This document shows, one piece after another, positions 1 through 64,000 of a DNA stretch of 64,000 nucleotides; the first letter of the stretch is position 1, and the number at the start of each line of letters is the position of its first letter. The position numbers were made by a program, and so were the translations under genes. The DNA lies in the IMG/VR virus record IMGVR_UViG_3300031669_000001, positions 186,001 to 250,000 of that record. The stretch is one strand, 5' to 3'. Under the pieces are notes generated by a model, which saw only the letters and a program-made list of their open reading frames with translations, did not search any database and had not been told where the DNA came from.

Positions 1-17
1 AAATATAAGCTGGTCCT

Positions 18-497
18 TTATATCGCGCTTCTCAATGTATCTCTTGCTCTGTTGATTGCCTCTCCAAGCCAATTTGTACCCTTCCACTTCGACTTATCAA
101 GAGCATCTGCGTCATCTTCGTGAAGACCAATACCCCAGATGTTGTCAACTGGAGAAGCTTCAACAAATTCTACGTCACCAAAGCTCATCAGCTTTTCTTC
201 TAGAACTGGATCACTGAATTTTGCTAAGTTGGCGCGATATACTACATCTCTACAAACTTTATTCCATTCCGTAGCATCAAAGTTCTTGATCAGCCTACCT
301 AGTCGTTTTTGATCTCTTGGCGTCTTAGCTTCCATGATCAACGCTAAAGCTTCTTCGTCGTTGAAGAGTCGAGCCTTCTCAGCCATCATGTACTGCTCAC
401 AACAGTTGTACTTAATTCCATCGATGACCATGTCGTGCATGTGCCACTGACTGAAGATTCCACTCCAAAAGAGCACCATTCCATTTGCTTGTTTCAT
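18..497 (-). CDS. NADAR/YbiA family protein (ADP-ribose/N-glycosidase)
   Basis: FSQW, EQYMMAEKA..F.D, K.LGR, EASP.D.IWGIG, G.NWLG motifs. Confidence 0.9.
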   Translation of the reverse strand: MKQANGMVLFWSGIFSQWHMHDMVIDGIKYNCCEQYMMAEKARLFNDEEALALIMEAKTPRDQKRLGRLIKNFDATEWNKVCRDVVYRANLAKFSDPVLEEKLMSFGDVEFVEASPVDNIWGIGLHEDDADALDKSKWKGTNWLGEAINRARDTLRSAI

Positions 498-799
498 ACT
501 TCTATCCTCTCTATTACCTTCATGTCTTTACCGAGATACCACAGTCCACCTTGACTCTCTGGTCTAACGATGGTATCTAACAAATTGAACTCTACCTTAC
601 ACCAAACTCTATCCTTCTTTGAAAGATGTGGCGCTTCAGGCTTGCTACAAATGTGCCAACCTGGACGGAATGCAAAACCTTTGGTACGATGTTCTTCCAT
701 CTTGTACCAATGACCTTGAGTTATCCTTAACTTACGATTGATAAACAACGGCCCGAATGTACCATCCTTACGAAGTCTGAAAAGTTTGTAGCCAATCAT
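494..799 (-). CDS. hypothetical phage protein
   Basis: 101 aa ORF overlapping neighbours (coupled). Confidence 0.7.
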   Translation of the reverse strand: MIGYKLFRLRKDGTFGPLFINRKLRITQGHWYKMEEHRTKGFAFRPGWHICSKPEAPHLSKKDRVWCKVEFNLLDTIVRPESQGGLWYLGKDMKVIERIEV

Positions 800-1857
800 C
801 AGAATTGTAGTAGGTTACTAGTTTGCTTTGGCTCTTCAACGATAACTTTCTGCTCTTCCTTCGGCTTCTCGCCTTTTAGGAATCGTTGATTGTTCGCAAA
901 CATCTCAACGAAGCGCATCGCTTCTTCACTAACCTTCTGAAGCTTGTATTCACCGAGGAATCGAAGGAAGTGGAAATGCGAGTATGTACCTGTTATCTCA
1001 ACCTGCTGCTTAACGGTTTCTTCAAGAGTTTTCCTCAGATCTGGCGGTTGCTTGGTGAGGTCCATCAAGATGATGTTCTTTTCAAAGAGATCACCAACTC
1101 GATGAGTGATGGTCTCCGTAACATTCTGACCACTTGCATCTTCTCTTAGAACATCCTGCTTCCATACCTCATTCATGAAGTTGAGGCGTTCGTATTGATC
1201 TTCGTACGCCTTCTTGATGCGAGTCTCTCTAACTCGTGGATACGCGGATGGAACGCTGTCACCAGCATCTCCACGAACACACTTCTTGAACATCCAATAC
1301 TCCAGGTCAGGCTCATACTGCTTGTCATTTGGAGTGTTGCGTGGAACTCCATTGTCAGGGTTGATCAGTTGAACGTTCGGAAGACTTAACAATTGCGTAA
1401 AGTCCCTGTCACCAGAGATGATGATGATCTCATGTTCAGGCGAGGCGTAAAGTTGACAGTAAGCTGCGATACAATCATCCGCTTCCATCTTCTCTACGCA
1501 GAGGCAACAGATGGAAGTGTGTGAGGTGATCGTGTGTCTGAAAGCTTCAATGAGTTGATAGAAGTGCTTCATCTCAGGATCGATGATTCGACCGCTCTTG
1601 TAATTGACGACGGCATTTTCTTCTCTCGTGAATGTCTTACGCCAATTGTTAGCACCTTCAAACGCAAAGACTACGAAGTCAGGCTTGAACTTGTTGTACC
1701 ACTTGAAGATAGAGTAGAGCGAAATGTGCATGCACAGTCCGACAAGTTCATCAGTAGAAGAATCTCTAGCGTATGGACTACCCTTCTGCATAGCTGACAC
1801 TCGAAATAGAATGTTCGATACATCGACTACCAGCGATTTATTCGGGATTTTTTTCAT
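799..1857 (-). CDS. rnh: T4 Rnh-like RNase H / 5'-3' exonuclease
   Basis: VVD.SN, EADD.IA, SGDRDF.QL, GD.GD.VP motifs of the FEN/PIN 5' nuclease family. Confidence 0.88.
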   Translation of the reverse strand: MKKIPNKSLVVDVSNILFRVSAMQKGSPYARDSSTDELVGLCMHISLYSIFKWYNKFKPDFVVFAFEGANNWRKTFTREENAVVNYKSGRIIDPEMKHFYQLIEAFRHTITSHTSICCLCVEKMEADDCIAAYCQLYASPEHEIIIISGDRDFTQLLSLPNVQLINPDNGVPRNTPNDKQYEPDLEYWMFKKCVRGDAGDSVPSAYPRVRETRIKKAYEDQYERLNFMNEVWKQDVLREDASGQNVTETITHRVGDLFEKNIILMDLTKQPPDLRKTLEETVKQQVEITGTYSHFHFLRFLGEYKLQKVSEEAMRFVEMFANNQRFLKGEKPKEEQKVIVEEPKQTSNLLQF

Positions 1858-2120
1858 TTTGCTGCATAACCTCTAATCACGATAAAATTACAATCCTCTG
1901 GTTCATGAACTTGATAAAATGCAAATTCTTTCCAATCAGTTTTTTCTAATATGATTTTTAGGTCTTCGACGTTCATCTTAGATTTTTCTAACTTGAAAGA
2001 TGACGCTATAATAGGGTGCCCTCTATGTCTGCCTACAGGCATGGTCATATCAGGCAAAATTTTCAACCCGCTTTCTTCGAAGAGCTTTTTAATTTTTGAG
2101 ATCATATTCCAACAACGCAT
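1854..2120 (-). CDS. hypothetical protein
   Basis: ORF in operon; start uncertain. Confidence 0.55.
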   Translation of the reverse strand: MRCWNMISKIKKLFEESGLKILPDMTMPVGRHRGHPIIASSFKLEKSKMNVEDLKIILEKTDWKEFAFYQVHEPEDCNFIVIRGYAAK

Positions 2121-2271
2121 TCAGTGATTATCTTCAGTTTGATGGCTATGATTTCTGTAATTGGAATTCCACTATTCAAGATTGCGCTGTTGATGTCAAA
2201 CGCTTGAACTTCAAATTGTTGAATTTTAGGGATGCTGTAAGGCGTAAGCTTGTAAATTATCCAAGTTTCCA

Positions 2272-2454
2272 TTATTTGATCACTAGCTCTGCGCGCTTCT
2301 CTTTAACCCATTTGACTTTTGCTTCATCCCAACCTTTAGCCCAATCCAAATAAGATATAGAAAATTGGGTGAAGGGGTTTGATGATCTCGGTTTTCCGAG
2401 TATGAATGCATTACGACCCATAACTAGTGAAGAAACGTTTAGCATTTTAGTCAA
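2272..2454 (-). CDS. hypothetical protein
   Basis: 60 aa ORF with coupled overlaps. Confidence 0.55.
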   Translation of the reverse strand: MTKMLNVSSLVMGRNAFILGKPRSSNPFTQFSISYLDWAKGWDEAKVKWVKEKRAELVIK

Positions 2455-2607
2455 TCAGGATTTGTGGTGTTTGTTGAGATTCAACGATGCGTTTCTTGAA
2501 AGCTTCAACGATCTCTTTGATTTGATCTGGCGTCAAGTTGTCATCGACTTCTATATTGAACACTTTCCTACCATCCTTGGTGTCCATCTTGATTTCTTTC
2601 TTCATAG

Positions 2608-3174
2608 TTAATCCCTTTGTGTACTTTTAGTTGTGCGACGACGAGGAACCTTACGACTCTTCTTGATCGCAGTTGCACGCTCTTCAACCTGTCTTGCAGC
2701 TTCTGCAAGTTCAGCTGCAGCTTCATCGTCAAGATCATGGAATGCAGCGTCAACATCTTCCTTTGAAAGCATCGCTGGAGTGATGTCATCTGCAGCTTGA
2801 TGCGTGAGCAGTGATAGATACATCTGAACTGCTTCCTCTTCTGACTCTGCTTCGATTCCATTCTCAGCTAAGTGCCGAATGAAAGCCGTGTTCCAATCTA
2901 ACTCCATCTTGATGCGACCATCGTTGTCTATTCCAGAGTGAACCACGTCTAGACGTGGTTCTTCAAGCTCAACGTTTTCACGACCGCTGAAGAGGTCAAC
3001 GACAGCTTGATCATTCAGACCGTCTGTCAGGTCACCCATCTTCAACTTTATATTTTCAACGAAAGCTTTATTGTAGGATTTAACTTGAATCTTACCTGAA
3101 ATGATGTTGACATCTGCCCAAGGTTCTTTCTTACCACCTAGATATTTGTGCCAAAGTGAAGTAAAGAAGCTCAT
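2608..3174 (-). CDS. hypothetical protein
   Basis: 188 aa ORF with SD, acidic helical C-terminus. Confidence 0.75.
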   Translation of the reverse strand: MSFFTSLWHKYLGGKKEPWADVNIISGKIQVKSYNKAFVENIKLKMGDLTDGLNDQAVVDLFSGRENVELEEPRLDVVHSGIDNDGRIKMELDWNTAFIRHLAENGIEAESEEEAVQMYLSLLTHQAADDITPAMLSKEDVDAAFHDLDDEAAAELAEAARQVEERATAIKKSRKVPRRRTTKSTQRD

Positions 3175-3316
3175 TCAGCTTTCTCCTTTTGAAGAACTTG
3201 TGCTACAATTTCCATCGCCCAATAGACAACATCAACAACTTTCTCTGCTGTCTCGTCATCCACTTTGAGAGCTTTGATCTTGAGCATCAGATTAAGATTG
3301 AAGTCGACTGGCATGT

Positions 3317-4048
3317 TCATTGTGTCGGGAGGATGAAAAAGTCAAGGCCATTGACCTTGAAGGAGAAGATTCCACCTTCACCTAATTGCATTGGAAGAGG
3401 ATCGCAAGTCTTGAGAGCTTCTTTGAGAAGTGACACCAACGTTTTAGCTGGATACTTGTGACAGAAGGAACCATTGACAGAAGGTGCTTCTTCACCAATC
3501 CAAAGCGCATCATCTGGAAGTTCTGTAGAGAATACGTCTCTGTTTGCATCAACGAGTTCAATAGAAACGGTTGTACCATTCTTTGAAGCTATCGTTACTG
3601 CTTCTGCACCCATGGCGCTTACAGCTTGGTTGATGATGGGCAAACTTGCAGCACCGACCTTGATTTCCCAAACTAATGTGTCTGCGACATTCTTCGGAAC
3701 ACCTTTGACTGCTTCAACAGAAGCGCACCTGAATTGTGCCTTGACCTTGCCAGAAGACAGATCTAGAAGAGAGATGTCAGTGTTATTTGCAGCTTCAGTT
3801 GCAACGATGTCCAAAGTACCTTGATTCTTTACAAGGTTAAGACGCTGTCCGAGCTGATCGATTCGATTGATACCGATTTGTTTGCCGCCGAAGTCAGGAA
3901 CGTTTGCAGTTGTGATTATGACGACTTGTTGCTTCTCATCTATACCGCGGATCTTGCCGCCTTCGATGACAAGCTTCTTGATTCCTGCAACCATCGCGGT
4001 CTGCACTAGAGAATCGAGGGTCTTGATTGAGTCTGTTGAAAGTTTCAT
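3317..4048 (-). CDS. putative DNA polymerase sliding clamp (gp45-like)
   Basis: 243 aa, MKLS start as in gp45, alpha/beta pattern, next to the DNA polymerase. Confidence 0.6.
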   Translation of the reverse strand: MKLSTDSIKTLDSLVQTAMVAGIKKLVIEGGKIRGIDEKQQVVIITTANVPDFGGKQIGINRIDQLGQRLNLVKNQGTLDIVATEAANNTDISLLDLSSGKVKAQFRCASVEAVKGVPKNVADTLVWEIKVGAASLPIINQAVSAMGAEAVTIASKNGTTVSIELVDANRDVFSTELPDDALWIGEEAPSVNGSFCHKYPAKTLVSLLKEALKTCDPLPMQLGEGGIFSFKVNGLDFFILPTQ

Positions 4049-4109
4049 TTGGTCTCCGAGAGATTGATTTGGTCTATTTTATATTAGGTGTGGGAGTTTG
4101 TATATTTTG

Positions 4110-4358
4110 TCATTTCTTTATACACTCAATGATGTTCAGCTTTCTATTATATGCACGGTCTTCTGTCAACGCGATAACATACTGAACGCCATTTATTGTT
4201 TCAGAATATCCATTGCCAAGATCTTTAACCCTAGCTTCATATTTGTTAACTTTTGCGCATGCGGCATAAAAAGTTTGTTGTTTCTTTTCATAGTCACTTT
4301 TTAACTTCAACATACCTTCTATGGTCGCCGGCTTTGCTCTGCTCTTTCTTGTTGCCAT
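4110..4358 (-). CDS. hypothetical protein
   Basis: 82 aa ORF with SD. Confidence 0.6.
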   Translation of the reverse strand: MATRKSRAKPATIEGMLKLKSDYEKKQQTFYAACAKVNKYEARVKDLGNGYSETINGVQYVIALTEDRAYNRKLNIIECIKK

Positions 4359-4361
4359 GAT

Positions 4362-7163
4362 TTACTCCTCGTCAAAATTCAGTAGCTTGTTAACAACTAC
4401 CGTGTGTTCAGTTGGGACTTCCCAACCAATCGGTTCAAAGATGTTGCTGATCTTCTTGTCGATCAACTTTAACTCTGTGAGTCGAACATCAATCTCAAAA
4501 TTGTCAGTGAACCACTTTGGCAGTTCTTCTGTGTCAGAGTCGAACGCCATGCTTTTGAAGTCGTGTTCATTCTTCTTGAGCCACACGATCTTAATCTTTG
4601 ATCCAGAGATTATCTGACGAGTGTTCTGATCACCAAACATCTCAATGCATAAGTTATGGTTGATTGCTGGACGGACGTTGCCTGGAAGCTTTGCGTTTCC
4701 AAATCCAGGCTTCTCGATGCGCAACCACTTCTCATAGTAGTCTTCAAGGTTCTTGACAGAGGTTGTTGTCGCATAATCCAACGGCTTGACGTCATCCTTG
4801 TTGAAGTTTCTGCGGAATTCTATGATCTCATCATTGATCTTCTTCTTCGGTTTTTCTGTCAAGACATCCAACAGAACCTTCTTCAGCATTGTACGAATAG
4901 CTTCTGGAGTTGAGGAGATCTTGATGTCACTACCTTGAGACTTGAGCGCCTTCTTGTCATCGACGTCAATCTTAACTCCTTCAATGTCCTTCGCCAACAG
5001 GATGTACTTCTTCTTGGCGCTGAAGATACCTGCCGAAGCTACAATTTCACGGTTTGCCTTGATGAGAGTATCAAAACCTGGCTGACAGAAGAAGGCTTCA
5101 CGAACGAATGGTGCAAAGGATTCATTGACAGCCGCAGCGATCGCGTCAGCGCATTGAATTGCATCCTCGACGTTATCTTTGACTAGCTGTTCCATCACGA
5201 AGTAACAGCTATCAGTATCAGAGTAGATAGGACCGATGCCATGTGGAACATCCAACGTGTAAGCATTTTCAAATTCTCGCTTGCTGTTTTTAGTTTGCTT
5301 TGCCTTCGTTACTGTCTTGACAAGCTTAGGAGCACCTTCACCCATCAGATTGACCGCTACGGTATTGATCATGTGCGTGGTGATTTGACGACCAGAACCT
5401 GTTGTCGATGCACCAAGTCTTGGATCGTGGAACCTACAGAATTCATTCAAGGTTGCACCGTAAGTAGAGTTCAACAGAACTTTACGAACACCTTGCAACA
5501 TGTCGTAATACTCTGAAAGATCGCTGAGCCTTATGTACTCAGGATCTGTCTTGTCACCACAGACTTCCAGCCTTTCTGCAGCCATCTTGGCGTGCTTCTT
5601 CTTGAGGCCTTGCAGTTCCTTACGACCGTTGAACCAGTAGGTCAAGACCGCTGGGATAAGTCCTTCACCATTACCTTGATCAAGGATGGTGCCGTAAGCT
5701 GTAAGAGCGTACTTGTTATCCTTCAGGAAGTTGATCATATTTCCAGCGGTGATCTGAAGACCTGCATCTACAGGTTCTCCATCCTCGTCTAGAGGGTTGG
5801 TTCCTTCTGGAATGATCGTCACAGTTGCGTTCTGGGCTTCTTCATCCTCAGGGTGGAGGTTTGCGTAGTAGACTCTCTTCCAACCTTCCTCATACTCTTC
5901 AAGCTGTCCAACGATCTTTTCAGGTGACAGGTTTAACGTCCGGTACGTACTGGGGTACAGGGATGCCAAGTCAATAGATCCTATCATCTTGTGCAAGCCG
6001 ATCTTCGGTGTCATCACCAGAGCACCCTCTACGTACGATGAAGGCTTATGTGTCTTATCAAAGACAATTTCATTGCGGATTGAATGACTAAAGTTTATGA
6101 TAGCTGTATCGATCAGCTGCACCGAACCAAAGATGGCGGAGAAGTTTACCGTCGCCTCATGGACCATGGTGTTGGCAAGCTGAATGTACTTGAACTTCTT
6201 GTCGAGATCCAAGATACAGGTAACGTCGTGTCTATTGTACTTTAGGAAGTGGATGAAGTCATTGCGGTAGAGCTCGTAGAGGGTGCCTTCATAGTGCAGC
6301 TTAGGGACGTCTAACTCTTCTTCAGTGATAGCTGCTAGAGAGAATGATTGACGACCACCGAGGGTGAATTTCTTGAAGAGACCCATGTAATCGAGGTGGA
6401 CTCTGCTGAGAAGATCGATGACGATTTCCTTTTCCTTCGAACCCTTGAAGCGAAACTTTTCACCCCATCTAGGAGTAGGACCACCTTCAAAAGCTAGGTG
6501 GCGAAGTGCATGCTTACCAAATAAAAGTTCGATCCTCTTCGCGATGTACGGCATATCAAAGAATTCAGAGTTCCAACCTGACAGAATATCAATGTCTTGA
6601 ATGAGATCAATGAACGTTTGTAGAAGCTCTCGCTCACTGTTAAACAACCAATAGTTGTCATCGTGCATATCTTGAGGAAGAAGCGCACTTATTGGAATTC
6701 CAGCTTCCTTAGCGTTATTGATCCAGGTTTCTGGAGGAAGAGCTAAAGTGAAGTATGCTTTGACGGCGGTGTTGTAGACCGTGATCGCATTGATAGGCGC
6801 ATAGGGATTTGAGGCTCTAGGCCAACCAATTGCTGGATCGTAATCAACTTCTATATCCAAGAATCCGACTGAAACTACTGGGATCTTCTTCCCAAAGTAG
6901 CTCATCATAACCTTCTCTTGAGGGTGAAGATCGCTCTCGAATCGCTTTGGATGAGAACGACAGCCTGCGTCAAACTCACTTCTAGAGCTGAACTCCAGAA
7001 GCTTTAGCTTTTCACCTGTGATCGCCTTGAATGTTCCTTCTTCATCAGGAACGTAGAAATTGTATGGACTGTCGTATTCGCGCAGGTTGCGCTTGCCTGA
7101 TTCGGTCTTTTCCCAAACGAGAACCTTATCACGCCCACGTTCGTGGTATGAGGATATAAACAA
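4362..7163 (-). CDS. family B DNA polymerase (gp43-like), TTG start
   Basis: Exo motifs DIEVD, GWN..FD, YN..D; polymerase motifs DLASLYPS, K..LNS.YG, YSDTDS, KKKY. Confidence 0.97.
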   Translation of the reverse strand: MFISSYHERGRDKVLVWEKTESGKRNLREYDSPYNFYVPDEEGTFKAITGEKLKLLEFSSRSEFDAGCRSHPKRFESDLHPQEKVMMSYFGKKIPVVSVGFLDIEVDYDPAIGWPRASNPYAPINAITVYNTAVKAYFTLALPPETWINNAKEAGIPISALLPQDMHDDNYWLFNSERELLQTFIDLIQDIDILSGWNSEFFDMPYIAKRIELLFGKHALRHLAFEGGPTPRWGEKFRFKGSKEKEIVIDLLSRVHLDYMGLFKKFTLGGRQSFSLAAITEEELDVPKLHYEGTLYELYRNDFIHFLKYNRHDVTCILDLDKKFKYIQLANTMVHEATVNFSAIFGSVQLIDTAIINFSHSIRNEIVFDKTHKPSSYVEGALVMTPKIGLHKMIGSIDLASLYPSTYRTLNLSPEKIVGQLEEYEEGWKRVYYANLHPEDEEAQNATVTIIPEGTNPLDEDGEPVDAGLQITAGNMINFLKDNKYALTAYGTILDQGNGEGLIPAVLTYWFNGRKELQGLKKKHAKMAAERLEVCGDKTDPEYIRLSDLSEYYDMLQGVRKVLLNSTYGATLNEFCRFHDPRLGASTTGSGRQITTHMINTVAVNLMGEGAPKLVKTVTKAKQTKNSKREFENAYTLDVPHGIGPIYSDTDSCYFVMEQLVKDNVEDAIQCADAIAAAVNESFAPFVREAFFCQPGFDTLIKANREIVASAGIFSAKKKYILLAKDIEGVKIDVDDKKALKSQGSDIKISSTPEAIRTMLKKVLLDVLTEKPKKKINDEIIEFRRNFNKDDVKPLDYATTTSVKNLEDYYEKWLRIEKPGFGNAKLPGNVRPAINHNLCIEMFGDQNTRQIISGSKIKIVWLKKNEHDFKSMAFDSDTEELPKWFTDNFEIDVRLTELKLIDKKISNIFEPIGWEVPTEHTVVVNKLLNFDEE

Positions 7164-7181
7164 AATGACTCCTAAGAGTTA

Positions 7182-7216
7182 CGGCTTTTTATCTGTCAGA
7201 GCACGCCAGGCTCTGA
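7182..7216 (-). promoter_or_regulatory. hairpin/pseudoknot just upstream of the DNA polymerase SD (possible translational operator)
   Basis: TCAGAGC-CTGGCGT-GCTCTGA; loop TGGC can pair with GCCG after an A-rich linker. Confidence 0.45.
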
Positions 7217-7255
7217 TCAGGTTTTCAACTTACAGAGGATTTATAAAGTCTACGC

Positions 7256-7480
7256 TTAGAACTGATAGAGTAACGCACGTACCCTGTAATAAGCCTTTTC
7301 TGACTTATCAAACTCTACGAGACCCTTGGTAGCTAGGCGACCAAGAACAGATACTGGAGTGCGATTGAGGTGAGTAGCGATGAGATCGATAGCTGCGCCT
7401 GCTGCGTAGTTGACCAGAACATACTCATCGTCTGCTTCTGTCCAACGCTTTTGGTGATTTGCTGGTTTTTTGTCTGCCAT
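7256..7480 (-). CDS. small HTH-like protein
   Basis: KRWT..DD, IA.HLNRT..SV.GRL pattern. Confidence 0.6.
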   Translation of the reverse strand: MADKKPANHQKRWTEADDEYVLVNYAAGAAIDLIATHLNRTPVSVLGRLATKGLVEFDKSEKAYYRVRALLYQF

Positions 7481-7485
7481 GATTA

Positions 7486-7773
7486 CTACTCCTTAATGCC
7501 GAGACCAACTGCAAGATCGCTGATCTCTTCTATGTCGTGCTGTTGTTGATCGATAGTTCCTGGATTTATCTTTTCGGCAATCAATCCATTGAGAACTCTT
7601 GGTGGTATTCCAATGCTATTCTTTGCATCGACTAAGATGTCTTTGATTCCAAGCTGGTGTGTTTTCATTTTACTGCGATGAAGAACGATTTCTTCAATGA
7701 AGCCTTCGAGCTGCTTCTTTGTGACTGGGTTGTTGACGATAGTGTCGAGGTTGAAGGTTGCTGACTTTGCCAT
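7486..7773 (-). CDS. putative DsbA-like dsDNA-binding protein
   Basis: IKDI...AK...GI pattern, size and position near the polymerase. Confidence 0.55.
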   Translation of the reverse strand: MAKSATFNLDTIVNNPVTKKQLEGFIEEIVLHRSKMKTHQLGIKDILVDAKNSIGIPPRVLNGLIAEKINPGTIDQQQHDIEEISDLAVGLGIKE

Positions 7774-7820
7774 TTGGTATGTCTCCGAGTTGATAAGCTA
7801 TAATAGACATTGTAACATAC

Positions 7821-8138
7821 TCAGGTAGAAAGAACATTATCCCCCTGTTCATACTCTTTGAAGAGTTGCTGTACTAACTCTTCAAACTCACCAGACTCCA
7901 TCACCTTGATAATTTTTACGGGTTTATCTTCTACTTCATCTTCAATGAAGAATCTAGTGACTTCGACGCTGATATTATTCTTCACGTCAAACGTGGCGAA
8001 GACTATGTGACTGTCTGTCATGTCGTAATCACTGAAAAATGGTATCGACGGGTTCATCAACGTACCATTCCCCGTTAGAGGGAACATGTGAAGTTCGTCG
8101 TGTATCCTGACGATGACGATATTTGGTTTGGCAGTCAT
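7821..8138 (-). CDS. hypothetical protein
   Basis: ORF in operon. Confidence 0.65.
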   Translation of the reverse strand: MTAKPNIVIVRIHDELHMFPLTGNGTLMNPSIPFFSDYDMTDSHIVFATFDVKNNISVEVTRFFIEDEVEDKPVKIIKVMESGEFEELVQQLFKEYEQGDNVLST

Positions 8139-8632
8139 CAGTGATAAGACGATGTGAACGAATTGTGTGGAACGTTGATTGGAGAAAACACAAAGTCACC
8201 GTTGCCTGATAACTCGATGGCATCTTCTGTGAACATCACTTCATACTTGAACATCCATGAATTAGGGCTAAGCTCTGTTTCGTCATCGCCATCTGGATTG
8301 TCTGCAAAGAATATCACGCTGCAGCAATTTTCATCCCAGTCGCTCAAGAAATTTCCACCGTACTTGTTCGCCAACTCCTGCATAAGGTCATTGCTTTGAC
8401 CTAGTATCGCTGGATTTGCTACTGAGAACTGACTTACCTGATGTTCTTCTTTATCAGGGAAAATGGCTTCAAGCTTCTTGTCAAAGTCATCTATCGCGCC
8501 ATTCTTAGCTTCAGAATACGAGAGATACAGCTTCGAGCGAAGCTTAAAGTCTATCATCAAGCCTGTCATGGCTGTAACCTTCTGACGATCTAACATAGAC
8601 TTTACACGTGGATTTGTCAGGTTAAATGACAC
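8138..8632 (-). CDS. hypothetical protein
   Basis: 164 aa ORF. Confidence 0.65.
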   Translation of the reverse strand: MSFNLTNPRVKSMLDRQKVTAMTGLMIDFKLRSKLYLSYSEAKNGAIDDFDKKLEAIFPDKEEHQVSQFSVANPAILGQSNDLMQELANKYGGNFLSDWDENCCSVIFFADNPDGDDETELSPNSWMFKYEVMFTEDAIELSGNGDFVFSPINVPHNSFTSSYH

Positions 8633-8664
8633 TACGTAGTAAAAGTTTCTAATTTTAATTCTCC

Positions 8665-10095
8665 TTAAGTTGGACCGATGATGTAAGAATGCTTAAGACC
8701 TGCAGGTGCAGTGGTGGCACCTGCGGTCGATTGAGTCGCTAAAAGAGTTGCAGGTATTTTTTCGCTTGGAATTAAAGGTTGTAAAAGTTGCGTTAGCGTT
8801 GATTGTAAAGTTGTGAATTTATAAATTCCCGTTAATTGATCTTGACTAAACGTAAATGAGAAGCTGGTCGATGTAAATTCAGATCCACTCAAGAAAGCAT
8901 TTAGCTCTTTGTCCTTAAAGTCATAAGGATCTTTCGCTAACAATAAATTGGCTTCACTCAACTTGACGGGGAGTGGGGCTGTAGTGGTTACTTGGCCATT
9001 ACCTGATACGCCAGGACTGGTATTGATTGCTACAAAAACTGTTCCTATCGTAAATCCTATTGGAGCTCCATATAATTCCCAAGGAGTAGTTCCTAACGTT
9101 GAGATGGTGTATGTAGTGCCATCTACCATGCTTGTAGCCGCAATTGGTGAACCTGTTATGACTGTGATAGAATCTATTCCGTAACTTATGTCCTTTAGGA
9201 GGGTTGATAAATTCGTACAGTGCATCAAATAACGGATGCCGACCCCTGGAATGTTAGCCGCGTAATAATCACCCCAAGCACATTCATTTAAGAATGCTAC
9301 GTCAGATATAAATGGGAATGATACTCCATTAACAGATGGATTCAGCGTGTCAAATTCAAGAGCTATGATGCTACTTTGAGATACGTTTGCAGCCAAATCA
9401 TTGTATACGATAATTTCTATGACATTATTTTGCTCATAGATCGTTGGAGTAAATGTGATGCTTTGGTCCGGTATCGAAACGATGTAAGCTGACGGACTTA
9501 ATTCTATTCCATTTGAATAAACGCTGATGTTGTTTGTTGCATCGAATCTCAATGTGTTGGCATCAGGGCTGTTATCTGCACCGCTTATAACGTTGACTTC
9601 ACCAGTTTTGAGGTAAGTGTATAACGTAGATTGCAAAACGCTCGGTGAGATTGGGAAGATGTTCAACAAGATCTTTACGTTCTGTGGAAGAGCAACAGCA
9701 TCTACCTGAGTGTCCACTATTATTTGTGAACCTGTGGGATCTAATATAGAAAATTGATGACTTCCAATAGATGGAGTATCTGCAGTTCTCTTCAAGATCG
9801 CCATCGACAGCATACCAGCTCCGCCGCTAGTGTTGAGAGATACGCTTGGATCAGTTGGAAGAACAAGCGCAGGGTTGATCACCGTTCCACGTTGAATGTA
9901 ATCTTGAAGACCAGAAACCGGTGGAGTGAATAAGAATTTTTTTCCTGAGCTCTCACCAATTCTTGATAACTTACCTCTACACTTGTAAGTTATGATGCAG
10001 CGAATAGGATCTACCCGCTGACCACTGATCTGTAGCTCAGTCTGACGCTTGCAGGTATCGCATTGAAAGATGATGTATTTGTTGAGTGTGCTCAT
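8665..10095 (-). CDS. putative virion structural protein
   Basis: 476 aa, T/S/I/P rich, beta-rich, N-terminal CxxC, late-promoter-like GTAAATA upstream. Confidence 0.55.
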   Translation of the reverse strand: MSTLNKYIIFQCDTCKRQTELQISGQRVDPIRCIITYKCRGKLSRIGESSGKKFLFTPPVSGLQDYIQRGTVINPALVLPTDPSVSLNTSGGAGMLSMAILKRTADTPSIGSHQFSILDPTGSQIIVDTQVDAVALPQNVKILLNIFPISPSVLQSTLYTYLKTGEVNVISGADNSPDANTLRFDATNNISVYSNGIELSPSAYIVSIPDQSITFTPTIYEQNNVIEIIVYNDLAANVSQSSIIALEFDTLNPSVNGVSFPFISDVAFLNECAWGDYYAANIPGVGIRYLMHCTNLSTLLKDISYGIDSITVITGSPIAATSMVDGTTYTISTLGTTPWELYGAPIGFTIGTVFVAINTSPGVSGNGQVTTTAPLPVKLSEANLLLAKDPYDFKDKELNAFLSGSEFTSTSFSFTFSQDQLTGIYKFTTLQSTLTQLLQPLIPSEKIPATLLATQSTAGATTAPAGLKHSYIIGPT

Positions 10096-10260
10096 GTCTT
10101 ATTTACATCGATTTCACTTTAATTCGATCACTCCACGGCCACCAACTATTGCAAGCCAAACATTCACCGCTCTTTTGATTGATGAAAAAGTGCTTGAATC
10201 TGTGAATGTTGGGGCTATTACATTTAGGACAGAGATATTCTCTCTTGCCACCAGGACTTT

Positions 10261-10500
10261 TCATTGAACGTTGACTACAACATATTTTCGCAACGTCACA
10301 TCTTTATCTTGGCAGGTGTAACCGTCACCGTTTTTGAAGTTGATAACTTTGACGCACGTTCCGTCCTGACCTACGTAGACGTCAGGAAGGTCTAGATAAT
10401 TGAACAGGATGTGAATCAACAACATGCATGACACAACTAGAATGATGATAGAAGAAACGCTTACAGCCAATTGCTTGTTAGAGATCATTTGATACGACAT
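10261..10500 (-). CDS. small membrane-anchored protein
   Basis: N-terminal TM helix, two Cys. Confidence 0.6.
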   Translation of the reverse strand: MSYQMISNKQLAVSVSSIIILVVSCMLLIHILFNYLDLPDVYVGQDGTCVKVINFKNGDGYTCQDKDVTLRKYVVVNVQ

Positions 10501-10557
10501 GATTCTACTCCTATGATAAAAATTTATTCTATCATAAAGCGTAATGGAAGTAAACTT

Positions 10558-11157
10558 TTAAAGAGAGGCAGCAACACCAGTGATAAAATACTCTTTCATC
10601 TTCTTGACGGCTGCAAGAGTGTGTTGAATGTCCTCTAGCGAGTTGTGAATGCCGCGAGCAGGCAAACCGAGAGTTTTAAAGATGTCTTCTGAGAAGGTAA
10701 GCTCAAGAAGAACCGTTGCCATGGAGCAACTGTCTAAGATGGTAGGATGATAGTTGAATTCCATTCCAGCTGCATCCATCAATTGAATTGTAAAAGCTTT
10801 GTCAAAGAGAACTCTATGTCCTAACAACATGACGCTGTCAGTTCCAAGATACTTATTGACGAGGGCTGCAAGGTGCAGAGCACCTTCTTCCTGTGAAATT
10901 CCATGAGCTTCGAGATGCTCTCTGGTAATTCCGTGAACTGCTTGAGCTCCAGCTTCCCACTTGTAGATAGAGTTGAACTTTATCTCGTGATAGATACTTT
11001 CGACGGGTTCAAGAGTTTTGACGTCAAAGATGATAGCACCGTAGGAGATGCCTTGGTGCTTTGACGCATAATTTGGTAGTGAGTAGCCTGTAGTTTCCCA
11101 GTCTATCGCCAGTCCCCAAATAGGTAAATCATTTAACGCCATAATAAATACTCCCAA
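10558..11157 (-). CDS. DEDDh 3'-5' exonuclease (DnaQ/RNase T-like)
   Basis: IDWETTG, HGI, GH...FD, HNSLED motifs. Confidence 0.88.
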   Translation of the reverse strand: MGVFIMALNDLPIWGLAIDWETTGYSLPNYASKHQGISYGAIIFDVKTLEPVESIYHEIKFNSIYKWEAGAQAVHGITREHLEAHGISQEEGALHLAALVNKYLGTDSVMLLGHRVLFDKAFTIQLMDAAGMEFNYHPTILDSCSMATVLLELTFSEDIFKTLGLPARGIHNSLEDIQHTLAAVKKMKEYFITGVAASL

Positions 11158-11251
11158 TCAATAGGTGAAAACATGAATTTTATTCCAACTTGTCAAAAAC
11201 TCAATTGACTAAAAAATTCTACTGTGGCTATCAAGTTTTGGACAAGAAATA

Positions 11252-11476
11252 TTACTTCCTGTTTCTACGACGAGAAGCGGCTGCAATCTTTGCTTTACGT
11301 TTGGCTTTCGCCCATTGAGATAGCTTTCCACCAGACGTTAAGCTGACGTAAGCTTCCTTCTTTCCAGCGAGCTTAACTTTCGCTGCGTGATTAAGGCTTT
11401 CTGGTAGCTGAACGTAATCACTCGGTAAAGCTACATTTGGATTAAATTCCATCAAATGACCGGTGTTTGGATTCAT
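11252..11476 (-). CDS. hypothetical basic protein
   Basis: 74 aa, K/R-rich C-terminus. Confidence 0.65.
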   Translation of the reverse strand: MNPNTGHLMEFNPNVALPSDYVQLPESLNHAAKVKLAGKKEAYVSLTSGGKLSQWAKAKRKAKIAAASRRRNRK

Positions 11477-11775
11477 TTTGATTCTCCAGCGTCTCGCTCT
11501 TCCGTTTGGTTCTTCAGGGCTGCGATCAAACGACTAACGATGCTCGTTGCCTTGTCAAACATTTTACCTTGCATGTATGCTGGGCACTGATCGATGTCAT
11601 TGAGCGCGTATGCAAAGGCGACTTCAAAGTTGTAACGCTCTGATCCCTTGCGATTGTTTGTGCCGAAGTTCTTGATGAGCCTGCTAAAGCGCTCATTGAG
11701 TTCTTTCATGTGAAGTTCAGCGTTGAAGTAGGGTATTGGTGCCGAATGTTTTGTTGCCATTTTGTATATTCCCAT
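11473..11775 (-). CDS. hypothetical protein
   Basis: ORF coupled to the next gene. Confidence 0.6.
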   Translation of the reverse strand: MGIYKMATKHSAPIPYFNAELHMKELNERFSRLIKNFGTNNRKGSERYNFEVAFAYALNDIDQCPAYMQGKMFDKATSIVSRLIAALKNQTEERDAGESK

Positions 11776-11849
11776 TACGTTTATCGGAGAAGCCTCTGTA
11801 GTTTTCTAGACTACAGAAGCATTATATCTCTCGTGTAACAGGAAGTATA

Positions 11850-12536
11850 TTATTGACCGGGACCGTCTAAGTGACGAAGAATCTTCTCGATGAGTGGGTT
11901 ACGAACTATATCGCGCGCTGAGAATTCTGTTACACCGATGTCACCGGTGATACCTTTCAATCTATTTGTAGACCAAACCATTCCATTCTCCTGAACACCT
12001 TGAAGGTCAGATTGAGCAGTGTCACCTGTAATTACGATCTTGGAGTTGTAACCAATTCGAGTCAAGAACATCTTCATCTGTTCTTTAGTTGTATTCTGAG
12101 CTTCATCTAGAATCATGAATGACCTGTTCAGGCTTCGACCCCTCATGTAAGCAAGCGGAAGAATCTCGATTCGATTGTCTGCAAAGAGCTGTTTGGATCT
12201 GACGATGCCTATGTGATATTCGATAGCGTCAAACAGCGGCATGAGGTAAGGCGCGATCTTTTCATCCATGGTGCCTGGAAGGTAACCGATATCCTCAGTA
12301 GCAACAAGCGGTCTAGTGAGAATGATCTTATCAACTTCGTTTGAAAGCAATGCTTCGAGTGCTACGTATGTTGCAAGGTAAGTTTTACCAGTACCTGCGG
12401 GTCCTAGACAAAATGTAATCGTTGATTCTTTCATCATGCTCACGTAGAATTCTTGAGCAGAATTTAAGAGGGTTAGGGGTTTGATGAAGGTGTCTGATTG
12501 GACGAGGGACTTTTGGTAGCGCAGCTTCTTTGCCAT
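11850..12536 (-). CDS. phoH: PhoH family ATPase
   Basis: GPAGTGKT, LAYMRGRS, DEAQN, GD..QSD, RNPL. Confidence 0.95.
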   Translation of the reverse strand: MAKKLRYQKSLVQSDTFIKPLTLLNSAQEFYVSMMKESTITFCLGPAGTGKTYLATYVALEALLSNEVDKIILTRPLVATEDIGYLPGTMDEKIAPYLMPLFDAIEYHIGIVRSKQLFADNRIEILPLAYMRGRSLNRSFMILDEAQNTTKEQMKMFLTRIGYNSKIVITGDTAQSDLQGVQENGMVWSTNRLKGITGDIGVTEFSARDIVRNPLIEKILRHLDGPGQ

Positions 12537-12565
12537 TTAATGCTCCTGGTTGGTTATTTGGATGC

Positions 12566-12596
12566 AAAAAAGGCACCTAACGTAAAGTTAGGTGCC
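12566..12596 (-). terminator. intrinsic terminator
   Basis: 10-bp stem GGCACCTAAC/GTTAGGTGCC followed by a U run. Confidence 0.75.
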
Positions 12597-12618
12597 CTTT
12601 GTTTTGGGAAAACAGTTG

Positions 12619-12972
12619 TTACTCAAGATCTGGTACGTCGTCGCTTGCGTCAATTGCTGATTCAGGTATGGCAGAGTCTCTGATTTTGGTGACCTTTTTG
12701 TTCTTGTCTATCTTGAACCAATTTGTTGCGCCCGTACCGTCTGACCATTCTATCGTGAAGCTTCCAAAAAAGCTACCAGTCTTAGGATCATAGAGCCACT
12801 CGTCTACTTGAGCGTCATCTCCATCGTCTATGCTAAACTGGAATTTTTTATCGGTCTTTGAAAGATTTTCGATATGATCGTTGAATGGTTTGTACGCAGC
12901 TTTTCCTAGCTTTAATCTATTTGAAGTCACAGCTTCAGACAGAACTAAGAGTTTTTGCAGAATTTTAGTCAT
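12619..12972 (-). CDS. hypothetical protein (possible internal head protein)
   Basis: N-terminus ends L-S-E; late operon. Confidence 0.6.
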   Translation of the reverse strand: MTKILQKLLVLSEAVTSNRLKLGKAAYKPFNDHIENLSKTDKKFQFSIDDGDDAQVDEWLYDPKTGSFFGSFTIEWSDGTGATNWFKIDKNKKVTKIRDSAIPESAIDASDDVPDLE

Positions 12973-13354
12973 TAGCTTCGCGTGATGTAAACAGTTTCAG
13001 CCATTCAAGGTACTCTTGAGTAGGATTAGCATAAGCGTACAGAGCATCACGATCTTTGATCTGGAGCAACTCCCAGAGCTTTGATGCAATAGCCATCATC
13101 TCTGCTGGTGGGAGTGCTCTGAGGTGATCCAGTACTTCCTTAGAGGTTGAGATGTTACCATCGAACAGTGGGTTAGAGTTCTTGTAGAATTCGCCAAGCT
13201 TGAGCAGCTGCAGGAGGCGAGCCACAACCATGAATTCAAAGTGATTGTCCGCGTGTCCGCGACGAATGATGTTAGCAACAGACATCATAAGGTTCGGTTC
13301 AACGAAGCCGCCTTCATTGAACATTGTTGGTTTAGAAATTTCGTAGAGTTTCAT
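12965..13354 (-). CDS. hypothetical protein (MKLYEI N-terminus)
   Basis: Late promoter GATAAATA near 13381. Confidence 0.65.
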   Translation of the reverse strand: MKLYEISKPTMFNEGGFVEPNLMMSVANIIRRGHADNHFEFMVVARLLQLLKLGEFYKNSNPLFDGNISTSKEVLDHLRALPPAEMMAIASKLWELLQIKDRDALYAYANPTQEYLEWLKLFTSREAND

Positions 13355-13379
13355 GTTATCCCCAGTAGGACGATTTCAA

Positions 13380-13760
13380 TTATTTATCACTTACCTGCTT
13401 GTAAAGCAGATTATCATCGATTTTGATGTGATTAACTTCTGGATTCTTGGAGATGTAATAATATCCTCTTGGAGCTTTTACCGCCAATGATACGTATTCA
13501 AACAATCTTCCATCCTTCAGTCTGATCTGACTAGGAATTTCCTTACTATCGTAGAGGCCGAGACAACCAATGCGTTCAACGATAGTCAAATTGTCCTGCT
13601 CTTCCCTGTGTCTCTTGACCTCTTCATAGATGCTTGCGATAAATTGCTGCTCACGAAGATACTCTTCAAGTTCATATTGCTTGTATGCGGCGTACGCTAT
13701 AAAAATATTATAGCAAAGGTACGCGATCAGGGCGATGATGACGATTATCCAAAAATCCAT
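13380..13760 (-). CDS. membrane-anchored hypothetical protein
   Basis: N-terminal TM helix. Confidence 0.65.
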   Translation of the reverse strand: MDFWIIVIIALIAYLCYNIFIAYAAYKQYELEEYLREQQFIASIYEEVKRHREEQDNLTIVERIGCLGLYDSKEIPSQIRLKDGRLFEYVSLAVKAPRGYYYISKNPEVNHIKIDDNLLYKQVSDK

Positions 13761-13761
13761 T

Positions 13762-14352
13762 TTAGCTCCAAGGATCTTTTACAACGTCACATATCCCAAA
13801 TTTTAGCGCTTCTTTCGCGGAGATCCAACGATCGGCTGAGCTCAAAAGAATGTCATTGATCTGCTTTTCGTTCATCTTAGTATGACGTAGGAAGTGCTGT
13901 ACGAATCTTGACTGAAGATCATCTTCATGTTCTCTCTGCGCCACAAATTCGTGGTATCTGCCTTGTTGTTCTTGGCTAAATTGATGAGTCATGATGAAAG
14001 AATTCTTTGACATCAACCTCTTACCTTTTGTTCCACAGGTAAATAACAAGGCTGCCATTGAAGCTATCATTCCTATTCCGACAGTGTGAATTTCTAACTT
14101 ACTACTCTCCATGAGGTCAATGACGCCGAACGCATCATAGACACCACCACCTGGAGAATTGATGAGCAACGTAAGTGGCTGCTCTGGCGGAAAAATGTAA
14201 TTTGCCTTAATGATAAATTCGCAGAGATCTTCTGCAGATTCTTCATCTATATGCTTGAACAGCATGTAAGCACCAATCGATTGAAGAGAGAAGTTATCCA
14301 TCGTAACATCTTCTTTTGCATTTACAACTACGGTTTGTTGTTTTGCTGTCAT
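13762..14352 (-). CDS. clpP: ClpP-family protease
   Basis: INSPGG, G..ASMA, MTHQ, D.W.SA.EA...G..D. Confidence 0.9.
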   Translation of the reverse strand: MTAKQQTVVVNAKEDVTMDNFSLQSIGAYMLFKHIDEESAEDLCEFIIKANYIFPPEQPLTLLINSPGGGVYDAFGVIDLMESSKLEIHTVGIGMIASMAALLFTCGTKGKRLMSKNSFIMTHQFSQEQQGRYHEFVAQREHEDDLQSRFVQHFLRHTKMNEKQINDILLSSADRWISAKEALKFGICDVVKDPWS

Positions 14353-14395
14353 GAGTCTGCCTTGATTTTTGATGCCGTGAATCCGTTAACGGATG

Positions 14396-14998
14396 TTAAA
14401 TCAAACTTATGAGATAGATTCTATCAAAATCTTTCGTCTTGCTGCCTTTCTTACCATACTCGGTTCTTATGGAATATAGAGTCTTGTACATCTCTTCATT
14501 GTCATTACTTAACGCCAATTGAAATCGAATTTCATCTTTATCTCGAACGATCTTGAACCAAGGGGTTGCACGACCTTTCTTTTCAACTCTGAAGATTTCA
14601 TTCCATTGATGTGTGACATCTTTAATCGAGTTTTCACCTTCATCCAATATGGACTTTACTATCAGATCACGCTCTTCTGGCTTGTAAAGCATTGGAATTT
14701 TTACAGATGGAGATACTTCTGTTGGTTCACGATTTCTAGATGAGGTAACTTTCTCATCTTTCGATTCTACAGATAGCTCTGTTGAAGCTTTTGGATTTTG
14801 AAACAGTGCAAGTTGAACATCTTCTTCATCTAACTTGTATCTTTTAGACAGGGAGTTTGTTATTCTTGTCCAATCTTTTTCAAGCTGTTTTTTTAAGTCG
14901 AGAAGAATCTGCGTGTTGTAACGCTCTTGATAAAGAAGAAATCTTTCAGCTAGTTCGCCGCGAAGATCTTCTTGAATGATGAAGATTTGTAATGACAT
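14396..14998 (-). CDS. hypothetical protein
   Basis: 200 aa ORF. Confidence 0.65.
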   Translation of the reverse strand: MSLQIFIIQEDLRGELAERFLLYQERYNTQILLDLKKQLEKDWTRITNSLSKRYKLDEEDVQLALFQNPKASTELSVESKDEKVTSSRNREPTEVSPSVKIPMLYKPEERDLIVKSILDEGENSIKDVTHQWNEIFRVEKKGRATPWFKIVRDKDEIRFQLALSNDNEEMYKTLYSIRTEYGKKGSKTKDFDRIYLISLI

Positions 14999-15501
14999 CA
15001 GTTTTTTCTTTTCATGCCTGTGGGCAAGTAGTCGCTATAATACTTTTTGAATCGATCTTCATTATAAGGTTCATTCCATCCTTGATGAATGACATCTTTT
15101 AGATCAGCGATAGAAAACTCACCTTCTTTTGTGATGACTAACATTCCTCTACCAGCACCGTACTTTTTTGAATTGAGACGCAATCCTGTTACAATCAACT
15201 CTTCAAGCTCATCGCTATAAGAAACGTCTATGAGCTTAACCTTGATCGTATCTTTTGGTTGTGGTAGATTATATTTACGACGCAGTGGTCCTAGAGAGTT
15301 AAAGACTTTGCTATTGACATCATATTCAACGCTTACATTATTGATTTCGATTATATCAGAAAAGTAGACATATTGATCAGTACCAGACGGCTTAACATAG
15401 ACAGCAGGTTCATCTTTTAATGATGAGAATGAACTAACCTTCTGGACGTCACCGCTGTCCTTTGTTTTTATTCTATCTCCAGTTACTGGAACTACAAACA
15501 T
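14998..15501 (-). CDS. hypothetical protein
   Basis: 167 aa ORF. Confidence 0.65.
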   Translation of the reverse strand: MFVVPVTGDRIKTKDSGDVQKVSSFSSLKDEPAVYVKPSGTDQYVYFSDIIEINNVSVEYDVNSKVFNSLGPLRRKYNLPQPKDTIKVKLIDVSYSDELEELIVTGLRLNSKKYGAGRGMLVITKEGEFSIADLKDVIHQGWNEPYNEDRFKKYYSDYLPTGMKRKN

Positions 15502-15510
15502 TTGATGTCC

Positions 15511-15747
15511 TTAGGTTGCATCTGCATTTGCAGCAGCTTCTGCTTCAGCGGCTTCAGCAGCTTCAGCAGCTTCTGCTTCTTGACGTGCAGTGATTTCTTC
15601 TTCAGTTTCTACGTGTGGTGGATTAACACGATCGCGCATCTTTGCGCCTAATGCATCGTGAAAATTTGCTTTGGCAGCGTCCGGTTCATCCTTGATGAAG
15701 TTAGTGATCAAGTCCTTCAAGGTAGCTTTCATTTCGTCCTTATCCAT
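15511..15747 (-). CDS. putative prohead core/scaffold-like small protein
   Basis: Acidic EA-rich tail; TATAAATA late promoter near 15793-15800. Confidence 0.45.
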   Translation of the reverse strand: MDKDEMKATLKDLITNFIKDEPDAAKANFHDALGAKMRDRVNPPHVETEEEITARQEAEAAEAAEAAEAEAAANADAT

Positions 15748-15884
15748 TTTGATTTCCTTTGATTTAGTTGTTATCGCAATACAGCGATCTTGATATTTAT
15801 AGCGAGGGGCCGTATTCAGTTTTCAGAAACTAAAATGGCTCTTCTAAGAGAGCCATTCTATCATACTGTGAAGGTTGTTGATAT

Positions 15885-16901
15885 TTACGGGAACACGTAA
15901 AGCTTCTTCGTAAAGTGATCGCCGATCGTTTCGAGAATGATTGTCTCGATGATCTTCCAGTTGCCACCTGCAAGACCAGCGCCAATCATTGGGAAGATGA
16001 TGTCTAGCTTGCGACCATTGCTCTCTTCGACTATTTCAGCAAGCTTTTTCACCTTCTCAAAGCATTTGGCGATAGCTTCATAATCCACGTAGCGTTTATC
16101 ACCGCCACAGCTGTATTGAGTATTGGCATTTACGATGAATTTGAATGGAGAAACTTCGGCAAAAGATATTTCGCCGAGTCTAAGGCCGTCAAAGTCGCCG
16201 TGACCTGATCCACCAGCAGTAGAACTTTGATACTGGTCAATGTAGGCATCGTACGCAGTTGGGAATCTGCGTGCAACTTGTAGAGCGATGCCAGCACCCA
16301 TCACGCCTTGACAATTGCAGCCGTGAACGATGATACCCGTTTGTGGTGATAGGGCATCACCACTGAACTGCAAATAGTTTCTTCCTTGACCTTCTGGTGT
16401 AAATGCGCCTATCATTGCTTTGCTCCAATCAAAATTTACGTTATGATCAACATCTCTCACCAGTTGATCAGGGAGGTTTATCTTCGGCTGCCAATCATAC
16501 TGACGGCCGATTGTGATGTGCATTCTGTAATCTAGACGCAGTCCAAGTTCACGTCGAATCTCAATCAGACGATTAGATTCCACGGTGATAGACCAGAACT
16601 GCCAGTGGCGCTCGATACGAGTCGGATCATACTCGATTTCTACGGTATGACCTTGATACTTCTTCCACAGATCAATCTTGTCTTTGCCAATGCGCTCATC
16701 GCCCTTGACTACGGTGCAGTGAAGACCAAACATAGGACGCTGCAGAGTTAGCCACTGTCCAAACTTCTGGCGAAGGAACCACTGATAGTAGAGATCAAGT
16801 TGATCGCGCGGGAGCTCCACTATGAGAGTACGCTGTTTGTGCAGCTTCTTGAAGTCAGGACGAACAGGGTCATAGACCAACTTACCCTTTACTTTTATCA
16901 T
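15885..16901 (-). CDS. 2H phosphoesterase-like domain fused to a macrodomain
   Basis: Two HxT motifs (HCT, HIT) in the N-half; macro motifs HGCNC.G.MGAGIA, NA.TQ, P.IGAGLAGG.W. Confidence 0.8.
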   Translation of the reverse strand: MIKVKGKLVYDPVRPDFKKLHKQRTLIVELPRDQLDLYYQWFLRQKFGQWLTLQRPMFGLHCTVVKGDERIGKDKIDLWKKYQGHTVEIEYDPTRIERHWQFWSITVESNRLIEIRRELGLRLDYRMHITIGRQYDWQPKINLPDQLVRDVDHNVNFDWSKAMIGAFTPEGQGRNYLQFSGDALSPQTGIIVHGCNCQGVMGAGIALQVARRFPTAYDAYIDQYQSSTAGGSGHGDFDGLRLGEISFAEVSPFKFIVNANTQYSCGGDKRYVDYEAIAKCFEKVKKLAEIVEESNGRKLDIIFPMIGAGLAGGNWKIIETIILETIGDHFTKKLYVFP

Positions 16902-16916
16902 TGATCAACTCCTAAT

Positions 16917-16992
16917 TGGTCGCCCTGGAGGGATTCGAACCCTCGATCGCGATTTTAGAGATCGCAGCTTTACCGCTAAGCATTACAAGGCG
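16917..16992 (-). tRNA. amber suppressor tRNA (anticodon CTA)
   Basis: Acceptor CGCCTTG/CAGGGCG-A-CCA, anticodon arm GCGAT-CTCTAAA-ATCGC, T arm GAGGG-TTCGAAT-CCCTC. Confidence 0.88.
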
Positions 16993-17130
16993 TTTGGTTT
17001 AATTACAAGCTTCTAAATCTTTCCATTGACGACGAACTACTTGTCCTAAAAGAGCTTTACGAACGCGGCGCCGAGCTTTACGACCTGAGGCACCATGACC
17101 TAAATACATACGCTTAGAAACTGCTGACAT

Positions 17131-17334
17131 TTAAGCTCCTATCTCCATGCAATGTGCGTGATATTCTGCATCGCTGTTTTCAGCATCGTAAAGCCATGCG
17201 TGCTCTGCAGCTTGCTCAGCAGCTTGCAGACCCGGATCGCCTTCATCGAACCAATAATTTGCTTCATCTTCAGGAACACCTTTAGCTACCTCAGCCGCAA
17301 CGTAAGCTGCACGACCATCTTCATAATTAGCCAT
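17131..17334 (-). CDS. hypothetical acidic protein
   Basis: 67 aa ORF with SD. Confidence 0.6.
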   Translation of the reverse strand: MANYEDGRAAYVAAEVAKGVPEDEANYWFDEGDPGLQAAEQAAEHAWLYDAENSDAEYHAHCMEIGA

Positions 17335-17474
17335 TTTTCCTCCGAAGTTTTTCAGTGTATCGTTTCTCTTCTGCTTGAACTTTGCGAAGCCTTTTCAATC
17401 CAGGATCTATCGCTCTCATCTTTTTCATGATCTCAGCCTCGGCTTTTTTAGCCTTAACTGGATCATAGACGTGA

Positions 17475-17591
17475 TTAGTCAAAGTTCACGCTCTTGTTGC
17501 GCTTGAAGGATCCTTTTCCCTTCTTGGAGCGTACAATTTGAAGCTTGTACTTTGGTGTGCGGCAATCTTTGTGAACGATGGATGCTTTCAT
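17475..17591 (-). CDS. arfA: ArfA-like ribosome rescue peptide (38 aa; not in ORF track)
   Basis: MKASIVHKDCRTPKYKLQIVRSKKGKGSFKRNKSVNFD carries the KKGKGS(Y/F).R signature; SD and early promoter upstream. Confidence 0.75.
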   Translation of the reverse strand: MKASIVHKDCRTPKYKLQIVRSKKGKGSFKRNKSVNFD

Positions 17592-17616
17592 GATGTTTCC
17601 TTGATTTGATGGAGTA

Positions 17617-17646
17617 ATTATATCAAAGATTTATATGAAAGTAAAC
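17617..17646 (-). promoter_or_regulatory. T4-like early promoter (representative copy)
   Basis: GTTTACTTT...TGATATAAT; similar copies near 22380, 29490, 33380, 34517, 35483, 38780, 42392, 46893, 48410, 51518, 58134, 60831 (minus) and 49218 (plus). Confidence 0.8.
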
Positions 17647-17659
17647 TATTTTTGCACGT

Positions 17660-17938
17660 TTATCGCAAATAAACAGCGAAACTCGTTGCATCCTTCTTCA
17701 AACAGGTCGCTTTTCCGAGAAGCCCAGGTCTGCGAGTACCTCGATACTTGATGCTGATAGGAAGAATCTTGTTGATCTTTTTCATGACGTGCAGCATCTC
17801 AGGAGTAGCTGGAATCCCCTTCGCTATGGAAGATTCTGTGTTGGGGGATTTGTACAGGCACAGAGTAGCTAGCCCATTTGGTTCCAAGATGAACAAGGAA
17901 TTCGCTATCATCTTCTTGGATATCAGATCTACGTGCAT
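17660..17938 (-). CDS. hypothetical protein
   Basis: 92 aa ORF with SD. Confidence 0.6.
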   Translation of the reverse strand: MHVDLISKKMIANSLFILEPNGLATLCLYKSPNTESSIAKGIPATPEMLHVMKKINKILPISIKYRGTRRPGLLGKATCLKKDATSFAVYLR

Positions 17939-17939
17939 T

Positions 17940-18728
17940 TTATTCTCCTATAGTTGCAGTTTTTTTGAACATGAAAGTAGGGCTTATCGAGATCATGTCA
18001 GGCATGTCGATGAGCTTTACAGGTTTACGAGTTACCTTCTCTGAAGTCCTGTGCTTCTCTGGAATCTTTTCCAGCTCGTCAGTAGTCAGAGGACGAGTTT
18101 CTTCTACTCGCATGAAGTACGATCCTTTGCGGTAACAAGCATCGTATTCTTCCCAAGGATCACCAATATCACGAAGCATAGACTTCTTGATGTCACCATT
18201 GACGTTCTGCAGATCCTTGTGAGAGAAGTGAGACAGAGCTACCATCGTGATAGAATTTTTGATGGCATCCTTTTCTCTCCAGAGCAGGCAGAGATAAGCT
18301 TCGCGAATAGACGGAACTTGCCACACTCTTGCATCGAATATGGGAAGCCATTCCTTCTTAGACGGGAGATATTTTTCAAGATTTCTATTGAAGAACGCCG
18401 TAGCTGTTGCAGCTAGAACTGAACAGAGTTTTTGGTAACGTCCGTCAAACAGGTATTGAGAAGCGCTTGACTCAGGAAGATACCAGATCAGAGTTATCTC
18501 ATCTGATTGAGTGTAGCCTACGAGAGCGTTGGTTTCTTCTGTCAAGAAGCGAGTAGTTTCCTGCATCAGCTTTGTAAGATTCTCGTCGAAAGGTCGCTTC
18601 AGACCGCTTGTGAATGTGTGAAAAGCTCTTCCATCTAGCCGAGCTATCATCGGCATGCCTTTGGAGGCGCGCCGATCTGTTTCAACACCTTCAAGATTCT
18701 TCATGAGATCGCCTAAAGTATCAGCCAT
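17940..18728 (-). CDS. tRNA(His) guanylyltransferase Thg1-like
   Basis: RLDGRAFHTFT, YTQSDEI, FDGR.QK, FDARV, WRE.DA..NS; start set to MADTLG. Confidence 0.93.
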   Translation of the reverse strand: MADTLGDLMKNLEGVETDRRASKGMPMIARLDGRAFHTFTSGLKRPFDENLTKLMQETTRFLTEETNALVGYTQSDEITLIWYLPESSASQYLFDGRYQKLCSVLAATATAFFNRNLEKYLPSKKEWLPIFDARVWQVPSIREAYLCLLWREKDAIKNSITMVALSHFSHKDLQNVNGDIKKSMLRDIGDPWEEYDACYRKGSYFMRVEETRPLTTDELEKIPEKHRTSEKVTRKPVKLIDMPDMISISPTFMFKKTATIGE

Positions 18729-18818
18729 TTTGTAACACCTCGTTAACATTAGATGTTGAATTATAACATACTTTAGCCGACAAATAAATAGAAAGATTAA
18801 CTTTTTAAGGAATTTCTC

Positions 18819-19931
18819 ATGAAGAAAAACGTTAGGGCTCTTTTCATCCTCAAGAGGAGACAAGACTATAGCACTGATCTAGTGAACTTCACCAACTTTA
18901 CGGTGTCCACTGGAATGTATAACTCTGCGTCCTTCGTGAGCGATATGCTTAGCGAACACGGCGTCGAGTCAAAAGTAGTTGTGGTGATAGACAACAATGA
19001 CATCGATCGTGAAGTTAGAGATTTCAATCCAACTCACGTGTTTATAGAAGGCTACTGGGTAGTTCCAGAAAAATTTGACGTTCTCAAACCTCTTCATCCT
19101 TCTGTTACTTGGGTAATTCGTTGCCACAGTGAGCTTCCATTCTTAGCACAAGAAGGTATTGCAATTCAATGGACGTTTGATTATCTAGCAAGAGGTGTTA
19201 CTGTTTCTGGCAACAGTCCTCGTATCAACCGAGAGCTAAGAGTCATGGCGGCAGCTGTAGGTATAAGTCACGAAGTTATTGAAAGACAGATTCCTCTGCT
19301 CACAAACTTCTACCCTGTATCTGAGAATGTAGCTGTTCAACCTAGAATTGTTGGAGATACGATCAATGTTGGATGTTTTGGTTCACATCGTCCACTGAAG
19401 AATCATTTGATCCAAGCTCTAGCAGCTATCGAGTACGCAAATCAACGCGGCCTCAAGTTACGCTTTCACGTTAACTCTGGCCGCGTTGAGATGAATGGTA
19501 GCAATGGTTTGAAGAACTTGAAAGCTTTGTTCGCGAACATAAAAACCCACGAGCTGGTTGAACATCCATGGGCTTCTCATGAAGACTTCTTGGAAACAGT
19601 TCGCTCTATGGATCTTTGTCTTCAAGTTTCTTTCACAGAGACATTCAATATCGTCACTGCCGATGCAGTCAACTCTGGAGTTCCAGTCGTAGTGTCCGAC
19701 GAGATTCTCTGGGTTGAGGGACCATTTGCTGATCCTACCTCAACCACAGATATTGTCGAAACTATGAGTGAAGTGATGGCTAAACGTCATTACTTAATCG
19801 AGACTAATCGTCGCAACTTGAAAGCTTATTCCAAGCTAACTAAAAAGCATTGGATTGATTATCTCGAAGAAGTAAGTCCTCGTCACGGATTGAATCTTAT
19901 CATCCTAAACTTCAAGAACCTGTTCTTTTAG
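18819..19931 (+). CDS. glycosyltransferase (GT-B/GT4-like)
   Basis: R..KN, S..ETFNIV.ADA...GVPVV; late promoter ATAAATA upstream. Confidence 0.8.
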   Translation: MKKNVRALFILKRRQDYSTDLVNFTNFTVSTGMYNSASFVSDMLSEHGVESKVVVVIDNNDIDREVRDFNPTHVFIEGYWVVPEKFDVLKPLHPSVTWVIRCHSELPFLAQEGIAIQWTFDYLARGVTVSGNSPRINRELRVMAAAVGISHEVIERQIPLLTNFYPVSENVAVQPRIVGDTINVGCFGSHRPLKNHLIQALAAIEYANQRGLKLRFHVNSGRVEMNGSNGLKNLKALFANIKTHELVEHPWASHEDFLETVRSMDLCLQVSFTETFNIVTADAVNSGVPVVVSDEILWVEGPFADPTSTTDIVETMSEVMAKRHYLIETNRRNLKAYSKLTKKHWIDYLEEVSPRHGLNLIILNFKNLFF

Positions 19932-20443
19932 AACTTGTAACCCACGCCAGCGGTGAACACATCAGCATCGCCCCTGGCGTAGACCCTCAAGTCATTCCCA
20001 GAGTATAGAGCGTGCCACCAGCTAGCTTCGACATTCCAGTGATTCGTCACAGAATACTTGATAGAAGCTTTAGCCAGTAGGTCAGTTCGATACGTATCTT
20101 TGTAAGAGACTCCGTCAGTAGCAGTCACCGTAGTCGCTGTGAAGTAAGGTCCAATGGCAAAGGAAGTCCTTAACAGTGAGTTGAGAGCAAATTGGGCATC
20201 GATCATCGCGTAGATGCCATCACGCTTGTCAACACCTTGATGTCCTTCATTTAAGTAACCGAAGTCCCAACGGCCAAACTTTGTAGGTGTTTCTTGATAC
20301 ACACCCCAAGCGTTTGACTTTACGTCAGTTATAGAATTGGAAACTGCTCGGCCTCCAAAGACCCATAGAGTGGCAGTGTCAGCGCTTGCCACGGTTGTGA
20401 ACAACAATGATGCAACGAGCATCAACGATTGTAAAAATTTCAT
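19928..20443 (-). CDS. outer-membrane beta-barrel protein
   Basis: Signal peptide (ASA), alternating beta strands, C-terminal GVGYKF beta-signal. Confidence 0.75.
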   Translation of the reverse strand: MKFLQSLMLVASLLFTTVASADTATLWVFGGRAVSNSITDVKSNAWGVYQETPTKFGRWDFGYLNEGHQGVDKRDGIYAMIDAQFALNSLLRTSFAIGPYFTATTVTATDGVSYKDTYRTDLLAKASIKYSVTNHWNVEASWWHALYSGNDLRVYARGDADVFTAGVGYKF

Positions 20444-20485
20444 GTTACTAACTCCCCCGAATCAATTTTGAGGAAAACCCTCGTA

Positions 20486-21043
20486 CTACGCTTTTATCCA
20501 ACCCTTGTCTTCAAGGATTTGAATTATTTTGCCGGCACAATCACGACCAAATTTCATTCTTTGATAGCCTGTAGATCTTTCATCAAGCAGCTTCAAAATT
20601 TTATTGTCAAGCTCGATAGCTTCTTCTTTCGTTTGGCTTCTTCCAGTTGGATCATAAGACCTACCACGATCAATAAAGATGTCCAAGTTATCGTATTGAG
20701 CGTAAGCTTCATATACCACGCCCTTCAACGATTGCATCGGCCACTGTGGAGTGATGTACGCCAAGCTCATCAAGATTGGACTGTCTGTGATGACAAGTTC
20801 AACCTCATCTACAACGTTAGCTAGCCTAAAGTGCTGCTTGCCGAAGATGTATTCTTGCGCGCGAAACAGCTTGTTGCCACGCTTTTCCCAAGTAGCATCC
20901 TTTGCATACTCGAGAATTTCTTCTACTGATTTCTCCTGAAACTTCAGCTCAGCAAACGTTGCTGCTCTGATTGTGCTTTTACCAGCGCCAGGCCCACCGT
21001 ACAGATTGATCACTCTTGGTTTTTGAACGTATAGTCCTGTCAT
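20486..21043 (-). CDS. P-loop nucleotide kinase (NadR/AAA_28-like)
   Basis: GGPGAGKST, EYAKD, ITDSP, GR.Q. Confidence 0.8.
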   Translation of the reverse strand: MTGLYVQKPRVINLYGGPGAGKSTIRAATFAELKFQEKSVEEILEYAKDATWEKRGNKLFRAQEYIFGKQHFRLANVVDEVELVITDSPILMSLAYITPQWPMQSLKGVVYEAYAQYDNLDIFIDRGRSYDPTGRSQTKEEAIELDNKILKLLDERSTGYQRMKFGRDCAGKIIQILEDKGWIKA

Positions 21044-22374
21044 TCTTCTCTCTCATTCCATTTAGTTATTGCATCACCCATAACAAGACCAGTGTTGGAT
21101 CCAATCATGTAAGGTACTGATGGTCCTTGCGCTCCGCATTCACAAGTAACGTACACACGAACGGCAGGTTGACCATCGTAACCTATTCCAGTCGGTTGTT
21201 CACCACAGAACGGGCACAGTTCCAGTTGAGGATCACTCAACGCTTTCTTGACGGTAGCCTTCTTCGTATCATTTACAAAATCTTTGATTTCAGAAGGCTT
21301 CATGCCTTTGACAGCTTCTGTAAAGTCCAACTGTAACAAACGTGACACAGCGTGCTCCAATTGGATCAAAAATTTCTTCGAGCGCTTCATGTGAGTTTGA
21401 GTCATCGAGTTGATGAACTTTGAAACTTCTCTCAGCTTAACGCTCTTAACTTCTTCTCTGAACGAATTGACAACGTTGACGATCGGTTGTAGCAGAGGAT
21501 CTTCTTTGATCTTCAAGTCAGACTCGAACAATTCATTGATGAAGACACAGTTGTAGATCGCCTCGATGAACTTGCATTCACGAACGACATTAGTTGGAAC
21601 CCTAAAGGTTTCCAATTCTTTGTGAGTGAGATTTGTTACGTTCAAGCTCAAGAACATCTTCTGAACTGGAGTTAACGTAGATTCGATGTCATGCTCAAAT
21701 TCACTGAAATCGTGTTGACGATCCTTGACCAGACCACGTAGACGATTTACTTTATGTATCGCACCGATCTTCGACAAGAAATTCAAGCCTATGCTTGAAT
21801 GCTTCTCGGAAAATAATTTTTCCAATTCACCCCAGATGCGATCAGCAGACAGCGCGTCCAGTTCACCAGCGTTCACCAAATTTCTGCACAGCTCAATGGT
21901 GTCAGAGTGAATCAAGAAGCCGTAGCGAGCTGCGAAGCGAGCAACTCTCATGACGCGCAGAGGGTCTTCAGCGAACGCATCGCTGACGTGGCGGATGATA
22001 CCATTCTTCAGGTCTTCCATGCCGTTGAAAGGATCGATGTACTGATTGCCGTGACTCATTGCGATTGAATTTATCGTCAGATCACGACGAGACAGATCCT
22101 CTTCCAATGTAACGTCAGGGCTGAATTCAACTTCAAAGCCATGGTAGCCAGCAGCGACTTTCTTTTCGCGGCGAGCTAAAGCGTATTCTGAACCGTTTTC
22201 AGGGTGAAGGAAGACTGGAAAAGCGGCACCGACCTGCTTGTAACCTCGTTCAAGCATCCACTCAGGACTAGCACCGACTACAACGTAGTCGAAGTCCTTC
22301 GGAATGTTGCCGAGGATCAGGTCTCGAACGGCACCACCAACGAGATAAATTTGAGGATTCATTTCAGTTTTCAT
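21040..22374 (-). CDS. cca: tRNA nucleotidyltransferase (CCA-adding) with C-terminal CPFCG zinc-ribbon
   Basis: VGGAVRD, D.D, EEDL.RRDLTIN, EDPLR..R.ARF. Confidence 0.92.
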   Translation of the reverse strand: MKTEMNPQIYLVGGAVRDLILGNIPKDFDYVVVGASPEWMLERGYKQVGAAFPVFLHPENGSEYALARREKKVAAGYHGFEVEFSPDVTLEEDLSRRDLTINSIAMSHGNQYIDPFNGMEDLKNGIIRHVSDAFAEDPLRVMRVARFAARYGFLIHSDTIELCRNLVNAGELDALSADRIWGELEKLFSEKHSSIGLNFLSKIGAIHKVNRLRGLVKDRQHDFSEFEHDIESTLTPVQKMFLSLNVTNLTHKELETFRVPTNVVRECKFIEAIYNCVFINELFESDLKIKEDPLLQPIVNVVNSFREEVKSVKLREVSKFINSMTQTHMKRSKKFLIQLEHAVSRLLQLDFTEAVKGMKPSEIKDFVNDTKKATVKKALSDPQLELCPFCGEQPTGIGYDGQPAVRVYVTCECGAQGPSVPYMIGSNTGLVMGDAITKWNEREE

Positions 22375-22559
22375 GAGATGAATTATAACACAGTTCTCAC
22401 GAAAAGTATACGCTTATTGACACTTGATGCTCGTATTTGTCTTCGCAGCTTCATAACATGCAATCTTAATTTGGCCTTTTTCATAATCACTAAGTGCCAT
22501 TCCACCAAAAACGGCGATGAAAAAAGCACACATGATAACGACAACAGCAGTATTTGAAT

Positions 22560-23489
22560 TCATCTTGGAGTTCCTGGTAAGTGGTGCCAATTTAACTTCT
22601 CGGCGAGGGTGTTGTAGTAGCTATAAGTTAACTCTTTCATCTTTGGATGGATGAACTCTACCTTGCGATCAGCTCTCGTCACTTCAACGTTTTCACCGGG
22701 TTTAATTTCTAAGAAGAGATTACCATCGACGTAGATTTCAGCATCTCCGCTTACAAGTTCAAACTCAACGTTTGAAGTGTCAGTGATGATGAGTGGACGA
22801 GTAGACAGAGACTGAGCCATGATTGGCAGAATTTCAATCACTCTCGCGGTGGGGTGAATGATAGGGCCACCACCGGACAACGCGTAAGCGGTAGAGCCAG
22901 TTGGAGTTGTTACCATCAGACCATCTCCACGCGCGGTGTAGGCATATTCTCCGTCAACGCTTACCTTAAACTCAATGATTTTACCTGTTGAACGAGAGAT
23001 CACAACATCGTTCAACGCTGCCTTCCAGCCAATGATCCCTGGACGAAGAGGTCCACGTAGCGCTAACATCGTACGCTTCTCTATAGTGTACTCAACCTTT
23101 TCCAGCATCGTGATGATTCTATCTGAATCAAAATCGAAAGGAACATCAGTGATGAAGCCGACTCTTCCTAAGTTAATACCGAGGATTGGAATTCCAGCAT
23201 TACCGTCTGCAAGTGATTTTGCAGCATTCAACATCGTACCATCTCCACCCATCACGATGCAAACATCTGCTTTTTGAACAATTTCTCTCGAAGTTTTGAT
23301 ATGAATGGTCTCTTCGTGGGCCTTGAAAAAGTCTGTCCCGATGATCAGATTTAGCATTGTCTCTTCGTCAAAGATAGGTTCATGATCTCGTTTATAGATA
23401 GTCTCGGCGAAGTTTATCAGCATTCCGCTCAAATTTTTATGTGCAGAATCTGATTGCCCATTCTTTCGGCCTATCAGCGCGATCTTCAT
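22560..23489 (-). CDS. nadK: NAD(+) kinase
   Basis: GGDGT, GINLGRVGF, LND, DGL..TPTGSTAY.LS.GGP. Confidence 0.93.
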   Translation of the reverse strand: MKIALIGRKNGQSDSAHKNLSGMLINFAETIYKRDHEPIFDEETMLNLIIGTDFFKAHEETIHIKTSREIVQKADVCIVMGGDGTMLNAAKSLADGNAGIPILGINLGRVGFITDVPFDFDSDRIITMLEKVEYTIEKRTMLALRGPLRPGIIGWKAALNDVVISRSTGKIIEFKVSVDGEYAYTARGDGLMVTTPTGSTAYALSGGGPIIHPTARVIEILPIMAQSLSTRPLIITDTSNVEFELVSGDAEIYVDGNLFLEIKPGENVEVTRADRKVEFIHPKMKELTYSYYNTLAEKLNWHHLPGTPR

Positions 23490-23637
23490 TGGTTTCCTGC
23501 CTCAATGACAAAATCTAACACCGAATCGCCGGCATCTTCTTCGCCGGCGATTTGACAGCATATACAGATGATCGCAGCAAAAGGCAACGCGATCAATCTA
23601 AATGGCATCAACACGATTCTAACTGGTAAAGGTAATT

Positions 23638-24138
23638 TCATAACTTTTTCACTCCATCAAGGTCAACGCCGTTACGAATCAACTTTCGAAGCTTCATGAG
23701 ACGACTACAAAATTCATTTTGAGTAAGAACAGTTTCCATCTCACTTGAACGACCAATGTGATGCGTCAAGATCAAATCCTTGGTGTCCAGCAAAGCTTGT
23801 CTGTACTTTTCATTTGCTTTAGCAAGTTCGATGTAAGCTCTGTCCAATAGTCGTTGATACTCGACAGATTTTCTTGGGAAGAATTCACCTTTCCACCAAA
23901 GACCGAGCTTCAACTTCCAGTTATTATTGCGCTCTTTACCGCGCTGTTTAGCTTTGATTCCAGTGAGCTTACAAACTTCAACTTGAATGTGTTCCTTGTC
24001 AAATTTCAGCGCTTGCAGAAAGCCTTCCATTGAAGCGCATTCTACATCATCAAGGATAAACTTGAAAGATGTAAAGTTGCTCAAGTCCCCCGCTGGGTAG
24101 CTGCTCTTTGATCCTACGTCAAGCATGTTAACTGCCAT
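23638..24138 (-). CDS. T4 gp30.3-like (NADAR superfamily) protein
   Basis: LSNF, SMEGFLQ.LK, LL.T....LTH, TVLT..EF. Confidence 0.75.
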   Translation of the reverse strand: MAVNMLDVGSKSSYPAGDLSNFTSFKFILDDVECASMEGFLQALKFDKEHIQVEVCKLTGIKAKQRGKERNNNWKLKLGLWWKGEFFPRKSVEYQRLLDRAYIELAKANEKYRQALLDTKDLILTHHIGRSSEMETVLTQNEFCSRLMKLRKLIRNGVDLDGVKKL

Positions 24139-24616
24139 TTTTTACCTTTTCAAAGAGTTCTACCAACTCTATCCAATTCTCAACGTAATTATCATTGATC
24201 TTCTCTCCGCCAAACTTAATGACTGTTCCTGCAAAGTTATGCGCGTTCGCCCATTCAGGGTGATCATCAAGCAAAAAGTCTCGCTCCGTTCCAACGCAAC
24301 CCTTATCAGGGCTGATGATGATGTAATCTTTCATTCTTGGAAGATGTTCGTATAGCCAGAAGATCTTCTCAGATGCAGAGTATGGATTCTCAGAAGGAAT
24401 CTTTGTGAGCATCATGACGAAGATTCCCATGTCCAGCAACTTGTTTATTCCATCAATCGCGCCTGGAATAGGTTTCATGTTGCGGTATGCGCCGGGAATT
24501 ACTTTCAACTCCTTAGCCGTCAACATGAATTCACTCATTGAGCGTTCAAAGTCAACTGCGACCCCATCCATGTCAACGTAAATTCTTGGAACATCTGGGT
24601 AATCTCTAACGCTCAT
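24128..24616 (-). CDS. 5'(3')-deoxyribonucleotidase (HAD)
   Basis: YVDMDGV..DF, K..W, LLDD. Confidence 0.85.
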   Translation of the reverse strand: MSVRDYPDVPRIYVDMDGVAVDFERSMSEFMLTAKELKVIPGAYRNMKPIPGAIDGINKLLDMGIFVMMLTKIPSENPYSASEKIFWLYEHLPRMKDYIIISPDKGCVGTERDFLLDDHPEWANAHNFAGTVIKFGGEKINDNYVENWIELVELFEKVKNGS

Positions 24617-25065
24617 AGCACTTCCTTTGTATATTTGTCAAGAGCTCGTTTGAGTTCTGCCTTCTTTTCTGGAGACCAAGGTACGTGCATTCCAGGGAAT
24701 GGCGCGCATATTTTTAAGTGATGCTTGATAGGCTCTGGCTCCAGAGTGGTCGCATTGATTATAGCTTCAATCTTTGGATCGAGCTTCTGCGTTCCGTCCT
24801 TGAAGAGTCTCTCAATATCTTCATCGCTATTGATCTCGTAAGTTTTTATAGCTCCAGATTCTACTCCCTCAAACAACTTAACAAACTCGTCAGCCGTTAT
24901 GTCGAGAGCAGCTTCTTTTTCTGGTCCAGCTGGAATAGCGTCTATCTTTGACAGATGATCTTCGTTCCAGGTGATGTGGACATCCTTGATGCCACGCAGG
25001 GCTAACCTGTGGTACAGATCAACCCTGAGTTCTACAAATCCAAATAGTGGTGGAAAATTTAACAT
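24613..25065 (-). CDS. hypothetical protein
   Basis: 150 aa ORF. Confidence 0.6.
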   Translation of the reverse strand: MLNFPPLFGFVELRVDLYHRLALRGIKDVHITWNEDHLSKIDAIPAGPEKEAALDITADEFVKLFEGVESGAIKTYEINSDEDIERLFKDGTQKLDPKIEAIINATTLEPEPIKHHLKICAPFPGMHVPWSPEKKAELKRALDKYTKEVL

Positions 25066-25105
25066 GGAGACATTTTAACACAGTCAGGTCAAAATGTAAA
25101 CAGAA

Positions 25106-25756
25106 TTATGCGATCTTGCAAACTTCATTGTAGAATTTGAGGTCAAGCTCATTAAGAGCGTTGAGTTTTTCGAAAATTGCTGGAGAAACAACCCCTATCT
25201 GAGTATCATTTACCACAGGAATAGAAGATTGAATTGGAATGTTTACGAGCTTAGCTATCTTTTCCAAGAATTCTGGAAACTCTGCGTATATTCCGATGAT
25301 GGTGTATTGCTTGATGAAGGTGAGAGCGTCTTCCAAGATCTTGTCTTCTTCAGTTGCGTCACTCGTGCAAAAGTGTTTAACTTGTGCGTTAGTTATTGAA
25401 TCTAAAAAGTCTTGGTTGCTTTCTTCACCATCGCTGTTGAAGAATAAATTTGCACCTTCTTTGAGAGCTTTCACGTTTGGAAACATGGGTGGAATGCCAC
25501 CCATAGTGTAAAACATCCAAGATATTGCTCGGTCTACAGGTTCTCTGATACACGTAATGTACTGATAATCAGGATTTAACTTTTCACCTAGAGAAAAATC
25601 GATGTGAGCACAGATAATCTCATCAGAATGCTGTAGCAATTCAGAATGAGATTTTAGTAGATGATTGTCAGACACTTTGTCCTTCAATTCACCTGCCAAC
25701 CAATTATTGAGAGCTTGTCCAGCTGTCTTGGGAATATGATCAATGATTATTTTCAT
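25106..25756 (-). CDS. sulfotransferase family protein
   Basis: HIPKTAG (5'-PSB loop) and REP.DR..S (3'-PB). Confidence 0.85.
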   Translation of the reverse strand: MKIIIDHIPKTAGQALNNWLAGELKDKVSDNHLLKSHSELLQHSDEIICAHIDFSLGEKLNPDYQYITCIREPVDRAISWMFYTMGGIPPMFPNVKALKEGANLFFNSDGEESNQDFLDSITNAQVKHFCTSDATEEDKILEDALTFIKQYTIIGIYAEFPEFLEKIAKLVNIPIQSSIPVVNDTQIGVVSPAIFEKLNALNELDLKFYNEVCKIA

Positions 25757-25982
25757 TCTGAAGCTTCAGCCCTCTTGGTAGATGAGCGCTTTTTGTAGTT
25801 CAGGAAAGACTGATAAGCTTCAAACATGGAGATTCTGCACGCCCTCGTTTGATTCATTGTTGCAATCTTGAGCCACTTAGGGCATTTGAAGTGTTTATCT
25901 AACTTTGACATACTATTCCTTTATGTGATGGTTGATACTGAGTGAGCTTCAGGTTAACTGTTTGTCATTGCAAATATGTATC

Positions 25983-26234
25983 TTAGTCTGCTGCTGTGAT
26001 GAATGCACCAGCGATTGCAGTACATACCCAAAATGTTACAGCGCCTGTGAATCCTGCGAACATCATCTTGAGAACTCCAAAGCCTACGTCAGATACGACT
26101 GTGACTGGAGCCTTGATAGCGTTGATGATTTCTATTAGACCTCCAACGAACATCAACCAAAATCCTACGTAAATTCCAAGGCCAATGCCTGCTAGGAAAA
26201 GTAAAATTCCAATGACGAATAGTATAAGTTTCAT
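25983..26234 (-). CDS. membrane protein
   Basis: Two hydrophobic helices; start MKLIL with SD. Confidence 0.6.
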   Translation of the reverse strand: MKLILFVIGILLFLAGIGLGIYVGFWLMFVGGLIEIINAIKAPVTVVSDVGFGVLKMMFAGFTGAVTFWVCTAIAGAFITAAD

Positions 26235-26377
26235 TTTTAACTCCTTATGGGTGCTGAAAATTGCTTCTCTAGCGTACAACGTTCCTTACAGACCGGACAT
26301 ATTTTGGGTGGTACTTTGGTTCTCTTTTCAATAATTGCTTTACAGCACAGACATTTGAAAGAATAAACCACCATAGG

Positions 26378-26818
26378 TCAGGCCATATCGATAGCTGCGA
26401 TTATAGTGCGTTCAAGATCATGGAAGACAGGTACAGAGTATCTGTCAGCGAGCGCGTGTAGATACTTCATCTTTGGGGCATCTTTTGGATACCCTAATAC
26501 AACTCTTCCATCCTTTACGTAATGTCCAAACTCAATGTTTGTTGTCATCGCTGGCATCTTGTTGAGTTCACGAGGAACCCAAAAGACGATAGCAGTTGAC
26601 ACCTCAAGAGCCAACCACTCCCAGTTTACTTGAGCGTCGTATTCATAGCCGTCAGTGTAAACTCTATTTTCAGGAACGTAAACTGTGCCTTCAAAGTCAT
26701 GAAGCTCTAAAATTTTAAGAGCCTCGGGTCTCCATGATTCTGTTTTTGGGTCACGTGGTGTAGGACCTGCTAAGAAGATAGCAGGTGTGATTGACTCGCG
26801 AGCGTAAATGACATTCAT
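26378..26818 (-). CDS. nucleoside 2-deoxyribosyltransferase-like protein
   Basis: IFLAGP, W...A, Q..WE, FW.PR, T..EFG. Confidence 0.8.
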   Translation of the reverse strand: MNVIYARESITPAIFLAGPTPRDPKTESWRPEALKILELHDFEGTVYVPENRVYTDGYEYDAQVNWEWLALEVSTAIVFWVPRELNKMPAMTTNIEFGHYVKDGRVVLGYPKDAPKMKYLHALADRYSVPVFHDLERTIIAAIDMA

Positions 26819-26952
26819 GGTACACCTAGGCAGTTTTGAGCTACCGTCTTCCAATTGGGCTTACAAAATTATGCCAATTGAACGCTTTGACATTAAGCTA
26901 TAGGTGATTAGGTTTCCATTATATTACATCACTTTTAGAAAGTACAATTATT

Positions 26953-27630
26953 TTACATCCACATCTGTTCAAGCTTACCCTGACGAACATCTCTCAGACG
27001 CATCTTGACTTCACTGCGGTGATCTGTAACTTGATCGTCACGTTCTCTGTAAGTTCTAACCTTATCTCCACGCATTCCAGAGCCTCGATCTTCCTTACGC
27101 TTCTTGTCGAGAGCTTCATACTTTTGAGCGTCGTAGAATCTCTTCACTCGAGTTTCAAGCATCTCGCGCGCTGTCTTCTTGTTGTTGTACTGGCTTTTTG
27201 TAGAAGCTTTAGCCTCTATCCCAGTTGGAAGGTGACGCATGATCACGCAACTTTCAGTCTTGTTGCGGTGTTGACCACCTGGACCAGTATCTTTCGTTGT
27301 GAACATCAAGATGTCTTTCTCGTTGAGACTCCATTCACTTTCTTCAGGCACAACCATGGCCACTACTGTTACCGTTGAAGTGTGAACTCTACCTTTTCGT
27401 TCTGTTGGAGGGATTCTTTGCCACCGATGACCACCGCTTTCTTGCAGTAGCCTATTGACGAGATTGTCCGGCCCGTCGACCGTTAGATTGATTCAACCGT
27501 GCTCGGTTTCAACCTCAACGCCAGCACGAACGCGCTCGGCGAACTTACAATAGATCGCAGCTTGATCGCTGACGAGCAACTTTGCATCTTCTCCACCTTC
27601 ACCAGGTCGGATTTCCAATAACACTTTCAC
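26953..27630 (-). CDS. RF1-type peptide chain release factor lacking domain 1, with in-frame TGA at codon 46 (27493-27495)
   Basis: SD AAGGAG + GTG start; LEIRPGEGGEDA...EHG*...ESGGHRWQRIPPTERKGRVHTST...GPGGQHRNKTES...RGDKVRTY all in one frame. Confidence 0.88.
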
Positions 27631-27733
27631 TTTACTCTCCTTTTATTTCGATTAACCTTCACTGTAATGGCAATGCAAATTATCGTGCCAATTACGCACA
27701 AAACAGATAACACGTTGAATATGTCTGCAATCA

Positions 27734-27976
27734 TCAATAATTCTTCCTACCTCTGTTTTGATCTTGCCATGAACCTACCTGTGCATAGGTACATGAGCCT
27801 TTCGTTCCATCAGGATTCTCAAATTCAAGCTTCTGATTCTTCCTGTCATGATACGAAACTTTTCTGGCTGCAGTTTCACCAGGTTTAAGGGTTAAACCTT
27901 CAGGCCAAATCCAATCTCCAGCCTGAATGTTGCGGGCTTGGTTGGGATCCATCTCAAATAGTTGCTTTAGTTTCAT
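27734..27976 (-). CDS. hypothetical protein (MKLKQLFE N-terminus)
   Basis: Late promoter CATAAATA immediately upstream. Confidence 0.65.
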   Translation of the reverse strand: MKLKQLFEMDPNQARNIQAGDWIWPEGLTLKPGETAARKVSYHDRKNQKLEFENPDGTKGSCTYAQVGSWQDQNRGRKNY

Positions 27977-27984
27977 GCAACTAT

Positions 27985-28200
27985 TTATGTGACTGGATCC
28001 TTATCTGCTCTGAAGAGCGCGCACAAACAGCAGTGAAAGTCTTCGCAATATTCATGAGGGTCTGATTCTTCTTGGTTCAAGTTACAGTAACCGTCACCTG
28101 TATATCGTCCTTGATCGTCTCCATTGAAGGAGTAGTGCTTGCAAAAATCACAGCATGCACCACTAGCACCGTCTTCCACACAACCATTACAAAATATCAT
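27985..28200 (-). CDS. Cys-rich small protein
   Basis: Multiple CxxC motifs. Confidence 0.6.
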   Translation of the reverse strand: MIFCNGCVEDGASGACCDFCKHYSFNGDDQGRYTGDGYCNLNQEESDPHEYCEDFHCCLCALFRADKDPVT

Positions 28201-28317
28201 TTACGTTCCTTTAGTCGAACAACTTGAGATGACGAACGATTAGGTAGGTGCCCAATCCAGCGCAGAGCAAGACGACGGGATTTGTCGCCGCTATAGCACA
28301 AGCGTGCCAAAAGCTTA

Positions 28318-29073
28318 TCATACGATGAATAACTCCTTCGTTTTAAATGTACCAGCGTCTTTAACGTGAGGCCAATGGTTGATAACGTCCTGTATCAAAT
28401 TGAGAGCTCCGAGAAAATCGGCGTTCAAAGATTGCAGACCAGAGTTGTAGCAATTCGGGTCACCTTCTTCGGCGATGAAGGTGACATCTTCTTCTTTATT
28501 TGCAAACGTAAACATAATCCTGCCGCACATCGTGTAGGTGCGAAGAGTTGTAGGACCAAATTCTCCACTCATTCCACGTTGGTCAACGGCCGTGATCATG
28601 TCAAACATTCCTTGACGATACACTTGCCGTAAAAATTTATCAAAAGTTTGCTGTAGCACGATGCCTTGTGCGTTGCAATACGATTCAACCTGGTTGGAGA
28701 TGTATTTGTCATCTTCGAGAACGTCGGCGAGTAAAAATCCAATAGTCGTCTGCACAGCAGACTGGCGCTGGAACATGTTGCTCTCGCCAATATCAAGAAC
28801 ATTTGGAACAGAATGTTCAGTTTCCTTCTCGTACATCTTACGAAATTCTAACGTCTTATCACAAGTACCAGTTCGCAGCTCTTCGAAAGCGTCTACGCAA
28901 ATGTCATGAAGGAATGGTTCTATACGCCAGAAGTCATACTCGTCATCTTCAGGAATGCTTAAGTTTTCTAGATAATGCGCCAAGAACGCGGTAAATGTTC
29001 GCTGACCCTTCCAACGAAAGTCAAAGTTAGCGTGATGTACCTTGAGCTTTGAGATTAGTTCATTCTTGTGCAT
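28318..29073 (-). CDS. hypothetical protein
   Basis: 251 aa ORF. Confidence 0.7.
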   Translation of the reverse strand: MHKNELISKLKVHHANFDFRWKGQRTFTAFLAHYLENLSIPEDDEYDFWRIEPFLHDICVDAFEELRTGTCDKTLEFRKMYEKETEHSVPNVLDIGESNMFQRQSAVQTTIGFLLADVLEDDKYISNQVESYCNAQGIVLQQTFDKFLRQVYRQGMFDMITAVDQRGMSGEFGPTTLRTYTMCGRIMFTFANKEEDVTFIAEEGDPNCYNSGLQSLNADFLGALNLIQDVINHWPHVKDAGTFKTKELFIV

Positions 29074-29076
29074 TGT

Positions 29077-29460
29077 TTACACCGTTGCAGGTGCTTTTGC
29101 GAACCATTCTTTCGCATCTTCTGTTTCGCAGCGGAATTGTTTGCCAGGACGTTTTGGGTCTGTGAAGACGAAATTTGCACGGTGGCAACGTGGGAGATAA
29201 CCAACCAACTTGCGGCCGCGAGTACCTTCAGTTTGCAGGTTGTACAAGTTCATGTAGAACTTGAGTTGCTTGTCTTCACGAGATTCTGCACCTTCGATCT
29301 TCGCGGTAAGCTTTGTGTGAAACTCACCAGAGGAAAAGCTGATGTTACCAATTTCGAAGTTGATACCAACTTTGTCTCCGTACGCTTTCATTGCAGCATT
29401 GAGACCGGCGCGAATTGCTTTAAAATCAGTGTCTTTGGTGAAAGTTGTGATTTTAGCCAT
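29077..29460 (-). CDS. early hypothetical protein
   Basis: Directly after an early promoter, with SD. Confidence 0.7.
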   Translation of the reverse strand: MAKITTFTKDTDFKAIRAGLNAAMKAYGDKVGINFEIGNISFSSGEFHTKLTAKIEGAESREDKQLKFYMNLYNLQTEGTRGRKLVGYLPRCHRANFVFTDPKRPGKQFRCETEDAKEWFAKAPATV

Positions 29461-29678
29461 GATTACCTCTTAGTTGATTGATGATAGAGTAATTATATCA
29501 CAGCCAACTAAAAAGTACACAGTTATTTTAGGGGATTGATGAGAAAACTGCAAATTGTTCAGCTTGACCCTTACATTGCTTCAACTTTAAAACGGCCGGG
29601 GAATCTGGGTTCTGACGAATGTATTCTGTCATCGCTAGAACGAGTTCATACTGATTGAGTCTTTCGGTAGGTTCTTTC

Positions 29679-29911
29679 TTAGTTTGCTGATTCATTTTGT
29701 TCCTTTGATTTATTGATCACTTCGAGATGCTTGCGGATGTAACGCATGAACATCATGGCTTTGTCCTCTGGTAGGAAAGTAGCAGTTCCTGTATCAGCGA
29801 TGGGGACTGGGAATCAAAGCCACATTCTGTAGCGTACCACAGTTCACTCTGTCTGAAGTAAATGAAGCGAACTACCTTACCACCAGATACCATATCTTTG
29901 ATGCTGTTCAT
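29679..29911 (-). pseudogene. small phage gene with a 1-nt frameshift near 29813
   Basis: MNSIKDMV...ELWYATECGF continues in a shifted frame as FPVPIADTGTATFLPEDKAMMFMRYIRKHL. Confidence 0.6.
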
Positions 29912-30141
29912 TGCTTGACGCCATTCGGGCAATACATTTCATTTGCTACAACGACTACAGGAGGCGCTATCAACTCAAAGAACAATATCCCAACAACGAG
30001 GTTGAGCGCGCTGATCTTGTAAGTCAATTTAGGGTTTTGAGTTTCACCAACGCCGACGCAAGGGCCAAACTGTGTGCTATTTTCACAGCCTGATAGGAGC
30101 AGCGTTAATGCACAGACGGTGATTATGAACATTCTTTTCAT
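29908..30141 (-). CDS. lipoprotein
   Basis: Lipobox LLSGC. Confidence 0.7.
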   Translation of the reverse strand: MKRMFIITVCALTLLLSGCENSTQFGPCVGVGETQNPKLTYKISALNLVVGILFFELIAPPVVVVANEMYCPNGVKQ

Positions 30142-30508
30142 GATGCTTCCTCCAAAAGAAACATTGTATCTCTTTTGGTTGAGGATGTAAATTTATTCGT
30201 CGTTGAAGATCTTGACGATGAAGCCTGTGCCGTTGCATGATCCACAAGGTGGACTACCATCATCATCGTAGTAACCAGTACCATTGCATGCGATGCAAAT
30301 TTCTTCCTTGCTGTCTTCTTCAAGCTTCTTACCAAGCTCGATAGCGTTCTTGAGTGTCTTGTTCATTTCAGGAAAGACAAGATAAAGACCAATATAGTTA
30401 GGAACGTCCAAAGGTTTCCGCGGAAACGGCCAAGTGGATTGCTAGATGCATACCATATTTGTGCCATTATAAAGAACATACACATCACGATTAGATAGTG
30501 AATTTCCA

Positions 30509-30853
30509 TTATTTGTCCAGTAGATTGAGATCGAAGATAGACCATGGGGTTTTGAACTGTGAAGCCAAACCCTTCTCCATGATCACTCCAGGAGATGTAG
30601 CCCAACCGATAGAAGGAATGATGATCATCCCACTACATTTCATGAGAAGAGCTTCACAGTAGTTCTTCCAGTACTCGAGAGTGTTTGGAATTCCTAGTCC
30701 AGCAGATGCAAGGAAATGCTTGTACATTGGAGATACAGTGAGGATTCCGCGATGCGTTAGGTAAGCATCAACCTCAAGGAAGATCCTCATACGTTCCTCG
30801 ATCACTCTAGGATCATCGCTGCTGTATGGAGATGCAAGGTATATAAGACTCAT
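30509..30853 (-). CDS. DUF1937-like (deoxyribosyltransferase fold) protein
   Basis: IYLASPYS, SP..H, W..S.GV..E. Confidence 0.7.
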   Translation of the reverse strand: MSLIYLASPYSSDDPRVIEERMRIFLEVDAYLTHRGILTVSPMYKHFLASAGLGIPNTLEYWKNYCEALLMKCSGMIIIPSIGWATSPGVIMEKGLASQFKTPWSIFDLNLLDK

Positions 30854-31080
30854 ATATCCTCCAAGTAAGCGCTATCTTTAAGCACCATGATAGCAATCTT
30901 TTGAAGAGCTGTAGGTTCTCCTCCTTCAAGCATGAGCTCCAATGGAAGTCTTTCAAGCTCATTGATGGCGTCATCTATGAGATCAGTTTTGACGTAAGTT
31001 GCAGGCTTTAAGTGCAATCTCACTAGAGGCTTAGTCCCAAGAGGCACCAGGCGCTCTCGTAAAGTTTTGATGATGTCCAT
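30850..31080 (-). CDS. hypothetical protein
   Basis: Coupled ORF. Confidence 0.55.
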   Translation of the reverse strand: MDIIKTLRERLVPLGTKPLVRLHLKPATYVKTDLIDDAINELERLPLELMLEGGEPTALQKIAIMVLKDSAYLEDI

Positions 31081-31081
31081 G

Positions 31082-31300
31082 TTATCCTAACTTCCAGGTC
31101 CAAACGTCAAGACCTAAATCTTTGCAAAAGAGATCAATCTCCGCCATCTCCAAGCTGCCGCTGACAGTCCACCCACGTCGATGAATCATCTTTGCAGCTT
31201 GACGAAGCTTCTTGTTTTCCTCTGTTAATCGCAGAATCTCTGCAACGTCAGGAGCTCGTTCTCGCTGTAATTCTTCTTGCCTCAATTCTGTATAGTTCAT
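31082..31300 (-). CDS. hypothetical protein
   Basis: Coupled ORF. Confidence 0.55.
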   Translation of the reverse strand: MNYTELRQEELQRERAPDVAEILRLTEENKKLRQAAKMIHRRGWTVSGSLEMAEIDLFCKDLGLDVWTWKLG

Positions 31301-31686
31301 CCTAACCGGCTCCTGTTTAATCTACGTGCAAAACGGAGATTATCACCTGACCACTGTCCGAAGTTTGATTCTTTTCTTAACTTTTGAAACTTGACAGTAG
31401 CAGCTCCTTTTACTCGTGGATCGTTTATGTTGACACCAAGTTCTAGCGCAACTTCATTGCGTAGCTTCCTAAACGCTAGACGGAATGCATTGCGGCCATT
31501 GCCGAACTGTTTGCTGGCTTTGGCTAGCTTCACTCGATTCGATTTCTTTTTGCGAACTTCAACCTCAGACTCGCCTGACAATTGCATAAGCCTGCGGAGT
31601 TCCTTCGCTTCTTCCTTGTTAGGAATGTGGGCGCCTGTAACAGTGGCCGCGTGGTATTTTCTTCCTGATAAGTATCCGCAAGTCAT
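31297..31686 (-). CDS. hypothetical basic protein
   Basis: Coupled ORF. Confidence 0.6.
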   Translation of the reverse strand: MTCGYLSGRKYHAATVTGAHIPNKEEAKELRRLMQLSGESEVEVRKKKSNRVKLAKASKQFGNGRNAFRLAFRKLRNEVALELGVNINDPRVKGAATVKFQKLRKESNFGQWSGDNLRFARRLNRSRLG

Positions 31687-31867
31687 ATTTTCTCCAATTT
31701 ACAACGTCCAGCTAAAGGCAACCAGCGATATCCTTGAACTCTCATCCAGAGATATTCTGTACTGCGCGTTTGAATGCACCCGCAGTTAGAACATTTTCGC
31801 ATTGGCTCTGAGATGAAGCGTTCAGCTATTGACTGTTCAGGTGGATGATATTCTGACCATTCATGTT

Positions 31868-33346
31868 TCATTTGTCTGCAGGAACCAAGATCAGTTGAGT
31901 CTTGGCGCGCGTAGCTGCTACGTAGCAGAGGTTGGTTTCTTGATCCAGCTCCCAGTCTTTACGAGCCCATTTAGAAGGACCAGTTTGCAACCAGTAAACA
32001 TTTGTCCATTCACGTCCTTTGGACTTGTGAATCGAAGACAGAAGAACACTTTCGTCACCAACGTTGTCAGTGAAGATCTTGTCGATCTCGGTGCAGAGGG
32101 CTTCAACTGGATCAGTGTACTTCACTTTGGAAGCTTGTACACGAGTGATCAGCAGCTTCAAGCAGTTTACGCGGTCTTCAACAGCAACAGATTTGCTTTC
32201 TTGTTCCTTGGCGCGGTACTTTGCAGACTCACGTTCAAGGTGAGTGTCCAGGTGATTCAACAGAGCGTCGAAGCTCTTTGATTTCCAGCGGCGTGCGAGA
32301 GTCTTCAGACCTGTACCGATTTCGCGACCTTCAACCTTGGCAGGTATTCCAGCAGCGATGAATTGGTAGGCCATCTTCACGATTGGAGCGTTGAAGCGGC
32401 AGAGAATTGCATCACCAGGTTTTGCAACCGTTGTGATTTCAACTTCAGGTGCCAGATTCACTACTGCACCTTCAGGAGCAGACTCATGAGCTGTGATGTG
32501 AGATACGTATTTGCGTGCATACTCAACGACAGCTTTCGGGCAACGGTAAGTCACCGTCAGAGGAAGACGTTTCGCACTTACTGCAGCTGCGATCAGATCG
32601 AGAGCATCTGCGTCAGCACCTGTGAAGCCGTAGATCGCTTGATGACGATCACCTACAGCAACCAGACGGCCACCGCGTTTCAGCATCATCAGAGACAGAG
32701 CTCTACGAGCTGCGTTTGTGTCCTGTGCTTCATCAATCAGAACCCAGTCATATTCGTAAGCTTTGACTTTGTGAACCAATGGAGCGTAGATCATGTCGTC
32801 GAAGTCGATGACCTTCATGTCTTGCTCGATGGAACGTTGAAGAGTTTTCTTCGCGAGAGAGATGACAAGAGCGTCATTTTCGACTGTGTCGATGTCGAAG
32901 TGCTCGATCAGATCAAGCCAAGCTTGATTGTCGTCAGCGGAAGAGATCGCACCGATTGCAGCTTGCTTGGCGTAGGACACCAACTGCAGGACTTGCGTTT
33001 CGAAAGGAGCGTATTGAGGATTGCGACCAGCTGCATCGCGGAAGATCGTACGGCATTTTGCATTGTCGACCTTCACTGAACCTGCTACACGACGCCACAT
33101 GCCGAAACCGGCTGCATGCATCGTGGAGATAAACAGTTTTGCTTTTTGAGGAGCGCGAGTTTTGATTTCCTCGGCGATCTTCTTATTGTAAGCACCAAAG
33201 AAGATAGAACCTGTCATCAACTCCAGAGCTTTAATCAGAGTGGTAGTTTTTCCCGCACCAGCTACAGCTTCCAAAACACAGGAACCTTCACCATCTGTAA
33301 TCCAGCCGAAGAATGTTGCTTGTTGAGGGGATGCGATAAACGGCAT
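31868..33346 (-). CDS. UvrD/Rep-like SF1 helicase
   Basis: AVAGAGKTT, DEAQD, GD..QAIYGF, YRCP, SIHKSKGREW, YVAATRA. Confidence 0.95.
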   Translation of the reverse strand: MPFIASPQQATFFGWITDGEGSCVLEAVAGAGKTTTLIKALELMTGSIFFGAYNKKIAEEIKTRAPQKAKLFISTMHAAGFGMWRRVAGSVKVDNAKCRTIFRDAAGRNPQYAPFETQVLQLVSYAKQAAIGAISSADDNQAWLDLIEHFDIDTVENDALVISLAKKTLQRSIEQDMKVIDFDDMIYAPLVHKVKAYEYDWVLIDEAQDTNAARRALSLMMLKRGGRLVAVGDRHQAIYGFTGADADALDLIAAAVSAKRLPLTVTYRCPKAVVEYARKYVSHITAHESAPEGAVVNLAPEVEITTVAKPGDAILCRFNAPIVKMAYQFIAAGIPAKVEGREIGTGLKTLARRWKSKSFDALLNHLDTHLERESAKYRAKEQESKSVAVEDRVNCLKLLITRVQASKVKYTDPVEALCTEIDKIFTDNVGDESVLLSSIHKSKGREWTNVYWLQTGPSKWARKDWELDQETNLCYVAATRAKTQLILVPADK

Positions 33347-33425
33347 TTTTGCGTTCCTTACAATTATACAGTAAGATAATTATATCACAGCCATCAAAAA
33401 AGTACACACTTTCGTGCAAAAACTA

Positions 33426-34190
33426 TCATAGAACCTTCACGTCAACGCCACGTTCAGTGAGATAAGAGATCACGTCGGCGTGACGTGGATTTTCACCAGC
33501 GTTAAATTCAAACTCTACATGCTTGATGCCAGCTGCGACTATCGCCTCGCTATAATCAAACATCTGAGGAACATCTATTCCTGTCGTGTAGACGTAGACC
33601 ACCTTTCCACCGTTCTCGATGAACTTCCTGAAGATCTTCGTCAGAGCTTCGACGTTATAATTTCGAAGGTTTAGCACGTACGAGAAGTTTTTGTCTTTCT
33701 GGGACAGATAATCAATCGTGTGTTTCTCGAGCTTTGGATCGTTCTCCAAGTTGATGTACTTAGTGTACGATCTGACGACTGATGTATCTTCTCGCGAGTA
33801 AACGTATTCACGTTCGCTCAGAATCGTGTGGTAAGATGGCATGAAGTAGCAATAACCACCATTCTCATTTACAAGAACGGTTTCTCCGTTCTCGATAAAG
33901 TCAAAAAACCTTTTGATCTTTCCACTGACCAGCGCCGGGATTTCAAATAGAGGGTTTGACTCGTTCACGTAGGCGGTAGCCATCGCACCGTGGAATACTC
34001 CACCTCCATCTCCCGTCATGCGAAGGTGATCCCACTTATCAACTGGAATGTCACTGGTGACCAGCTTGTGGACTACATTCGATACTTCTTCATCGAGCAT
34101 CGCGCCGTAATCCATGACATCTCGTATGGTTTTCAGGGCTATATAATCGTGCTCTTGACCGAATTTGTCTTTGATGTGAACTGTTTTCAT
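33426..34190 (-). CDS. hypothetical protein
   Basis: 254 aa ORF. Confidence 0.7.
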   Translation of the reverse strand: MKTVHIKDKFGQEHDYIALKTIRDVMDYGAMLDEEVSNVVHKLVTSDIPVDKWDHLRMTGDGGGVFHGAMATAYVNESNPLFEIPALVSGKIKRFFDFIENGETVLVNENGGYCYFMPSYHTILSEREYVYSREDTSVVRSYTKYINLENDPKLEKHTIDYLSQKDKNFSYVLNLRNYNVEALTKIFRKFIENGGKVVYVYTTGIDVPQMFDYSEAIVAAGIKHVEFEFNAGENPRHADVISYLTERGVDVKVL

Positions 34191-34212
34191 GTTATCCTTT
34201 GTACTGTCATGC

Positions 34213-34464
34213 TTAAGATTTGATGGAGTAGGTCATAACTGGGAACGACCAGCCTCGTGAAGGACTTTCATTCCAACCTACAGCTTTGCCATTTGTTAAA
34301 AGCACCCAAGCGTAAACATTCTTATGCTTTCCTGGCCACTGTTGACCATATTTTGTCGAATCAAATTCTTGAACCACTTCAACATCTTTCAATTTGTACG
34401 CGGGAGTGTCATTGTACTCGCCTGTTGTGATGCCGTGGAATACGTCTTTCAAAGTAGTACTCAT
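34213..34464 (-). CDS. hypothetical protein
   Basis: SD GGAGG. Confidence 0.65.
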   Translation of the reverse strand: MSTTLKDVFHGITTGEYNDTPAYKLKDVEVVQEFDSTKYGQQWPGKHKNVYAWVLLTNGKAVGWNESPSRGWSFPVMTYSIKS

Positions 34465-34678
34465 GCTGCCTCCAAGAAGTAAATTTTAGGAATGTTAGTC
34501 CTTGATTTGATGGAGTAATTATATCACAGGTGTGAAGAAAGTAAACAATTTTGTGAGATTTTAATCAAGTTTTGTGCGATTCGAGCGAATCCTTGACGAT
34601 TTTGAAGCGATGGTGTAACGAGGTTGGAACTAAACTGTTCTCGCAGAGTACCATTTAATGGTATCCAGCGAGAACAGT

Positions 34679-35077
34679 TTACTTGAAGTTTGCAGCGTAT
34701 GTAAGAATTACTATCACTTGAGATAGCAGAGCATCAGCATCTATCTTCTTACCAGGTTTGATCAGCGATGATGCTATAGGACCTGCAAAGAATCCTTCAT
34801 CTGTAACCTTGAGAGCTCCGCTATGTGAACTCATGAAGTCCTTCAGATCTCTGGTGAGGCTGTCAAACTCGCTACGATCTTCCTTGCAGTCTGCTAGAAA
34901 GTGGTTGATCTTAACGGTGACGGTAACTTCAGATTTTCCTGTTGAACTAACTGACAATTCGTAGGTTTTATTCTTAAACGCTGTTGTGAATTCTTTCTTG
35001 AACTTATTGGCTGCATTAGTTGCATCCTTTAAGATAGAGTCTTCAGCTTCTAGGAATAAATTGAGATTTGTTTTCAT
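34679..35077 (-). CDS. hypothetical protein (MKTNLNLFLE N-terminus)
   Basis: Start reset because the longer ORF overlaps a tRNA; CATAAATA upstream. Confidence 0.65.
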   Translation of the reverse strand: MKTNLNLFLEAEDSILKDATNAANKFKKEFTTAFKNKTYELSVSSTGKSEVTVTVKINHFLADCKEDRSEFDSLTRDLKDFMSSHSGALKVTDEGFFAGPIASSLIKPGKKIDADALLSQVIVILTYAANFK

Positions 35078-35091
35078 GTCTTTATTTATGC

Positions 35092-35164
35092 GGGAACCCT
35101 CGAGCAGAGTCGAACTGCAACTACCAAGCTTAGGAGGCCTAGCGCTGATTCCGTCAGCGAGGGT
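35092..35164 (-). tRNA. tRNA-Arg(CCT), non-canonical short D arm, no encoded CCA
   Basis: ACCCTCG/CGAGGGT, loop CTCCTAA. Confidence 0.7.
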
Positions 35165-35256
35165 TAAGATGTGGTCTATGCTGATCCTAGACAAGAGAAG
35201 TTGCTCGCGGGACACCTCATCGGTTGATCGTCTCATCTCTTACAGTCATTCACACC

Positions 35257-35329
35257 GGGAACCCTCGAGAGGAGTTGAACCTCACCTACCAAGCTTCGGA
35301 GGCCTGACGCTAGTTCCGCTAGCGAGGGT
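35257..35329 (-). tRNA. tRNA-Arg(CCG), paralogue of the previous tRNA
   Basis: ACCCTCG/CGAGGGT, loop CTCCGAA. Confidence 0.7.
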
Positions 35330-35513
35330 GTAAAACGGCAAAGGACCCGCGGGTCCTTTGCTTTGGCAGTGTAATAGGAGTTAAGTCCTGCCTCTGATTG
35401 CTCCAGCCGGGGATGACTAGAGGTCTCCAGGGTTTTTGGAAAACCCAATCACTTTATTTTAGACTTCTTAACTTGAATGATCATTATAACACAGGTTTCC
35501 AGATAGTACACAT

Positions 35514-36128
35514 TTATTCGCCGTCTTCCGGGAGACCTTGGCTAAACAGTCTATCGTAGTACTCTTTCGTCTTGATCTTAACCATAAAGTCATCACCTTT
35601 AGCGATGACACCTTCGAAGACTGGGTACTTGCCTTCGCGAACGTCATTGATGAATGACTTATTGAGGTTGCCCTCGTATATCACTTCAGCAGTTTCCGGC
35701 ATTGAGCCGTAGATGTCAACGAATTGTTTAGGAGGAACGAATCCCTTCTTAAACAGAAAAACGTCAAACAGCTTCAACTCCTTCGCTTCACCCTCGACGT
35801 GCTTTCCGGCAAAGCTTGACGGACCAAAAAGCTCGGTAAACGCTGTGATGCGCTCGGGCTTCTTGACTATCTGAGTCGTGCGGTAAACTATTTCATCTGC
35901 TAACTTTTCCATGAATATCGGAATTGCTTCGCAGAAGATTGGAGCGGAAGCGTCAAACATTTGGCGCCTGGTGCCGAATTTGTTCCAACCTTTCTTAGGA
36001 GACCACTCCCAGCGAAGGTTAGAACCGTCATACTTGTAGAAAGCGATGCATGATTTACCTAATGGAGCTTTTGAAGCACCTAAAATAGTTGGATATTGTA
36101 ACATTTTGATGCCTTTCATGTGGGTCAT
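35514..36128 (-). CDS. ATP-dependent RNA ligase-like nucleotidyltransferase
   Basis: KYDGSN (motif I), ELFG, LFDV, EGVIAK, KIK. Confidence 0.8.
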   Translation of the reverse strand: MTHMKGIKMLQYPTILGASKAPLGKSCIAFYKYDGSNLRWEWSPKKGWNKFGTRRQMFDASAPIFCEAIPIFMEKLADEIVYRTTQIVKKPERITAFTELFGPSSFAGKHVEGEAKELKLFDVFLFKKGFVPPKQFVDIYGSMPETAEVIYEGNLNKSFINDVREGKYPVFEGVIAKGDDFMVKIKTKEYYDRLFSQGLPEDGE

Positions 36129-36135
36129 GAAAGCA

Positions 36136-36369
36136 TTACAATGGATTCTTTATGACGAAATCGAGGAAATCGCCTCTTTCAAGAGATGCCATGAAATCGA
36201 GATAAGCCTGAGACTACTTAACATCGTTCAAACTGTCTTCAGTCTCGAACAAGTGCAGCGCTGAAATCTCTAGGACTCTTTTCTTCACGTCAGCCATCGC
36301 TTTTGCTTCCAGAGAGTGATTAACTTCTGTGCTTGCGACTTGCTTTAATTGCGAGTTAATGACTTCCAT
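36136..36369 (-). CDS. small protein of 51 aa; in-frame TAG (36214-36216) then a 25-aa open extension
   Basis: SD AGGAG; MEVINSQ...NDVK*SQAYLDFMASLERGDFLDFVIKNPL. Confidence 0.55.
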
Positions 36370-36393
36370 GATGGTGATCTCCTATGTTATGTT

Positions 36394-36468
36394 TGGTGCA
36401 ATATGTTGGAATCGAACCAACCTTCCTGCAGTGTAGGTGCAGACGACAGCCACTCTCTTCAATATTGC
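36394..36468 (-). tRNA. tRNA-Val(TAC), C33
   Basis: CTGCA-CCTACAC-TGCAG, CCA. Confidence 0.75.
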
Positions 36469-36471
36469 GTG

Positions 36472-37196
36472 TGGTGCCCTCGGACGAGAATCGAACTGTC
36501 GACCTAATTGCCTTATCATTCGGCTAACGGTGCAATATATTCTTTATTGATTTGATTCAATGAGACTATTTTCAAATCAACACTGTTCTGTAATATAACT
36601 AATTCTATTTTCCTCGCATCAATCTTGGCAAGATAATCATTTTTCGTATCAAAATATTTGTCTCCAACTTTAAAATCAGGATAATATTTATGATCTATTC
36701 CATTATCGTCTATCCAAGGTAGCGGTGCAGGTCGTTCCCATATAATATTCAATTCTTCTAGAATCTGAGCAAATTTAATTTCATAAGAACTCTGAAGATA
36801 CACCTCAGTCCCGTCATTTTTCCTAAAATATAATTTCAGTTTAGATGTATGTCCACCTAAACCATTAGCTTTAGCTTTCTTAGATAAGTTGGCTTTAGAT
36901 TCATTTGTATGTATAGTACGCGTATGACCTTTTAACTTCTTACTACTTGCAAGACCATATTTAGTAACACGAGGGTCAGATTTATCTAATCCTTTATTCC
37001 ATGCTGACTTACCAGTCATACCATTTGTATACTTACGATCTGGGTTATCTTTGCATAGTCTTTCATGATTCCGTTGTGAATTAGTATTTTTACTCTCTTT
37101 ATTACAAAATTTACAAAATAGCATAAGTTTTCTCCTTAATACTATTTATAAATTATTTCTCAAAGTGAATTGCTCTACCGACTGAGCTACAAGGGC
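36472..37196 (-). pseudogene. tRNA (probably Thr) split by an endonuclease gene
   Basis: 5' half GCCCTTG-TA-GCTC..GAGC at about 37165-37196; 3' half T arm-CGAGGGC-A-CCA at 36472-36510. Confidence 0.75.
36516..37124 (-). CDS. putative homing endonuclease (zinc finger + PD-(D/E)xK domain)
   Basis: CxxC..H...C, AWNKG repeat, S.YE, YYPDF, DTK; TATAAATA upstream. Confidence 0.75.
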   Translation of the reverse strand: MLFCKFCNKESKNTNSQRNHERLCKDNPDRKYTNGMTGKSAWNKGLDKSDPRVTKYGLASSKKLKGHTRTIHTNESKANLSKKAKANGLGGHTSKLKLYFRKNDGTEVYLQSSYEIKFAQILEELNIIWERPAPLPWIDDNGIDHKYYPDFKVGDKYFDTKNDYLAKIDARKIELVILQNSVDLKIVSLNQINKEYIAPLAE

Positions 37197-37201
37197 GTTG
37201 A

Positions 37202-37276
37202 TGGTGCTCTGTGCTGGATTCGAACCAACTTCCACTTACTTACAAGGCAAGGCTTCACCGTCAAAGTTTACAGAGC
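37202..37276 (-). tRNA. tRNA-Thr(TGT)
   Basis: Cloverleaf, loop CTTGTAA, CCA. Confidence 0.85.
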
Positions 37277-37280
37277 ATCC

Positions 37281-37356
37281 AGGGGTGTCCAGACGGTTTC
37301 GAACCGTCACTACTCACTTCACAGGCGAGGGTGCAGACCACTACACTATGGACACC
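37281..37356 (-). tRNA. tRNA-His(GTG) with encoded G-1
   Basis: Loop CTGTGAA, C73. Confidence 0.85.
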
Positions 37357-37364
37357 ATTGATCT

Positions 37365-37472
37365 TACCCAAAGTAGGATTTGAACCTACATCTCCCCTTT
37401 TCTGTCTTCACGTGGTTTCCCATGCTCGCAAAGCTCTTACATAGAGTGCTCTACCATTGAAGCTATTCAGGT
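37365..37472 (-). ncRNA. tRNA-like RNA with an about 40-nt expanded anticodon region
   Basis: Acceptor ACCTGAA/TTTGGGT, canonical D arm and T arm, no CCA. Confidence 0.6.
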
Positions 37473-37545
37473 GGTGCTCCCACGAGGAATCGAACCTCGG
37501 ACTCTTGATTACGAAACAAGCATAAGACCACTTTACTATAGGAGC
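37472..37545 (-). tRNA. tRNA-Thr(CGT)
   Basis: Loop TTCGTAA, CCA. Confidence 0.85.
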
Positions 37546-37668
37546 AAATAACGAGACTTCCCAGCCCCGGCCTTGAAGGAGTCTGTTGATCAGAACTTAC
37601 TAAGCTCTAGTCTGGATGGACATTACGGAGCTGTTGGGTTTCAACGGGGAATTCTAGGCGTATCCCAT

Positions 37669-37742
37669 AGGAGCAGGTAACGGGAATCGAACCCGTGACT
37701 AAACATTGGCAATGTTTGATGATACCACTTCACTACACCCGG
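37669..37742 (-). tRNA. tRNA-Gly(GCC)
   Basis: Loop TTGCCAA, U73; 5' end overlaps the neighbouring tRNA. Confidence 0.75.
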
Positions 37743-37814
37743 TGCCCAAGGGGAGAATCGAACTCCCGTTCCATACTTACCAAGTATGAGTAATGACCAT
37801 TATACTACAAGGGC
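37740..37814 (-). tRNA. tRNA-Thr(GGT)
   Basis: Loop TTGGTAA. Confidence 0.85.
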
Positions 37815-37821
37815 TTGCATT

Positions 37822-37901
37822 TGGTGGGTCCCGCCAGATTCGAACTGAGCTCTCTCCCGATTATGAGTCGGACGCTTATACCAGATTTAAGCTTGAGACC
37901 C
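37822..37901 (-). tRNA. tRNA(CAT), Ile2 or Met
   Basis: Loop CTCATAA, CCA. Confidence 0.8.
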
Positions 37902-37974
37902 GGTAACTCCTAACAGAATCGAACTGTTGTGTCTGTCGAGTCAGGACAGTGCTCTACCATTGAGCTAAGGAGTT
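37901..37974 (-). tRNA. tRNA-Val(GAC)
   Basis: Loop CTGACTC. Confidence 0.8.
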
Positions 37975-38178
37975 GAAAAGAGCTACGTTGCAATACAGCG
38001 GTCGGGGAGACCTTGCAATGAAGTAGCTTAAAATTCAATCTTTGATGCGCGGAATGACTTGTGATTCTTTACGAACAGCTTGAACTTACGAGCCTTTCCA
38101 GCGTAAGCTCTCAGTACAACACAACCATGATAAGTGCGAACGGAACCGTATGCTTTCATTTTGGCCTCTTAAAATTAT

Positions 38179-38254
38179 TGGAGTCGCGTGTGGGAATCGA
38201 ACCCGACGTCTACGGTTTTGCAGACCGTTGCATGAACCACTCTACGAACGCGAC
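38179..38254 (-). tRNA. tRNA-Cys(GCA)
   Basis: Loop CTGCAAA, U73, CCA. Confidence 0.85.
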
Positions 38255-38277
38255 TTGGTTGGTGCCCAGTTAGAGCA

Positions 38278-38772
38278 CTATTTCTTTCTTGATACCTTCT
38301 TAACTCCACCGTCTGTGAAGATCAACTTGTGACCTTTTGCAAGGTTACAAGGTTGACACATAGTCTGCATATTGTCAACAGAGTTTGCTCCACCGTGATA
38401 CTTAGGCAGACGATGATCTGCATTCATCAAGATTTCCTTGCCATCTTCGTTGATGGCGTAGAGATTCATGATGACAGGTTTTCCAGGCTCAGCATCGTTA
38501 ATTTCAACAGCGAAGAATGAGCCTTCAATTCCACAACAACGACACTTTGTACCGTGAATCAAGAAAGTTCTCAGCTTGACGTTGTGAACGTTGATCAAGG
38601 TGTTGAACGCTTCCATCTCAACAGAAGGTGAGCTGCTATGAGGGAGTGAATCAATTTCTTTCATCGCGTCCAAGACACCGTCAACAGACAGGATTCCTAA
38701 CCGACGAAAGTTACGATGCTTCGCGACTAAAAAGTCGTCCATGAAAGAAGAGATTTTTGATATGTTCAACAT
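38278..38772 (-). CDS. HNH endonuclease family protein
   Basis: CxCC, DH..P...GG.N...N.Q..C..CN..K; start uncertain. Confidence 0.8.
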   Translation of the reverse strand: MLNISKISSFMDDFLVAKHRNFRRLGILSVDGVLDAMKEIDSLPHSSSPSVEMEAFNTLINVHNVKLRTFLIHGTKCRCCGIEGSFFAVEINDAEPGKPVIMNLYAINEDGKEILMNADHRLPKYHGGANSVDNMQTMCQPCNLAKGHKLIFTDGGVKKVSRKK

Positions 38773-38881
38773 TTGAGTAATTATATCACTGTTCATGTTG
38801 AAAGTAAACACAATTTGGTAGTACTCCACGGTTACGATCCGTGCCGTTGCAGCCCATCTGACCACTCTCCAGAGGATATGT

Positions 38882-38981
38882 TGGTAGTCCCGCTCGGACT
38901 CGAACCGAGAATGTGCGCTAATCTGGCGCCACAGAGTGCCACTTTATAAGGGTGGTGTTTTACCAATTAAACTACAGGACC
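38882..38981 (-). tRNA. tRNA-Ile(TAT) with long variable arm
   Basis: GGTCCTG/CGGGACT, loop CTTATAA, CCA. Confidence 0.8.
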
Positions 38982-39634
38982 AGTAATTCTATAAATTCTT
39001 CATTGATTAAGTCATTTGAAAGAACAACCACTTTGATGTTGTTCATTTTCATTGCAGATTTAATCTTTCGTTCATCTTTCTTGATCAGATAATCATTTTT
39101 TGGATCAAGAAAGATGTTTTGTTTTGGTAAATAAAAGTCTGGTATATATCTTCGTTTCTTACCGTTATCGTTCCAAATATATCCTTGTCGAACTTTAATC
39201 CACTCAATATTAAGTGAGTCTAAAATTTCAGCAACTCTAACCTCGTATGAAGACTCCAAAATTACTCCAGGCTTATACTCGACGTTCTTAGAATACTTTG
39301 AATGTTTTGTTAACCGTTTGCAAGCAATGATTGAAAGTTTTTCCTTCGTTTCTTCACAATGTGGATGGGAAAATATATAACCCTCTTTTTCCATTTGCCT
39401 TTTTCTTTCATTTCCCCTTGCGCCTGCTATTCTTTGCTGTTCTGGATTATGAGATCTACTTTTATGACCAGCGCATCCTTGAGATGACGAAAATTCCTTA
39501 GAGCAAATTTCACATACCCATTTTGTTTTCTTCTCTACTTGTCCCTTACATACAGCAACATGCTTGTTAAAATTAGGAACACTAATTTGCCGAGAACATT
39601 TAGGGCAATCTTTTTTCTGTTTAGAACCGTGCAT
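38972..39634 (-). CDS. putative homing endonuclease (C2H2 zinc fingers + PD-(D/E)xK)
   Basis: CPKC..H...C, CEIC...H....H, SSYE, YIPDF, DPKNDY. Confidence 0.75.
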   Translation of the reverse strand: MHGSKQKKDCPKCSRQISVPNFNKHVAVCKGQVEKKTKWVCEICSKEFSSSQGCAGHKSRSHNPEQQRIAGARGNERKRQMEKEGYIFSHPHCEETKEKLSIIACKRLTKHSKYSKNVEYKPGVILESSYEVRVAEILDSLNIEWIKVRQGYIWNDNGKKRRYIPDFYLPKQNIFLDPKNDYLIKKDERKIKSAMKMNNIKVVVLSNDLINEEFIELLVL

Positions 39635-39902
39635 AATACAAAGATCCCGCCGCTCACCAAAGCTGAGTACTAACGTTATTTCTTCTGCGCATTTTCTCGA
39701 GATTGTCGTAAAGCATTAAATCTCGGAAAAGTATTAATGCTGGAACTGGAAGATTTCAGCGTTTCATTCAATAACGCGTTCTCTTCCTCTCGTGTGAAAG
39801 GTTTACCTTTCATATATGCTTCTTCTTTAGTTGTGAATTTCATTGGGTAATCTCCTTAAAGATGAATAATATCATCCTTTTTGAGATAAGTACATTATTC
39901 TC

Positions 39903-39978
39903 TGGTCCCTCCCCGCGGGATCGAACCGCATCCTCTGGATTTTCAGTCCAGCGTACACACCAGTTATACGAAAGAGGG
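39903..39978 (-). tRNA. tRNA-Phe(GAA)
   Basis: Loop CTGAAAA, CCA. Confidence 0.85.
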
Positions 39979-39982
39979 ATGT

Positions 39983-40058
39983 TGGCAGGAGGTGTGAGAA
40001 TCGAACTCGACTAACCTTGCTTCAAAGGCAAGTATGCATACCATTGCATATACCTCCA
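39983..40058 (-). tRNA. tRNA-Gln(TTG)
   Basis: Loop CTTTGAA, G73, CCA. Confidence 0.75.
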
Positions 40059-40247
40059 ACATTCATTTGTGTTCTGGTCGTAACTCCAGCAGCTGATATT
40101 AGCCTCAATCTCCTGTTCCACGCTTCCAGCTTGCAAACCTTTCACGCTTCGACCTCAGAGGCACATGCCATGTTCTATAACGCTTCATTCGCGACTTCCA
40201 CGTTACGTCAGCCAGACATTCGATAACTTGCACTTGCTACACAAATT

Positions 40248-40321
40248 TGGCAGCCCCCGCTGGAATCGAACCAGCGTCTTCGGAGTCAGAGTCCGACACC
40301 CTACCATTAGACCAGGGGGCA
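40248..40321 (-). tRNA. tRNA-Gln(CTG)
   Basis: Loop CTCTGAC, CCA. Confidence 0.85.
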
Positions 40322-40330
40322 ATTGTTGTG

Positions 40331-40399
40331 CGGCCCAGGAAGGAGTCGAACCCTCTGCAGTCTGACTCAAAATCAAACGCGTATCCGATACACCAGGCA
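40331..40399 (-). tRNA. tRNA-Gln(TTG), miniature D arm
   Basis: Loop TTTTGAG, T arm intact, no CCA. Confidence 0.6.
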
Positions 40400-40430
40400 A
40401 TCTGGAGTTTTTGAAACTCCAGTTTAAAAC

Positions 40431-41195
40431 TTAACTTCTTAAATCCGCCATTAACTCTTCAAGTTCTTGAAGAGTCAAGTTCAACGGGGTTTTACCCGTC
40501 GTTTCAATCCATGACTTATCCACTATAGCGTACACTTCATCTGTGTACCTTGAGAAGAATTCCCAAGTCATCTTGTACTTTTTACCCCAAGATACGCAAG
40601 TAGGTCCTTGATCGTCATAAGCAATCAAGATGATAGCGTGACCACCTTCTGTAGCAGCAAGGTTAGGATCTTGACTCACCGTCCAAACTTGAGGAGGTTC
40701 ACCTGCCGCAAACATACTATTTGGGACGTTGAAGCCGATGTAAGCTAGACCGAATTCTGCGATAGTAAGCTTCACATCGTTGATGTTATTGTGATCGACT
40801 TCCATGAAGCCTAAGATCTTGTCACGAGTTCCATCACCTAACGGAATTCCTTCATTCAACAGGTACTGTAAAACGTACTGCTCAACTCCGCCTTGATCAG
40901 TTGCAGGATTCTGTGGGTTGTAACCTGTAGCAGCCTCGTAAAGATTCAAGACGCATCTGTCAGGTTCTGTTTGCTCTGTCAGCGTGTTAGCTGTCCAGAT
41001 CTGTCTTGCATGATAGACCGCAGCGCAGGTGCAATCTCCCAATCTATCATTGAGCATAACACCAAAGTCTGTGATGTTGTGCGACCAGTCAATAGCGGCT
41101 GGTGGGGTCGGTAGCGGTTTACCGTAAACTGCCCGCATATTTTTTATTTTAGGATTGAACGCTCTTGCCTGACGGCCGAGTTTCATCTTCATCAT
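40431..41195 (-). CDS. papain-fold cysteine peptidase-like protein
   Basis: GDCTCAA, GGHA.....YD, SWG; late promoter upstream. Confidence 0.75.
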   Translation of the reverse strand: MMKMKLGRQARAFNPKIKNMRAVYGKPLPTPPAAIDWSHNITDFGVMLNDRLGDCTCAAVYHARQIWTANTLTEQTEPDRCVLNLYEAATGYNPQNPATDQGGVEQYVLQYLLNEGIPLGDGTRDKILGFMEVDHNNINDVKLTIAEFGLAYIGFNVPNSMFAAGEPPQVWTVSQDPNLAATEGGHAIILIAYDDQGPTCVSWGKKYKMTWEFFSRYTDEVYAIVDKSWIETTGKTPLNLTLQELEELMADLRS

Positions 41196-41245
41196 AATAC
41201 CTCCTTGAAAGATTACTGGAGATATTTATGGACAAACTTGTATGG

Positions 41246-41316
41246 TAGCAGAGAATAAAACGTCGATGGGTATGGTTTCATTGTGAGCGAAGTAACCCGT
41301 GACTGCGCAGCTGCTA
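41246..41316 (-). ncRNA. Y-RNA-like handle family, copy 1 (minimal)
   Basis: TAGCA-GCTGCG...GTTACTTCG...TTATTCTC-TGCTA. Confidence 0.7.
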
Positions 41317-41390
41317 TGGTCCTTTCTGCAAGAATCGGACTTGCATCTATCGATTATCGGTCGATTGCTCTACCACTGAGCTAAGAAAGG
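41317..41390 (-). tRNA. tRNA-Ile(GAT), C33
   Basis: Loop CCGATAA, CCA. Confidence 0.8.
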
Positions 41391-41535
41391 ATTTGATCCT
41401 TGGCATCTTCTAAACCTTTGAAGAAGGCTTCGTTTGTGCCAGTGAATTCTATTCGTATAACTTTCATCTTCAAAACTTCCTGAAGGTACTTATCTTATAT
41501 CGAACCGCTTCTTTCGTGTTATGCTAAATGTACAG

Positions 41536-41612
41536 TGGGGTGAGCGACGGGAATTGAACCCGCTCTAAAAGCTTCACAGGCTTCGTTGCTGAACCATTAC
41601 AATACGCCCACC
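41536..41612 (-). tRNA. tRNA-His(GTG)
   Basis: Loop CTGTGAA, G-1, CCCA. Confidence 0.85.
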
Positions 41613-41630
41613 CCGATGTACACTTTAATT

Positions 41631-41704
41631 TGGTAGTCCCGGTCGGAATCGAACCGACGTGTTTCGCTAATCGGGCGAACACCTTACCATTAGATGACAG
41701 GACT
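41631..41704 (-). tRNA. tRNA-Ile(GAT), C33/U37
   Basis: Loop CCGATTA, CCA. Confidence 0.75.
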
Positions 41705-41716
41705 ACAACGATTGAA

Positions 41717-41787
41717 CGACATACGGGGAATCGAACCCGCGATCTCCGGCGTGAAGGCCAGGGTTTTGTCCGTTAAACTACACATCT
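41717..41787 (-). tRNA. Glu-like tRNA with a 6-nt anticodon loop (CTTCAC), no CCA
   Basis: D and T arms intact; stem CTGGC/GCCGG. Confidence 0.5.
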
Positions 41788-41870
41788 CAGATCTTTTTTC
41801 AAAACTTGCTGGAATCGATTAAAATCTGTCAATCGTGATCATATCCACGGCAGCAACCGCTTCAATAATT

Positions 41871-41945
41871 TGGCCGATTCGGTTGGATTTTCACCAACAC
41901 CTTCCCACCTTGTAGTGGGCCCTCTAAGAATTGAACTACGAATCG
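41871..41945 (-). tRNA. atypical tRNA of undetermined anticodon
   Basis: CGATTCG/CGAATCG-G-CCA; CCCAC-TACAAG-GTGGG; T loop TGAAAAT. Confidence 0.5.
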
Positions 41946-41949
41946 ATTA

Positions 41950-42025
41950 TGGTGGGTACCGTGGGATTCGAACCCACATCTTACGGATTAAGAGTCCGCC
42001 GTAATAGCCATTATACTAGATACCC
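41950..42025 (-). tRNA. tRNA-Lys(CTT)
   Basis: Loop CTCTTAA, CCA. Confidence 0.88.
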
Positions 42026-42122
42026 AAATAAGATCGTGTGGATTCGAACCACCACCGCGCTTAGAGCAGCACTCATCACGCTCTTATGGATTTTACCGGG
42101 AGCCATACCGGAAGTACGATCT

Positions 42123-42199
42123 TGGTCGGAATGGAGGGATTCGAACTCTCGACATCTTGCTCCCAAAGCAAGCGCACTACCAGGCTGTGCTACATTCCG
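42123..42199 (-). tRNA. tRNA-Pro(TGG)
   Basis: Loop TTTGGGA, CCA. Confidence 0.9.
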
Positions 42200-42267
42200 A
42201 TGTGCAACTCTCATCTAAGGTTGAATCATCCTGTCACCAGACCTGACCAATCCGAAAAGTTGTTGCA

Positions 42268-42342
42268 TGGTACACCCAACCGGATTCGAACCGGTATTTC
42301 CTGATTGAGGGTCAAGCGACCTAGCCGTTAGTCGATGAGTGT
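42268..42342 (-). tRNA. tRNA-Glu(CTC), C33
   Basis: Loop CCCTCAA, CCA. Confidence 0.8.
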
Positions 42343-42361
42343 AAAGTGTTTCTCATTATAG

Positions 42362-42420
42362 TCAATTCCTTTTGTTTGAATCGATAAAAGCATTATAACA
42401 CGATCTACAGAAAAGTACAC
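42362..42420 (-). repeat. about 60-bp early promoter/SD cassette, near-identical at 48379-48438 and partial at 46881-46919
   Basis: Shared GTTTGAATCGATAAAAGCATTATAACA.GATCTACAGAAAAGTACAC. Confidence 0.85.
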
Positions 42421-42540
42421 AACTATTTAAGTGAAAACGAAATTATTTTTGATAAACTCTGCAGTCGAATCTTCATTCGTGTACAACTTGAACTCGTTAG
42501 CGCCCATGTTGAAGTTCAATGTATCACCTAGTGTACATTT

Positions 42541-42618
42541 TGGTCAGGATGGTCGGATTCGAACCGACGGTCTCTCACTTCCGAGGCGAGTGGATTAGCC
42601 AGACTTTCCCACACCCTG
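42541..42618 (-). tRNA. tRNA-Pro(CGG)
   Basis: Loop CTCGGAA, CCA. Confidence 0.85.
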
Positions 42619-42620
42619 AT

Positions 42621-42742
42621 TGGTGGACATCACGAGAATCGAACTCGCTATCTTCAGGCGAAGCATATACCAAAGTTTACACTCATCCAGAGACCCCCAT
42701 TTGGTGGAGATTACGGGAATCGAACCCGCATACCTGATGCCC
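42621..42742 (-). ncRNA. two tandem tRNA-Ala-like pieces with swapped acceptor strands
   Basis: Two T arms and two ACCA ends; GGGCATC pairs 7/7 with the distal GATGTCC. Confidence 0.6.
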
Positions 42743-42744
42743 AT

Positions 42745-42819
42745 TGGTGGAGGCCGAGGGAGTTGAACCCTTCTAGACAAGATACTTGCAAGGCATCTCC
42801 GCAGCCCGCTGCTGCCCCC
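42745..42819 (-). tRNA. tRNA-Ala(TGC), atypical D arm
   Basis: G3:U70, loop CTTGCAA, CCA. Confidence 0.75.
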
Positions 42820-42829
42820 ATGAAACAAG

Positions 42830-42902
42830 TCCGATGTCCTAAGCCACTATGACGACCTCCAGCATTACCCGCTAGGCCGGGATTCGAACCCGGGTTTTCG
42901 GA
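42830..42902 (-). ncRNA. circularly permuted tRNA mimic
   Basis: TCCGA-T arm-closed acceptor-D arm-TCGGA. Confidence 0.7.
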
Positions 42903-42978
42903 AGGTGGAGGATGGGAGGTTCGAACTCCCGACCTATAGCTTGCAAAGCTACCGCTCTCCCAGCTGAGCTAATCCCCC
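42903..42978 (-). tRNA. tRNA-Ala(TGC)
   Basis: G3:U70, loop TTTGCAA. Confidence 0.9.
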
Positions 42979-42983
42979 ATCGT

Positions 42984-43051
42984 GACGGTGCTTTCCCACT
43001 AAGCTACTACCGATTTCTCAGTAGACAGGATTTGAACCATGTGTCTCCGCC
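42984..43051 (-). ncRNA. circularly permuted tRNA mimic
   Basis: GGCGG-T arm-CTACTGA GAAA TCGGTAG-TA-D arm-CCGTC. Confidence 0.75.
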
Positions 43052-43125
43052 GGTGCCCCCACACGGAATCGAACCGCGGTATCCTGATTACAAAACAGGT
43101 GTAATGACCATTATACGACAGGGGC
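43051..43125 (-). tRNA. tRNA-Thr(TGT)
   Basis: Loop TTTGTAA. Confidence 0.85.
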
Positions 43126-43131
43126 TTTATT

Positions 43132-43207
43132 TGGTACAGACGATTGGGATCGAACCAATATCCTCGGGGTTTCAAGCCGATACATGAACCATCATTGTTA
43201 CGTCTGC
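43132..43207 (-). tRNA. tRNA-Phe(GAA)
   Basis: Loop TTGAAAC, CCA. Confidence 0.75.
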
Positions 43208-43210
43208 ATT

Positions 43211-43319
43211 AAGTAGAGTAAAAGTTGTTTAGAGCTATTGCCACCTTGGCACCCCTGCTCTTGAAGAGCAGGGGATTAGAATCGAACTAACGAAGTATCT
43301 CTTAACATTGCAACTACTT
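43211..43319 (-). ncRNA. Y-RNA-like handle family, copy 2 (T-acceptor-D module)
   Basis: AAGTA-GTTGCA...GATACTTCG, T loop TTCGATT, 10-bp closed stem, TTTTACTC-TACTT. Confidence 0.75.
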
Positions 43320-43392
43320 GGTGGTGAGTGAAGGTATCGATCCTTCGTCTAAGCCTTATGAGAGCCTTGTTCTACCTTTGAACTAAATCACC
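43319..43392 (-). tRNA. tRNA-Met(CAT)
   Basis: Loop CTCATAA, CCA. Confidence 0.8.
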
Positions 43393-43416
43393 ACGATAGC
43401 TTTACCTATCGGAATA

Positions 43417-43492
43417 CGGTGGGTGCACTCGGTGTCGAACCGAAACTCTTAGGGTAAAAGCCTAATGTGCAGAGCCGCTACACTATACACCC
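43417..43492 (-). tRNA. tRNA-Lys(TTT)
   Basis: Loop CTTTTAC. Confidence 0.82.
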
Positions 43493-43499
43493 AAACTTC

Positions 43500-43591
43500 G
43501 GGTGGGACTGGTGGGATTCGAACCCACGATGTGAGCTTTCGCATGTACCGGATTAAAAGTCCGGTGTCTTCAACCTCTTGACTACAGACCC
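43500..43591 (-). tRNA. tRNA-Lys(TTT) with long variable arm
   Basis: Loop CTTTTAA, about 20-nt variable region. Confidence 0.78.
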
Positions 43592-43681
43592 ATTAAACAG
43601 CTTTGGAATCAGAGGTTGATTTACCAAAGCCATGGGTAGAAAATCGTTCCATGGCACATACTCCTTTTGTTGAAATTAAAT

Positions 43682-43756
43682 TGGTCCGCCCACGTGGAAT
43701 CGAACCACGGACCGGAGTTTAGAAGACTCCTGTTATATCCACTTAACTATGGGCAG
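43682..43756 (-). tRNA. tRNA-Arg(TCT)
   Basis: Loop CTTCTAA, CCA; 5' end overlaps the endonuclease stop codon. Confidence 0.88.
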
Positions 43757-44379
43757 AAACATTTTCTTCCTTTTGACCACCCTTGATCTAGGTAAGTCTG
43801 AAGAATATCTTTCTTGATCTTGATGGTTTTCTGTTGCTTTTCTGAGAAGATCCAGCAAGATCCAAATTGAGAGTTTCTATCACCGGATTGAGCAGATCTC
43901 ATTTTAGCTTTCGTATCTTCAGAGTGAGTCTTTCCGAACATCGGATTAGAGTCTGCTGAATTCAAATCGCTTAATTTTGCTCTTGATTCATATGAATGAG
44001 ATTTCCCTTGGAATTTTCCCTTGCCCATATTTGATTTTCTTGCAGCATTACTTGCATTGGACTCTATGCAGAACCCATTTCTTCTAATCTTTGTGATGTA
44101 TTCAAATCCACCGGTGCCGCCTCTTCTGAGGTTGTAGACATCATCACGAGAAAGAAACTCATCACTAACAATTTCTTTCTCCCTCGCATACATAGCTTCC
44201 GAATTCTCGAAAGTCTCAAGTATGACTTTTTCAAAGTTTTCGATCCCGTATCTTTTGATAGCACGACCGATAACTTTTCCAGAGCCCATGTACCCATCAT
44301 CAAAATTCTTGGTCTTATGAACTCCAACGTAGATTTTTCCATTCACCATGTTGGTGATTTGATAGATGCAATATTTCAT
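43747..44379 (-). CDS. GIY-YIG homing endonuclease (Seg-like) with NUMOD3 repeats
   Basis: CIY.ITN..NGKIYVG, YMGSG, YNL..GG.GG, GK.HS repeats. Confidence 0.9.
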   Translation of the reverse strand: MKYCIYQITNMVNGKIYVGVHKTKNFDDGYMGSGKVIGRAIKRYGIENFEKVILETFENSEAMYAREKEIVSDEFLSRDDVYNLRRGGTGGFEYITKIRRNGFCIESNASNAARKSNMGKGKFQGKSHSYESRAKLSDLNSADSNPMFGKTHSEDTKAKMRSAQSGDRNSQFGSCWIFSEKQQKTIKIKKDILQTYLDQGWSKGRKCFCP

Positions 44380-44408
44380 GCTTCTATTTATGGAGAATCC
44401 ACAACGTG

Positions 44409-44477
44409 TTGCGAACCCGGAATCGAACCGGCCTGATGGGTTATGAGCCCAACATGCGCCACTACATCTTTATCGCG
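44409..44477 (-). tRNA. initiator-like tRNA(CAT), atypical, no CCA
   Basis: C1xA72 mismatch, GGG/CCC anticodon stem. Confidence 0.6.
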
Positions 44478-44550
44478 GTCTCTCCGGCTGGACTCGAACC
44501 AGCATCGTCTGCGTTCCAAACACAGTGAACAACCTTTATCCCACAGAGAG
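44476..44550 (-). tRNA. tRNA-Pro(TGG)
   Basis: Loop TTTGGAA. Confidence 0.8.
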
Positions 44551-44565
44551 AAGGGTACTACTAAT

Positions 44566-44643
44566 TGGCCCTGTTGAATGGGTTCACACCATTATCACGC
44601 CGCCTAGGTGGCAGCTAGCATTGTAGTTTATGCTTACAACAGG
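44566..44643 (-). tRNA. atypical tRNA, nominally Arg(CCT), A33
   Basis: CCTGTTG/CAACAGG-G-CCA, loop CACCTAG, T loop TGTGAAC. Confidence 0.55.
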
Positions 44644-44647
44644 ATTG

Positions 44648-44723
44648 TGGCGTTCGCGGAGGGGATTGAACCCTCTTCTGGAGATTGAAAGTCTCCTGTC
44701 CTAACCATGTAGACGACGCGAAC
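44648..44723 (-). tRNA. tRNA-Glu(TTC)
   Basis: Loop CTTTCAA, CCA. Confidence 0.87.
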
Positions 44724-44918
44724 ATGAATGTAGCCTAAGCACCGACAGATAGGTTGCGATCCTACCCTGTTGCTCGAGTATGACACTGTCGTGGCATTCT
44801 CTTCTTCACAAGAGACCTCAGTTGTGACTTACGATCTCTTGATCATCTACATTGAGACTTCGTTACACTCGTACACCGAGCAATGACCGACGAGATAAAC
44901 TCGACGATCACCGAAGTC

Positions 44919-44992
44919 TGGCGGGCCAGAGGGGTGTCGAACCCCCGCGTGAAAATAGACAGTTTTCCATACTACCGTTATATGACTGACCC
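44919..44992 (-). tRNA. tRNA-Asp(GTC)
   Basis: Loop CTGTCTA, G73, CCA. Confidence 0.83.
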
Positions 44993-45046
44993 GTGGGATG
45001 CTTCAATTTTTATAGACGCGGAAGCAAAGGTCGCGCCATTGTTTGG

Positions 45047-45131
45047 AGTCAGAGAAGATGTCGGCAAGAGTGACTGGGCGATGCCCAAGTTTTCCATAAA
45101 CGAAGTAACTCTCATTCCTATGCAACTGACT
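45047..45131 (-). ncRNA. Y-RNA-like handle family, copy 3 (single hairpin payload)
   Basis: AGTCA-GTTGCATAG...GTTACTTCG...TCTTCTC-TGACT. Confidence 0.72.
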
Positions 45132-45206
45132 TGGTACACCTGCAGGGAATCGAACCCTGTATTCCAGCTTGAAGGGCTGGCCACTCAACCAATTGTATTC
45201 AGGTGT
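45132..45206 (-). tRNA. tRNA-Glu(TTC), C33
   Basis: Loop CCTTCAA, CCA. Confidence 0.8.
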
Positions 45207-45209
45207 GCA

Positions 45210-45284
45210 AGGCTCCCCAGGCTGGATTCGAACCAACGACCAAGTGATTAACAGTCACCTACTCTACCACTGAGCTACTAGGGA
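45210..45284 (-). tRNA. tRNA-Asn(GTT)
   Basis: Loop CTGTTAA; overlaps the endonuclease stop codon. Confidence 0.88.
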
Positions 45285-45880
45285 ATTGTTACAAAATCTT
45301 TTGCTATTTGAATCCACTGTTTTGGATCTTTGTACATCTTTTGCCATTCTATTCTAAGTACTTTCCATCCAAAATCTTTCAAAAATTTATCTTTTCGTTC
45401 ATCACGTTCTCGATATTCTTGAAATCGTTTGTGTTGTTCACCGTCGATCTCAATGCAGAGACTTTTATGAACCCAGGCAAAGTCAAGAGAGAAGTTGCCT
45501 AAGGAATATTCGCGAACATAATTTTTATCTTCAAACTCGTTTTCGATAACTTTCATGAAAAACTTTTCTGGATAACTTGGCATGTTGTTCCACCGAGATT
45601 TACCAATATTCCAAGCTCGTCCTTCAGAATGAGCTTTCTTCATTGATTCGCTTGTTAGCTGTTTAGTTTTGGAAGAAGGAATATGACCAGGTTTTCCCTT
45701 AAGTGCGATAGAAATTTTATTGGACATCTTCCAGATTCTTGGATCAGATTTATTCAAACCTTTAGTCCAAGAATCTTTACCAGCAAAGGGTTTATGATCT
45801 TTACCAGAACCGTGTGTTCTCCAAATATGAGTTCCAATACCCATTTTAGAAAATTCTTTATCGCAAAATGTACATTTCAT
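45278..45880 (-). CDS. putative homing endonuclease (zinc finger + DUF559/Vsr-like domain)
   Basis: CxxC..H....H, S.PE, DFAW, IEIDG.QH, RD..KD, GW.VLR; start set to MKCTFC. Confidence 0.8.
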   Translation of the reverse strand: MKCTFCDKEFSKMGIGTHIWRTHGSGKDHKPFAGKDSWTKGLNKSDPRIWKMSNKISIALKGKPGHIPSSKTKQLTSESMKKAHSEGRAWNIGKSRWNNMPSYPEKFFMKVIENEFEDKNYVREYSLGNFSLDFAWVHKSLCIEIDGEQHKRFQEYRERDERKDKFLKDFGWKVLRIEWQKMYKDPKQWIQIAKDFVTIP

Positions 45881-45917
45881 GTTGAATTGTAACACAGTTG
45901 AGAAAATAAGAACATTA

Positions 45918-46011
45918 TGGCTCCCCCAGCAGGATTCGAACCTGCATACCGTTCGCGACGGACTACGAGTGGTTAACAGCCACTTCACTTGCCAGTTATG
46001 TGTACGGGGGA
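45918..46011 (-). tRNA. tRNA-Asn(GTT) with long variable arm
   Basis: Loop CTGTTAA, variable hairpin CCGT/ACGG, CCA. Confidence 0.8.
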
Positions 46012-46016
46012 ATGTT

Positions 46017-46091
46017 TGGCGGTGTTCAGAGGAGTTGAACCTCAATCAAAAGGCCTCGGTGGCCTCCGTGCTAACGTTACACTAAAACACC
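46017..46091 (-). tRNA. tRNA-Arg(CCG), A33
   Basis: Loop CACCGAG, CCA. Confidence 0.65.
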
Positions 46092-46093
46092 AT

Positions 46094-46168
46094 GGGACCC
46101 CCGCACTGGAATCGAACCAGTATCTAAACGTTCGTAGCGTTTCGTCGTGTCCATTGGACTAACGGGAG
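46094..46168 (-). tRNA. tRNA-Arg(ACG)
   Basis: Loop CTACGAA. Confidence 0.85.
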
Positions 46169-46170
46169 TT

Positions 46171-46246
46171 TGGTGCACGGTGAAGGACTCGAACCTTCAT
46201 AATCAATCTTGTAAGGATTGCGGCTGACCTCTCACACCAACCGTGC
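46171..46246 (-). tRNA. tRNA-Val(TAC)
   Basis: Loop CTTACAA, CCA. Confidence 0.82.
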
Positions 46247-46451
46247 ATTGAGCAGTGGACAACTTCATCCACTGCACGTGGCTAGATGAACTACTCTGCC
46301 ATGTAAGCGGTCGTTTTTTCACTCCACAAGAGGAGCTTCATCCCGATTAATGTAACGGCAACCGTTACAAGCCACGCCCTCATTCGTCTAATTTTAAAGT
46401 GCCGACAGCGATCGCGTTCCGCATTGCACTTTTTACTGCTTTGAAAACAAC

Positions 46452-46474
46452 CGAGGAACCTTGAAGGTTCCTCG
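46452..46474 (-). terminator. terminator-like hairpin in front of the tRNA array
   Basis: CGAGGAACCTT/AAGGTTCCTCG followed by GTTGTTTT. Confidence 0.6.
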
Positions 46475-46500
46475 CTTTTGGATTACTAATTTAGGTTCTC

Positions 46501-46632
46501 TTAGTTCTGAGTTCCTGCTCCAATTACGAGGTTCTTTACTCTTTCATTCACGGCTGGCTGATTTACCTCACGGTTAATCCTGCAATCGCGTGCATGTTGT
46601 GTAAAGGGTTTCATTGTTATGGTAGTTTTCAT
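46501..46632 (-). CDS. 43-aa leader-like peptide
   Basis: Starts just after TATAAATA (46638-46645) and ends just before the hairpin. Confidence 0.4.
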   Translation of the reverse strand: MKTTITMKPFTQHARDCRINREVNQPAVNERVKNLVIGAGTQN

Positions 46633-46942
46633 GATTTTATTTATATGACAGCAAAAAATTCCAAATAAGTTAAGGTTCAAAGAACCATTAAGAGTGCTGC
46701 TTAGTTTTCAGCTTTGTAGTGAAAGTACATCACTGATCTTCAGACTAGCACTTTTAATGTTTCCTTCAAAGAAGCATTAAGGATGATTTTAAGTATCTTA
46801 GCTCTGAATCAGTAATCCACTTTAGCGTGGAACTTTATTCATCGTCAGGGTTACATACGATCATCTTTAATGTTTCCTCATCGATAAAAGCATTATAACA
46901 CGCTCTTCCAAAAAGTACATTACTTTGTGCAACTATTTTCAA

Positions 46943-47092
46943 AAGTACTCTGCAGGATAATCTCTCCGCTCTACCATTTGAGCTACCCAGCAGCGTTTGG
47001 CTACCGAGGCTGGATTCGAACCAACATCTGACTATGATCAATGATCCCATGCACGGAGGTCATTGACTGCAAAATTATCCTGCAAAGTACTT
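46943..47092 (-). ncRNA. permuted tRNA mimic closed by a 19-bp terminal stem
   Basis: T arm GTTGG-TTCGAAT-CCAGC, stem CTCGGTAGC/GCTGCTGGG, TA, D arm GCTC-AAATGGTA-GAGC. Confidence 0.7.
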
Positions 47093-47096
47093 GAGG

Positions 47097-47308
47097 TGGC
47101 GCTCTCGCAAGGATTCGAACCTCGACCTTGATGCCATTCACACGTGTTCGATAGGAAGTGGTAGACACATACGTGTCACTAACTACTAACGTGCTATCTT
47201 CATCAACATTACCCCGTGCCTTACCAATGCCTTTGATATTACGTTTGCACAACTCGTTTGACCCACAACAGTTCGCACGAGAATCTCAGGTTAGTCGGAT
47301 ACGAGAGC
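47097..47308 (-). ncRNA. 212-nt RNA with tRNA-like acceptor stem, T arm and CCA
   Basis: GCTCTCG/CGAGAGC-G-CCA; CGAGG-TTCGAAT-CCTTG. Confidence 0.7.
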
Positions 47309-47969
47309 GTAACCTCAAGTACTTTGCAGAAGAAACTCGTCTGAGGATTCGAACCTCTTAAGAGTGTGCGCACACCATACACCGAAATGTACCCCGTATA
47401 TCCACCACGGGCAAAGCTCTTTGATAAAACGGCTGCAGACCGGTAAATCTAGAGTAAGTTTCTTCAGCAAAGCACTTCAAATTTTATCTAACGGAGGTAG
47501 TTCGTCCGTTAGGGTAACTCATTTGAGTTACCTTTTAGCTCCAGAGGTAATTCGTCTGGACGGCAAGGGTGGTTAATCCCTTCTGTTCAAATTCTCTTTC
47601 GTCGACGGTCTGAGGATTCGAATCTCAGATTTGCCGCTCCGATGGCGCCATCTCGGCGAAAAAGAACTTTGTGAGGCTGCTTCAGCGAACGTTGTAGTGC
47701 ATGCGCTCAACATCCGACTTCCAGGATCCGTGCATCGCATGCGAGCCGATGCCTGGTATGCTTTTACATTACAAAAGCAGCTTTACAAAAGACGCCGTCA
47801 CGAACATTATACCGAAGAAAACCCATCCAACAAACGCGTCTTCCTTGTCGGTTTCCATAATCAACTGTCCAAGCAAAAAACCTGCTTACTAACCTAAATA
47901 GCACCAAGAGTTTCTCTGCCAAGCCATTGTAAAAATTGAATTATTTCTCTCATGCTTTACTCGTTGCAT

Positions 47970-48311
47970 CTACTGACAAACAGAAACAGTTGAGCACTTT
48001 TTGATAATTTCTTCAGTATTAATTGCGTCTACGTTACCTTTTGCTTGCGCGACCTGATCTTCATGATCTCCCCCCAGCTTACTTGCTGGAATGAGGAACA
48101 AGAAAACGGTAGCTGCATCAACATTTGCAGAATGATCCTGTGCAGCAGACGATACAGCAAGTTGCGTCTTTGCATTACACATAGCAGTTGATAACTCAGA
48201 GCACGAAAGGTTCGTGTATTTCTGCGGCGATACATAATCTGCATGAATACTCTCGGGACGAGTGGCACAACCAGCTAATAAAATTGCTGCTATAACTAAA
48301 ATCTTTTTCAT
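47970..48311 (-). CDS. lipoprotein
   Basis: Lipobox LLAGC. Confidence 0.8.
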   Translation of the reverse strand: MKKILVIAAILLAGCATRPESIHADYVSPQKYTNLSCSELSTAMCNAKTQLAVSSAAQDHSANVDAATVFLFLIPASKLGGDHEDQVAQAKGNVDAINTEEIIKKCSTVSVCQ

Positions 48312-48440
48312 TAAATTTTCCTTTAAAATTGAATTATTTCGCGCACTTCTTAGCGACTGCGAATCTAACCTTTCAAATCAATTCCTTTGTTGTTTGAATC
48401 GATAAAAGCATTATAACATGATCTACAGAAAAGTACACTA

Positions 48441-48650
48441 CTATTTACGAACTATTTGCACTATTTCACGGGAAGTAATGATCCTGCACTTTGATTCGAT
48501 CTCAGCGATTCGTTTCTTTGGGATGTCGTAATGATCTTTGTGGAACCAACAGGGCTTTATGTCGAGCTGTCGAGCCATCTCGTGAAGATTCTCGATAGAG
48601 TATGGAAGGCAGATAAGATGACGTGAACCGTCTGTAAGATATTCTAGCAT
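48441..48650 (-). CDS. DUF4031-like small protein
   Basis: HL......LH..A..L.I...WF...HYD. Confidence 0.65.
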   Translation of the reverse strand: MLEYLTDGSRHLICLPYSIENLHEMARQLDIKPCWFHKDHYDIPKKRIAEIESKCRIITSREIVQIVRK

Positions 48651-48682
48651 GTGACATTATATCACAAGTTTAGAGAGAAGTG

Positions 48683-48967
48683 TTAACCGAATTTCTTGCT
48701 TGTAACCTTACCAGTCTTATCATCGACCATGTAAGCTGTCATAGAAGGTTCTCCATCTTTGATGAATTGTTTGACGATCTTGATGTTCTTCTCTTCTTGA
48801 CCTCTATGGATGTAACCTGGAGAGTCAGTCCAAAATCCGTTCTTACGCTTTTCTACTCTACGCTGAGCTTCAGGTTCTTTCTTGTCACCAAACTTTGTGA
48901 CGTCGAACGCTCCTCCACTGATCTTCTTTACAACGTAGGTCGGTTCAAAGATTTCAAAAAGCTTCAA
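48683..48967 (-). CDS. hypothetical protein (MKLFEIFE N-terminus)
   Basis: TTG start with SD. Confidence 0.6.
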   Translation of the reverse strand: MKLFEIFEPTYVVKKISGGAFDVTKFGDKKEPEAQRRVEKRKNGFWTDSPGYIHRGQEEKNIKIVKQFIKDGEPSMTAYMVDDKTGKVTSKKFG

Positions 48968-49051
48968 GATAGATTTCCTTCGGCGTATCCTTTACCCCAA
49001 TCGATATAGAAGCGAGTAGGTTCTTCAATAATGGTGCTGATGGGTTCATTT

Positions 49052-49141
49052 TGACTCTTGTCGTCTGTCTAGGGCTTCTAATGACTCTTGTCGTCTGTCT
49101 AGGGCTTCTAATGACCCTTGTCGTCTGTCTAGGGCTTCTAA
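49052..49141. repeat. 3 x 30-bp tandem repeat inside a small minus-strand ORF (49046-49153; LEALDRRQES repeats)
   Basis: TGACTCTTGTCGTCTGTCTAGGGCTTCTAA x3 with one mismatch. Confidence 0.92.
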
Positions 49142-49289
49142 GTTGTCTACCATGTTTCGTTATCCGTGAAAAGATTGTTAAAACTATTTATGAAGATTAA
49201 CTTGTTATACTTCTCGTGTGTACTTTTCAGGCTGGTGTGATATAATAGCTCAAATAAATAAAAACGAAACATTAACTTAGGAGAATATT

Positions 49290-49520
49290 ATGAGTAAACC
49301 TCAATATGTATGCAAGGATTGTGGAACTGTAGGACCACGAGTAACTGTGGTTAAAGGTCACTTTGTCGTAGAGTTGCTTTTGTGGTGCTGCTTCGGCGTC
49401 CCTGGTTTGATCTATACTACTTGGCGAGTATTAACAAAGACGAATGGATGTGGATCGTGTGGATCGAAGAACATGATCAGCGTAAGTTCACCGATGGCTA
49501 AGAATTTTATGGAATCATGA
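49290..49520 (+). CDS. small zinc-ribbon membrane protein
   Basis: CxxC - hydrophobic hairpin - CxxC; own early promoter and SD. Confidence 0.7.
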   Translation: MSKPQYVCKDCGTVGPRVTVVKGHFVVELLLWCCFGVPGLIYTTWRVLTKTNGCGSCGSKNMISVSSPMAKNFMES

Positions 49521-49611
49521 ACATCTTCAAAGACGCTAAGCTCTTTAAGCTTCATAGATATTTGTCATCTCTTTGATTGACAACCAATGTTGATAAACTC
49601 CTGCACCAGTT

Positions 49612-49935
49612 TCATTTTGTAGAGTCCATGGATTTATTGATGCGATCTTGAATTTCTTGATACTGACGAGTGTAGCGTTCTAGCATAGCCTCGTCAATTG
49701 CGCTTAGCTTTCCGCCTTGCTGATTCTTCTTCAATTGAAGAGCAAAGATCTTATCGTCAAGGTCAGACGCTCTGTCTTGACTAATCTGGATTGAAAAGTT
49801 CTTCTGCACAGTTTGAAGATCTGCGGCTGTTGCGTAGTGAGAATCAAAAGCCCAAAATGCTCCAAGAATTGCTATGACTGCAGATACAGTTGCACTCGCT
49901 GTTGCAAGTGGTTTTTCTTTTATAAATTCCATCAT
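49612..49935 (-). CDS. membrane-anchored coiled-coil protein
   Basis: N-terminal TM helix. Confidence 0.6.
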   Translation of the reverse strand: MMEFIKEKPLATASATVSAVIAILGAFWAFDSHYATAADLQTVQKNFSIQISQDRASDLDDKIFALQLKKNQQGGKLSAIDEAMLERYTRQYQEIQDRINKSMDSTK

Positions 49936-49938
49936 GAT

Positions 49939-50367
49939 TTAGTCCTTCATATCCGTGATCGTAATGTTGAAGAAGACTTCGTCATTACGATTCTTTGCTT
50001 GTTTTATTGCATTCTTTACGCCTAACAGATTGCTATTTTTCTCAACGAGAGGGTTAACTGTTAGATCCATGATCTTGACGCTAGTACCAGAACGAACGGC
50101 TGCAAAGATAGCGTTCATTCCATCCTCTTCAACTATCGTAAGCATAGAGATGCGGCCTTCTGTAAAACGCTTGAAGGCTTTGCTTGGATCGTTAGATTGA
50201 TTTGATTGCTGGTGTTGGAGAAGCGTAAGTCTCTCAGAACTGAGATCAACTCCGATTGCGTTGCCGATCGATTCGAAGACGGTATCAAGTTGATCTAGCG
50301 GAACTCCCTGTGATCCGTCCGTAAAGAACTGATCGATCAAACTTGTTTTGATTTCTGATAACTTCAT
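49939..50367 (-). CDS. hypothetical protein (MKLSEI N-terminus)
   Basis: GATAAATA upstream. Confidence 0.65.
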   Translation of the reverse strand: MKLSEIKTSLIDQFFTDGSQGVPLDQLDTVFESIGNAIGVDLSSERLTLLQHQQSNQSNDPSKAFKRFTEGRISMLTIVEEDGMNAIFAAVRSGTSVKIMDLTVNPLVEKNSNLLGVKNAIKQAKNRNDEVFFNITITDMKD

Positions 50368-50434
50368 TGGATAAACCTTTCGAAAATAGCATTGCTCGAA
50401 AGTATTTATCGTTATTGATTCGAATTAGTTTCTA

Positions 50435-51496
50435 TTATCGTCGAATGACAGTTGTACCTTCGCTAAACGTGTCAGGCCTAAAGTTTGCAAGGTCGAGAGT
50501 TGAGATCCCGAGGGCAACTGTTACATCATACAGAATGGCTGTGACCTCTGCGGCGCTAAGTTTTCCTACCTTCATGTATTCTAGCAAGGCATCTGAGGTT
50601 TTGCAGTAAGCTATCAGGTTTTGGTTTGGCACCTGCTTTATTTTGGATTCTAGATGTGCTATCTGCTTTAAAGCTTCTTCAACATTCTCTGTATTTTGAA
50701 TCGTGAGAAATTCGATCTTAGAGTTCAACGATTCATTAGCTTTTTCGAGAGCTGTTATCTGATCGAGGGCTTCAGTTAAACCGTCATTGGCAGCTCGCAT
50801 AGTGCTGACAAATTGTTTTGTCATCTTGATCTGATGCTTCATTCGAAGCATGATCGTTTGATACGCGTGTTGGTACTCAGGGAACAACTTCATCGCGGTC
50901 TTCAACATAGACAAGAATATCGTCTCTGCTTCTGACCCGTACTGATCCATCTTGTCGACGGTGAACACATCGATCATGTGTTCAAGGTTATCGCATCGAT
51001 CAAGACCCTTAACGATAGATGCCGCTATCAGTTTCGCGATGTCTCTGATGTAAGTTTCTTTGTTCTTGTGTTCACCAGCGAATTTTTTGGTCAGCGCCCA
51101 GGTGTTTACGCTTACCTTTTCACCAAAGATTTGTGTGATCTGCTCGGTGGGTACGTCGTGATCTTCTTGAGAATCGTGAAGGAGCGCGATGACGATGCAA
51201 AGTTCTTCAATGTCGTCTGGAAGACCTTTGAGTTGAGTGACAGATAGGGCGATGCGGACTTGATGATGAAGGCTCGGAGTTACCTTGTCCTTGCGGAATC
51301 GCTGTTCAGCTGGAAGTCTGAACTCCAACTGCTCTATGAATCCAAGCGCTCGAATGCCTTGGACGTAGCCTTTGCCGAGCATGTAATACTTGAGCGCAGT
51401 CTTCTCTCGTTGAAACTGAAGTGCGTGTCGTTGTAAAACAGCTTTCATTGAATCAACGTCAGCGCCAGATTGATCGAGTATGTTAAAGTCAGTCAT
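50435..51496 (-). CDS. RelA/SpoT-type HD hydrolase with coiled-coil C-terminus
   Basis: RKD..TP...H, ALLHD..ED, LTK, K..DR.DN. Confidence 0.8.
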   Translation of the reverse strand: MTDFNILDQSGADVDSMKAVLQRHALQFQREKTALKYYMLGKGYVQGIRALGFIEQLEFRLPAEQRFRKDKVTPSLHHQVRIALSVTQLKGLPDDIEELCIVIALLHDSQEDHDVPTEQITQIFGEKVSVNTWALTKKFAGEHKNKETYIRDIAKLIAASIVKGLDRCDNLEHMIDVFTVDKMDQYGSEAETIFLSMLKTAMKLFPEYQHAYQTIMLRMKHQIKMTKQFVSTMRAANDGLTEALDQITALEKANESLNSKIEFLTIQNTENVEEALKQIAHLESKIKQVPNQNLIAYCKTSDALLEYMKVGKLSAAEVTAILYDVTVALGISTLDLANFRPDTFSEGTTVIRR

Positions 51497-51549
51497 AGAT
51501 TCTCCAATAGATGAATCATTATAACACACTTTATACAGAAAGGAAACAG

Positions 51550-51574
51550 AAAAAGGGGAGATTTCTCTCCCCTT
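51550..51574 (-). terminator. intrinsic terminator
   Basis: AAGGGGAGA/TCTCCCCTT plus U run. Confidence 0.7.
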
Positions 51575-51593
51575 ATGAAACTCCGGTGAACCC

Positions 51594-52319
51594 TTATTTC
51601 TTGTCAGATGGTGTGTTTGCGGTCACTGACTTATTTTTGATGTCATCATAAAGCTTAGACATGTCTACTCCAGCCGCTGCAGAGCACGCTCCGTCTGCGT
51701 AGTTGAATGAAGCTCCGCGCATCGATGAAGTTGCAAAGTTCACAGCTGTCATCGCGTCTAAAGTTCCAGTCTTGGTGTAGTCAAACGTCACTGAGTTGCT
51801 AGCCTTGATCCCCATTGAGGTTCCAACTGAACGAGCATCCATGTTGGTTCCTAGAAACAGAACTTCCCAGCCGTGTTCACCTTCAACGCCGCTGATCAAT
51901 TCCTTAACCTTAGCGTAGGTGTATTCTTTGCTGGCGTTCTCTTGTCCATCGGTCAAGATAGCTACGATCGTCTTCGTGTTCTTTGGATTTTCATCCTTGA
52001 ACGTGGAGATAGTTCTACCAACAGCGTCATAGAGAGCTGTGTAACCACGCGGTTGGAATGTGCTTGCATTTAGATCAGGCACGTTTTCGAGAGGAACGTT
52101 GTCGTGAACGACAAGATACTCATGGTCGAATTGAACCAACGATACTGTTACCTTACCTGGAACTTCCTTCTGACCTGCCAAGAAGGCATTGAACCCGCCG
52201 ATCGTTTCTTCCTTGATAGAGCTCATTGAACCCGAGCGATCGAGAATGAAGAAGATGCGAGCGTTAGCAGGCTTTTTGGATTTGGATTTTTTCTTTGGGG
52301 TTATCATTTTGTCTGTCAT
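51594..52319 (-). CDS. vWA domain protein
   Basis: DRSGSM, T.LYDA, LTDG.ENAS. Confidence 0.88.
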   Translation of the reverse strand: MTDKMITPKKKSKSKKPANARIFFILDRSGSMSSIKEETIGGFNAFLAGQKEVPGKVTVSLVQFDHEYLVVHDNVPLENVPDLNASTFQPRGYTALYDAVGRTISTFKDENPKNTKTIVAILTDGQENASKEYTYAKVKELISGVEGEHGWEVLFLGTNMDARSVGTSMGIKASNSVTFDYTKTGTLDAMTAVNFATSSMRGASFNYADGACSAAAGVDMSKLYDDIKNKSVTANTPSDKK

Positions 52320-52329
52320 TTTGTTCTCC

Positions 52330-53115
52330 TTAATAGATGATTTGTAGTGACGCGCCGCAGTTGGAACAGAATTTAGCGGAGGTTGATTTGCTGAGATATC
52401 CACACGAGTCGCATTCTGTCTTGCTGCGGGTGGTGACTGCGTTAGAAACGGATTTTCCTAGATGTTCTCCAAGCAGACGTAAGATCATCACGTGCTTGTG
52501 AGGTTCAAGTGCAAAGTTAGCAACCGAATTGAACTCCTGATCTGATACAGATCCAGGGGCTGTAATTCCAACACAGTTAGTGTATGCTCCAGGTATAGCA
52601 GCTGTGGAATTACTTGCTCCTATCGCACTGCTGTTTGCGCAAAAACCTCTAGCCATCAACGGGGATGGATCTCCAGTTGAACCGGCTGAATTCCAGAACG
52701 GAGGATAATTCGGTGGGGGATAAGGTTGATGCCAATTTGGAGTTACAGTCGTGATCGTTTGGATCACCTTTTCAAATTGAAACTCAACTCGAACTAAGCC
52801 ATCATCGACTCTGATACCTCGATGCTTTTCTATCGCTGAATTGCGCGCGATAAATTTGAATCGATTTCCTCGATCTAGATTGCCGTTCTTGATGAACCGT
52901 TCTAACTCTATTTCATCGTTAGGATCAACGACTAAAGATACTCCCTGCGTCGCATCGACTCCATCAATCTCGATCTTAACAGAAGCCCTGACAGAGTTCT
53001 TGTTCTTGATAAAGATGCTGTATTCGGTTTGAAATGGGAGGTAAACCTGATCTTCGAATTCTCGAAGTGCTTTGCCGTTAGCCTTGATGGCCACAGCGAG
53101 TTTATTGCTGTACAT
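52330..53115 (-). CDS. hypothetical protein with C-terminal double zinc ribbon
   Basis: CxxCG...KFCxxCG. Confidence 0.75.
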   Translation of the reverse strand: MYSNKLAVAIKANGKALREFEDQVYLPFQTEYSIFIKNKNSVRASVKIEIDGVDATQGVSLVVDPNDEIELERFIKNGNLDRGNRFKFIARNSAIEKHRGIRVDDGLVRVEFQFEKVIQTITTVTPNWHQPYPPPNYPPFWNSAGSTGDPSPLMARGFCANSSAIGASNSTAAIPGAYTNCVGITAPGSVSDQEFNSVANFALEPHKHVMILRLLGEHLGKSVSNAVTTRSKTECDSCGYLSKSTSAKFCSNCGASLQIIY

Positions 53116-53216
53116 AATGCTTCTCCTGCTGGGCGACTGACTGGCGTCCAATTACATAAGTCAGTTAAGCTCTTGATAAATTACACACCGAGCCAAGTTG
53201 TGTTCTGTACTTCTAT

Positions 53217-53510
53217 TTATACTCTCATCGCGCTTCCAGAAATCATTCCTGATAGCACGCTATCTAACCACCAACGTGGAAACTTTTCATCTTGATATAA
53301 TTCAAACTTGAACAAATTTCCTAACTCGATGTCTTCTTTCCACATCTCGACGTTCAAGTTCAACATCTTCTTACCGTGCATGAAGCCGTTGTTTTGACGG
53401 CATTTCGATCCACCATAAGATTCAAAGTTGTAAAGCTCGATCAAACATTCATCAGAAAAATCTAAGACATGTTCCCATTCTAAGGCGAACATTCTGTAAA
53501 TCTCAGTCAT
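53217..53510 (-). CDS. hypothetical protein
   Basis: 97 aa ORF. Confidence 0.6.
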   Translation of the reverse strand: MTEIYRMFALEWEHVLDFSDECLIELYNFESYGGSKCRQNNGFMHGKKMLNLNVEMWKEDIELGNLFKFELYQDEKFPRWWLDSVLSGMISGSAMRV

Positions 53511-53721
53511 TCGCAGAAACTTCGGCGAACAGCCTTTTACTGAGTGTCGTGGAATCCCATTTTGGTTGCCGCGTTTAGCATGTACATTTGACCTCTTACT
53601 TAAACAAGCGGCTCATTACCGCTGTCATTTTATCAATCCAACCTAACAGCAGACACACCAGAAACAGGATTACTCCAATGAGCATTCCAATTCCGAGGGC
53701 GGCTGCTGTCGAATTCATCGC

Positions 53722-53910
53722 TTAGATGAGGGTGGAAGCCTTGTAGCCCATGCTGTTCCACAGGATACGAGTCTTGCCGGCCGAGGTTGTTTGTTGTGCA
53801 CGAACTGTTACTTTCGAAGTGCGCTTTTGGATTGCTGTTTTGCCTTCGCGATAAACGCGAGTTCCTGCAGCGATCGAGATTTTCTTACCTACGAGATTTG
53901 TCTTTGACAT
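53722..53910 (-). CDS. small basic protein
   Basis: SD, 62 aa. Confidence 0.6.
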   Translation of the reverse strand: MSKTNLVGKKISIAAGTRVYREGKTAIQKRTSKVTVRAQQTTSAGKTRILWNSMGYKASTLI

Positions 53911-53970
53911 AATGAATTTCCTTATGAGTATGTTATGAAAAGAGGAATCAAATGATTCCTCGTTTGCTAC

Positions 53971-54174
53971 TTAAACAGCTTGGATATTGGAAGCTTGTGC
54001 TCCCTTTTGTCCTTGAGTCACGTCAAAGGAAACCTTCTGGCCTTCTTTGAGAGATTTGAAACCGCTCATGTTGATCGCAGAGAAGTGTGCGAACAAATCG
54101 TCACTACCTACATCTGGGGTAATGAAGCCAAAACCTTTAGCGTCATTGAACCACTTTACTGTACCTGTTGCCAT
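53971..54174 (-). CDS. cspA: cold-shock protein
   Basis: [21 protein letters not shown]. Confidence 0.96.
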
Positions 54175-54227
54175 TCTTATTTCTTTCTAAATTGAACAAT
54201 CACCGAAATTGATGATTGGGTAAAACA

Positions 54228-54568
54228 ATAAACTAGAGATGAGGGCAGATTATGCTCTTACCAAGCCTTTCGGCCGTCTTCCCTTTCGGGGTCGACATGG
54301 TAGCTTGAATTAACCATCCTCAAGCTTAGGACCACCTAACCGCACATGATCGGACATGCGCAACCAGCATGTTAAGCACCTAGTTTAGTCCAGGCTACGA
54401 CCCAGTTTATCGTCTGGGAACTATTCTGTGATCACCACAGACAGTGGGTAAACTATTTTCACACTCTTGCTTGGTTAGGTCGAGTGCTATCTTAAAGTTG
54501 CCCTTAAGAAGTAGTTCCATCAGCTTCACAAGTTGTCGAAGTATCACAATCTAATGCAGCTAGTTTAT
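54228..54568 (-). ncRNA. Y-RNA-like handle family, copy 4 (about 280-nt structured payload)
   Basis: ATAAACTA-GCTGCATTAGATTGT-GATACTTCG...ATAATCT-GCCCTCATCTC-TAGTTTAT. Confidence 0.7.
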
Positions 54569-54640
54569 CGGTAGCAGCAGGTGGAGTCGAACCACCGGAG
54601 ATAGGCTTATGAGACCTATTTGAATCCCATTCTCACTGCA
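54569..54640 (-). tRNA. tRNA(CAT), miniature D arm
   Basis: Loop CTCATAA, T arm intact. Confidence 0.6.
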
Positions 54641-54641
54641 A

Positions 54642-54766
54642 CATTGATGAGAAAAAGTTGATAGAGGCTTTTTGTGGCGGCTGTCCTACCACTGGACGAC
54701 TAGTCAGGAATCGAACCTGAGTTCGCTGCTTTGGGCGAAGTAACTCTTATCTACGCAACATCAATG
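54642..54766 (-). ncRNA. Y-RNA-like handle family, copy 5 (T arm then D arm)
   Basis: CATTGAT-GTTGCGTAG...GTTACTTCG, TCAGG-TTCGATT-CCTGA, GTCC-AGTGGTA-GGAC, TTTTTCTC-ATCAATG. Confidence 0.78.
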
Positions 54767-54916
54767 GTGCCATACAATCAGAGTCAACCAACTGCATGAC
54801 ATTTCAGCATTTTACCGGAGCTACCCGGCTTTCCTTCGAGGATCTTTAATACCGCCCTTTCGGGTGATGGTACAAGAATTGCTGAACCCCTAGTGGAAGT
54901 GCCCTTCCACACCGTT

Positions 54917-54990
54917 TGGAGCGGGTAGAGGGAATCGAACCCTCCACTGAACCTTGGCAAGGTTCCGAGTTACCACTACACCACACCCGC
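54917..54990 (-). tRNA. tRNA-Gly(GCC)
   Basis: Loop TTGCCAA, CCA. Confidence 0.88.
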
Positions 54991-55105
54991 TAGATGAACA
55001 TTCAAAGAATGTCATCCGTCTCCACCATCTAATGATCAGCTCCACTAGAAGAGTTACCACCTAAGGTACCATCCAATGATCGGCTCCATTGGAAGAGTTA
55101 TAAGT

Positions 55106-55236
55106 TGAATCGAGAAAGAGGCGAAAAGAGAGATTTTAGGGTTTTGCCATTAAACTATACCCACTAGGGGCAGCCGGAATCGAACCGACGTCACTCGTTT
55201 AAGAGACGAAGTAACTCTTTTCTGTGCAACGATTCA
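55106..55236 (-). ncRNA. Y-RNA-like handle family, copy 6 (T-acceptor-D module)
   Basis: GTCGG-TTCGATT-CCGGC, TGCCC/GGGTA, TA, GTTT-AATGGCA-AAAC inside the handle. Confidence 0.8.
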
Positions 55237-55311
55237 GGTGCGGGATGAGAGAATCGAACTCTACTATTCCTGGGTGGAAGCCAGGCGTGTAACCAATGAC
55301 ACCTATCACGC
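55236..55311 (-). tRNA. tRNA-Gly(TCC)
   Basis: Loop CTTCCAC. Confidence 0.75.
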
Positions 55312-55316
55312 AAAGG

Positions 55317-55402
55317 GATGGAGAAAAAGTCGGTAAGGGAGACTGGCCGAAGCCAAGGTTAACAAAAAGTAAACGAAGTAGCCCTAATCCTATGCAACCA
55401 TC
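55317..55402 (-). ncRNA. Y-RNA-like handle family, copy 7
   Basis: GATG-GTTGCATAG...GCTACTTCG...TTTTTCTC-CATC. Confidence 0.72.
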
Positions 55403-55403
55403 T

Positions 55404-55477
55404 TGGAGCGGGTGAAGAGAATCGAACTCTCGTCATAAGTTTGGAAAACTTCAGCTCTACCATTGAGCTACACCCGC
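55404..55477 (-). tRNA. tRNA-Gly(TCC)
   Basis: Loop TTTCCAA, CCA. Confidence 0.88.
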
Positions 55478-55579
55478 GTTGCTTTACTGCAATTTCAGCC
55501 ATAATAACATAACTTTCTGAGAAAGTACAATATTATTTGCAGCGGTAATTATTTATGACTGGGCAATTTTTATGAAAAG

Positions 55580-56167
55580 TTAAGTTTTTCTACTTGTATT
55601 CGCATTCATAATCCATTGATAGTTGAAGTCAAAGTCATCTTGATCTCCGACTGTAGCCATCTCTCCACTAGGAAGAAACTTCCCGATAACGAGAACATCA
55701 CCAGCATCTACCTTGTTCAAGAGACGGTACAGTCTCTTGTTTGCGCCAGACGCATTAGCGTAATCACCTTCAACCTGACCATAAAGGTCGGCATTATACT
55801 TTTCAGAGATGAATTTTGCAACAGCTGCAGAACGACTTACCCCTGCATGACAATGAACTATAACCCGCTCACACGTTATCCTATTCAAAAAATCTATGAT
55901 TGCTTTTGCATGATTTGCATCAGGCAGGCGTAGGTTGTGCCACAGAACTGGACCATCAGGGTCAGCGTCAGGGACGGCACCCAAAGGTTCATGAATAGTT
56001 TCTTCTTCCAGATCATCAAAGCTCAGCCTTAGGATCGAGAAAAAGCCATCATTTATCAAGGCTTTAGGATCTCCAGGGGAAGTAATTGAGATTATAGCGG
56101 TGTCAGAGCGTACAACTTCTCGATGTTCCATCCAACGCTGACTAACGAATTTAACGGTTTTGATCAT
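55580..56167 (-). CDS. protein tyrosine/dual-specificity phosphatase family
   Basis: VHCHAGVSRS (CX5R), F.D. Confidence 0.88.
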   Translation of the reverse strand: MIKTVKFVSQRWMEHREVVRSDTAIISITSPGDPKALINDGFFSILRLSFDDLEEETIHEPLGAVPDADPDGPVLWHNLRLPDANHAKAIIDFLNRITCERVIVHCHAGVSRSAAVAKFISEKYNADLYGQVEGDYANASGANKRLYRLLNKVDAGDVLVIGKFLPSGEMATVGDQDDFDFNYQWIMNANTSRKT

Positions 56168-56290
56168 AAGGCATTGTAACACAAACAATCAAGAAAGTAA
56201 AATAAACTTAGGAGAGGTGTTATCCTCTCCTAATATGGTACTATGTCTAAGAGGCTTCAGGCTACCCGTGAGCATCCTGAAGCACGTAGA

Positions 56291-56650
56291 TCACTCGTAG
56301 TTGATCTTGCTGATTCTATCCTTCACGTCTGCAACGTCGAGTCCAGAGAGTTCGATGAGTTTCTTCTCCATCGAGCTGTCCTTTCTATTGTACCAGAACA
56401 GTAAAGAACTGGCAGCTGCTTCAAGACCTTGCCATTTCCTGCCGCCGTTTGCGAGCTTGTTCTTATTTGTGATTGGAGAGAACGCTCCTTTCTTGGGATC
56501 ACGACCGAGAATGAGATCGTGAAGTAAGAAAAATCGAGAGTCGAGCTTTGCATTATCCTTGGTGATGCTCTTCCAGTAAGCGAAGTACTCAGACATATCG
56601 CGACGAGCTTCGATTTCGGTGGCTGGTTTTTCCATAGTCATTGTTTCCAT
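56291..56650 (-). CDS. hypothetical protein
   Basis: SD; FSPITN.NKL.NG motif. Confidence 0.7.
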   Translation of the reverse strand: METMTMEKPATEIEARRDMSEYFAYWKSITKDNAKLDSRFFLLHDLILGRDPKKGAFSPITNKNKLANGGRKWQGLEAAASSLLFWYNRKDSSMEKKLIELSGLDVADVKDRISKINYE

Positions 56651-56662
56651 TTTGATTCTCCT

Positions 56663-57115
56663 TTAAAATTTAAGTTGTGAGAGTGCAGAAGATACTTTTT
56701 CTTGCACGTGTTTTGATATTGCCTGGTTACTGTAAGTGCTTACTTCACGCTTGATGCTACTTTCAAGGTAATGCTTTTGAAGTTCAACTGCTTCTGTAGC
56801 AGCTTTCCTAACCAATTGAGAAAATTCTCGAGCAATAAGATCTTTCACTGACTGTTTGATCTCATCACTTATTGCATTGTTAAGCGTGAATTTTGAGTTC
56901 CACCCACCAGAATGTGAGCCATACTTTTTCGCAAGATTTAATTTCTCGGCATTTGCGGCAGTTTGAACTGCAAGTTGGATTTCAGAATCGACGCCTTTGA
57001 CGTACCGTTGTGCTATGTTTGCTATCACAGCGCCTTGAACCTGAATCAAAAATTCAGGATCTTTCTCGATGATAGAGGCGAGGGCGTTTGTATCTAAGCT
57101 GATTTTGACTGTCAT
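56663..57115 (-). CDS. hypothetical protein
   Basis: SD, helical. Confidence 0.7.
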   Translation of the reverse strand: MTVKISLDTNALASIIEKDPEFLIQVQGAVIANIAQRYVKGVDSEIQLAVQTAANAEKLNLAKKYGSHSGGWNSKFTLNNAISDEIKQSVKDLIAREFSQLVRKAATEAVELQKHYLESSIKREVSTYSNQAISKHVQEKVSSALSQLKF

Positions 57116-57116
57116 G

Positions 57117-57596
57117 TTATTCTCCTTTGGTTTGAAAATCGTCTGTTAAGTTGCAAGATTGCGGGTGAAGACAATGACCTACATCGCTACAGCATTCACA
57201 GACTGTTAGCTCATCGATTTGGTCTTGTAAAAATTTCTTGCGATTGTCTATGTCTGCAAGTTCAGCTTTAAAATTTGCAAGCTTCTCTTTTCGTTCTTCA
57301 CGTTCCTCTTCAGCTTTTTTCAGCTGTTTTTCAAGAGCGTAACGTTCGTTGATAAGTCTGATGATCTCTGTTTCGCGAGGATGACTGCGAATGATCGTGC
57401 AACCATCAGAATGCTCGATCAAGTTGATGTCTTTGATCTCAAATCCATCTCCAAATTCTTCAGCACTTCGCATATCATCGAGACAATCAGTGATGAGAGC
57501 TTCCTCAGTGTCATAACGTCTCTTGATTTCCCACGATTGACCGCAGCAAGAACAACGATAGCCGTTGTCACCACGAGCTATTAGCTGTATGCTCAT
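57117..57596 (-). CDS. hypothetical protein
   Basis: SD, Cys motifs, coiled coil. Confidence 0.7.
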   Translation of the reverse strand: MSIQLIARGDNGYRCSCCGQSWEIKRRYDTEEALITDCLDDMRSAEEFGDGFEIKDINLIEHSDGCTIIRSHPRETEIIRLINERYALEKQLKKAEEEREERKEKLANFKAELADIDNRKKFLQDQIDELTVCECCSDVGHCLHPQSCNLTDDFQTKGE

Positions 57597-57970
57597 TTTG
57601 ATTCTCCTTTAGTTGATTTGAAAAGACGATACTTTTTGAAGTGATGACGATGCTCTTGTGTAATCGGGAGAGTCGCAAGGGCTGTGTGGCTTGGGGAATA
57701 GCCAAGGTTATCGTCAGGCTCGTAGAAGAGCGCGCAGTCGATACCTAAGGTAGTTACGTGTTGGTAAGCTTTGAGAAGGTGTTCTTCGCTGTTAGCTTCG
57801 AGAAGAACGAGTGAAGTTGTCTCGTCAAACGTTGTGCCGGCGTGGCCAGCCTTGAGACCTGCTTCGAATGTTGCGTGAGCCGCCTGAACGATCTGCTGTT
57901 CGAGGGGTAGATCCTTGCGGATGAAGGTGTAGCAGTACGACTTTGGTTGAACCTACAGAGCTGCTTTCAT
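57593..57970 (-). CDS. Pth2-like peptidyl-tRNA hydrolase with in-frame TAG at codon 6 (57953-57955); not in ORF track
   Basis: MKAAL*VQPKSYCYTFIRKDLPLEQQIVQAAHA...LVLLEA.SEE.L...FYEPD...TALAT.P...FKKYRLF; alternative in-frame start at 58102. Confidence 0.75.
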
Positions 57971-58354
57971 GATGCTTCCTTTCAGTTTGTTGCGGGATTG
58001 ATAAACTGCTTTGCGATAATCTTTCAGCTTTTTCTCAATGAGAGCTTGATCGTAGATACCACGAACGATTCCTTCTTCTCTTTTGTTTTCAGCTTTGATC
58101 ATTTCGCCTTATTTATAAAATTTCAGAGGATTCATTATAACATAAACACCCAGAAAGTAAACTGTTTTAATCAAAAAGTTGAGCAACAGTCAGCTACAAC
58201 TTTACACAATTTTGTTCAACTGGAAGAGTCATGTCACCATTTTCCAGTTGATAGGCAAGAACTTCAAGGACGCTGGCCTCGTAAGTCAAACCCACAAGAG
58301 TCAATTCAACGGCGAATTCAGTTGCCTTCTTCGCGATTTCTACAGCGCCTTTTG

Positions 58355-58612
58355 TCATGATGCACGCTCGAGATTTGGTTTGATTTCGACGTCAAATTTC
58401 ATCTGCGCGATTTCTCGAAGCGTTGGGGCTTTGCTAGGATCAAAATCAACCTTTGTAGCTCCAACATCGGCGCTGAGATCGATGTCCAACTGTAGTTGTC
58501 GACCAGTGTGGAATCCTTTAGCGTAACCAAGTTGAAGCTGAGGTGTCGCTTGATCCCACTTAACTTCAAAATCTTTTTCGAATGATGCTCGCATTGCCTG
58601 ATTATTCCTCAT
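58355..58612 (-). CDS. hypothetical protein
   Basis: SD before MRNN. Confidence 0.55.
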   Translation of the reverse strand: MRNNQAMRASFEKDFEVKWDQATPQLQLGYAKGFHTGRQLQLDIDLSADVGATKVDFDPSKAPTLREIAQMKFDVEIKPNLERAS

Positions 58613-59345
58613 CTTGTTCTCCTGAGAGTTTAGCGGAAGCTTTTTGAACGATTTCAAATATTTGGTGATAATTGTAAGGAGATTTAACGTAAGTATCTTT
58701 CGGTGGTTCCTGCAGAGGCCTCCAATACGTTATGTGATCTGCACTTACCGTACCAATTGGACTTCCATTTGGTGAGAACAGCTGACACGCCAAGATCCAG
58801 TGATCACCTAGCTCTTCTGAAAAACCGACTTCCATTACCCAGCCATGAATTACCTTTTGATCGGGATGCTTCTCACCAATCTTCATCGCTGCTAGGCTAT
58901 TGCGAATATCTTCATCCTGTGTTCCACGAACATCCTTGACAAACAGGATTTCTTCACCCTCATCAGGGAGATGTTTACCATCACGAACCAAGAACCAGCC
59001 ATCATCTGTTGGGAAGTGTGTCTTTGGAAGATCTTTTGCTTCGGGGAAGATGTACTTACCTTCATGACTGACAGGAATTCCATCCTCGTAGTACGCGATT
59101 TCGCATGAACCTACAAATTCACCATCTGCCCGGTGCACATCGCCGGTTCCATCACAATCGCCACAGGTTTCATATCGATGTTTGAATGCACATGGAGTTG
59201 GACCTGATACATGTCCAGGGCAAGGCGCTGGCATGTCATACTCAAACTGGCACCCGGCGCATTCTTCGTGCGTTCTGCTTGTCTTTTGCCAAGCTAACAG
59301 CTCTTTGTCAGTATAACCATAGATGTTGAATTTATTTGACATATT
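58602..59345 (-). CDS. hypothetical protein
   Basis: Cys-rich N-half, ITYW.PL..PP (DUF551-like) C-terminus. Confidence 0.6.
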   Translation of the reverse strand, partial: NMSNKFNIYGYTDKELLAWQKTSRTHEECAGCQFEYDMPAPCPGHVSGPTPCAFKHRYETCGDCDGTGDVHRADGEFVGSCEIAYYEDGIPVSHEGKYIFPEAKDLPKTHFPTDDGWFLVRDGKHLPDEGEEILFVKDVRGTQDEDIRNSLAAMKIGEKHPDQKVIHGWVMEVGFSEELGDHWILACQLFSPNGSPIGTVSADHITYWRPLQEPPKDTYVKSPYNYHQIFEIVQKASAKLSGEQDEE

Positions 59346-59658
59346 TTCCATCCGGTAAGAGATATTCTTTTTCATAACTGTCGAAGCCAGATTTGACTTG
59401 ACCCACGCGGCCTTGAACTGAACACCAATCAGGAAGTTTCTTCAAGTGTTCTTCTAGAGAATCTCTGAAGTGAACCTTTTGACATGCATCACAGTACCAT
59501 CCCATATCACTAGAAGCTTGTCTGCACAGGTGATTGTAACCGCGAGCCCAACGGCTGCTGATAGAATCATCCTTGATCATAGCACCACAATTTGGGCAAT
59601 CGTGAACTTTCATCTTCGTGTAGAAGAAGCTCTTTATTTTTTTCACGATTTGTTTCAT
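59332..59658 (-). CDS. Cys-rich hypothetical protein
   Basis: CPNCG, CDAC. Confidence 0.55.
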   Translation of the reverse strand: MKQIVKKIKSFFYTKMKVHDCPNCGAMIKDDSISSRWARGYNHLCRQASSDMGWYCDACQKVHFRDSLEEHLKKLPDWCSVQGRVGQVKSGFDSYEKEYLLPDGKYVK

Positions 59659-59836
59659 TTGGAGAGCCTCACCAACGGCACACATTCTGCCTTGTCTTCA
59701 TCAATTCGAGAACCGTTTCCATGCTTTCTCTTTTCTATCAAACATGCATCCCAGCTAGGAAACTCGACTGCATACTGTGGAGTCCAATCACACATTCTTC
59801 CAGAACATATGTAGACGATCAAAACAACGCTCATGT

Positions 59837-60151
59837 TCATTCTGAGTCCTTTATATTTGCAATGTATTCACCAGTTTCAGCAAATGTTATTAAGAATGGT
59901 AAAAGTTGTTTCACCATCGACTGAGTCAAGTGCATTCTCGACTTAACATTTTCATTCCCCATCTGAGGACCTGTATTGTCAACCCCGAACCAAATTGCTG
60001 CTTCAGTTGCCAAACTACTATCCTGCAAGGAGCAAGTTTGTCCATATCTGTCATCAAATTTAATGTGGCCTAAACCTCGGCCTCCAATGCTGCGTTCGAG
60101 GATAGTTTCAGTCTGCTCATAATCATTGACAATTGACGTTTTAGTTGGCAT
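59837..60151 (-). CDS. conserved phage hypothetical protein
   Basis: CSLQ.SSLATE..IW.G, RMHLT. Confidence 0.65.
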   Translation of the reverse strand: MPTKTSIVNDYEQTETILERSIGGRGLGHIKFDDRYGQTCSLQDSSLATEAAIWFGVDNTGPQMGNENVKSRMHLTQSMVKQLLPFLITFAETGEYIANIKDSE

Positions 60152-60355
60152 TCTTGACTCCTTTTGCTGTCTTTTCAATCCTCAGTTCTTCCAATAACTG
60201 TGAAATTCTTTCACCCTTCATAAACTGATCAGACGGGTCACATGCAGCCATAGCAAAGGGATCTGTACCATCATCCCATGCAGCGGAGGAAGCTTCGATT
60301 TCTCGTTCGAGCTCCTCTATCTCTGCAAGAATCTGAAGAATCTTTGAGTTACACA

Positions 60356-60802
60356 TTATCGCAATCCCAAAGCTTTTGCTTCTTCATCTGTGAGCTTTGC
60401 ACGAGCTGTAACTCGAATAGCTTCGATACGTTTTTCTTCTGCAACTCGCTCGTAGTACGCTTTGACTTCAGCTTCTGCCTCTTCTAGATTGTAAAGATCA
60501 TCCATGATCTTAGGAACAACCGTTATAGTAAGACGCTTGTCATAATCTCCGTTGCGCGCGTAATGGTTGAGCAAAAGCTTTCCAGGGAACAGACTTTCAT
60601 TCCTATCAATGCTAAAGTCCTCAATAGTTGCATACTCGATGATGACAGTCAATAGACGATCTTTATAGTTTACTGTGGCAGCTGCGAATTGTTCGGCTTG
60701 CTCTCTTAGATACTTTTCGCGAGCTGCAACTTGTGCGGCCTCACGAGCTGCTTTTTTCGCTGCTGCAATTTCACGTTTTTGTTCTTTGCTGAGTTCGGCC
60801 AT
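60356..60802 (-). CDS. early hypothetical protein
   Basis: Follows an early promoter; ends KLT.EE..ALG. Confidence 0.65.
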   Translation of the reverse strand: MAELSKEQKREIAAAKKAAREAAQVAAREKYLREQAEQFAAATVNYKDRLLTVIIEYATIEDFSIDRNESLFPGKLLLNHYARNGDYDKRLTITVVPKIMDDLYNLEEAEAEVKAYYERVAEEKRIEAIRVTARAKLTDEEAKALGLR

Positions 60803-60875
60803 GTTTGTCTCTTGTTTGATCGATGAAGTAATTATAACACATCCATCAAAAAAGTACACACTTTTGTGACGAAAC

Positions 60876-60906
60876 AAAGGGGAATCTATAAAATAGATTC
60901 CCCTTT
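60876..60906. terminator. terminator hairpin
   Basis: AAAGGGGAATCTAT/ATAGATTCCCCTTT. Confidence 0.7.
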
Positions 60907-60921
60907 TGAGTACTTAGGCTA

Positions 60922-61629
60922 TTAGAACTTGCCGAAGGTTGCTTTGGACAGCTTATCAAAAGTTCCACCAAAGAGTGAAACAAATCGTTCTATCAGTTGC
61001 TTGATAACGCGTGACAGTAGCAGCAAGATCAAGGTGATAGGCCAAGAGCATCCTGCGCCGACGATGAAGTATTTGCAAGCTGCAAATCGTGGAGGCAAGA
61101 TTTCGTTGACTTGTGCATCCAGCTGTTCCTTGTTGACATTTGCCTGCTTGCTTTCGCTACGAAGAAGATCCGTGTCTTTTAGATGGATTCCTAGTGAACC
61201 GTTGGGGTCATCGAATATGTCATTGATAGCATAATGATCATCTAGAGTGTTGTACTTACGAATAGACAGTTGAACATCTTCAGGAAGGTCGGCTGCCCAA
61301 TCAGGAACAGTTTCTTTGTTGAGTCGACGATCAAATCTTTCCTTAGCTTTCCAGTTATAGAAGATCCAATACACAAATGACGTTACTAGACCCGCGATGA
61401 TGTAAGCTGCGATGAGGTAGAGAATTGTAGTTGTGGCACCGTGATTCACGATCAGCGGGTTTATGTCACCCCTAAAGTAGATGTAGGCTAGAACAGCAGA
61501 TACAGTCATCCAAAATGTAGAGCCGCTAAAGCTCTTTTCGTTGTTAAAAGCGAACGCTGGTACGATGCTGACAAGTGCTCCAATTGGAACAAGCCAAATA
61601 AGAGCAAAGTCTAAAATTGCTTCAAGCAT
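60922..61629 (-). CDS. multi-pass membrane protein
   Basis: Four hydrophobic segments. Confidence 0.7.
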   Translation of the reverse strand: MLEAILDFALIWLVPIGALVSIVPAFAFNNEKSFSGSTFWMTVSAVLAYIYFRGDINPLIVNHGATTTILYLIAAYIIAGLVTSFVYWIFYNWKAKERFDRRLNKETVPDWAADLPEDVQLSIRKYNTLDDHYAINDIFDDPNGSLGIHLKDTDLLRSESKQANVNKEQLDAQVNEILPPRFAACKYFIVGAGCSWPITLILLLLSRVIKQLIERFVSLFGGTFDKLSKATFGKF

Positions 61630-61674
61630 GATTTTTCCTTTGAAAGAGGGAGAGGAATTCCTCTCCCAGTTGAA

Positions 61675-62472
61675 TTATGCCAGTACTGCGTCTTGGGCGA
61701 CAGGAGCCTTCATCCAATCCAGAAGCTCTTGAGAGATCAAACGCTCGTTCAATTGATCGTCAGGCAGATTGACGAATTCTTTGTAGTCGCCGACGTGATC
61801 GAAGTACACGTTGCTGTACTTGTCTGCGAGACTTTGAATGTAATTGAACTGACTGACATTTTTGTTCACGCCGAGGAAGATGATGTACATTTGATCGCCG
61901 CGGGCTTCAGACTCTGCAAGCAGACGAGAAGTTTCAGAACGATCGCTGTTTTCACCATCTGTCACGAACAACACCAGGCTCTTGCGCTTGTTGGCCTTGA
62001 ATGCTTCTGCTGGTTTGCGACCAAGCAGGCGGCTGAAGAAGCCTTTGCTTTCAGTTGCAGGAGCATCATCTTCAGGCAGGTAGCCGAAGAGTTGAAGTGC
62101 TTGACGAAGAGCTGGAGCATACTGAGTGCCACCATCCCATGGACCGCAACCGACGACGTTCTTGGCGATGAAGTTTGTGTAGTTCTTTTCAGTGACGGAA
62201 CCGACGTGTTCGCTGCTATTTGCAAATGCGATAGTGTCCAGTTTCTTGTCAGGATCAAACAGCATACCCCATGGAGTCAGACGCTCCAGAAGTAGCTCAG
62301 TGATCGCAGGTTCACTACGGTGAGACTGGTGTGCGTCGACAAATGATCCACTCACATCAAGGATAAAGCACAGCTCCATGACTGGTGGTGTAGTGATGCC
62401 GGCTTTGGCCAGGCAGAGAGTGAGAGACTTCTTAGTCTCGTTCAGTTTTTCGAGGTTGAGTTGTAGTGCCAT
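61675..62472 (-). CDS. vWA (TerF-associated) domain protein
   Basis: LDVSGS, GGT.Y, FVTDGEN, E...W; Ter context. Confidence 0.82.
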   Translation of the reverse strand: MALQLNLEKLNETKKSLTLCLAKAGITTPPVMELCFILDVSGSFVDAHQSHRSEPAITELLLERLTPWGMLFDPDKKLDTIAFANSSEHVGSVTEKNYTNFIAKNVVGCGPWDGGTQYAPALRQALQLFGYLPEDDAPATESKGFFSRLLGRKPAEAFKANKRKSLVLFVTDGENSDRSETSRLLAESEARGDQMYIIFLGVNKNVSQFNYIQSLADKYSNVYFDHVGDYKEFVNLPDDQLNERLISQELLDWMKAPVAQDAVLA

Positions 62473-62474
62473 GA

Positions 62475-63473
62475 TTAAATTGCTCCTTTTGATGTTGCAC
62501 GAATTTCTTCAAGCTTGTTTTTGGCGAGGATCCTGTTAGACTCATCATTTAGATAATTCAGAGTCGTTACGGAGATCCAACTGGGTATGGTAGTCAAGAC
62601 GGTATCAATCAACAATGCATTGATATTCTTCATAGACTGAACTACCGTTGAAGACATTAACTTCATCTCCAACAAATTGTTCCAGCTCTTAGTTAGGGAC
62701 ACTAACCTCATATCGATCATGTCACGTTCATCCTGAGGACGAATCCTCGAGAGAATGTTGTTTGCCAAGATCAAAATTCTAACGTTGTTCTCAGTTTCAA
62801 GAATTTTGTTAACGAGATCAGACATCTCTTTTGTGGCTGGTTCTAATTGCGTACTTACCGTTCTTAAAATTGTTACACACTTCTCCAACTGGTTTACATT
62901 ATCTTCAAACTTCGTATCGCTATGCATGAAGTTGAAGATGCCCTTTGATTCAAACCACTCATACAACCGGTCAATCAGTTCATTGACGCGGTTTAACATA
63001 GATCTTGCATCGACGAAAGCTCTTGTTTTAGAAAGCTCCATGAATTGCGAAGCTAACCGTGCGGCCTCTTTTTGCTCATCGATACCAAAATCACTCCAAT
63101 CCCTGGATGCACCTTTTGCTGGAAGATTTCTTACTAACAACTCTCTCGCAGCGTTTAGATCTTTATCATCAGAAGTTGGATCTGCAAGCTTCAACTCTGC
63201 TAATGTTGGAATATCAACTACTACACGTTCACCTTTTAAAGCATTGGCTGGAGCAAAAGAAGTTGGAGCTGCTTGCTTTCTTTCTACCGGCGCGACAGGA
63301 TCCTTTTTCGGCGCAGTTTTTGGCAACGCGTTGGGTTTGAAAGATGGTCCCGTCGAAGAACCTACAATCGTAGGACTACTAGATCCAGTATAACCTATAG
63401 AGGTAGGACCAATCTGTGGTCCTACCGGTGCAGATTTTACCGCTCCAGCCAATGATGTAGGTTTGAAATCCAC
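62475..63473 (-). CDS. TelA-like toxic anion resistance protein
   Basis: Pro-rich N-terminus, long helical region, TTIP.W; between terD-like and vWA genes. Confidence 0.55.
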   Translation of the reverse strand: MDFKPTSLAGAVKSAPVGPQIGPTSIGYTGSSSPTIVGSSTGPSFKPNALPKTAPKKDPVAPVERKQAAPTSFAPANALKGERVVVDIPTLAELKLADPTSDDKDLNAARELLVRNLPAKGASRDWSDFGIDEQKEAARLASQFMELSKTRAFVDARSMLNRVNELIDRLYEWFESKGIFNFMHSDTKFEDNVNQLEKCVTILRTVSTQLEPATKEMSDLVNKILETENNVRILILANNILSRIRPQDERDMIDMRLVSLTKSWNNLLEMKLMSSTVVQSMKNINALLIDTVLTTIPSWISVTTLNYLNDESNRILAKNKLEEIRATSKGAI

Positions 63474-63475
63474 GT

Positions 63476-64000
63476 TTAGGAGAAGTGACCAAGTACTTCG
63501 TTGAAGTCTTGGTCGAAGCCGACCGCCATTGGGTAGAACGAGATGGTGTTTGTTGGATCGATGATGATGGATCCCATTTGCACACCGACAAACTCGCCGA
63601 ATTGAGCAGACAGATTAGCGTCAAACACTGACTTGCCGTCGCCATCCTCGATGATAACGCGAGGGTTGGTAACATGCTTGAACTTGCTGGTACCACTTTG
63701 TGGGTGGATCATCGCGATCAGCGGGATTTCGATGGCGCTGTTGGCCTTTGGAGTCAGCTTTGATGGATCGATCAGGACGAATTCGTCATCTTCACCGTCA
63801 TCATCACCACCTTCGAGAGCATCCGCGCTGTGGATCAGAGCGCCGCCGTGAATTTGGAATGTGCCATCAGCTGCTTTGTCCAAGGTACCGACGATGTCGC
63901 CTTTGATCTTTCGCTTGACATTGTACGTGGAAAGGATGTCATCGAAGCTTTCAACTGTAGCGGCGGTGCCGTCATTTGTGCACAGGAATGCATGGAGATC
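63476..64000 (-). CDS. TerD/TerZ family stress protein (5' end outside the window)
   Basis: DLHAF, HS.D...G...G.DDE, F.PM.VG. Confidence 0.8.
   Translation of the reverse strand, partial: DLHAFLCTNDGTAATVESFDDILSTYNVKRKIKGDIVGTLDKAADGTFQIHGGALIHSADALEGGDDDGEDDEFVLIDPSKLTPKANSAIEIPLIAMIHPQSGTSKFKHVTNPRVIIEDGDGKSVFDANLSAQFGEFVGVQMGSIIIDPTNTISFYPMAVGFDQDFNEVLGHFS

Follow-up and report, generated by a model that had tools for sequence, protein, structure and literature searches.

The sequence analysed here (the window) is a 64,000-nucleotide stretch, bases 186001-250000, of IMG/VR record IMGVR_UViG_3300031669_000001, a 345,069-bp phage record with terminal repeats from a soil metagenome. On its minus strand lies a shortened gene for an RF1-type translation-termination factor, whose full length can only be read if the ribosome passes an internal UGA stop. 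The parts of the gene are as follows.

27637..27642 (-), Shine-Dalgarno (SD) sequence AAGGAG, six bases upstream of the start codon.
27628..27630 (-), GTG start codon, which sits where relatives have ATG (M-K-I/V-x-L-E-I-R).
27496..27630 (-), first coding piece of 45 codons, the start of RF domain 2 (E-I-R-P-G-E-G-G-E-D-A, helix alpha5 and the first beta strand), ending in the Gly codon GGT (27498-27496).
27493..27495 (-), in-frame UGA, the recoding site, in the context GGU UGA A.
26956..27492 (-), second coding piece of 179 codons, the rest of domain 2, domain 3 (GGQ) and domain 4.
27469..27482 (-), small 5-bp hairpin that starts 10 bases after the TGA, present but not conserved and probably not a signal.
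27403..27411 (-), Pro-Pro-Thr codon-recognition tripeptide (RF1-type PxT), preceded by Gln-Arg-Ile.
27271..27279 (-), Gly-Gly-Gln peptidyl-tRNA hydrolysis motif.
26953..26955 (-), TAA, the true terminator of the gene.

A first-pass annotation made from the sequence alone had described this arrangement, including the strong SD and GTG, the 45 codons of domain 2, the TGA, the PxT and GGQ motifs in the continuing frame, the lack of domain 1 and the hairpin, and every one of these sequence statements was confirmed. To define the domains, the two pieces were searched against Pfam, which placed the first on PCRF profile positions 101-139 and the second on PCRF 162-194 and the RF-1 domain (E 4e-21). 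A six-frame PCRF search of the 345-kb genome then scored the two pieces as a single 70-bit match across the TGA, which covers profile positions 94-194 only; no other PCRF match was found in the genome, and only three codons (V-K-V) precede L-E-I-R. Domain 1 is therefore absent and not split off elsewhere. The open reading frame (ORF) list shows only the 45-codon piece and a 136-codon GGQ piece. The downstream neighbours are a nucleoside 2-deoxyribosyltransferase-like gene (26381-26818, -) and a sulfotransferase-like gene (25109-25756, -), and the upstream neighbours (27737-29460) have no family match; these genes gave no functional clue.

We next asked whether the stop could have a trivial origin. 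The genome uses TGA as a terminator: 40 of 95 ORFs of at least 300 codons and 129 of 311 ORFs of at least 150 codons end in it, and same-frame neighbours joined by a single TGA with coding-like sequence on both sides are not enriched, which rejects a genome-wide reassignment of TGA (code 4 or 25). The TGA stands in a 193x contig of the source run and in a contig from an independent freshwater-sediment study, whose only two differences, at 27538 and 27550, are synonymous third-position changes; the stop is thus neither an assembly error nor unique to this assembly. It is kept at the same codon in relatives of 63-78% identity with synonymous sites near saturation, namely the loci L007, L009, L010, L011 and L176 (L numbers denote family loci recovered in our scans). 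Pairwise dN/dS is 0.06-0.15 for the 42 codons before the stop and 0.08-0.15 for the 150 codons after it. These values, together with the conservation of the 45-codon piece, reject a pseudogene and a product made only from a downstream start, the latter having been named beforehand as a condition that would refute readthrough. The one RNA run held only a fragment upstream of the gene, and the inference that both pieces are translated and constrained rests on sequence comparison.

To determine how widespread the interruption is, we first searched proteins with the second piece, which returned more than 2000 proteins at E 1e-10 or better. Most are 134-197 residues long, meaning that they were called from after a break, and the few of 224-231 residues show W at the break. 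For two of these, P0004 and P0008 (loci L007-L009), the DNA has TGA there, because the gene caller chose code 4 on short contigs; these "full-length" database proteins are artefacts of the code choice. IMG/VR was then scanned with an alignment of the family, which returned 442 relatives, mostly on phage contigs of 100-700 kb. The best 80 of these were taken, of which 79 were analysed (L020 duplicates L011) and 77 were informative. Of the 77, 37 have an in-frame stop and would need readthrough (36 TGA, 1 TAG), 39 need a +1 shift at CTT-stop (36 TGA, 2 TAG, 1 TAA), and one is uninterrupted; none of them has domain 1. A metagenome scan added 16 informative loci, all recoded, among them L176, which at 75% identity has CAC GGC TGA ATA at the window's site. 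As a control, the same method applied to one genome per prokaryote species gave 71 canonical bacterial RF1 genes, all uninterrupted, as well as seven family members, all on MAG contigs. Two further canonical full-length RF1 genes, L141 and L148, came from candidate-phyla (CPR) MAGs labelled Gracilibacteria and Peribacteria and have a single in-frame TGA; in L141 it sits where the close homologue L148 has Gly, and we attribute these stops to the code 25 use of UGA for Gly. One protein, P0109 (L192), looked like an uninterrupted relative, but on its 2-kb contig a 1-base indel upstream puts the N-terminal piece into the downstream frame while CTT TGA C is still present, read as I-F-D-L; it is either a natural fusion or an assembly error. 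The same family is carried by the largest published phage genomes (634-735 kb, among them phages of 634, 636 and 735 kb; loci L090 in LR745206, L091 in LR756504, L092 in LR756501, and L046), with one or two in-frame TGAs at codons 39-54; the 50 kb examined of LR745206, the 634-kb phage, is in the standard code.

The two types of recoding site differ as expected from their mechanisms. Frameshift members have a strong SD-like sequence in the 18 bases before CTT, with a median anti-SD duplex energy of -9.9 kcal/mol, compared with -1.9 for readthrough members and -2.7 for background; 30 of 38 frameshift members reach -6 or lower, as do only 3 of 38 readthrough members and 11% of background windows. 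This is the prfB arrangement. Readthrough members lack the stimulator but share a context. In 27 distinct contexts, the codon before the stop is Gly in 23, compared with 5 of 129 true TGA terminators of this phage, and the base after the stop is A in 16, C in 9, G in 2 and T in none, whereas T follows 30 of the 129 true terminators. In E. coli, U after the stop gives the strongest termination, and A or C after UGA the weakest. No RNA structure is conserved after the stop: the consensus fold has an energy of -2.3 kcal/mol, the nearest predicted pairs are 45 bases away, and Rfam finds nothing there. The 5-bp hairpin folds in the window alone, is broken in L011 and is absent from the other clade members, so its proposed role as a signal is not supported. 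Selenocysteine is likewise rejected, as no SECIS-like element follows the stop. Ribosome hopping from the Gly codon is rejected because the residues directly after the stop are conserved and align to the RF1 beta strand.

We then examined the position and history of the stops. A maximum-likelihood tree has three main groups: a readthrough clade, the window's clade, which is mostly readthrough but contains the frameshift members L012 and L034, and a frameshift clade. Readthrough and frameshift switched at least two or three times on the tree, and an alignment with canonical RF1 shows stops at four or more columns within the first 55 codons. In the first clade the UGA sits exactly where RF1 has its conserved Trp: Thermotoga RF1 reads E-R-K-G-W there, and L057 ends at E-R-K-G before the stop. 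The frameshift clade has its CTT at that same column, the one uninterrupted member, L039, has Trp there, and L177 has Trp there and a TGA at the window's site. The window's site is eight codons further on, in the turn of the beta-hairpin, and some low-GC huge phages carry two TGAs. The repeated acquisition of UGA at different places, by two mechanisms, argues that the interruption itself is selected.

To identify the protein type, profile and structure-database comparisons were carried out. With NCBIfam, representatives of all three clades score 160-180 bits for prfA, 97-113 for prfB and 40-89 for prfH, all below the equivalog cut-offs because a third of the protein is missing; the window protein gives 160-162 bits for prfA (cut-offs 400 and 423), 100 for prfB and 70 for prfH (cut-off 167). 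The best PDB matches are RF1 chains at E 1e-34, compared with 1e-17 for RF2, and homology to solved RF1 structures is unambiguous. The first piece aligns to Thermotoga RF1 residues 87-126, and Q-R-I-P-P-T ... H-T-S aligns to Q-R-V-P-V-T ... H-T-S of that protein. Across the family the decoding signature Q-R-[IV]-P-P-T-E-[KR]-x-G-R-V-[HQ]-T-S-T is nearly invariant; the tripeptide is PPT in 65 of the 76 loci in which the motif could be read, two members have Ser-Pro-Thr, and the GGQ columns are invariant. In canonical factors, Gln three residues before the tripeptide, Pro-x-Thr and the Thr of H-T-S specify UAA and UAG. However, the family differs systematically from canonical RF1 around the decoding site, with G-G-x-D in place of G-G-x-E at the tip of helix alpha5, G-G-H-R-W-Q in place of G-V-H-R-V-Q, PPT, and two basic residues after T-E, so that its codon specificity is a prediction and it might read UGA. 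It also lacks domain 1, whose loss should remove the contacts with the L11 stalk and with RF3, and has a shortened beta-hairpin in domain 2. PrfH, the domain-1-less RF homologue paired with RtcB, is rejected by its low score and by the absence of RtcB and SmpB from the genome; PrfH is not known to have a PxT or SPF tripeptide or to be recoded. ArfB, which has a GGQ domain and a basic C-terminal tail but no codon-reading domain, is rejected by a score of 24 bits against 100 and by the presence of domains 2 and 4.

The tRNA complement was also surveyed. The window holds 42 tRNA genes and the genome 52 (window 35258-55477, -, and genome 306555-319331 outside the window), and the genome also has a permuted two-piece tmRNA (tag ANDANGALALAA). 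There are two tRNA-Trp(CCA) genes, one with a U11-A24 D-stem pair, the pair reportedly created in the Hirsh UGA-suppressor tRNA. The only UCA-containing candidate in the window (41716-41789, -) has a 6-base anticodon loop, CUUCAC, a G.G mismatch in the acceptor stem and a 3-bp T stem; ARAGORN labels it Glu|SeC, but it is not clearly a copy of the phage tRNA-Glu genes and could not be assigned to Glu. No tRNA with a UCA anticodon lies near any of the 79 related loci, and a dedicated UGA-suppressor tRNA is unsupported, although not strictly excluded. A tRNA-like element lies directly after the RF gene (26818-26907, -; Rfam tRNA 39.6 bits, missed by ARAGORN), with normal acceptor, D and T arms, an anticodon arm replaced by a 7-9-bp stem with a 12-15-base loop, and an encoded CCA that overlaps the ATG of the next gene. 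Its homologue in L010 (3085-3153) scores 49.9 bits and has a 6-base anticodon loop, AUUCCA, and in L017 a normal tRNA-Trp(CCA) occupies the same place; the element may be a processing signal or an unusual decoder. In many relatives (L012, L019, L032, L033, L049, L053, L067 and others) the RF gene lies inside dense tRNA arrays on the same strand, which suggests a shared translation module, whereas in the window the array starts about 8 kb away. A well-formed tRNA with anticodon CUA, an amber suppressor, is also present (16917-16992, -), but TAG ends only 32 of the 311 long ORFs and there is no excess of in-frame TAG between coding-like ORFs, which rejects a link to amber suppression.

Taken together, these results are best explained, with moderate confidence, by a 225-residue RF1-like class-I release factor without domain 1, whose full-length synthesis requires programmed readthrough of the UGA at codon 46. 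In this view, most ribosomes probably terminate there and release a 45-residue peptide, whereas a minority insert an amino acid, most likely Trp from near-cognate tRNA-Trp(CCA), which both host and phage supply, and continue in the same frame. At the window's own site no homologue shows a sense codon, so that Trp is an inference. Both near-cognate readthrough and CUU-UGA frameshifting compete with release at UGA; the output would therefore rise when UGA termination, normally the job of host RF2, is slow or saturated, which for the frameshift cassette is the documented behaviour of prfB (PMC12421855). As the factor has the RF1 decoding signature, it should act at UAA and UAG and should not close the loop on its own UGA, and on that reading the device senses RF2 load and adds RF1-type capacity. 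This phage ends 48% of its long ORFs in TAA and 41% in TGA, and extra RF1-type capacity could take UAA duty off RF2, but this benefit is conjecture. The analysis itself establishes that this is one gene with a conserved UGA in a leaky stop context, that a full-length product requires passage of this UGA in frame, that both pieces are under purifying selection, and that the family chooses between readthrough and a prfB-like +1 frameshift, whereas the inserted residue, the readthrough level, the codon specificity, including peptide release at UAA and UAG and non-recognition of the internal stop, and the physiological purpose are inferred. The first-pass interpretation, programmed readthrough acting as an RF2 sensor and the cross-regulatory mirror of prfB, is thus partly supported: readthrough of one RF1-type gene lacking domain 1 is backed by comparative evidence, and the prfB parallel is stronger than could be seen from the window, as about half of the family carries a literal prfB-type cassette in the same part of the gene, but the sensor function rests on motif rules for canonical RF1.

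Self-regulation as in prfB is less likely but remains a serious rival. A factor with altered specificity, either omnipotent or including UGA, would terminate at its own internal stop, and its level would be set by negative feedback independently of host RF2. The recoded release-factor genes known to us are all self-regulating, namely bacterial prfB (PMC12421855), Mimivirus and Megavirus eRF1 (PMC3521657) and plant eRF1 (PMC5397192). The altered decoding-site residues speak for this view, as do the two members with Ser-Pro-Thr and the members with TAG or TAA at the recoding site and the same PPT motif (four IMG/VR loci, plus L184 and L185), since an RF1-type factor would read those stops itself and an omnipotent factor explains them in one stroke. 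On the other hand, the three RF1 determinants are conserved, prfA scores far above prfB, and by the tripeptide rule Pro at the first position excludes G at the second codon base. A fixed attenuator or timer without a sensing role, which would keep the factor at a few percent of the mRNA's potential or delay it until phage tRNAs, such as tRNA-Trp(CCA) or an unusual tRNA, accumulate, appears unlikely. The large tRNA set and the proximity of RF genes to tRNAs speak for it, but any weak start or promoter could set a low level, and this would explain neither why UGA is chosen in 72 of the 76 recoded IMG/VR loci, at several independent positions, nor why half the family uses a frameshift cassette whose yield is known from prfB to depend on RF2. 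A decaying gene, an assembly error, selenocysteine or a genome-wide TGA-to-Trp code is refuted by the results above, although public callers translate the stop as W on short contigs and one odd tRNA is labelled Glu|SeC.

One of the closest known systems is the programmed +1 frameshift of bacterial prfB, which also has an internal UGA early in a class-I release-factor gene, passed in competition with termination. Relatives of the window gene carry the same cassette (SD-like sequence, short spacer, CUU UGA, often followed by C), but the window gene needs no frame change and has no SD-like stimulator, the site lies in domain 2 at codons 34-54 and not in domain 1 at about codon 26, and the protein is RF1-like. 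All CUU-stop +1 cases in RECODE are stated to be prfB genes (PMC10885494), and a survey of prfB frameshifting does not treat phage genes. The nearest precedent is the class-I release factor of Mimivirus and Megavirus, which needs both a frameshift and a readthrough (Jeudy et al. 2012, PMC3521657); that factor is of eukaryotic/archaeal eRF1 type, omnipotent and therefore self-regulating, with both events in one gene, whereas here the factor is bacterial RF1-type and each phage uses one mechanism or the other. Canonical RF1 shares domains 2-4, the PxT-type tripeptide, GGQ and the C-terminal helix. In the Q-beta A1 protein, an in-frame UGA followed by A is read at low frequency by near-cognate tRNA-Trp without a dedicated RNA structure, as is inferred here, but there readthrough adds a C-terminal extension to a complete protein, whereas here the terminated product is a 45-residue fragment and only the readthrough product can be functional. 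Phage RF1 and RF2 genes lying beside tRNAs have been listed for huge phages (Al-Shayeb 2020, PMC7162821) and tied to code switching in stop-recoded phages (Borges 2021, bioRxiv 10.1101/2021.08.26.457843), but in the text searched neither paper mentions internal stops, frameshift cassettes or loss of domain 1. Literature searches, within a collection that covers few subscription journals, found no description of recoding in phage release-factor genes. PHROGs has no family for this protein beyond a full-length RF model of unknown function, and public names are "peptide chain release factor 1" or "PCRF domain-containing protein" on truncated calls. Gene callers split or truncate these genes or translate them with the wrong code, and public annotation therefore holds only fragments of 134-197 residues or code-4 artefacts.

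Recoding inside a release-factor gene is the textbook example of translational feedback, but it was known only for RF2 and for the eRF1 of giant viruses; here a large phage family has it in an RF1-type gene and uses two interchangeable mechanisms, so that the interruption looks like a conserved regulatory device and not damage. A more far-reaching reading, possible but tentative, is that large phages carry a cross-wired termination sensor, in which a domain-1-less RF1-type factor is made only when host RF2 fails to clear a UGA, and which has been built repeatedly by readthrough or +1 frameshifting at several positions in the gene. This would be the first case in which one release-factor class is regulated by the activity of the other, and it would imply that phages monitor and rebalance the termination capacity of the infected cell. 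If the factor does not read UGA, the circuit couples the two termination pathways and would give a direct handle on how phages with large tRNA sets manage termination.

What the first reader, a model, noticed from the sequence alone, without database searches (positions are those of the whole stretch)
36472..37196. Second split tRNA around a related endonuclease, with a remnant replacement 5' end
Seen: 5' half GCCCTTG..GAGC-AATTCACT, then a late promoter and an endonuclease of the same type as 38972-39634 (shared S.YE, Y.PDF, D.KNDYL). The ORF end overlaps a foreign acceptor/D-arm segment (GCACCGT-TA-GCC-GAATGATAA-GGC) fused directly to the resident 3' half. Inference: the same strategy, with the replacement tRNA later truncated; three other Thr anticodons are present nearby.
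Basis: partly seen in the sequence, partly recalled or inferred. Interest (0 to 1): 0.6.

Follow-up and report, generated by a model that had tools for sequence, protein, structure and literature searches.

The report
tRNA-Thr gene split by homing endonuclease
A threonine tRNA gene in a 345-kb phage has been cut in two at its anticodon by a selfish endonuclease gene, which normally carries a spare tRNA of the same kind but here brought only that tRNA's first 25 bases, so this copy is dead.

Summary
On the minus strand, 37196-37164 is the first 33 nt of a tRNA and 36508-36472 is its variable loop, T arm and acceptor 3' strand. The two acceptor strands pair 7/7. In the closest relatives (L002, L003) both pieces lie in one unsplit tRNA-Thr(UGU)-like gene in the same syntenic slot.

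Between them lie TATAAATA, a Shine-Dalgarno site and an intact 202-aa ORF: a zinc finger plus a T7-endonuclease-I-like PD-(D/E)xK nuclease, GC-poor, and paralogous to ORF 39634-38972. Its last six codons and stop lie in a 25-nt second tRNA 5' segment (acceptor and D arm). That segment does not pair with the resident 3' strand. About six resident nucleotides, including the anticodon, are missing, so no functional tRNA can form. Two intact tRNA-Thr(UGU) genes cover the loss.

The nuclease family behaves the same way elsewhere. In about 18 of 23 loci, including cultured phages PhaxI and IME341, the ORF stops inside a downstream tRNA. Most loci keep a tRNA 5'-half remnant upstream. Two comparisons of HEG-plus and HEG-minus phages show a cassette of nuclease plus a whole isoacceptor tRNA overwriting a resident tRNA.

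This locus is therefore an incomplete copy of such a cassette. I found no description of the architecture in the searchable literature.

The parts
37164..37196 (-). Resident tRNA-Thr 5' half: acceptor GCCCTTG, D arm, 5' strand of the anticodon stem (ATTCA) and CT of the loop. The break lies at or just after position 33-36.
   Evidence: Sequence. Truncated Rfam tRNA hit, 22.1 bits, E=0.0028, model 1-32. Collinear with L002 2829-2862 at 88.6%, including 10 nt of upstream flank. The tested 21-nt core is identical to a widespread bacterial tRNA-Thr(CGU) type, and the shared stretch reads as 26-27 nt in the loci shown.
37143..37150 (-). TATAAATA, an exact T4-type late-promoter consensus, 18 nt before the ATG.
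   Evidence: Five copies in the window, all on the minus strand, against 1.2 expected. 23 on the minus strand and 2 on the plus strand genome-wide. ATAAATA recurs 15-40 nt upstream of about 10 of 19 family members in unrelated phages. Function is inferred, not shown.
37132..37137 (-). Shine-Dalgarno sequence AAGGAG, 7 nt before the ATG.
   Evidence: Sequence.
36516..37124 (-). Free-standing homing-endonuclease-like gene, 202 aa: N-terminal C2H2-type zinc finger, helical linker, C-terminal PD-(D/E)xK nuclease with E115, D150, D159 and K161.
   Evidence: ORF. PHROG endonuclease families. Family profile vs T7 endonuclease I 1M0D, E=6e-8, catalytic motifs aligned. Pfam Phage_endo_I in 2 of 6 members. 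AlphaFold model with pLDDT 89.7, best Foldseek hits TnsA and other PD-(D/E)xK nucleases. GC 0.32-0.35 against 0.43 for the genome. Absent from L002-L005 at this site.
36509..36533 (-). Second (cassette-borne) tRNA 5' segment: acceptor strand GCACCGT, TA, D arm GCC(G)-AATGATA-(A)GGC, A26. It encodes the nuclease's last six codons and holds its TGA stop (36518-36516).
   Evidence: Only Rfam hit for this stretch is tRNA, model 1-25, 11.3 bits, E=2, weak. It pairs 3/7 with the 3' acceptor strand. No similarity to L002/L003. By analogy, about 18 of 23 family loci end inside a tRNA 5' end. D loop AATGATA matches the HEG-linked tRNA of L047.
36472..36508 (-). Resident tRNA-Thr 3' part: probably the last 2-3 nt of the anticodon stem (AAT), variable loop AGGTC, T arm GACAG-TTCGATT-CT(C)GTC with a 1-nt bulge, acceptor CGAGGGC, ACCA. 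The exact start is uncertain within 36508-36505.
   Evidence: Aligns to L002 2885-2916 and L003 2357-2390 at 90.6-91.2%, collinear with the 5' half and both flanks. The same bulged T stem occurs in L002/L003. Comparison with the bacterial Thr type ..TGAAT-AGGTC... Not recognised as tRNA when searched alone.
37202..37276 (-). Intact tRNA-Thr(UGU) 5 nt upstream of the split gene. It is a context feature that makes the loss tolerable.
   Evidence: ARAGORN. Rfam 40 bits. A further Thr(UGU) lies at 43125-43052.

Best explanation
This is the scar of a mobile homing-endonuclease cassette that landed in the anticodon loop of a resident phage tRNA-Thr gene.

The cassette consists of a TATAAATA late-type promoter, a ribosome-binding site and a 202-aa nuclease gene (zinc finger plus a T7-endonuclease-I-like PD-(D/E)xK domain). 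It also includes the start of the tRNA gene that such cassettes normally carry. In this nuclease family the ORF has no stop codon of its own. It reads into the 5' end of a downstream tRNA gene and stops there.

A complete cassette overwrites the 3' two-thirds of a resident tRNA with the nuclease gene plus a sequence-divergent tRNA of the same anticodon. That tRNA is presumably immune to cleavage. The resident 5' half is left upstream, where it can serve as a homology arm.

Here only the first 25 nt of the cassette's tRNA are present, enough to keep the nuclease's C-terminus and stop codon. They are joined straight to the resident 3' part, and about six resident nucleotides (anticodon positions and the start of the 3' stem strand) are lost. 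Neither the resident nor the replacement tRNA can therefore be made. Two other tRNA-Thr(UGU) genes supply the function.

Shown: the anatomy, the single-gene state in relatives, the nuclease fold and catalytic residues, and the family-wide tRNA linkage.

Inferred: that the nuclease cleaves intact alleles of a tRNA gene and spreads by double-strand-break repair, that the motif is a promoter, and that the truncation arose at insertion rather than later.
For: Split of one gene:
- Collinear alignment places window 37206-37173 and 36501-36470 on L002 2829-2862 and 2885-2916. They are 22 nt apart there and 672 nt apart here. The flanking tRNA-Thr(cgt) and the small ORF are also collinear.
- The unsplit L003 gene scores 52.8 bits as tRNA and has anticodon loop CTTGTAA.
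- Acceptor strands pair 7/7.

Mobile nuclease:
- Present here but absent at this site in the nearest relatives.
- The GC content dips over the ORF.
- There are four family matches in this genome (this gene plus three paralogues), at least three in tRNA arrays.
- The family profile matches T7 endonuclease I at E=6e-8, with E/PD/(D,E)xK conserved in 54 sequences.
- The predicted fold is PD-(D/E)xK.

Family rule:
- The ORF stop lies 6-38 nt inside a same-strand tRNA in about 18 of 23 loci.
- Upstream 5'-half remnants end at the anticodon loop. Their anticodon equals that of the downstream tRNA in 9 of about 12 readable cases.
- PhaxI vs S8: the resident tRNA-Met keeps its first 27 nt, followed by the nuclease gene and a different tRNA-Met.
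- IME341 vs TP3: the same arrangement for tRNA-Arg(UCU).
- The nuclease is rare among otherwise near-identical phages. Only 6 of 265 Kuttervirus-like and 3 of 728 T4-like records cover the region.
- Nuclease clades follow tRNA identity.

Dead tRNA:
- No caller finds a tRNA here.
- The second acceptor strand pairs 3/7.
- The anticodon arm is absent.
Against: - No cleavage or mobility has been measured for any member of this family. The target of this particular nuclease is unknown.
- Its nearest relative (L031, 57% identity) sits before a Val(UAC)-like tRNA, not a Thr gene.
- The tRNA ancestry of the 25-nt segment rests on a weak score (E=2) plus analogy with the family.
- The L002/L003 gene has two U.U acceptor mismatches and a bulged T stem, and ARAGORN does not call it. 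The lineage may already have been degenerating before the insertion.
- The window comes from a single metagenome assembly, and I could not check reads.
Confidence: 0.8

Rival explanations
1. One reading: a complete replacement tRNA was installed with the nuclease gene, as in the family norm. It later lost its anticodon arm and everything downstream by deletion.
For: Complete cassettes are the rule in the family. Hairpins and closely spaced tRNA-like repeats are prone to deletion (general knowledge).
Against: The resident 3' part begins almost where the resident 5' half ends, with only about six nt missing. A later deletion would have had to end exactly at the old cassette/resident junction. 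In the two resolved cases the resident 3' part is not retained at all.
Confidence: 0.3
2. A functional split tRNA: the two halves are transcribed separately and assembled or ligated, perhaps by the RNA-ligase-like protein encoded 350 nt downstream. This would resemble Nanoarchaeum split tRNAs or repair of anticodon-nuclease damage.
For: Acceptor complementarity is fully preserved. An RNA-ligase-like ORF at 36128-35514 is conserved beside the array.
Against: The anticodon and part of the anticodon stem are missing from the DNA. There is no complementarity between the sequence after the 5' half and the sequence before the 3' half beyond shuffled controls: -11.2 kcal/mol against a mean of -13.6. 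The 3' part is fused to a non-pairing foreign segment. Intact isoacceptors exist.
Confidence: 0.03
3. An intron: the 650-nt insert is a group I or group II intron with an internal endonuclease ORF in the anticodon loop, as in cyanobacterial tRNA-fMet and tRNA-Leu. It would be spliced out to give a normal tRNA.
For: The position in the anticodon loop and the presence of an endonuclease ORF resemble tRNA group I introns.
Against: No Rfam intron family matches at E<=10. Only about 40 nt lie before the ORF and 0-10 nt after it, which leaves no room for a ribozyme core. Exon nucleotides are missing. Family members sit between tRNA genes, not inside them.
Confidence: 0.02
4. Coincidence: two unrelated tRNA fragments or degenerate tRNA genes happen to flank an endonuclease gene in a dense tRNA array.
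For: The array is full of tRNA-like sequence, and several other degenerate tRNA-like pieces exist in the window.
Against: 7/7 acceptor pairing (p about 0.001). Both pieces map collinearly to one gene in two relatives at the same syntenic position.
Confidence: 0.02

Closest known systems
SegB of phage T4 (GIY-YIG) and the F-Tfl HNH endonucleases of T5: free-standing homing endonucleases inside phage tRNA clusters (PMC2330249; PMC13096335; T5 cited in PMC10644984)
   Same: A free-standing nuclease gene within a phage tRNA array. The target is a tRNA gene of related phages that lack the nuclease. Presence/absence polymorphism occurs among close relatives. SegB homologues are reported to be frequently next to tRNAs.
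   Different: The nuclease fold differs (PD-(D/E)xK, T7-endonuclease-I-like, with an N-terminal zinc finger). SegB recognises the T-loop motif and sits between genes. Here the ORF terminates inside a tRNA, a tRNA 5' half is left upstream, and at this locus the tRNA is physically split. No cleavage data exist for this family.
T7 endonuclease I and PD-(D/E)xK homing endonucleases (I-Ssp6803I in a tRNA-fMet intron; I-Bth0305I)
   Same: Catalytic E...PD...(D/E)xK motifs align to T7 endonuclease I. I-Bth0305I appears among the fold matches. From my own knowledge, I-Ssp6803I also targets a tRNA gene at the anticodon loop.
   Different: T7 endonuclease I is a structure-specific junction resolvase without a zinc finger. 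I-Ssp6803I is intron-encoded, whereas this gene is free-standing with no ribozyme.
Genes in pieces created by homing-endonuclease insertion ('fractured genes' with split inteins, PMC2677866; Aeh1 nrdA split by mobE, from my own knowledge)
   Same: An endonuclease gene lies between the two halves of a host gene.
   Different: Those are protein genes that stay functional through split inteins or subunit assembly. Here it is an RNA gene, nucleotides are lost, and no reassembly route is visible.
tRNA-gene-targeting integrative elements (prophages, genomic islands) that carry a replacement tRNA 3' end in attP (from my own knowledge)
   Same: A mobile element disrupts a tRNA gene but brings tRNA sequence that restores an intact gene. 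A partial tRNA duplicate is left at the other border, and the crossover is often in the anticodon loop.
   Different: Those use an integrase with site-specific recombination, and the element supplies the tRNA 3' part. Here a homing endonuclease is involved, presumably with double-strand-break repair. The cassette supplies a whole isoacceptor tRNA, and the leftover is a 5' half.
Fungal mitochondrial free-standing endonuclease genes that bring a replacement gene terminus and displace the resident one (e.g. Allomyces atp6; from my own knowledge)
   Same: The endonuclease gene travels with a substitute piece of the gene it invades. The resident piece remains as a pseudogene fragment.
   Different: Protein-coding genes with in-frame fusions, in a different nuclease family and a different host system.
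Split tRNA genes of Nanoarchaeum equitans
   Same: The 5' and 3' halves are separated at the anticodon loop.
   Different: Those have complementary leader and trailer sequences and a splicing endonuclease, and both halves are complete. None of this holds here.

Membership tests
Free-standing homing endonuclease gene (HEG) | Encodes a nuclease of a recognised HEG-type fold with intact catalytic residues. | tested here: met
   The profile matches T7 endonuclease I at E=6e-8. E115, D150 and K161 are invariant and D159 is conserved in at least 90% of 54 sequences. The model has pLDDT 89.7 with PD-(D/E)xK fold matches.
Free-standing homing endonuclease gene (HEG) | Sporadic presence or absence at an otherwise conserved locus in close relatives. 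| tested here: met
   Absent at this slot in L002, L003, L004 and L005. Family members are present in only 6 of 265 and 3 of 728 related cultured-phage records.
Free-standing homing endonuclease gene (HEG) | Site-specific cleavage of the HEG-less allele, with unidirectional transfer in mixed infection. | not testable with these tools
   This needs enzyme assays or co-infection experiments. I found no published data for this family.
T7 endonuclease I-like PD-(D/E)xK nucleases (Pfam PF05367) | The E...PD...(D/E)xK motif in the canonical order within an alpha/beta core. | tested here: met
   HMM alignment to 1M0D covers the motifs. PF05367 is hit by 2 of 6 members, but not by this protein alone. 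Best Foldseek hits are TnsA (E=7e-3, probability 1.0) and other PD-(D/E)xK nucleases. T7 endonuclease I itself is not among the top hits, perhaps because it is a domain-swapped dimer.
Split tRNA gene (both halves derived from one tRNA) | The halves are complementary in the acceptor stem and correspond to one gene in relatives. | tested here: met
   7/7 pairing. One collinear gene in L002/L003 scoring 52.8 bits as tRNA.
Functional split tRNA (Nanoarchaeum type) | The halves are complete, and complementary flanking leaders allow assembly and splicing. | tested here: not met
   The anticodon and part of the stem are missing. Flank complementarity is no better than in shuffles.
Group I or group II intron in a tRNA anticodon loop | A ribozyme core is recognisable and the exons are complete. 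| tested here: not met
   No intron family matches at E<=10 over 36380-37300. About 40 nt of non-coding insert lie before the ORF and essentially none after it.
Complete HEG-plus-isoacceptor-tRNA cassette (the arrangement seen in PhaxI, IME341, L036, L047 and others) | The nuclease ORF stops inside an intact downstream tRNA with the same anticodon as the upstream remnant. | tested here: not met
   The ORF does stop inside a tRNA-like 5' segment, but that tRNA ends after position 25-26 and has no anticodon arm. The locus is a truncated derivative of the arrangement.

The most novel reading that the evidence does not exclude
The locus is a broken example of a widespread mobile-element architecture that I could not find described. 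It has four parts.

1. A family of zinc-finger plus T7-endonuclease-I-like homing endonucleases has its C-terminus and stop codon encoded by the 5' end of a tRNA gene that travels with it.
2. The cassette overwrites a resident tRNA of the same anticodon with a divergent copy that is presumably resistant to cleavage.
3. It leaves the resident 5' half upstream as a homology arm.
4. Nuclease lineages co-diverge with tRNA identity.

One consequence is untested. RNase P processing of the tRNA would remove the nuclease mRNA's stop codon, which would couple nuclease expression to tRNA maturation and non-stop mRNA decay.
Probability: 0.45. Interest if true: 0.7.

Novelty: new variant of a known kind. 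Interest (0 to 1): 0.55.

Why it matters
Phage tRNA arrays are now seen as counter-defence cargo against tRNA-cleaving host immunity. SegB-type endonucleases have recently been shown to remodel them (PMC13096335).

This locus, together with the family survey it prompted, points to a second, structurally different endonuclease family. That family edits tRNA repertoires by swapping a resident tRNA for a divergent isoacceptor. At this locus the swap failed and a tRNA gene was simply destroyed.

The finding gives three practical things:
- an explanation for the orphan tRNA halves that annotation pipelines miss or miscall;
- a possible source of sequence-divergent, perhaps nuclease-resistant, tRNA alleles;
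- an experimentally tractable system in cultured phages, namely PhaxI against HEG-less Kuttervirus and IME341 against other T4-like phages.

The family is large: 225 clusters at 50% identity at E<=1e-30.

Tried and rejected
- Near-identity DNA search of the locus against 50,697 phage records found no match.
- Exact-pattern scans of IMG/VR with the 5' half, the 3' half and the neighbouring tRNA-Val found no matches. No closer relative than L002-L005 is available.
- The one metagenome scan, with a 21-nt core of the 5' half, was saturated by bacterial tRNA-Thr(CGU) genes (120 rows, 106 of that type). Apart from the window's own contig it returned no phage allele. It did show what the missing nucleotides should be.
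No read-level or RNA evidence could be obtained, and read laying was not used.
- The 3' part searched alone is not recognised by the Rfam tRNA model.
- The group I/II intron reading was rejected.
- The Nanoarchaeum-type assembly reading was rejected.
- NCBIfam has no model for the nuclease. Pfam hits this protein only through a weak zinc-finger match.
- Foldseek against the PDB gave only weak E-values (best 7e-3), though the hits were consistently PD-(D/E)xK.
- I did not build or search a joined 5'+3' tRNA model. The halves were searched separately by reference and co-folded as two strands in a local script.
- Literature searches found SegB and T5 F-Tfl but nothing on this family or on tRNA 5'-half remnants. 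One further search failed on syntax. Only open-licence PMC papers and bioRxiv were searchable, so absence is not proof.
Full report
**Setting.** The window is bases 186001-250000 of a 345,069-bp IMG/VR phage record with direct terminal repeats. Its minus strand carries a dense tRNA array, with 42 ARAGORN calls and a few more found by Rfam. Several endonuclease genes are interspersed.

**The observation.** Everything below is on the minus strand.
- 37196-37164 reads GCCCTTG-TA-GCTC-AGTCGGTA-GAGC-A-ATTCA-CT. Searched on its own, it is a 3'-truncated tRNA hit of 22.1 bits, E=0.0028, model positions 1-32.
- TATAAATA follows at 37150-37143, then AAGGAG at 37137-37132.
- A 202-aa ORF runs from 37124 to 36516.
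- The last six codons and the TGA stop lie in GCACCGT-TA-GCC(G)-AATGATA-(A)GGC-A at 36533-36509. The Rfam tRNA model aligns this to positions 1-25. It is the only family reported for that stretch, but the hit is weak at 11.3 bits, E=2.
- Directly after it come (AAT)T-AGGTC-GACAG-TTCGATT-CT(C)GTC-CGAGGGC-ACCA, ending at 36472. The next gene, tRNA-Val(UAC), starts at 36468.
- No caller finds a complete tRNA between 36468 and 37202.

**Are the two ends one gene?** Yes.
- The 5' acceptor strand GCCCTTG pairs with CGAGGGC at all seven positions (one G.U). Only 0.12% of random 7-mers from the window do as well. The second acceptor-like strand GCACCGT pairs at three positions.
- I fetched relatives through the conserved RNA-ligase-like neighbour at 36128-35514.
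- The two closest relatives (L002 and L003, 87% identity in that protein) have a single 75-76-nt gene in the same slot, after tRNA-Thr(cgt) and tRNA-His and before the small ORF and the ligase. The L003 copy reads GCCCTTGTAACTCAGTGGTAGAGTGCTAACCTTGTAAGTTAGAAGTCGACAGTTCGATTCTAGTCCTTGGGCACCA.
- That gene scores 52.8 bits against the Rfam tRNA model and has anticodon loop CTTGTAA, that is Thr UGU.
- blastn places window 37206-37173 on L002 2829-2862 (88.6%) and window 36501-36470 on L002 2885-2916 (90.6%). The order is collinear with both flanks. The pieces are 22 nt apart in L002 and 672 nt apart in the window.
- The odd one-nucleotide bulge in the T stem is shared.
- L004 and L005 (82%) have a canonical tRNA-Thr(tgt) in this slot and no endonuclease.

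**What exactly is missing.**
- A 21-nt core of the 5' half is identical to a very common bacterial tRNA-Thr(CGU) type, and the shared stretch reads as 26-27 nt in the loci shown. That type continues ...ATTCA-CTCGTAA-TGAAT-AGGTC....
- Against this template the window keeps ...ATTCA-CT(T) on the left and AAT(T)-AGGTC... on the right.
- The resident gene has therefore lost only about six nucleotides: anticodon positions, 37-38, and the start of the 3' stem strand.
- The insert is roughly 37163-36509.
- The T after CT, the L002/L003 orthologue and the G1-C72/C2-G71 pairs all fit threonine identity.

**The inserted gene.**
- The ORF is 40% identical over its C-terminal 96 residues to ORF 39634-38972 (E=8e-19), with SSYE, YxPDF and DxKNDYL shared.
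- A family profile matches T7 endonuclease I (1M0D) at E=6e-8, with the E, PD and (D/E)xK motifs aligned.
- Pfam Phage_endo_I is hit by two of six members.
- C4, C7, E115, D150 and K161 are invariant in 54 sequences, and D159 is nearly so.
- An AlphaFold model (pLDDT 89.7) shows an N-terminal zinc-finger hairpin and helix, two linker helices and an alpha/beta nuclease domain. Its best structural matches are TnsA and other PD-(D/E)xK nucleases, including a homing-endonuclease catalytic domain and the R2 retrotransposon protein.
- The ORF region has GC 0.32-0.35, against 0.43 for the genome.
- Four matches to the family exist in this genome, and at least three lie in tRNA arrays.
- These are the marks of a free-standing homing endonuclease gene. 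No activity has been measured.

**The family rule.** I collected 23 distinct loci with homologues from IMG/VR, GenBank phages and other assemblies.
- In about 18 of the 23, the ORF's stop codon lies 6-38 nt inside a same-strand tRNA gene. The stop is often the U8-A9-G10 TAG, or a TAA in an A/T-rich D arm.
- Most loci also carry a tRNA 5' half just upstream of the start codon, and it breaks off in the anticodon loop. Examples are ...CTGAT|, ...TTGATC| and ...CTTCT|.
- In 9 of about 12 readable cases the remnant's anticodon equals that of the intact tRNA downstream.
- ATAAATA or TATAAATA follows the remnant in about 10 of 19 loci.
- A tree of the nucleases groups them by linked tRNA. All six Ile-GAT cases form one clade (SH-aLRT 97) and the Ile-UAU cases another (99). 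The window's gene pairs with L031 (97), which precedes a Val(UAC)-like tRNA.
- The family is large: 225 clusters at 50% identity at E<=1e-30, and 4,166 at E<=1e-10.

**Two natural before-and-after comparisons.**
- *Kuttervirus.* Salmonella phage S8 has one tRNA-Met(CAT). PhaxI keeps the upstream flank and the first 27 nt of that gene at 99.5% identity. It then has the endonuclease gene and a quite different tRNA-Met(CAT) that overlaps the ORF end by 10 nt. Homology to S8 resumes just after the S8 tRNA. Only 6 of 265 matching records span the nuclease.
- *T4-like phages.* Typing phage 3 has tRNA-Met followed by tRNA-Arg(UCU). IME341 has tRNA-Met, a remnant ending ...GTCAACTTCT, the endonuclease gene, and a different tRNA-Arg(UCU) that overlaps the ORF by 38 nt. 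From memory, its sequence matches T4's own tRNA-Arg.
- The complete cassette is thus nuclease plus a whole isoacceptor tRNA, and it overwrites the 3' two-thirds of the resident gene.

**Reading of this locus.**
- The left junction, in the anticodon loop, is typical of the family. The right side is not.
- Only the first 25-26 nt of a second tRNA are present, and they abut the resident 3' part.
- The retained 25 nt are just what the nuclease needs to keep its last six codons and its stop.
- The resident gene lost only about six nucleotides, and the second tRNA ends exactly at the junction. One route would be repair synthesis that stopped inside the donor's tRNA and was end-joined. The data cannot decide between the two.
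- Either way, neither tRNA can be made.
- tRNA-Thr(UGU) genes at 37276-37202 and 43125-43052 remain intact.
- With resident sequence now on both sides, this allele could in principle home into intact copies of the gene in related phages and inactivate them. That is inference.

**Rivals.**
- *Intron.* Excluded by the absence of any ribozyme match and of space for one.
- *Trans-assembled split tRNA.* Contradicted by the missing anticodon and by flank complementarity no better than in shuffles. The neighbouring RNA-ligase-like gene is more simply part of the tRNA-repair and counter-defence equipment of such phages.
- *Chance juxtaposition.* Excluded.

**Promoter.**
- TATAAATA occurs five times in the window, all on the coding strand, against 1.2 expected.
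- Genome-wide it occurs 23 times on the minus strand and twice on the plus strand, while a reversed control motif occurs 9 and 10 times.
- By eye from their N-terminal sequences, about five of the 19 ORFs that follow it look like homing endonucleases.
- The motif is a plausible cassette-borne, T4-late-type promoter. Its use in this phage is not shown.

**Known relatives and novelty.**
- Free-standing homing endonucleases in phage tRNA clusters that cut tRNA genes are known. Examples are T4 SegB, which recognises the T loop (PMC2330249) and was recently shown to drive tRNA-locus amplification (PMC13096335), and the T5 F-Tfl enzymes (cited in PMC10644984).
- Three features appear to be new: the nuclease family, the ORF terminating inside a tRNA, and the cassette that replaces an isoacceptor and leaves a 5' half.
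- Six literature searches found no description, within the limits of an open-access corpus.
- I file the locus as a new variant of a known kind.

**Limits.**
- The genome is a single metagenome assembly.
- No enzyme data exist for this family.
- The tRNA origin of the 25-nt segment is supported mainly by analogy.
The halves were handled separately by reference.

Noticed in passing
window 38885-39675 (-): The paralogous endonuclease (39634-38972) ends with TAG inside a 97-nt tRNA-Ile(UAU)-like gene (38981-38885). Rfam scores that gene at 54.9 bits, and ARAGORN does not call it. A D-arm-like remnant (..CTCAGCTTTGGTGAGCGGCGGGATCT) lies just upstream of the ATG. The relative L004 has the Ile(tat) gene directly after tRNA-Phe, with no endonuclease.
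   Followed up: partly
window 38885-38981 (-); L004 8367-8459; L018 1620-1714; L051 2034-2128: tRNA-Ile(UAU) genes of 93-97 nt with a long variable arm recur in these large phages. Type-II-like architecture is unusual for isoleucine tRNAs.
   Followed up: no
window 45278-45880 (-): A different endonuclease has the same kind of N-terminal zinc finger but a DUF559/Vsr-like C-terminal domain. It sits between two tRNA-Asn(gtt) genes (46011-45918 and 45284-45211), and its TAG stop lies in the acceptor stem of the second.
   Followed up: partly
window 43747-44476 (-): A GIY-YIG endonuclease gene (44379-43747) stops at the U8-A9-G10 TAG of tRNA-Arg(tct) (43756-43682). Upstream lie ATAAATAG and a degenerate tRNA-like sequence with a CAT loop (44476-44410, Rfam 24.6 bits). 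Stopping inside the next tRNA is therefore not limited to one nuclease family in this array.
   Followed up: partly
window 37360-37470 (-): A tRNA-like sequence with a pairing acceptor stem (ACCTGAA/TTTGGGT), a D arm and a T arm, but about 44 extra nucleotides after the anticodon arm. Neither ARAGORN nor the Rfam tRNA model calls it. There is a weak YrlA-like hit nearby, and its fold is no more stable than shuffles. It is unexplained.
   Followed up: partly
window 16917-16992 (-); L009 and L016 5953-6026: A tRNA with anticodon CUA (called 'Pyl' by ARAGORN), that is an amber-suppressor-type tRNA. It is conserved in some relatives and could indicate TAG reassignment or suppression. I used the standard code throughout, and the ORFs studied are open under it.
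   Followed up: no
window 35514-36128 (-): An RNA-ligase-like ORF (phrog_548, E=7.5e-6) is conserved next to the tRNA array in all 16 related loci. Relatives L004, L005, L009 and L016 also encode a tmRNA.
   Followed up: no
G000:C1 318324-318929 (-), outside the window (L026 1375-1980): A further paralogue of the endonuclease lies in a second tRNA array (Leu/Tyr/Ser/Trp) of the same genome. It does not overlap a tRNA; the gap to tRNA-Ser is 199 nt.
   Followed up: partly
window 41716-41789, 41634-41704, 45135-45206 (-): The tRNA callers disagree here. ARAGORN reports a tRNA with a 2-nt anticodon. Rfam finds two tRNAs that ARAGORN misses.
   Followed up: no
L029 (PhaxI) 1465-1500: In PhaxI the space between the tRNA remnant and the endonuclease start holds a perfect hairpin (AGTAATACCA...TGGTATTACT) instead of the TATAAATA motif seen in most other cassettes.
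   Followed up: no

Follow-up and report, generated by a model that had tools for sequence, protein, structure and literature searches.

Free-standing homing endonucleases are known residents of phage tRNA arrays. One of the closest described systems is SegB of T4/T6, a GIY-YIG homing endonuclease encoded in the tRNA gene cluster (PMC2330249; PMC13096335), which cuts within tRNA genes of phages that lack it and drags neighbouring tRNA genes along. SegB has a late promoter and a hairpin that sequesters its RBS (PMC2988022), and SegB homologues are statistically associated with tRNAs, although without preference for one tRNA isotype. A second group comprises mobE in the nrdA gene of Aeromonas phage Aeh1, described as "genes in pieces" (cited in PMC2988022), and the "fractured genes" with split inteins (PMC2677866), where a free-standing endonuclease gene is inserted inside a host gene without an intron, and both pieces stay functional through subunit assembly or trans protein splicing. 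Homing endonucleases that land inside genes are thought to need a self-splicing intron or intein, or a protein that tolerates being split, to avoid killing their host. Here, we analysed a 64,000-nucleotide stretch (the window) of a 345-kb phage genome, in which an endonuclease gene fused to a complete tRNA gene lies inside the anticodon of another tRNA gene. Our literature searches found no description of an endonuclease-split phage tRNA.

The features of the region, all on the minus strand, are as follows:

39641..39671, minus strand: outer 5' half of the split tRNA(TAT) (type B), with the acceptor 5' strand AGTACTC, A, the D arm GCTT-TGGT-GAGC, GG, the anticodon-stem 5' strand C-GGGAT and the loop C32-T33-T34.
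38880..39640, minus strand: the inserted cassette of 761 nt, consisting of a 6-nt leader, the endonuclease ORF, the complete tRNA(TAT) and 2 nt (AC), between T34 and A35 of the target.
38972..39634, minus strand: homing-type endonuclease ORF of 220 aa (ATG at 39634, TAG at 38974-38972), with two Cys/His zinc fingers, a helical linker (HxEETKxxLS) and a C-terminal PD-(D/E)XK nuclease domain (E127, P165-D166, D177-x-K179).
38882..38981, minus strand: inner, complete long-variable-arm tRNA with anticodon TAT (type A) and encoded CCA, whose U8-A9-G10 (38974-38972) is the stop codon of the ORF.
38816..38879, minus strand: outer 3' half of the split tRNA, with A35-T36-A37, a damaged anticodon-stem 3' strand (T CCTCT), GGAGAG, the variable arm TGGTC-AGATG-GGCTG, the T arm CACGG-ATCGTAA-CCGTG, the acceptor strand GAGTACT and ACCA.
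38278..38796, minus strand: a neighbouring free-standing HNH endonuclease ORF (172 aa from the ATG at 38796), immediately 3' of the split tRNA.
36472..37196, minus strand: a second, independent endonuclease-split tRNA, 1.7 kb away.

The two outer halves belong to one tRNA. Their acceptor strands AGTACTC/GAGTACT pair 7/7, and the 31 + 64 nt add up to the family length of 95 nt, so the insertion is clean. The halves match the intact alleles at loci L046 and L069 (L numbers denote loci in our set) at 82/95 without gaps, 26/31 in the 5' half and 56/64 in the 3' half, and the anticodon of the join is TAT. The 5' half shares the exact 17-mer CAGCTTTGGTGAGCGGC with the intact alleles L045, L046, L069 and L101, and a covariance model built from 58 intact relatives hits the 3' half at 51.6 bits (E 1.8e-11). 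The halves keep every family-invariant column outside the junction. The observation of the earlier note, which described this locus as tRNA halves enclosing an endonuclease ORF and a complete divergent tRNA, is confirmed, with one correction: the GGGAT/ATCCT pairing it gave for the anticodon stem is 5/5 only in a register shifted by 2 nt from that of the family, and in the family register the anticodon stem has 4 of 6 pairs.

The inner tRNA is recognised by the Rfam tRNA model RF00005 at 54.9 bits (E 6e-11; gathering score 29), with a 25-nt extra variable arm. In 16 endonuclease-linked homologues, 15 of 19 predicted pairs show compensatory changes. ARAGORN without its intron mode misses this tRNA; in intron mode it does not find the split tRNA and misreads the inner one as Tyr(ata) with an 11-nt intron, and lowering its threshold on all possible joins gave uninformative calls. 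The genome has no other tRNA(TAT). The endonuclease ORF is intact and matches phrog_15137 "endonuclease" (1e-11) and phrog_9019 "Holliday junction resolvase" (3e-7), and the PD-(D/E)XK signature residues are invariant in 15 homologues. Its AF2 model (pLDDT 84) gives only weak fold matches to Vsr, Bax1, PvuRts1I and T7 endo I (best E 3.5e-3, TM 0.27-0.28), and a sequence search of the PDB recognises only the zinc fingers. The ORF is under purifying selection (pN 0.11-0.21 against pS 0.67-0.89), while synonymous sites are saturated.

The earlier note also inferred an intron-less mobile element that destroys its target tRNA and complements it in cis, an interpretation that would fail if relatives lacked an intact version or if the halves were spliced together. 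Neither refutes it. Intact versions exist: exact-word scans of IMG/VR with 21-22-nt pieces of either half found nothing, but a degenerate intact-allele pattern gave 92 matches, all carrying the anticodon loop CTTATAA, and ARAGORN calls the closest ones tRNA-Ile(tat) of 95 nt. Across 58 distinct sequences, 17 of 27 pairs covary; the covariation supports a 7/5 acceptor/T configuration, and an 8/4 or 9/3 "allo-tRNA" architecture was rejected. An uninterrupted near-identical allele appears in another metagenome (run X4), where a wastewater contig joins 38872 to 39647 through 13 nt that restore the anticodon arm GGTGT-TTTATAA-ACACT. Synteny of the flanks with any intact-allele locus was sought and not found, so no true empty site in the same genome backbone is available. 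GenBank phages hold no close relative of the region, of the intact target tRNA or of the endonuclease, the best protein identity being about 30%.

There is likewise no sign of splicing. No Rfam intron match was found at E<10 in 38780-39720, although the search does detect a group I intron elsewhere (locus L005, 4543-4728), and the insert leaves no room for a ribozyme: non-coding, non-tRNA sequence totals 8 nt, with 6 nt before the ATG and 2 nt after the inner CCA. Contigs of an RNA library cover both junctions unspliced. The exact join is not recognised as a tRNA by ARAGORN, and its energy in the family structure is -23.4 against -32.8 kcal/mol. In relatives, the outer 3' half is decayed (L004, L126), truncated to begin in the variable loop (L015, L020/21) or absent (L127, L128, L014, L031). 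We also considered whether the outer 5' half pairs with the 3' end of the inner tRNA, but this reaches 6/7 acceptor pairs in L014 and only 4/7 in L031, and the anticodon stems do not match.

The endonuclease and tRNA form a conserved unit that occurs in about 20 metagenomic phage loci. In 12 of the metagenomic/viral loci fetched with the endonuclease, and in 4 closer relatives, the endonuclease stop codon lies in U8-A9-G10 of a tRNA(TAT). Mobility is supported by a recurrent site: the 5' junction, CTT followed by TGTAT(A/T)AATA, comes after five different anticodon-stem strands (GGGAT, GGTGT, GGTGC, GAAAC, TGGAT) and different acceptors, and six loci (window, L126, L004, L015, L020/21 and L026) have outer acceptor strands that pair 7/7 with different sequences. 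Some loci (L130, L018/19, L032) have endonuclease and tRNA with no tRNA halves, so not every copy documents an insertion into a tRNA. The pairing is also not obligate, as the inner-type tRNA is a common phage tRNA and 0 of 114 such tRNAs in IMG/VR have the endonuclease upstream. Degenerate endonuclease copies occur, L024 being interrupted where L018 is intact and L020/21 and L017 being frameshifted or fused, as expected of the life cycle of a homing-endonuclease gene.

In relatives, expression looks T4-like: a TATAAATA late-promoter-like box sits in the loop of a hairpin that partly sequesters the SD. The window copy has lost this 22-nt leader, whose promoter and SD are seen in L126 and L127; it therefore depends on read-through transcription and may be poorly expressed or inactive. 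The tRNA array carries further endonuclease genes. The adjacent HNH ORF (PF01844, 2.9e-7; several HNH PHROGs) is not part of the cassette. In the second split tRNA, a paralogous endonuclease (37124..36516, 202 aa; 38% identity over the nuclease domain, E 4e-14) with a TATAAATA + AAGGAG leader splits a tRNA-Ile(GAT)-like gene. The 5' half (37196..37163) ends in ATTCA-CTT at the junction, the 3' half (36518..36472) begins TGATAA, whose TGA is the stop codon of the ORF, and the acceptor pairing GCCCTTG/CGAGGGC is 7/7; no inner tRNA is present.

Taken together, we consider that the region is a free-standing homing-endonuclease cassette, with a probability of roughly 0.8. We propose the following cycle, in which cleavage, its specificity, immunity and gene conversion are inferred. 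In a mixed infection, the enzyme cuts the uninterrupted tRNA(UAU) gene of a phage that lacks the cassette, at or near the anticodon, and the break is repaired from the cassette-bearing genome, with the outer tRNA halves serving as homology arms; where the target resembles the inner tRNA, the 3' part of the inner tRNA serves instead. The endonuclease gene plus the spare tRNA would therefore be copied into the target, destroying the gene and removing the cut site, while AUA decoding is kept by the tRNA that travels with the enzyme, so no RNA splicing is needed. It should be noted that the inner tRNA has the same CTTATAA loop as the target, which leaves the basis of its immunity unexplained. After insertion, the outer halves would be neutral and decay, each new invasion supplying fresh ones; the well-preserved tRNA halves in the window beside saturated synonymous sites in the endonuclease fit recent re-invasion.

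Other explanations are less likely. First, the arrangement may be a static scar, in which endonuclease-stimulated or illegitimate recombination between neighbouring paralogous tRNA(UAU) genes once nested one inside the other, followed by vertical inheritance, resembling the SegB-driven segmental duplications of tRNA-Tyr in T6. Endonucleases in phage tRNA arrays are known to drive local duplications (PMC13096335), the window copy has lost its leader, and both tRNA types are common phage tRNAs. However, the junction is the same to the nucleotide in alleles that differ in both the acceptor and the anticodon stem, and in both tRNA types, and the halves remain close to the intact-family consensus while endonuclease synonymous sites are saturated between lineages, which is hard to reconcile with a single ancient scar. 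No flanking synteny is shared among the loci. We regard this reading as unlikely.

Second, and still more doubtful, the split tRNA may be functional. The insert could be removed, or processing of the inner tRNA by RNase P and 3' maturation enzymes could release the halves, which would pair through the 7-bp acceptor stem and be sealed by the phage's tRNA-repair ligase, giving two tRNA(UAU) species. This would make it the first split tRNA gene in a bacterial virus, rejoined by a repair rather than a splicing pathway. A linked idea is that RNase P cleavage would leave the endonuclease mRNA without a stop codon, tying endonuclease dosage to tRNA processing. The conserved positions and perfect acceptor pairing of the halves, the presence of the region in an RNA library, and a T4 Rnl1-type RNA ligase (PF09511, 85.8 bits) and Rnl2-type ligases in the genome are compatible with this. 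However, the precise join has 2 of 6 anticodon-stem pairs broken and A38 changed to T; in L126, the closest relative with both halves, the 3' strand does not pair with the 5' strand at all; L015 and L020/21 lack the anticodon 3' strand altogether; no joined contig was found among the contigs of the RNA run; and no processing site is known that would generate ends at positions 34/35. A Nanoarchaeum-type split tRNA, with both halves conserved wherever the split occurs, is not supported, considering that most relatives have a truncated, decayed or absent 3' half. Finally, chance resemblance or an assembly chimera is excluded for practical purposes, since the same junctions occur in an independent 1,148-nt contig (L012) and, with 0 differences, in a 226-kb DNA contig at depth 193, and homologous arrangements occur in more than 5 other loci.

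If our reading is right, this family provides a third solution for an RNA gene, namely to carry a complete spare copy of the gene being destroyed. It would be a compact natural "cut, replace and immunise" cassette of about 760 bp, with a defined 95-nt tRNA gene with hundreds of natural alleles as its target, and an experimentally tractable system, with a small enzyme and a small target, for studying how free-standing endonucleases choose and spread between alleles. It would also help to explain why phage tRNA arrays contain tRNA halves and pseudo-tRNAs.

Like SegB, the endonuclease described here is free-standing and embedded in a phage tRNA array; however, SegB belongs to a different nuclease family, sits between tRNA genes without splitting one, and is not fused to a tRNA. 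As in mobE and the fractured genes, an endonuclease gene lies inside another gene without an intron and leaves two pieces; here, however, the pieces appear to be dead and a whole replacement gene is supplied in cis. [quoted passage not shown] The phage tRNAs have a 7/5 configuration, not 8/4 or 9/3, and form two large, unannotated families in uncultivated phages, with at least 92 and at least 120 IMG/VR matches.

The window belongs to a 345,069-bp IMG/VR virus record with direct terminal repeats, covering bases 186001-250000 of it. The genome carries at least 52 tRNA genes in two clusters, and 42 of them lie in the window, all on the minus strand. TATAAATA, which corresponds to the T4 late-promoter consensus (PMC2988022), occurs 5 times in the window, always on the minus strand, whereas shuffled sequences give 1.2 on average and none of 100 shuffles reaches 5. 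Reading the minus strand, the region is organized as follows:

39671..39641, minus strand: tRNA 5' half, AGTACTC-A-GCTT/TGGT/GAGC-GG-C-GGGAT-CTT.
39640..38880, minus strand: the 761-nt insertion.
39634 (ATG, six nucleotides after the 5' half) to 38974-38972 (TAG), minus strand: ORF of 220 codons.
38981..38882, minus strand: complete tRNA with anticodon TAT, a 25-nt extra variable arm and an encoded CCA; its U8-A9-G10 is the TAG of the ORF.
38879..38816, minus strand, two nucleotides (AC) after the complete tRNA: tRNA 3' half, ATA-T-CCTCT-GGAGAG, variable arm, CACGG-ATCGTAA-CCGTG, GAGTACT-ACCA.
38278-38796, minus strand: HNH endonuclease ORF directly following the split tRNA.
36472-37196, minus strand: a second endonuclease-split tRNA.

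The acceptor strands of the two halves pair 7/7. The inner tRNA scores 54.9 bits on the Rfam tRNA model, although ARAGORN misses it by default. No Rfam family other than the inner tRNA matches the 941 bases searched at E<1, and no intron model appears even at E<10. The tRNA callers also disagree elsewhere in the array: Rfam finds tRNAs at 41634-41704 and 45135-45206 that ARAGORN omits, and the tRNA-Val(tac) that ARAGORN places at 36394-36468 has no Rfam match at E<=1; the array probably holds more degenerate or atypical tRNAs. ARAGORN further reports a tRNA with anticodon CTA (labelled Pyl) at 16917-16992 on the minus strand, a potential amber suppressor, which raises the question whether TAG is reassigned in part of the genes of this phage. 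The endonuclease ORF has no internal TAG, and read-through of its stop would add only 3 codons.

The two halves belong to a real tRNA family, of which intact alleles exist. A degenerate pattern taken from the 5' half plus an intact CTTATA loop finds 92 places in IMG/VR (L034-L125, the target type), all of which are 95-nt tRNA-like genes with the loop CTTATAA. Fifty-eight distinct sequences give a consensus cloverleaf with a 7-bp acceptor, a 1-nt linker, a 4-bp D stem with loop TGGT, a 5(+1)-bp anticodon stem, a 6-bp variable-arm stem with loop AGATG and a 5-bp T stem; 17 of 27 pairs show compensatory changes. ARAGORN calls the closest members, the intact alleles L046 and L069, tRNA-Ile(tat), and a covariance model of the family scores the 3' half in the window at 51.6 bits, E 1.8e-11. 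The halves are 31 + 64 = 95 nt, exactly the family length, and align without gaps to L046 and L069 at 82/95. The 761 nt are therefore a clean insertion between T34 and A35, and the reconstructed anticodon is TAT, as the earlier note had predicted. Independently, a contig from a wastewater run (X4; 406 nt, depth 36) joins 38872 to 39647 through 13 nt, which restore the anticodon arm GGTGT-TTTATAA-ACACT; this is an uninterrupted allele nearly identical to the halves in the window. The genome itself has no other member of this family and no other tRNA(TAT).

The target type and the inner type (L141-L260) form two large, apparently unannotated families of long-variable-arm tRNA(UAU) in uncultivated phages, with at least 92 and at least 120 IMG/VR matches, which share conserved variable-loop motifs (AGATG / AGATTAG / AGATAAT). 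The target type has an unusual core, with the 1-nt acceptor-D linker, a 4-nt D loop and an extended anticodon stem. Nematode nev-tRNA(UAU) and bacterial allo-tRNA(UAU) are precedents for non-Ile charging. Long variable arms are normally restricted to Leu, Ser, Tyr and Sec; however, other tRNAs with class-I anticodons carry them here, namely Lys(ttt) of 93 nt (43500-43592) and Asn(gtt) of 94 nt (45918-46011) in the window, and Asn, Thr and Lys in related loci (L004 1778-1864 and 2834-2919; L007 3746-3829).

The ORF has two Cys/His fingers, supported by weak Pfam C2H2 hits and by PDB zinc-finger hits. Its C-terminal domain matches phrog_15137 'endonuclease' (1e-11) and phrog_9019 'Holliday junction resolvase'. 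Fifteen homologues keep E127, P165-D166 and D177-x-K179 invariant, which is a PD-(D/E)XK signature, and an AF2 model (pLDDT 84) gives weak Foldseek matches to the PD-(D/E)XK enzymes Bax1, Vsr, PvuRts1I and T7 endonuclease I. The family is large, with 418 proteins at E<=1e-5, none of which is named. Between lineages pN is 0.11-0.21 and pS is 0.67-0.89, so the ORF is under purifying selection and synonymous sites are saturated.

Two paralogues are present in the same genome. The first (202 aa, 37124..36516, 38% identical in the nuclease domain), with a TATAAATA + AAGGAG leader, accounts for the second split tRNA, as it sits between a tRNA 5' half ending in ATTCA-CTT and a 3' half starting TGATAA, whose TGA is the stop of the ORF. 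There the acceptor pairs 7/7, the T arm is imperfect and there is no replacement tRNA in cis, while an intact tRNA-Ile(gat) lies at 41317-41390. Together with the HNH gene, the two PD-(D/E)XK genes make three endonuclease genes within 3.4 kb of tRNA array. The second, more distant paralogue (201 aa, 27% identity) lies outside the window in the second tRNA cluster of the genome (Leu/Ser/Tyr/Trp; G000:C1:318324-318929), with a CATAAATAG + AGGAG leader and no obvious tRNA half upstream.

The endonuclease and tRNA are conserved as a unit that recurs at one site. Loci encoding homologues (45-84% identity) were fetched from IMG/VR, JGI/ENA metagenomes and Logan assemblies. In L004, L007, L014, L015, L018, L019, L024, L025, L026, L029, L031, L032, L126, L127, L128 and L130, the stop codon again lies in U8-A9-G10 of a long-variable-arm tRNA(TAT), and it is TAG in all but L032, where it is TAA. 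These inner tRNAs covary strongly, with compensatory changes at 15 of 19 predicted pairs. Upstream of the ORF, most loci carry a tRNA 5' half that stops after (C/A/T)T(T/C), mostly CTT; some are of the type found in the window (L014, L015, L016/17, L020/21, L031, L004, L126, L127, L128), and others are of the inner type (L005, L007, L026, L029). In the window, L126, L127, L128 and L020/21, the junction reads CTT, then TGTAT(A/T)AATA, following five different anticodon-stem strands (GGGAT, GGTGT, GGTGC, GAAAC, TGGAT) and different acceptors; all of these stem strands except GAAAC are also seen among the intact alleles. Six loci also keep an outer 3' piece, the acceptor strand of which pairs 7/7 with the outer 5' half, each time with a different sequence: AGTACTC/GAGTACT, GGTCCTC/GGGGACT, GCTCCCA/TGGGAGT, GCTCCTC/GAGGAGT, CCTCGAT/ATCGAGG and GCGCTTG/CAGGCGC. 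This is the signature of repeated insertion of one element into different alleles of one target site. In L005/L006 (3620-3737), the endonuclease ORF ends in a 5' tRNA remnant (CTGTAGTTTAACAGTAAC), followed by an uninterrupted target-type tRNA(TAT) that neither ARAGORN nor Rfam reports, and a bona fide group I intron (Rfam 61.4 bits; 4543-4728) lies 0.9 kb downstream in another gene.

The halves appear to be relics. In L126 the anticodon 3' strand no longer pairs, and in L004 the T stem has a bulge and CCA has become CTA. In L015 (1010-1056) and L020 (995-1040; = L021) the 3' piece starts only in the variable loop and is fused directly to the inner CCA (ACCA, then GATGGG or GATTAG), suggesting deletion through the CCAGAT microhomology shared by the CCA end and the variable loop. 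L127, L128, L014 and L031 have no 3' piece, and L130, L018/19 and L032 have no halves at all. In the window, the exact join has only 4 of 6 anticodon-stem pairs in the family register, and A38 is T; the GGGAT/ATCCT pairing described in the earlier note is 5/5 only in a register shifted by 2 nt. ARAGORN finds no tRNA in the join, and its energy in the family structure is -23.4 kcal/mol, against -32.8 for L046. The damaged 3' strand (ATAT-CCTCT) resembles the GGAGA/ACTCT alleles more than the partner of GGGAT, which we infer to reflect co-conversion of the 3' flank from a donor. Outside the junction, the halves in the window retain every family-invariant column, although endonuclease synonymous sites are saturated between lineages; this fits young halves and re-invasion of fresh alleles by each lineage.

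Between the 5' half and the ATG, relatives carry an ATAAATA/TATAAATA box and an AGGAG Shine-Dalgarno (SD) sequence. A hairpin pairs the C-CUU of the tRNA plus the start of the insert with the SD region, and the promoter-like box lies in its loop, with Z-scores from -0.5 to -4.2. This is the arrangement described for I-TevI/II/III, segB and mobE (PMC2988022). The window copy lacks these 22 nt; it is intact as an ORF, but it depends on read-through transcription and has no recognisable SD. An RNA library from a related sample contains contigs across both junctions in unspliced form and shows uneven depth along the region, although DNA carry-over cannot be excluded and these observations rest on contigs only. 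In the RNA run X2, the depth jumps to 69-138 at 40046-40313, against 1-20 for the neighbouring bins, and a contig there goes back 184 with 65 nt between, suggesting a repeated or highly expressed small RNA around the tRNA-Gln genes.

Taken together, the observation made in the earlier note is confirmed, and its interpretation as an intron-less mobile element that destroys its target tRNA and complements it in cis is supported with a probability of about 0.8, with enzyme activity, target immunity and gene conversion being inferred. The cassette idea needs refinement. The inner-type tRNA is itself a very common phage tRNA, and the intact target-type loci likewise almost never have it nearby; the endonuclease is therefore a minority passenger of two abundant tRNA(UAU) families. 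We propose that, when the target resembles the inner tRNA, the 3' part of the inner tRNA itself can serve as the right homology arm, which leaves only a 5' half behind, and that a dissimilar target, as in the window, requires both outer halves. It remains possible, though unlikely, that the halves are rejoined, for example by the Rnl1-type ligase of the phage.

The association of free-standing endonucleases with phage tRNA clusters is known for GIY-YIG SegB (PMC2330249; PMC13096335). Insertion of a free-standing endonuclease gene inside a gene without an intron is known for mobE/nrdA and for 'fractured genes'. Insertions in the tRNA anticodon loop probably also occur as group I introns, one of which may encode a PD-(D/E)XK enzyme. 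In our literature searches, we found no description of the combination seen here, a PD-(D/E)XK/zinc-finger endonuclease whose ORF ends inside a tRNA, inserted intron-free at 34/35 of a tRNA gene and carrying a complete replacement tRNA. We therefore consider that intronless homing is the known part of this system, and that this combination is what is new.
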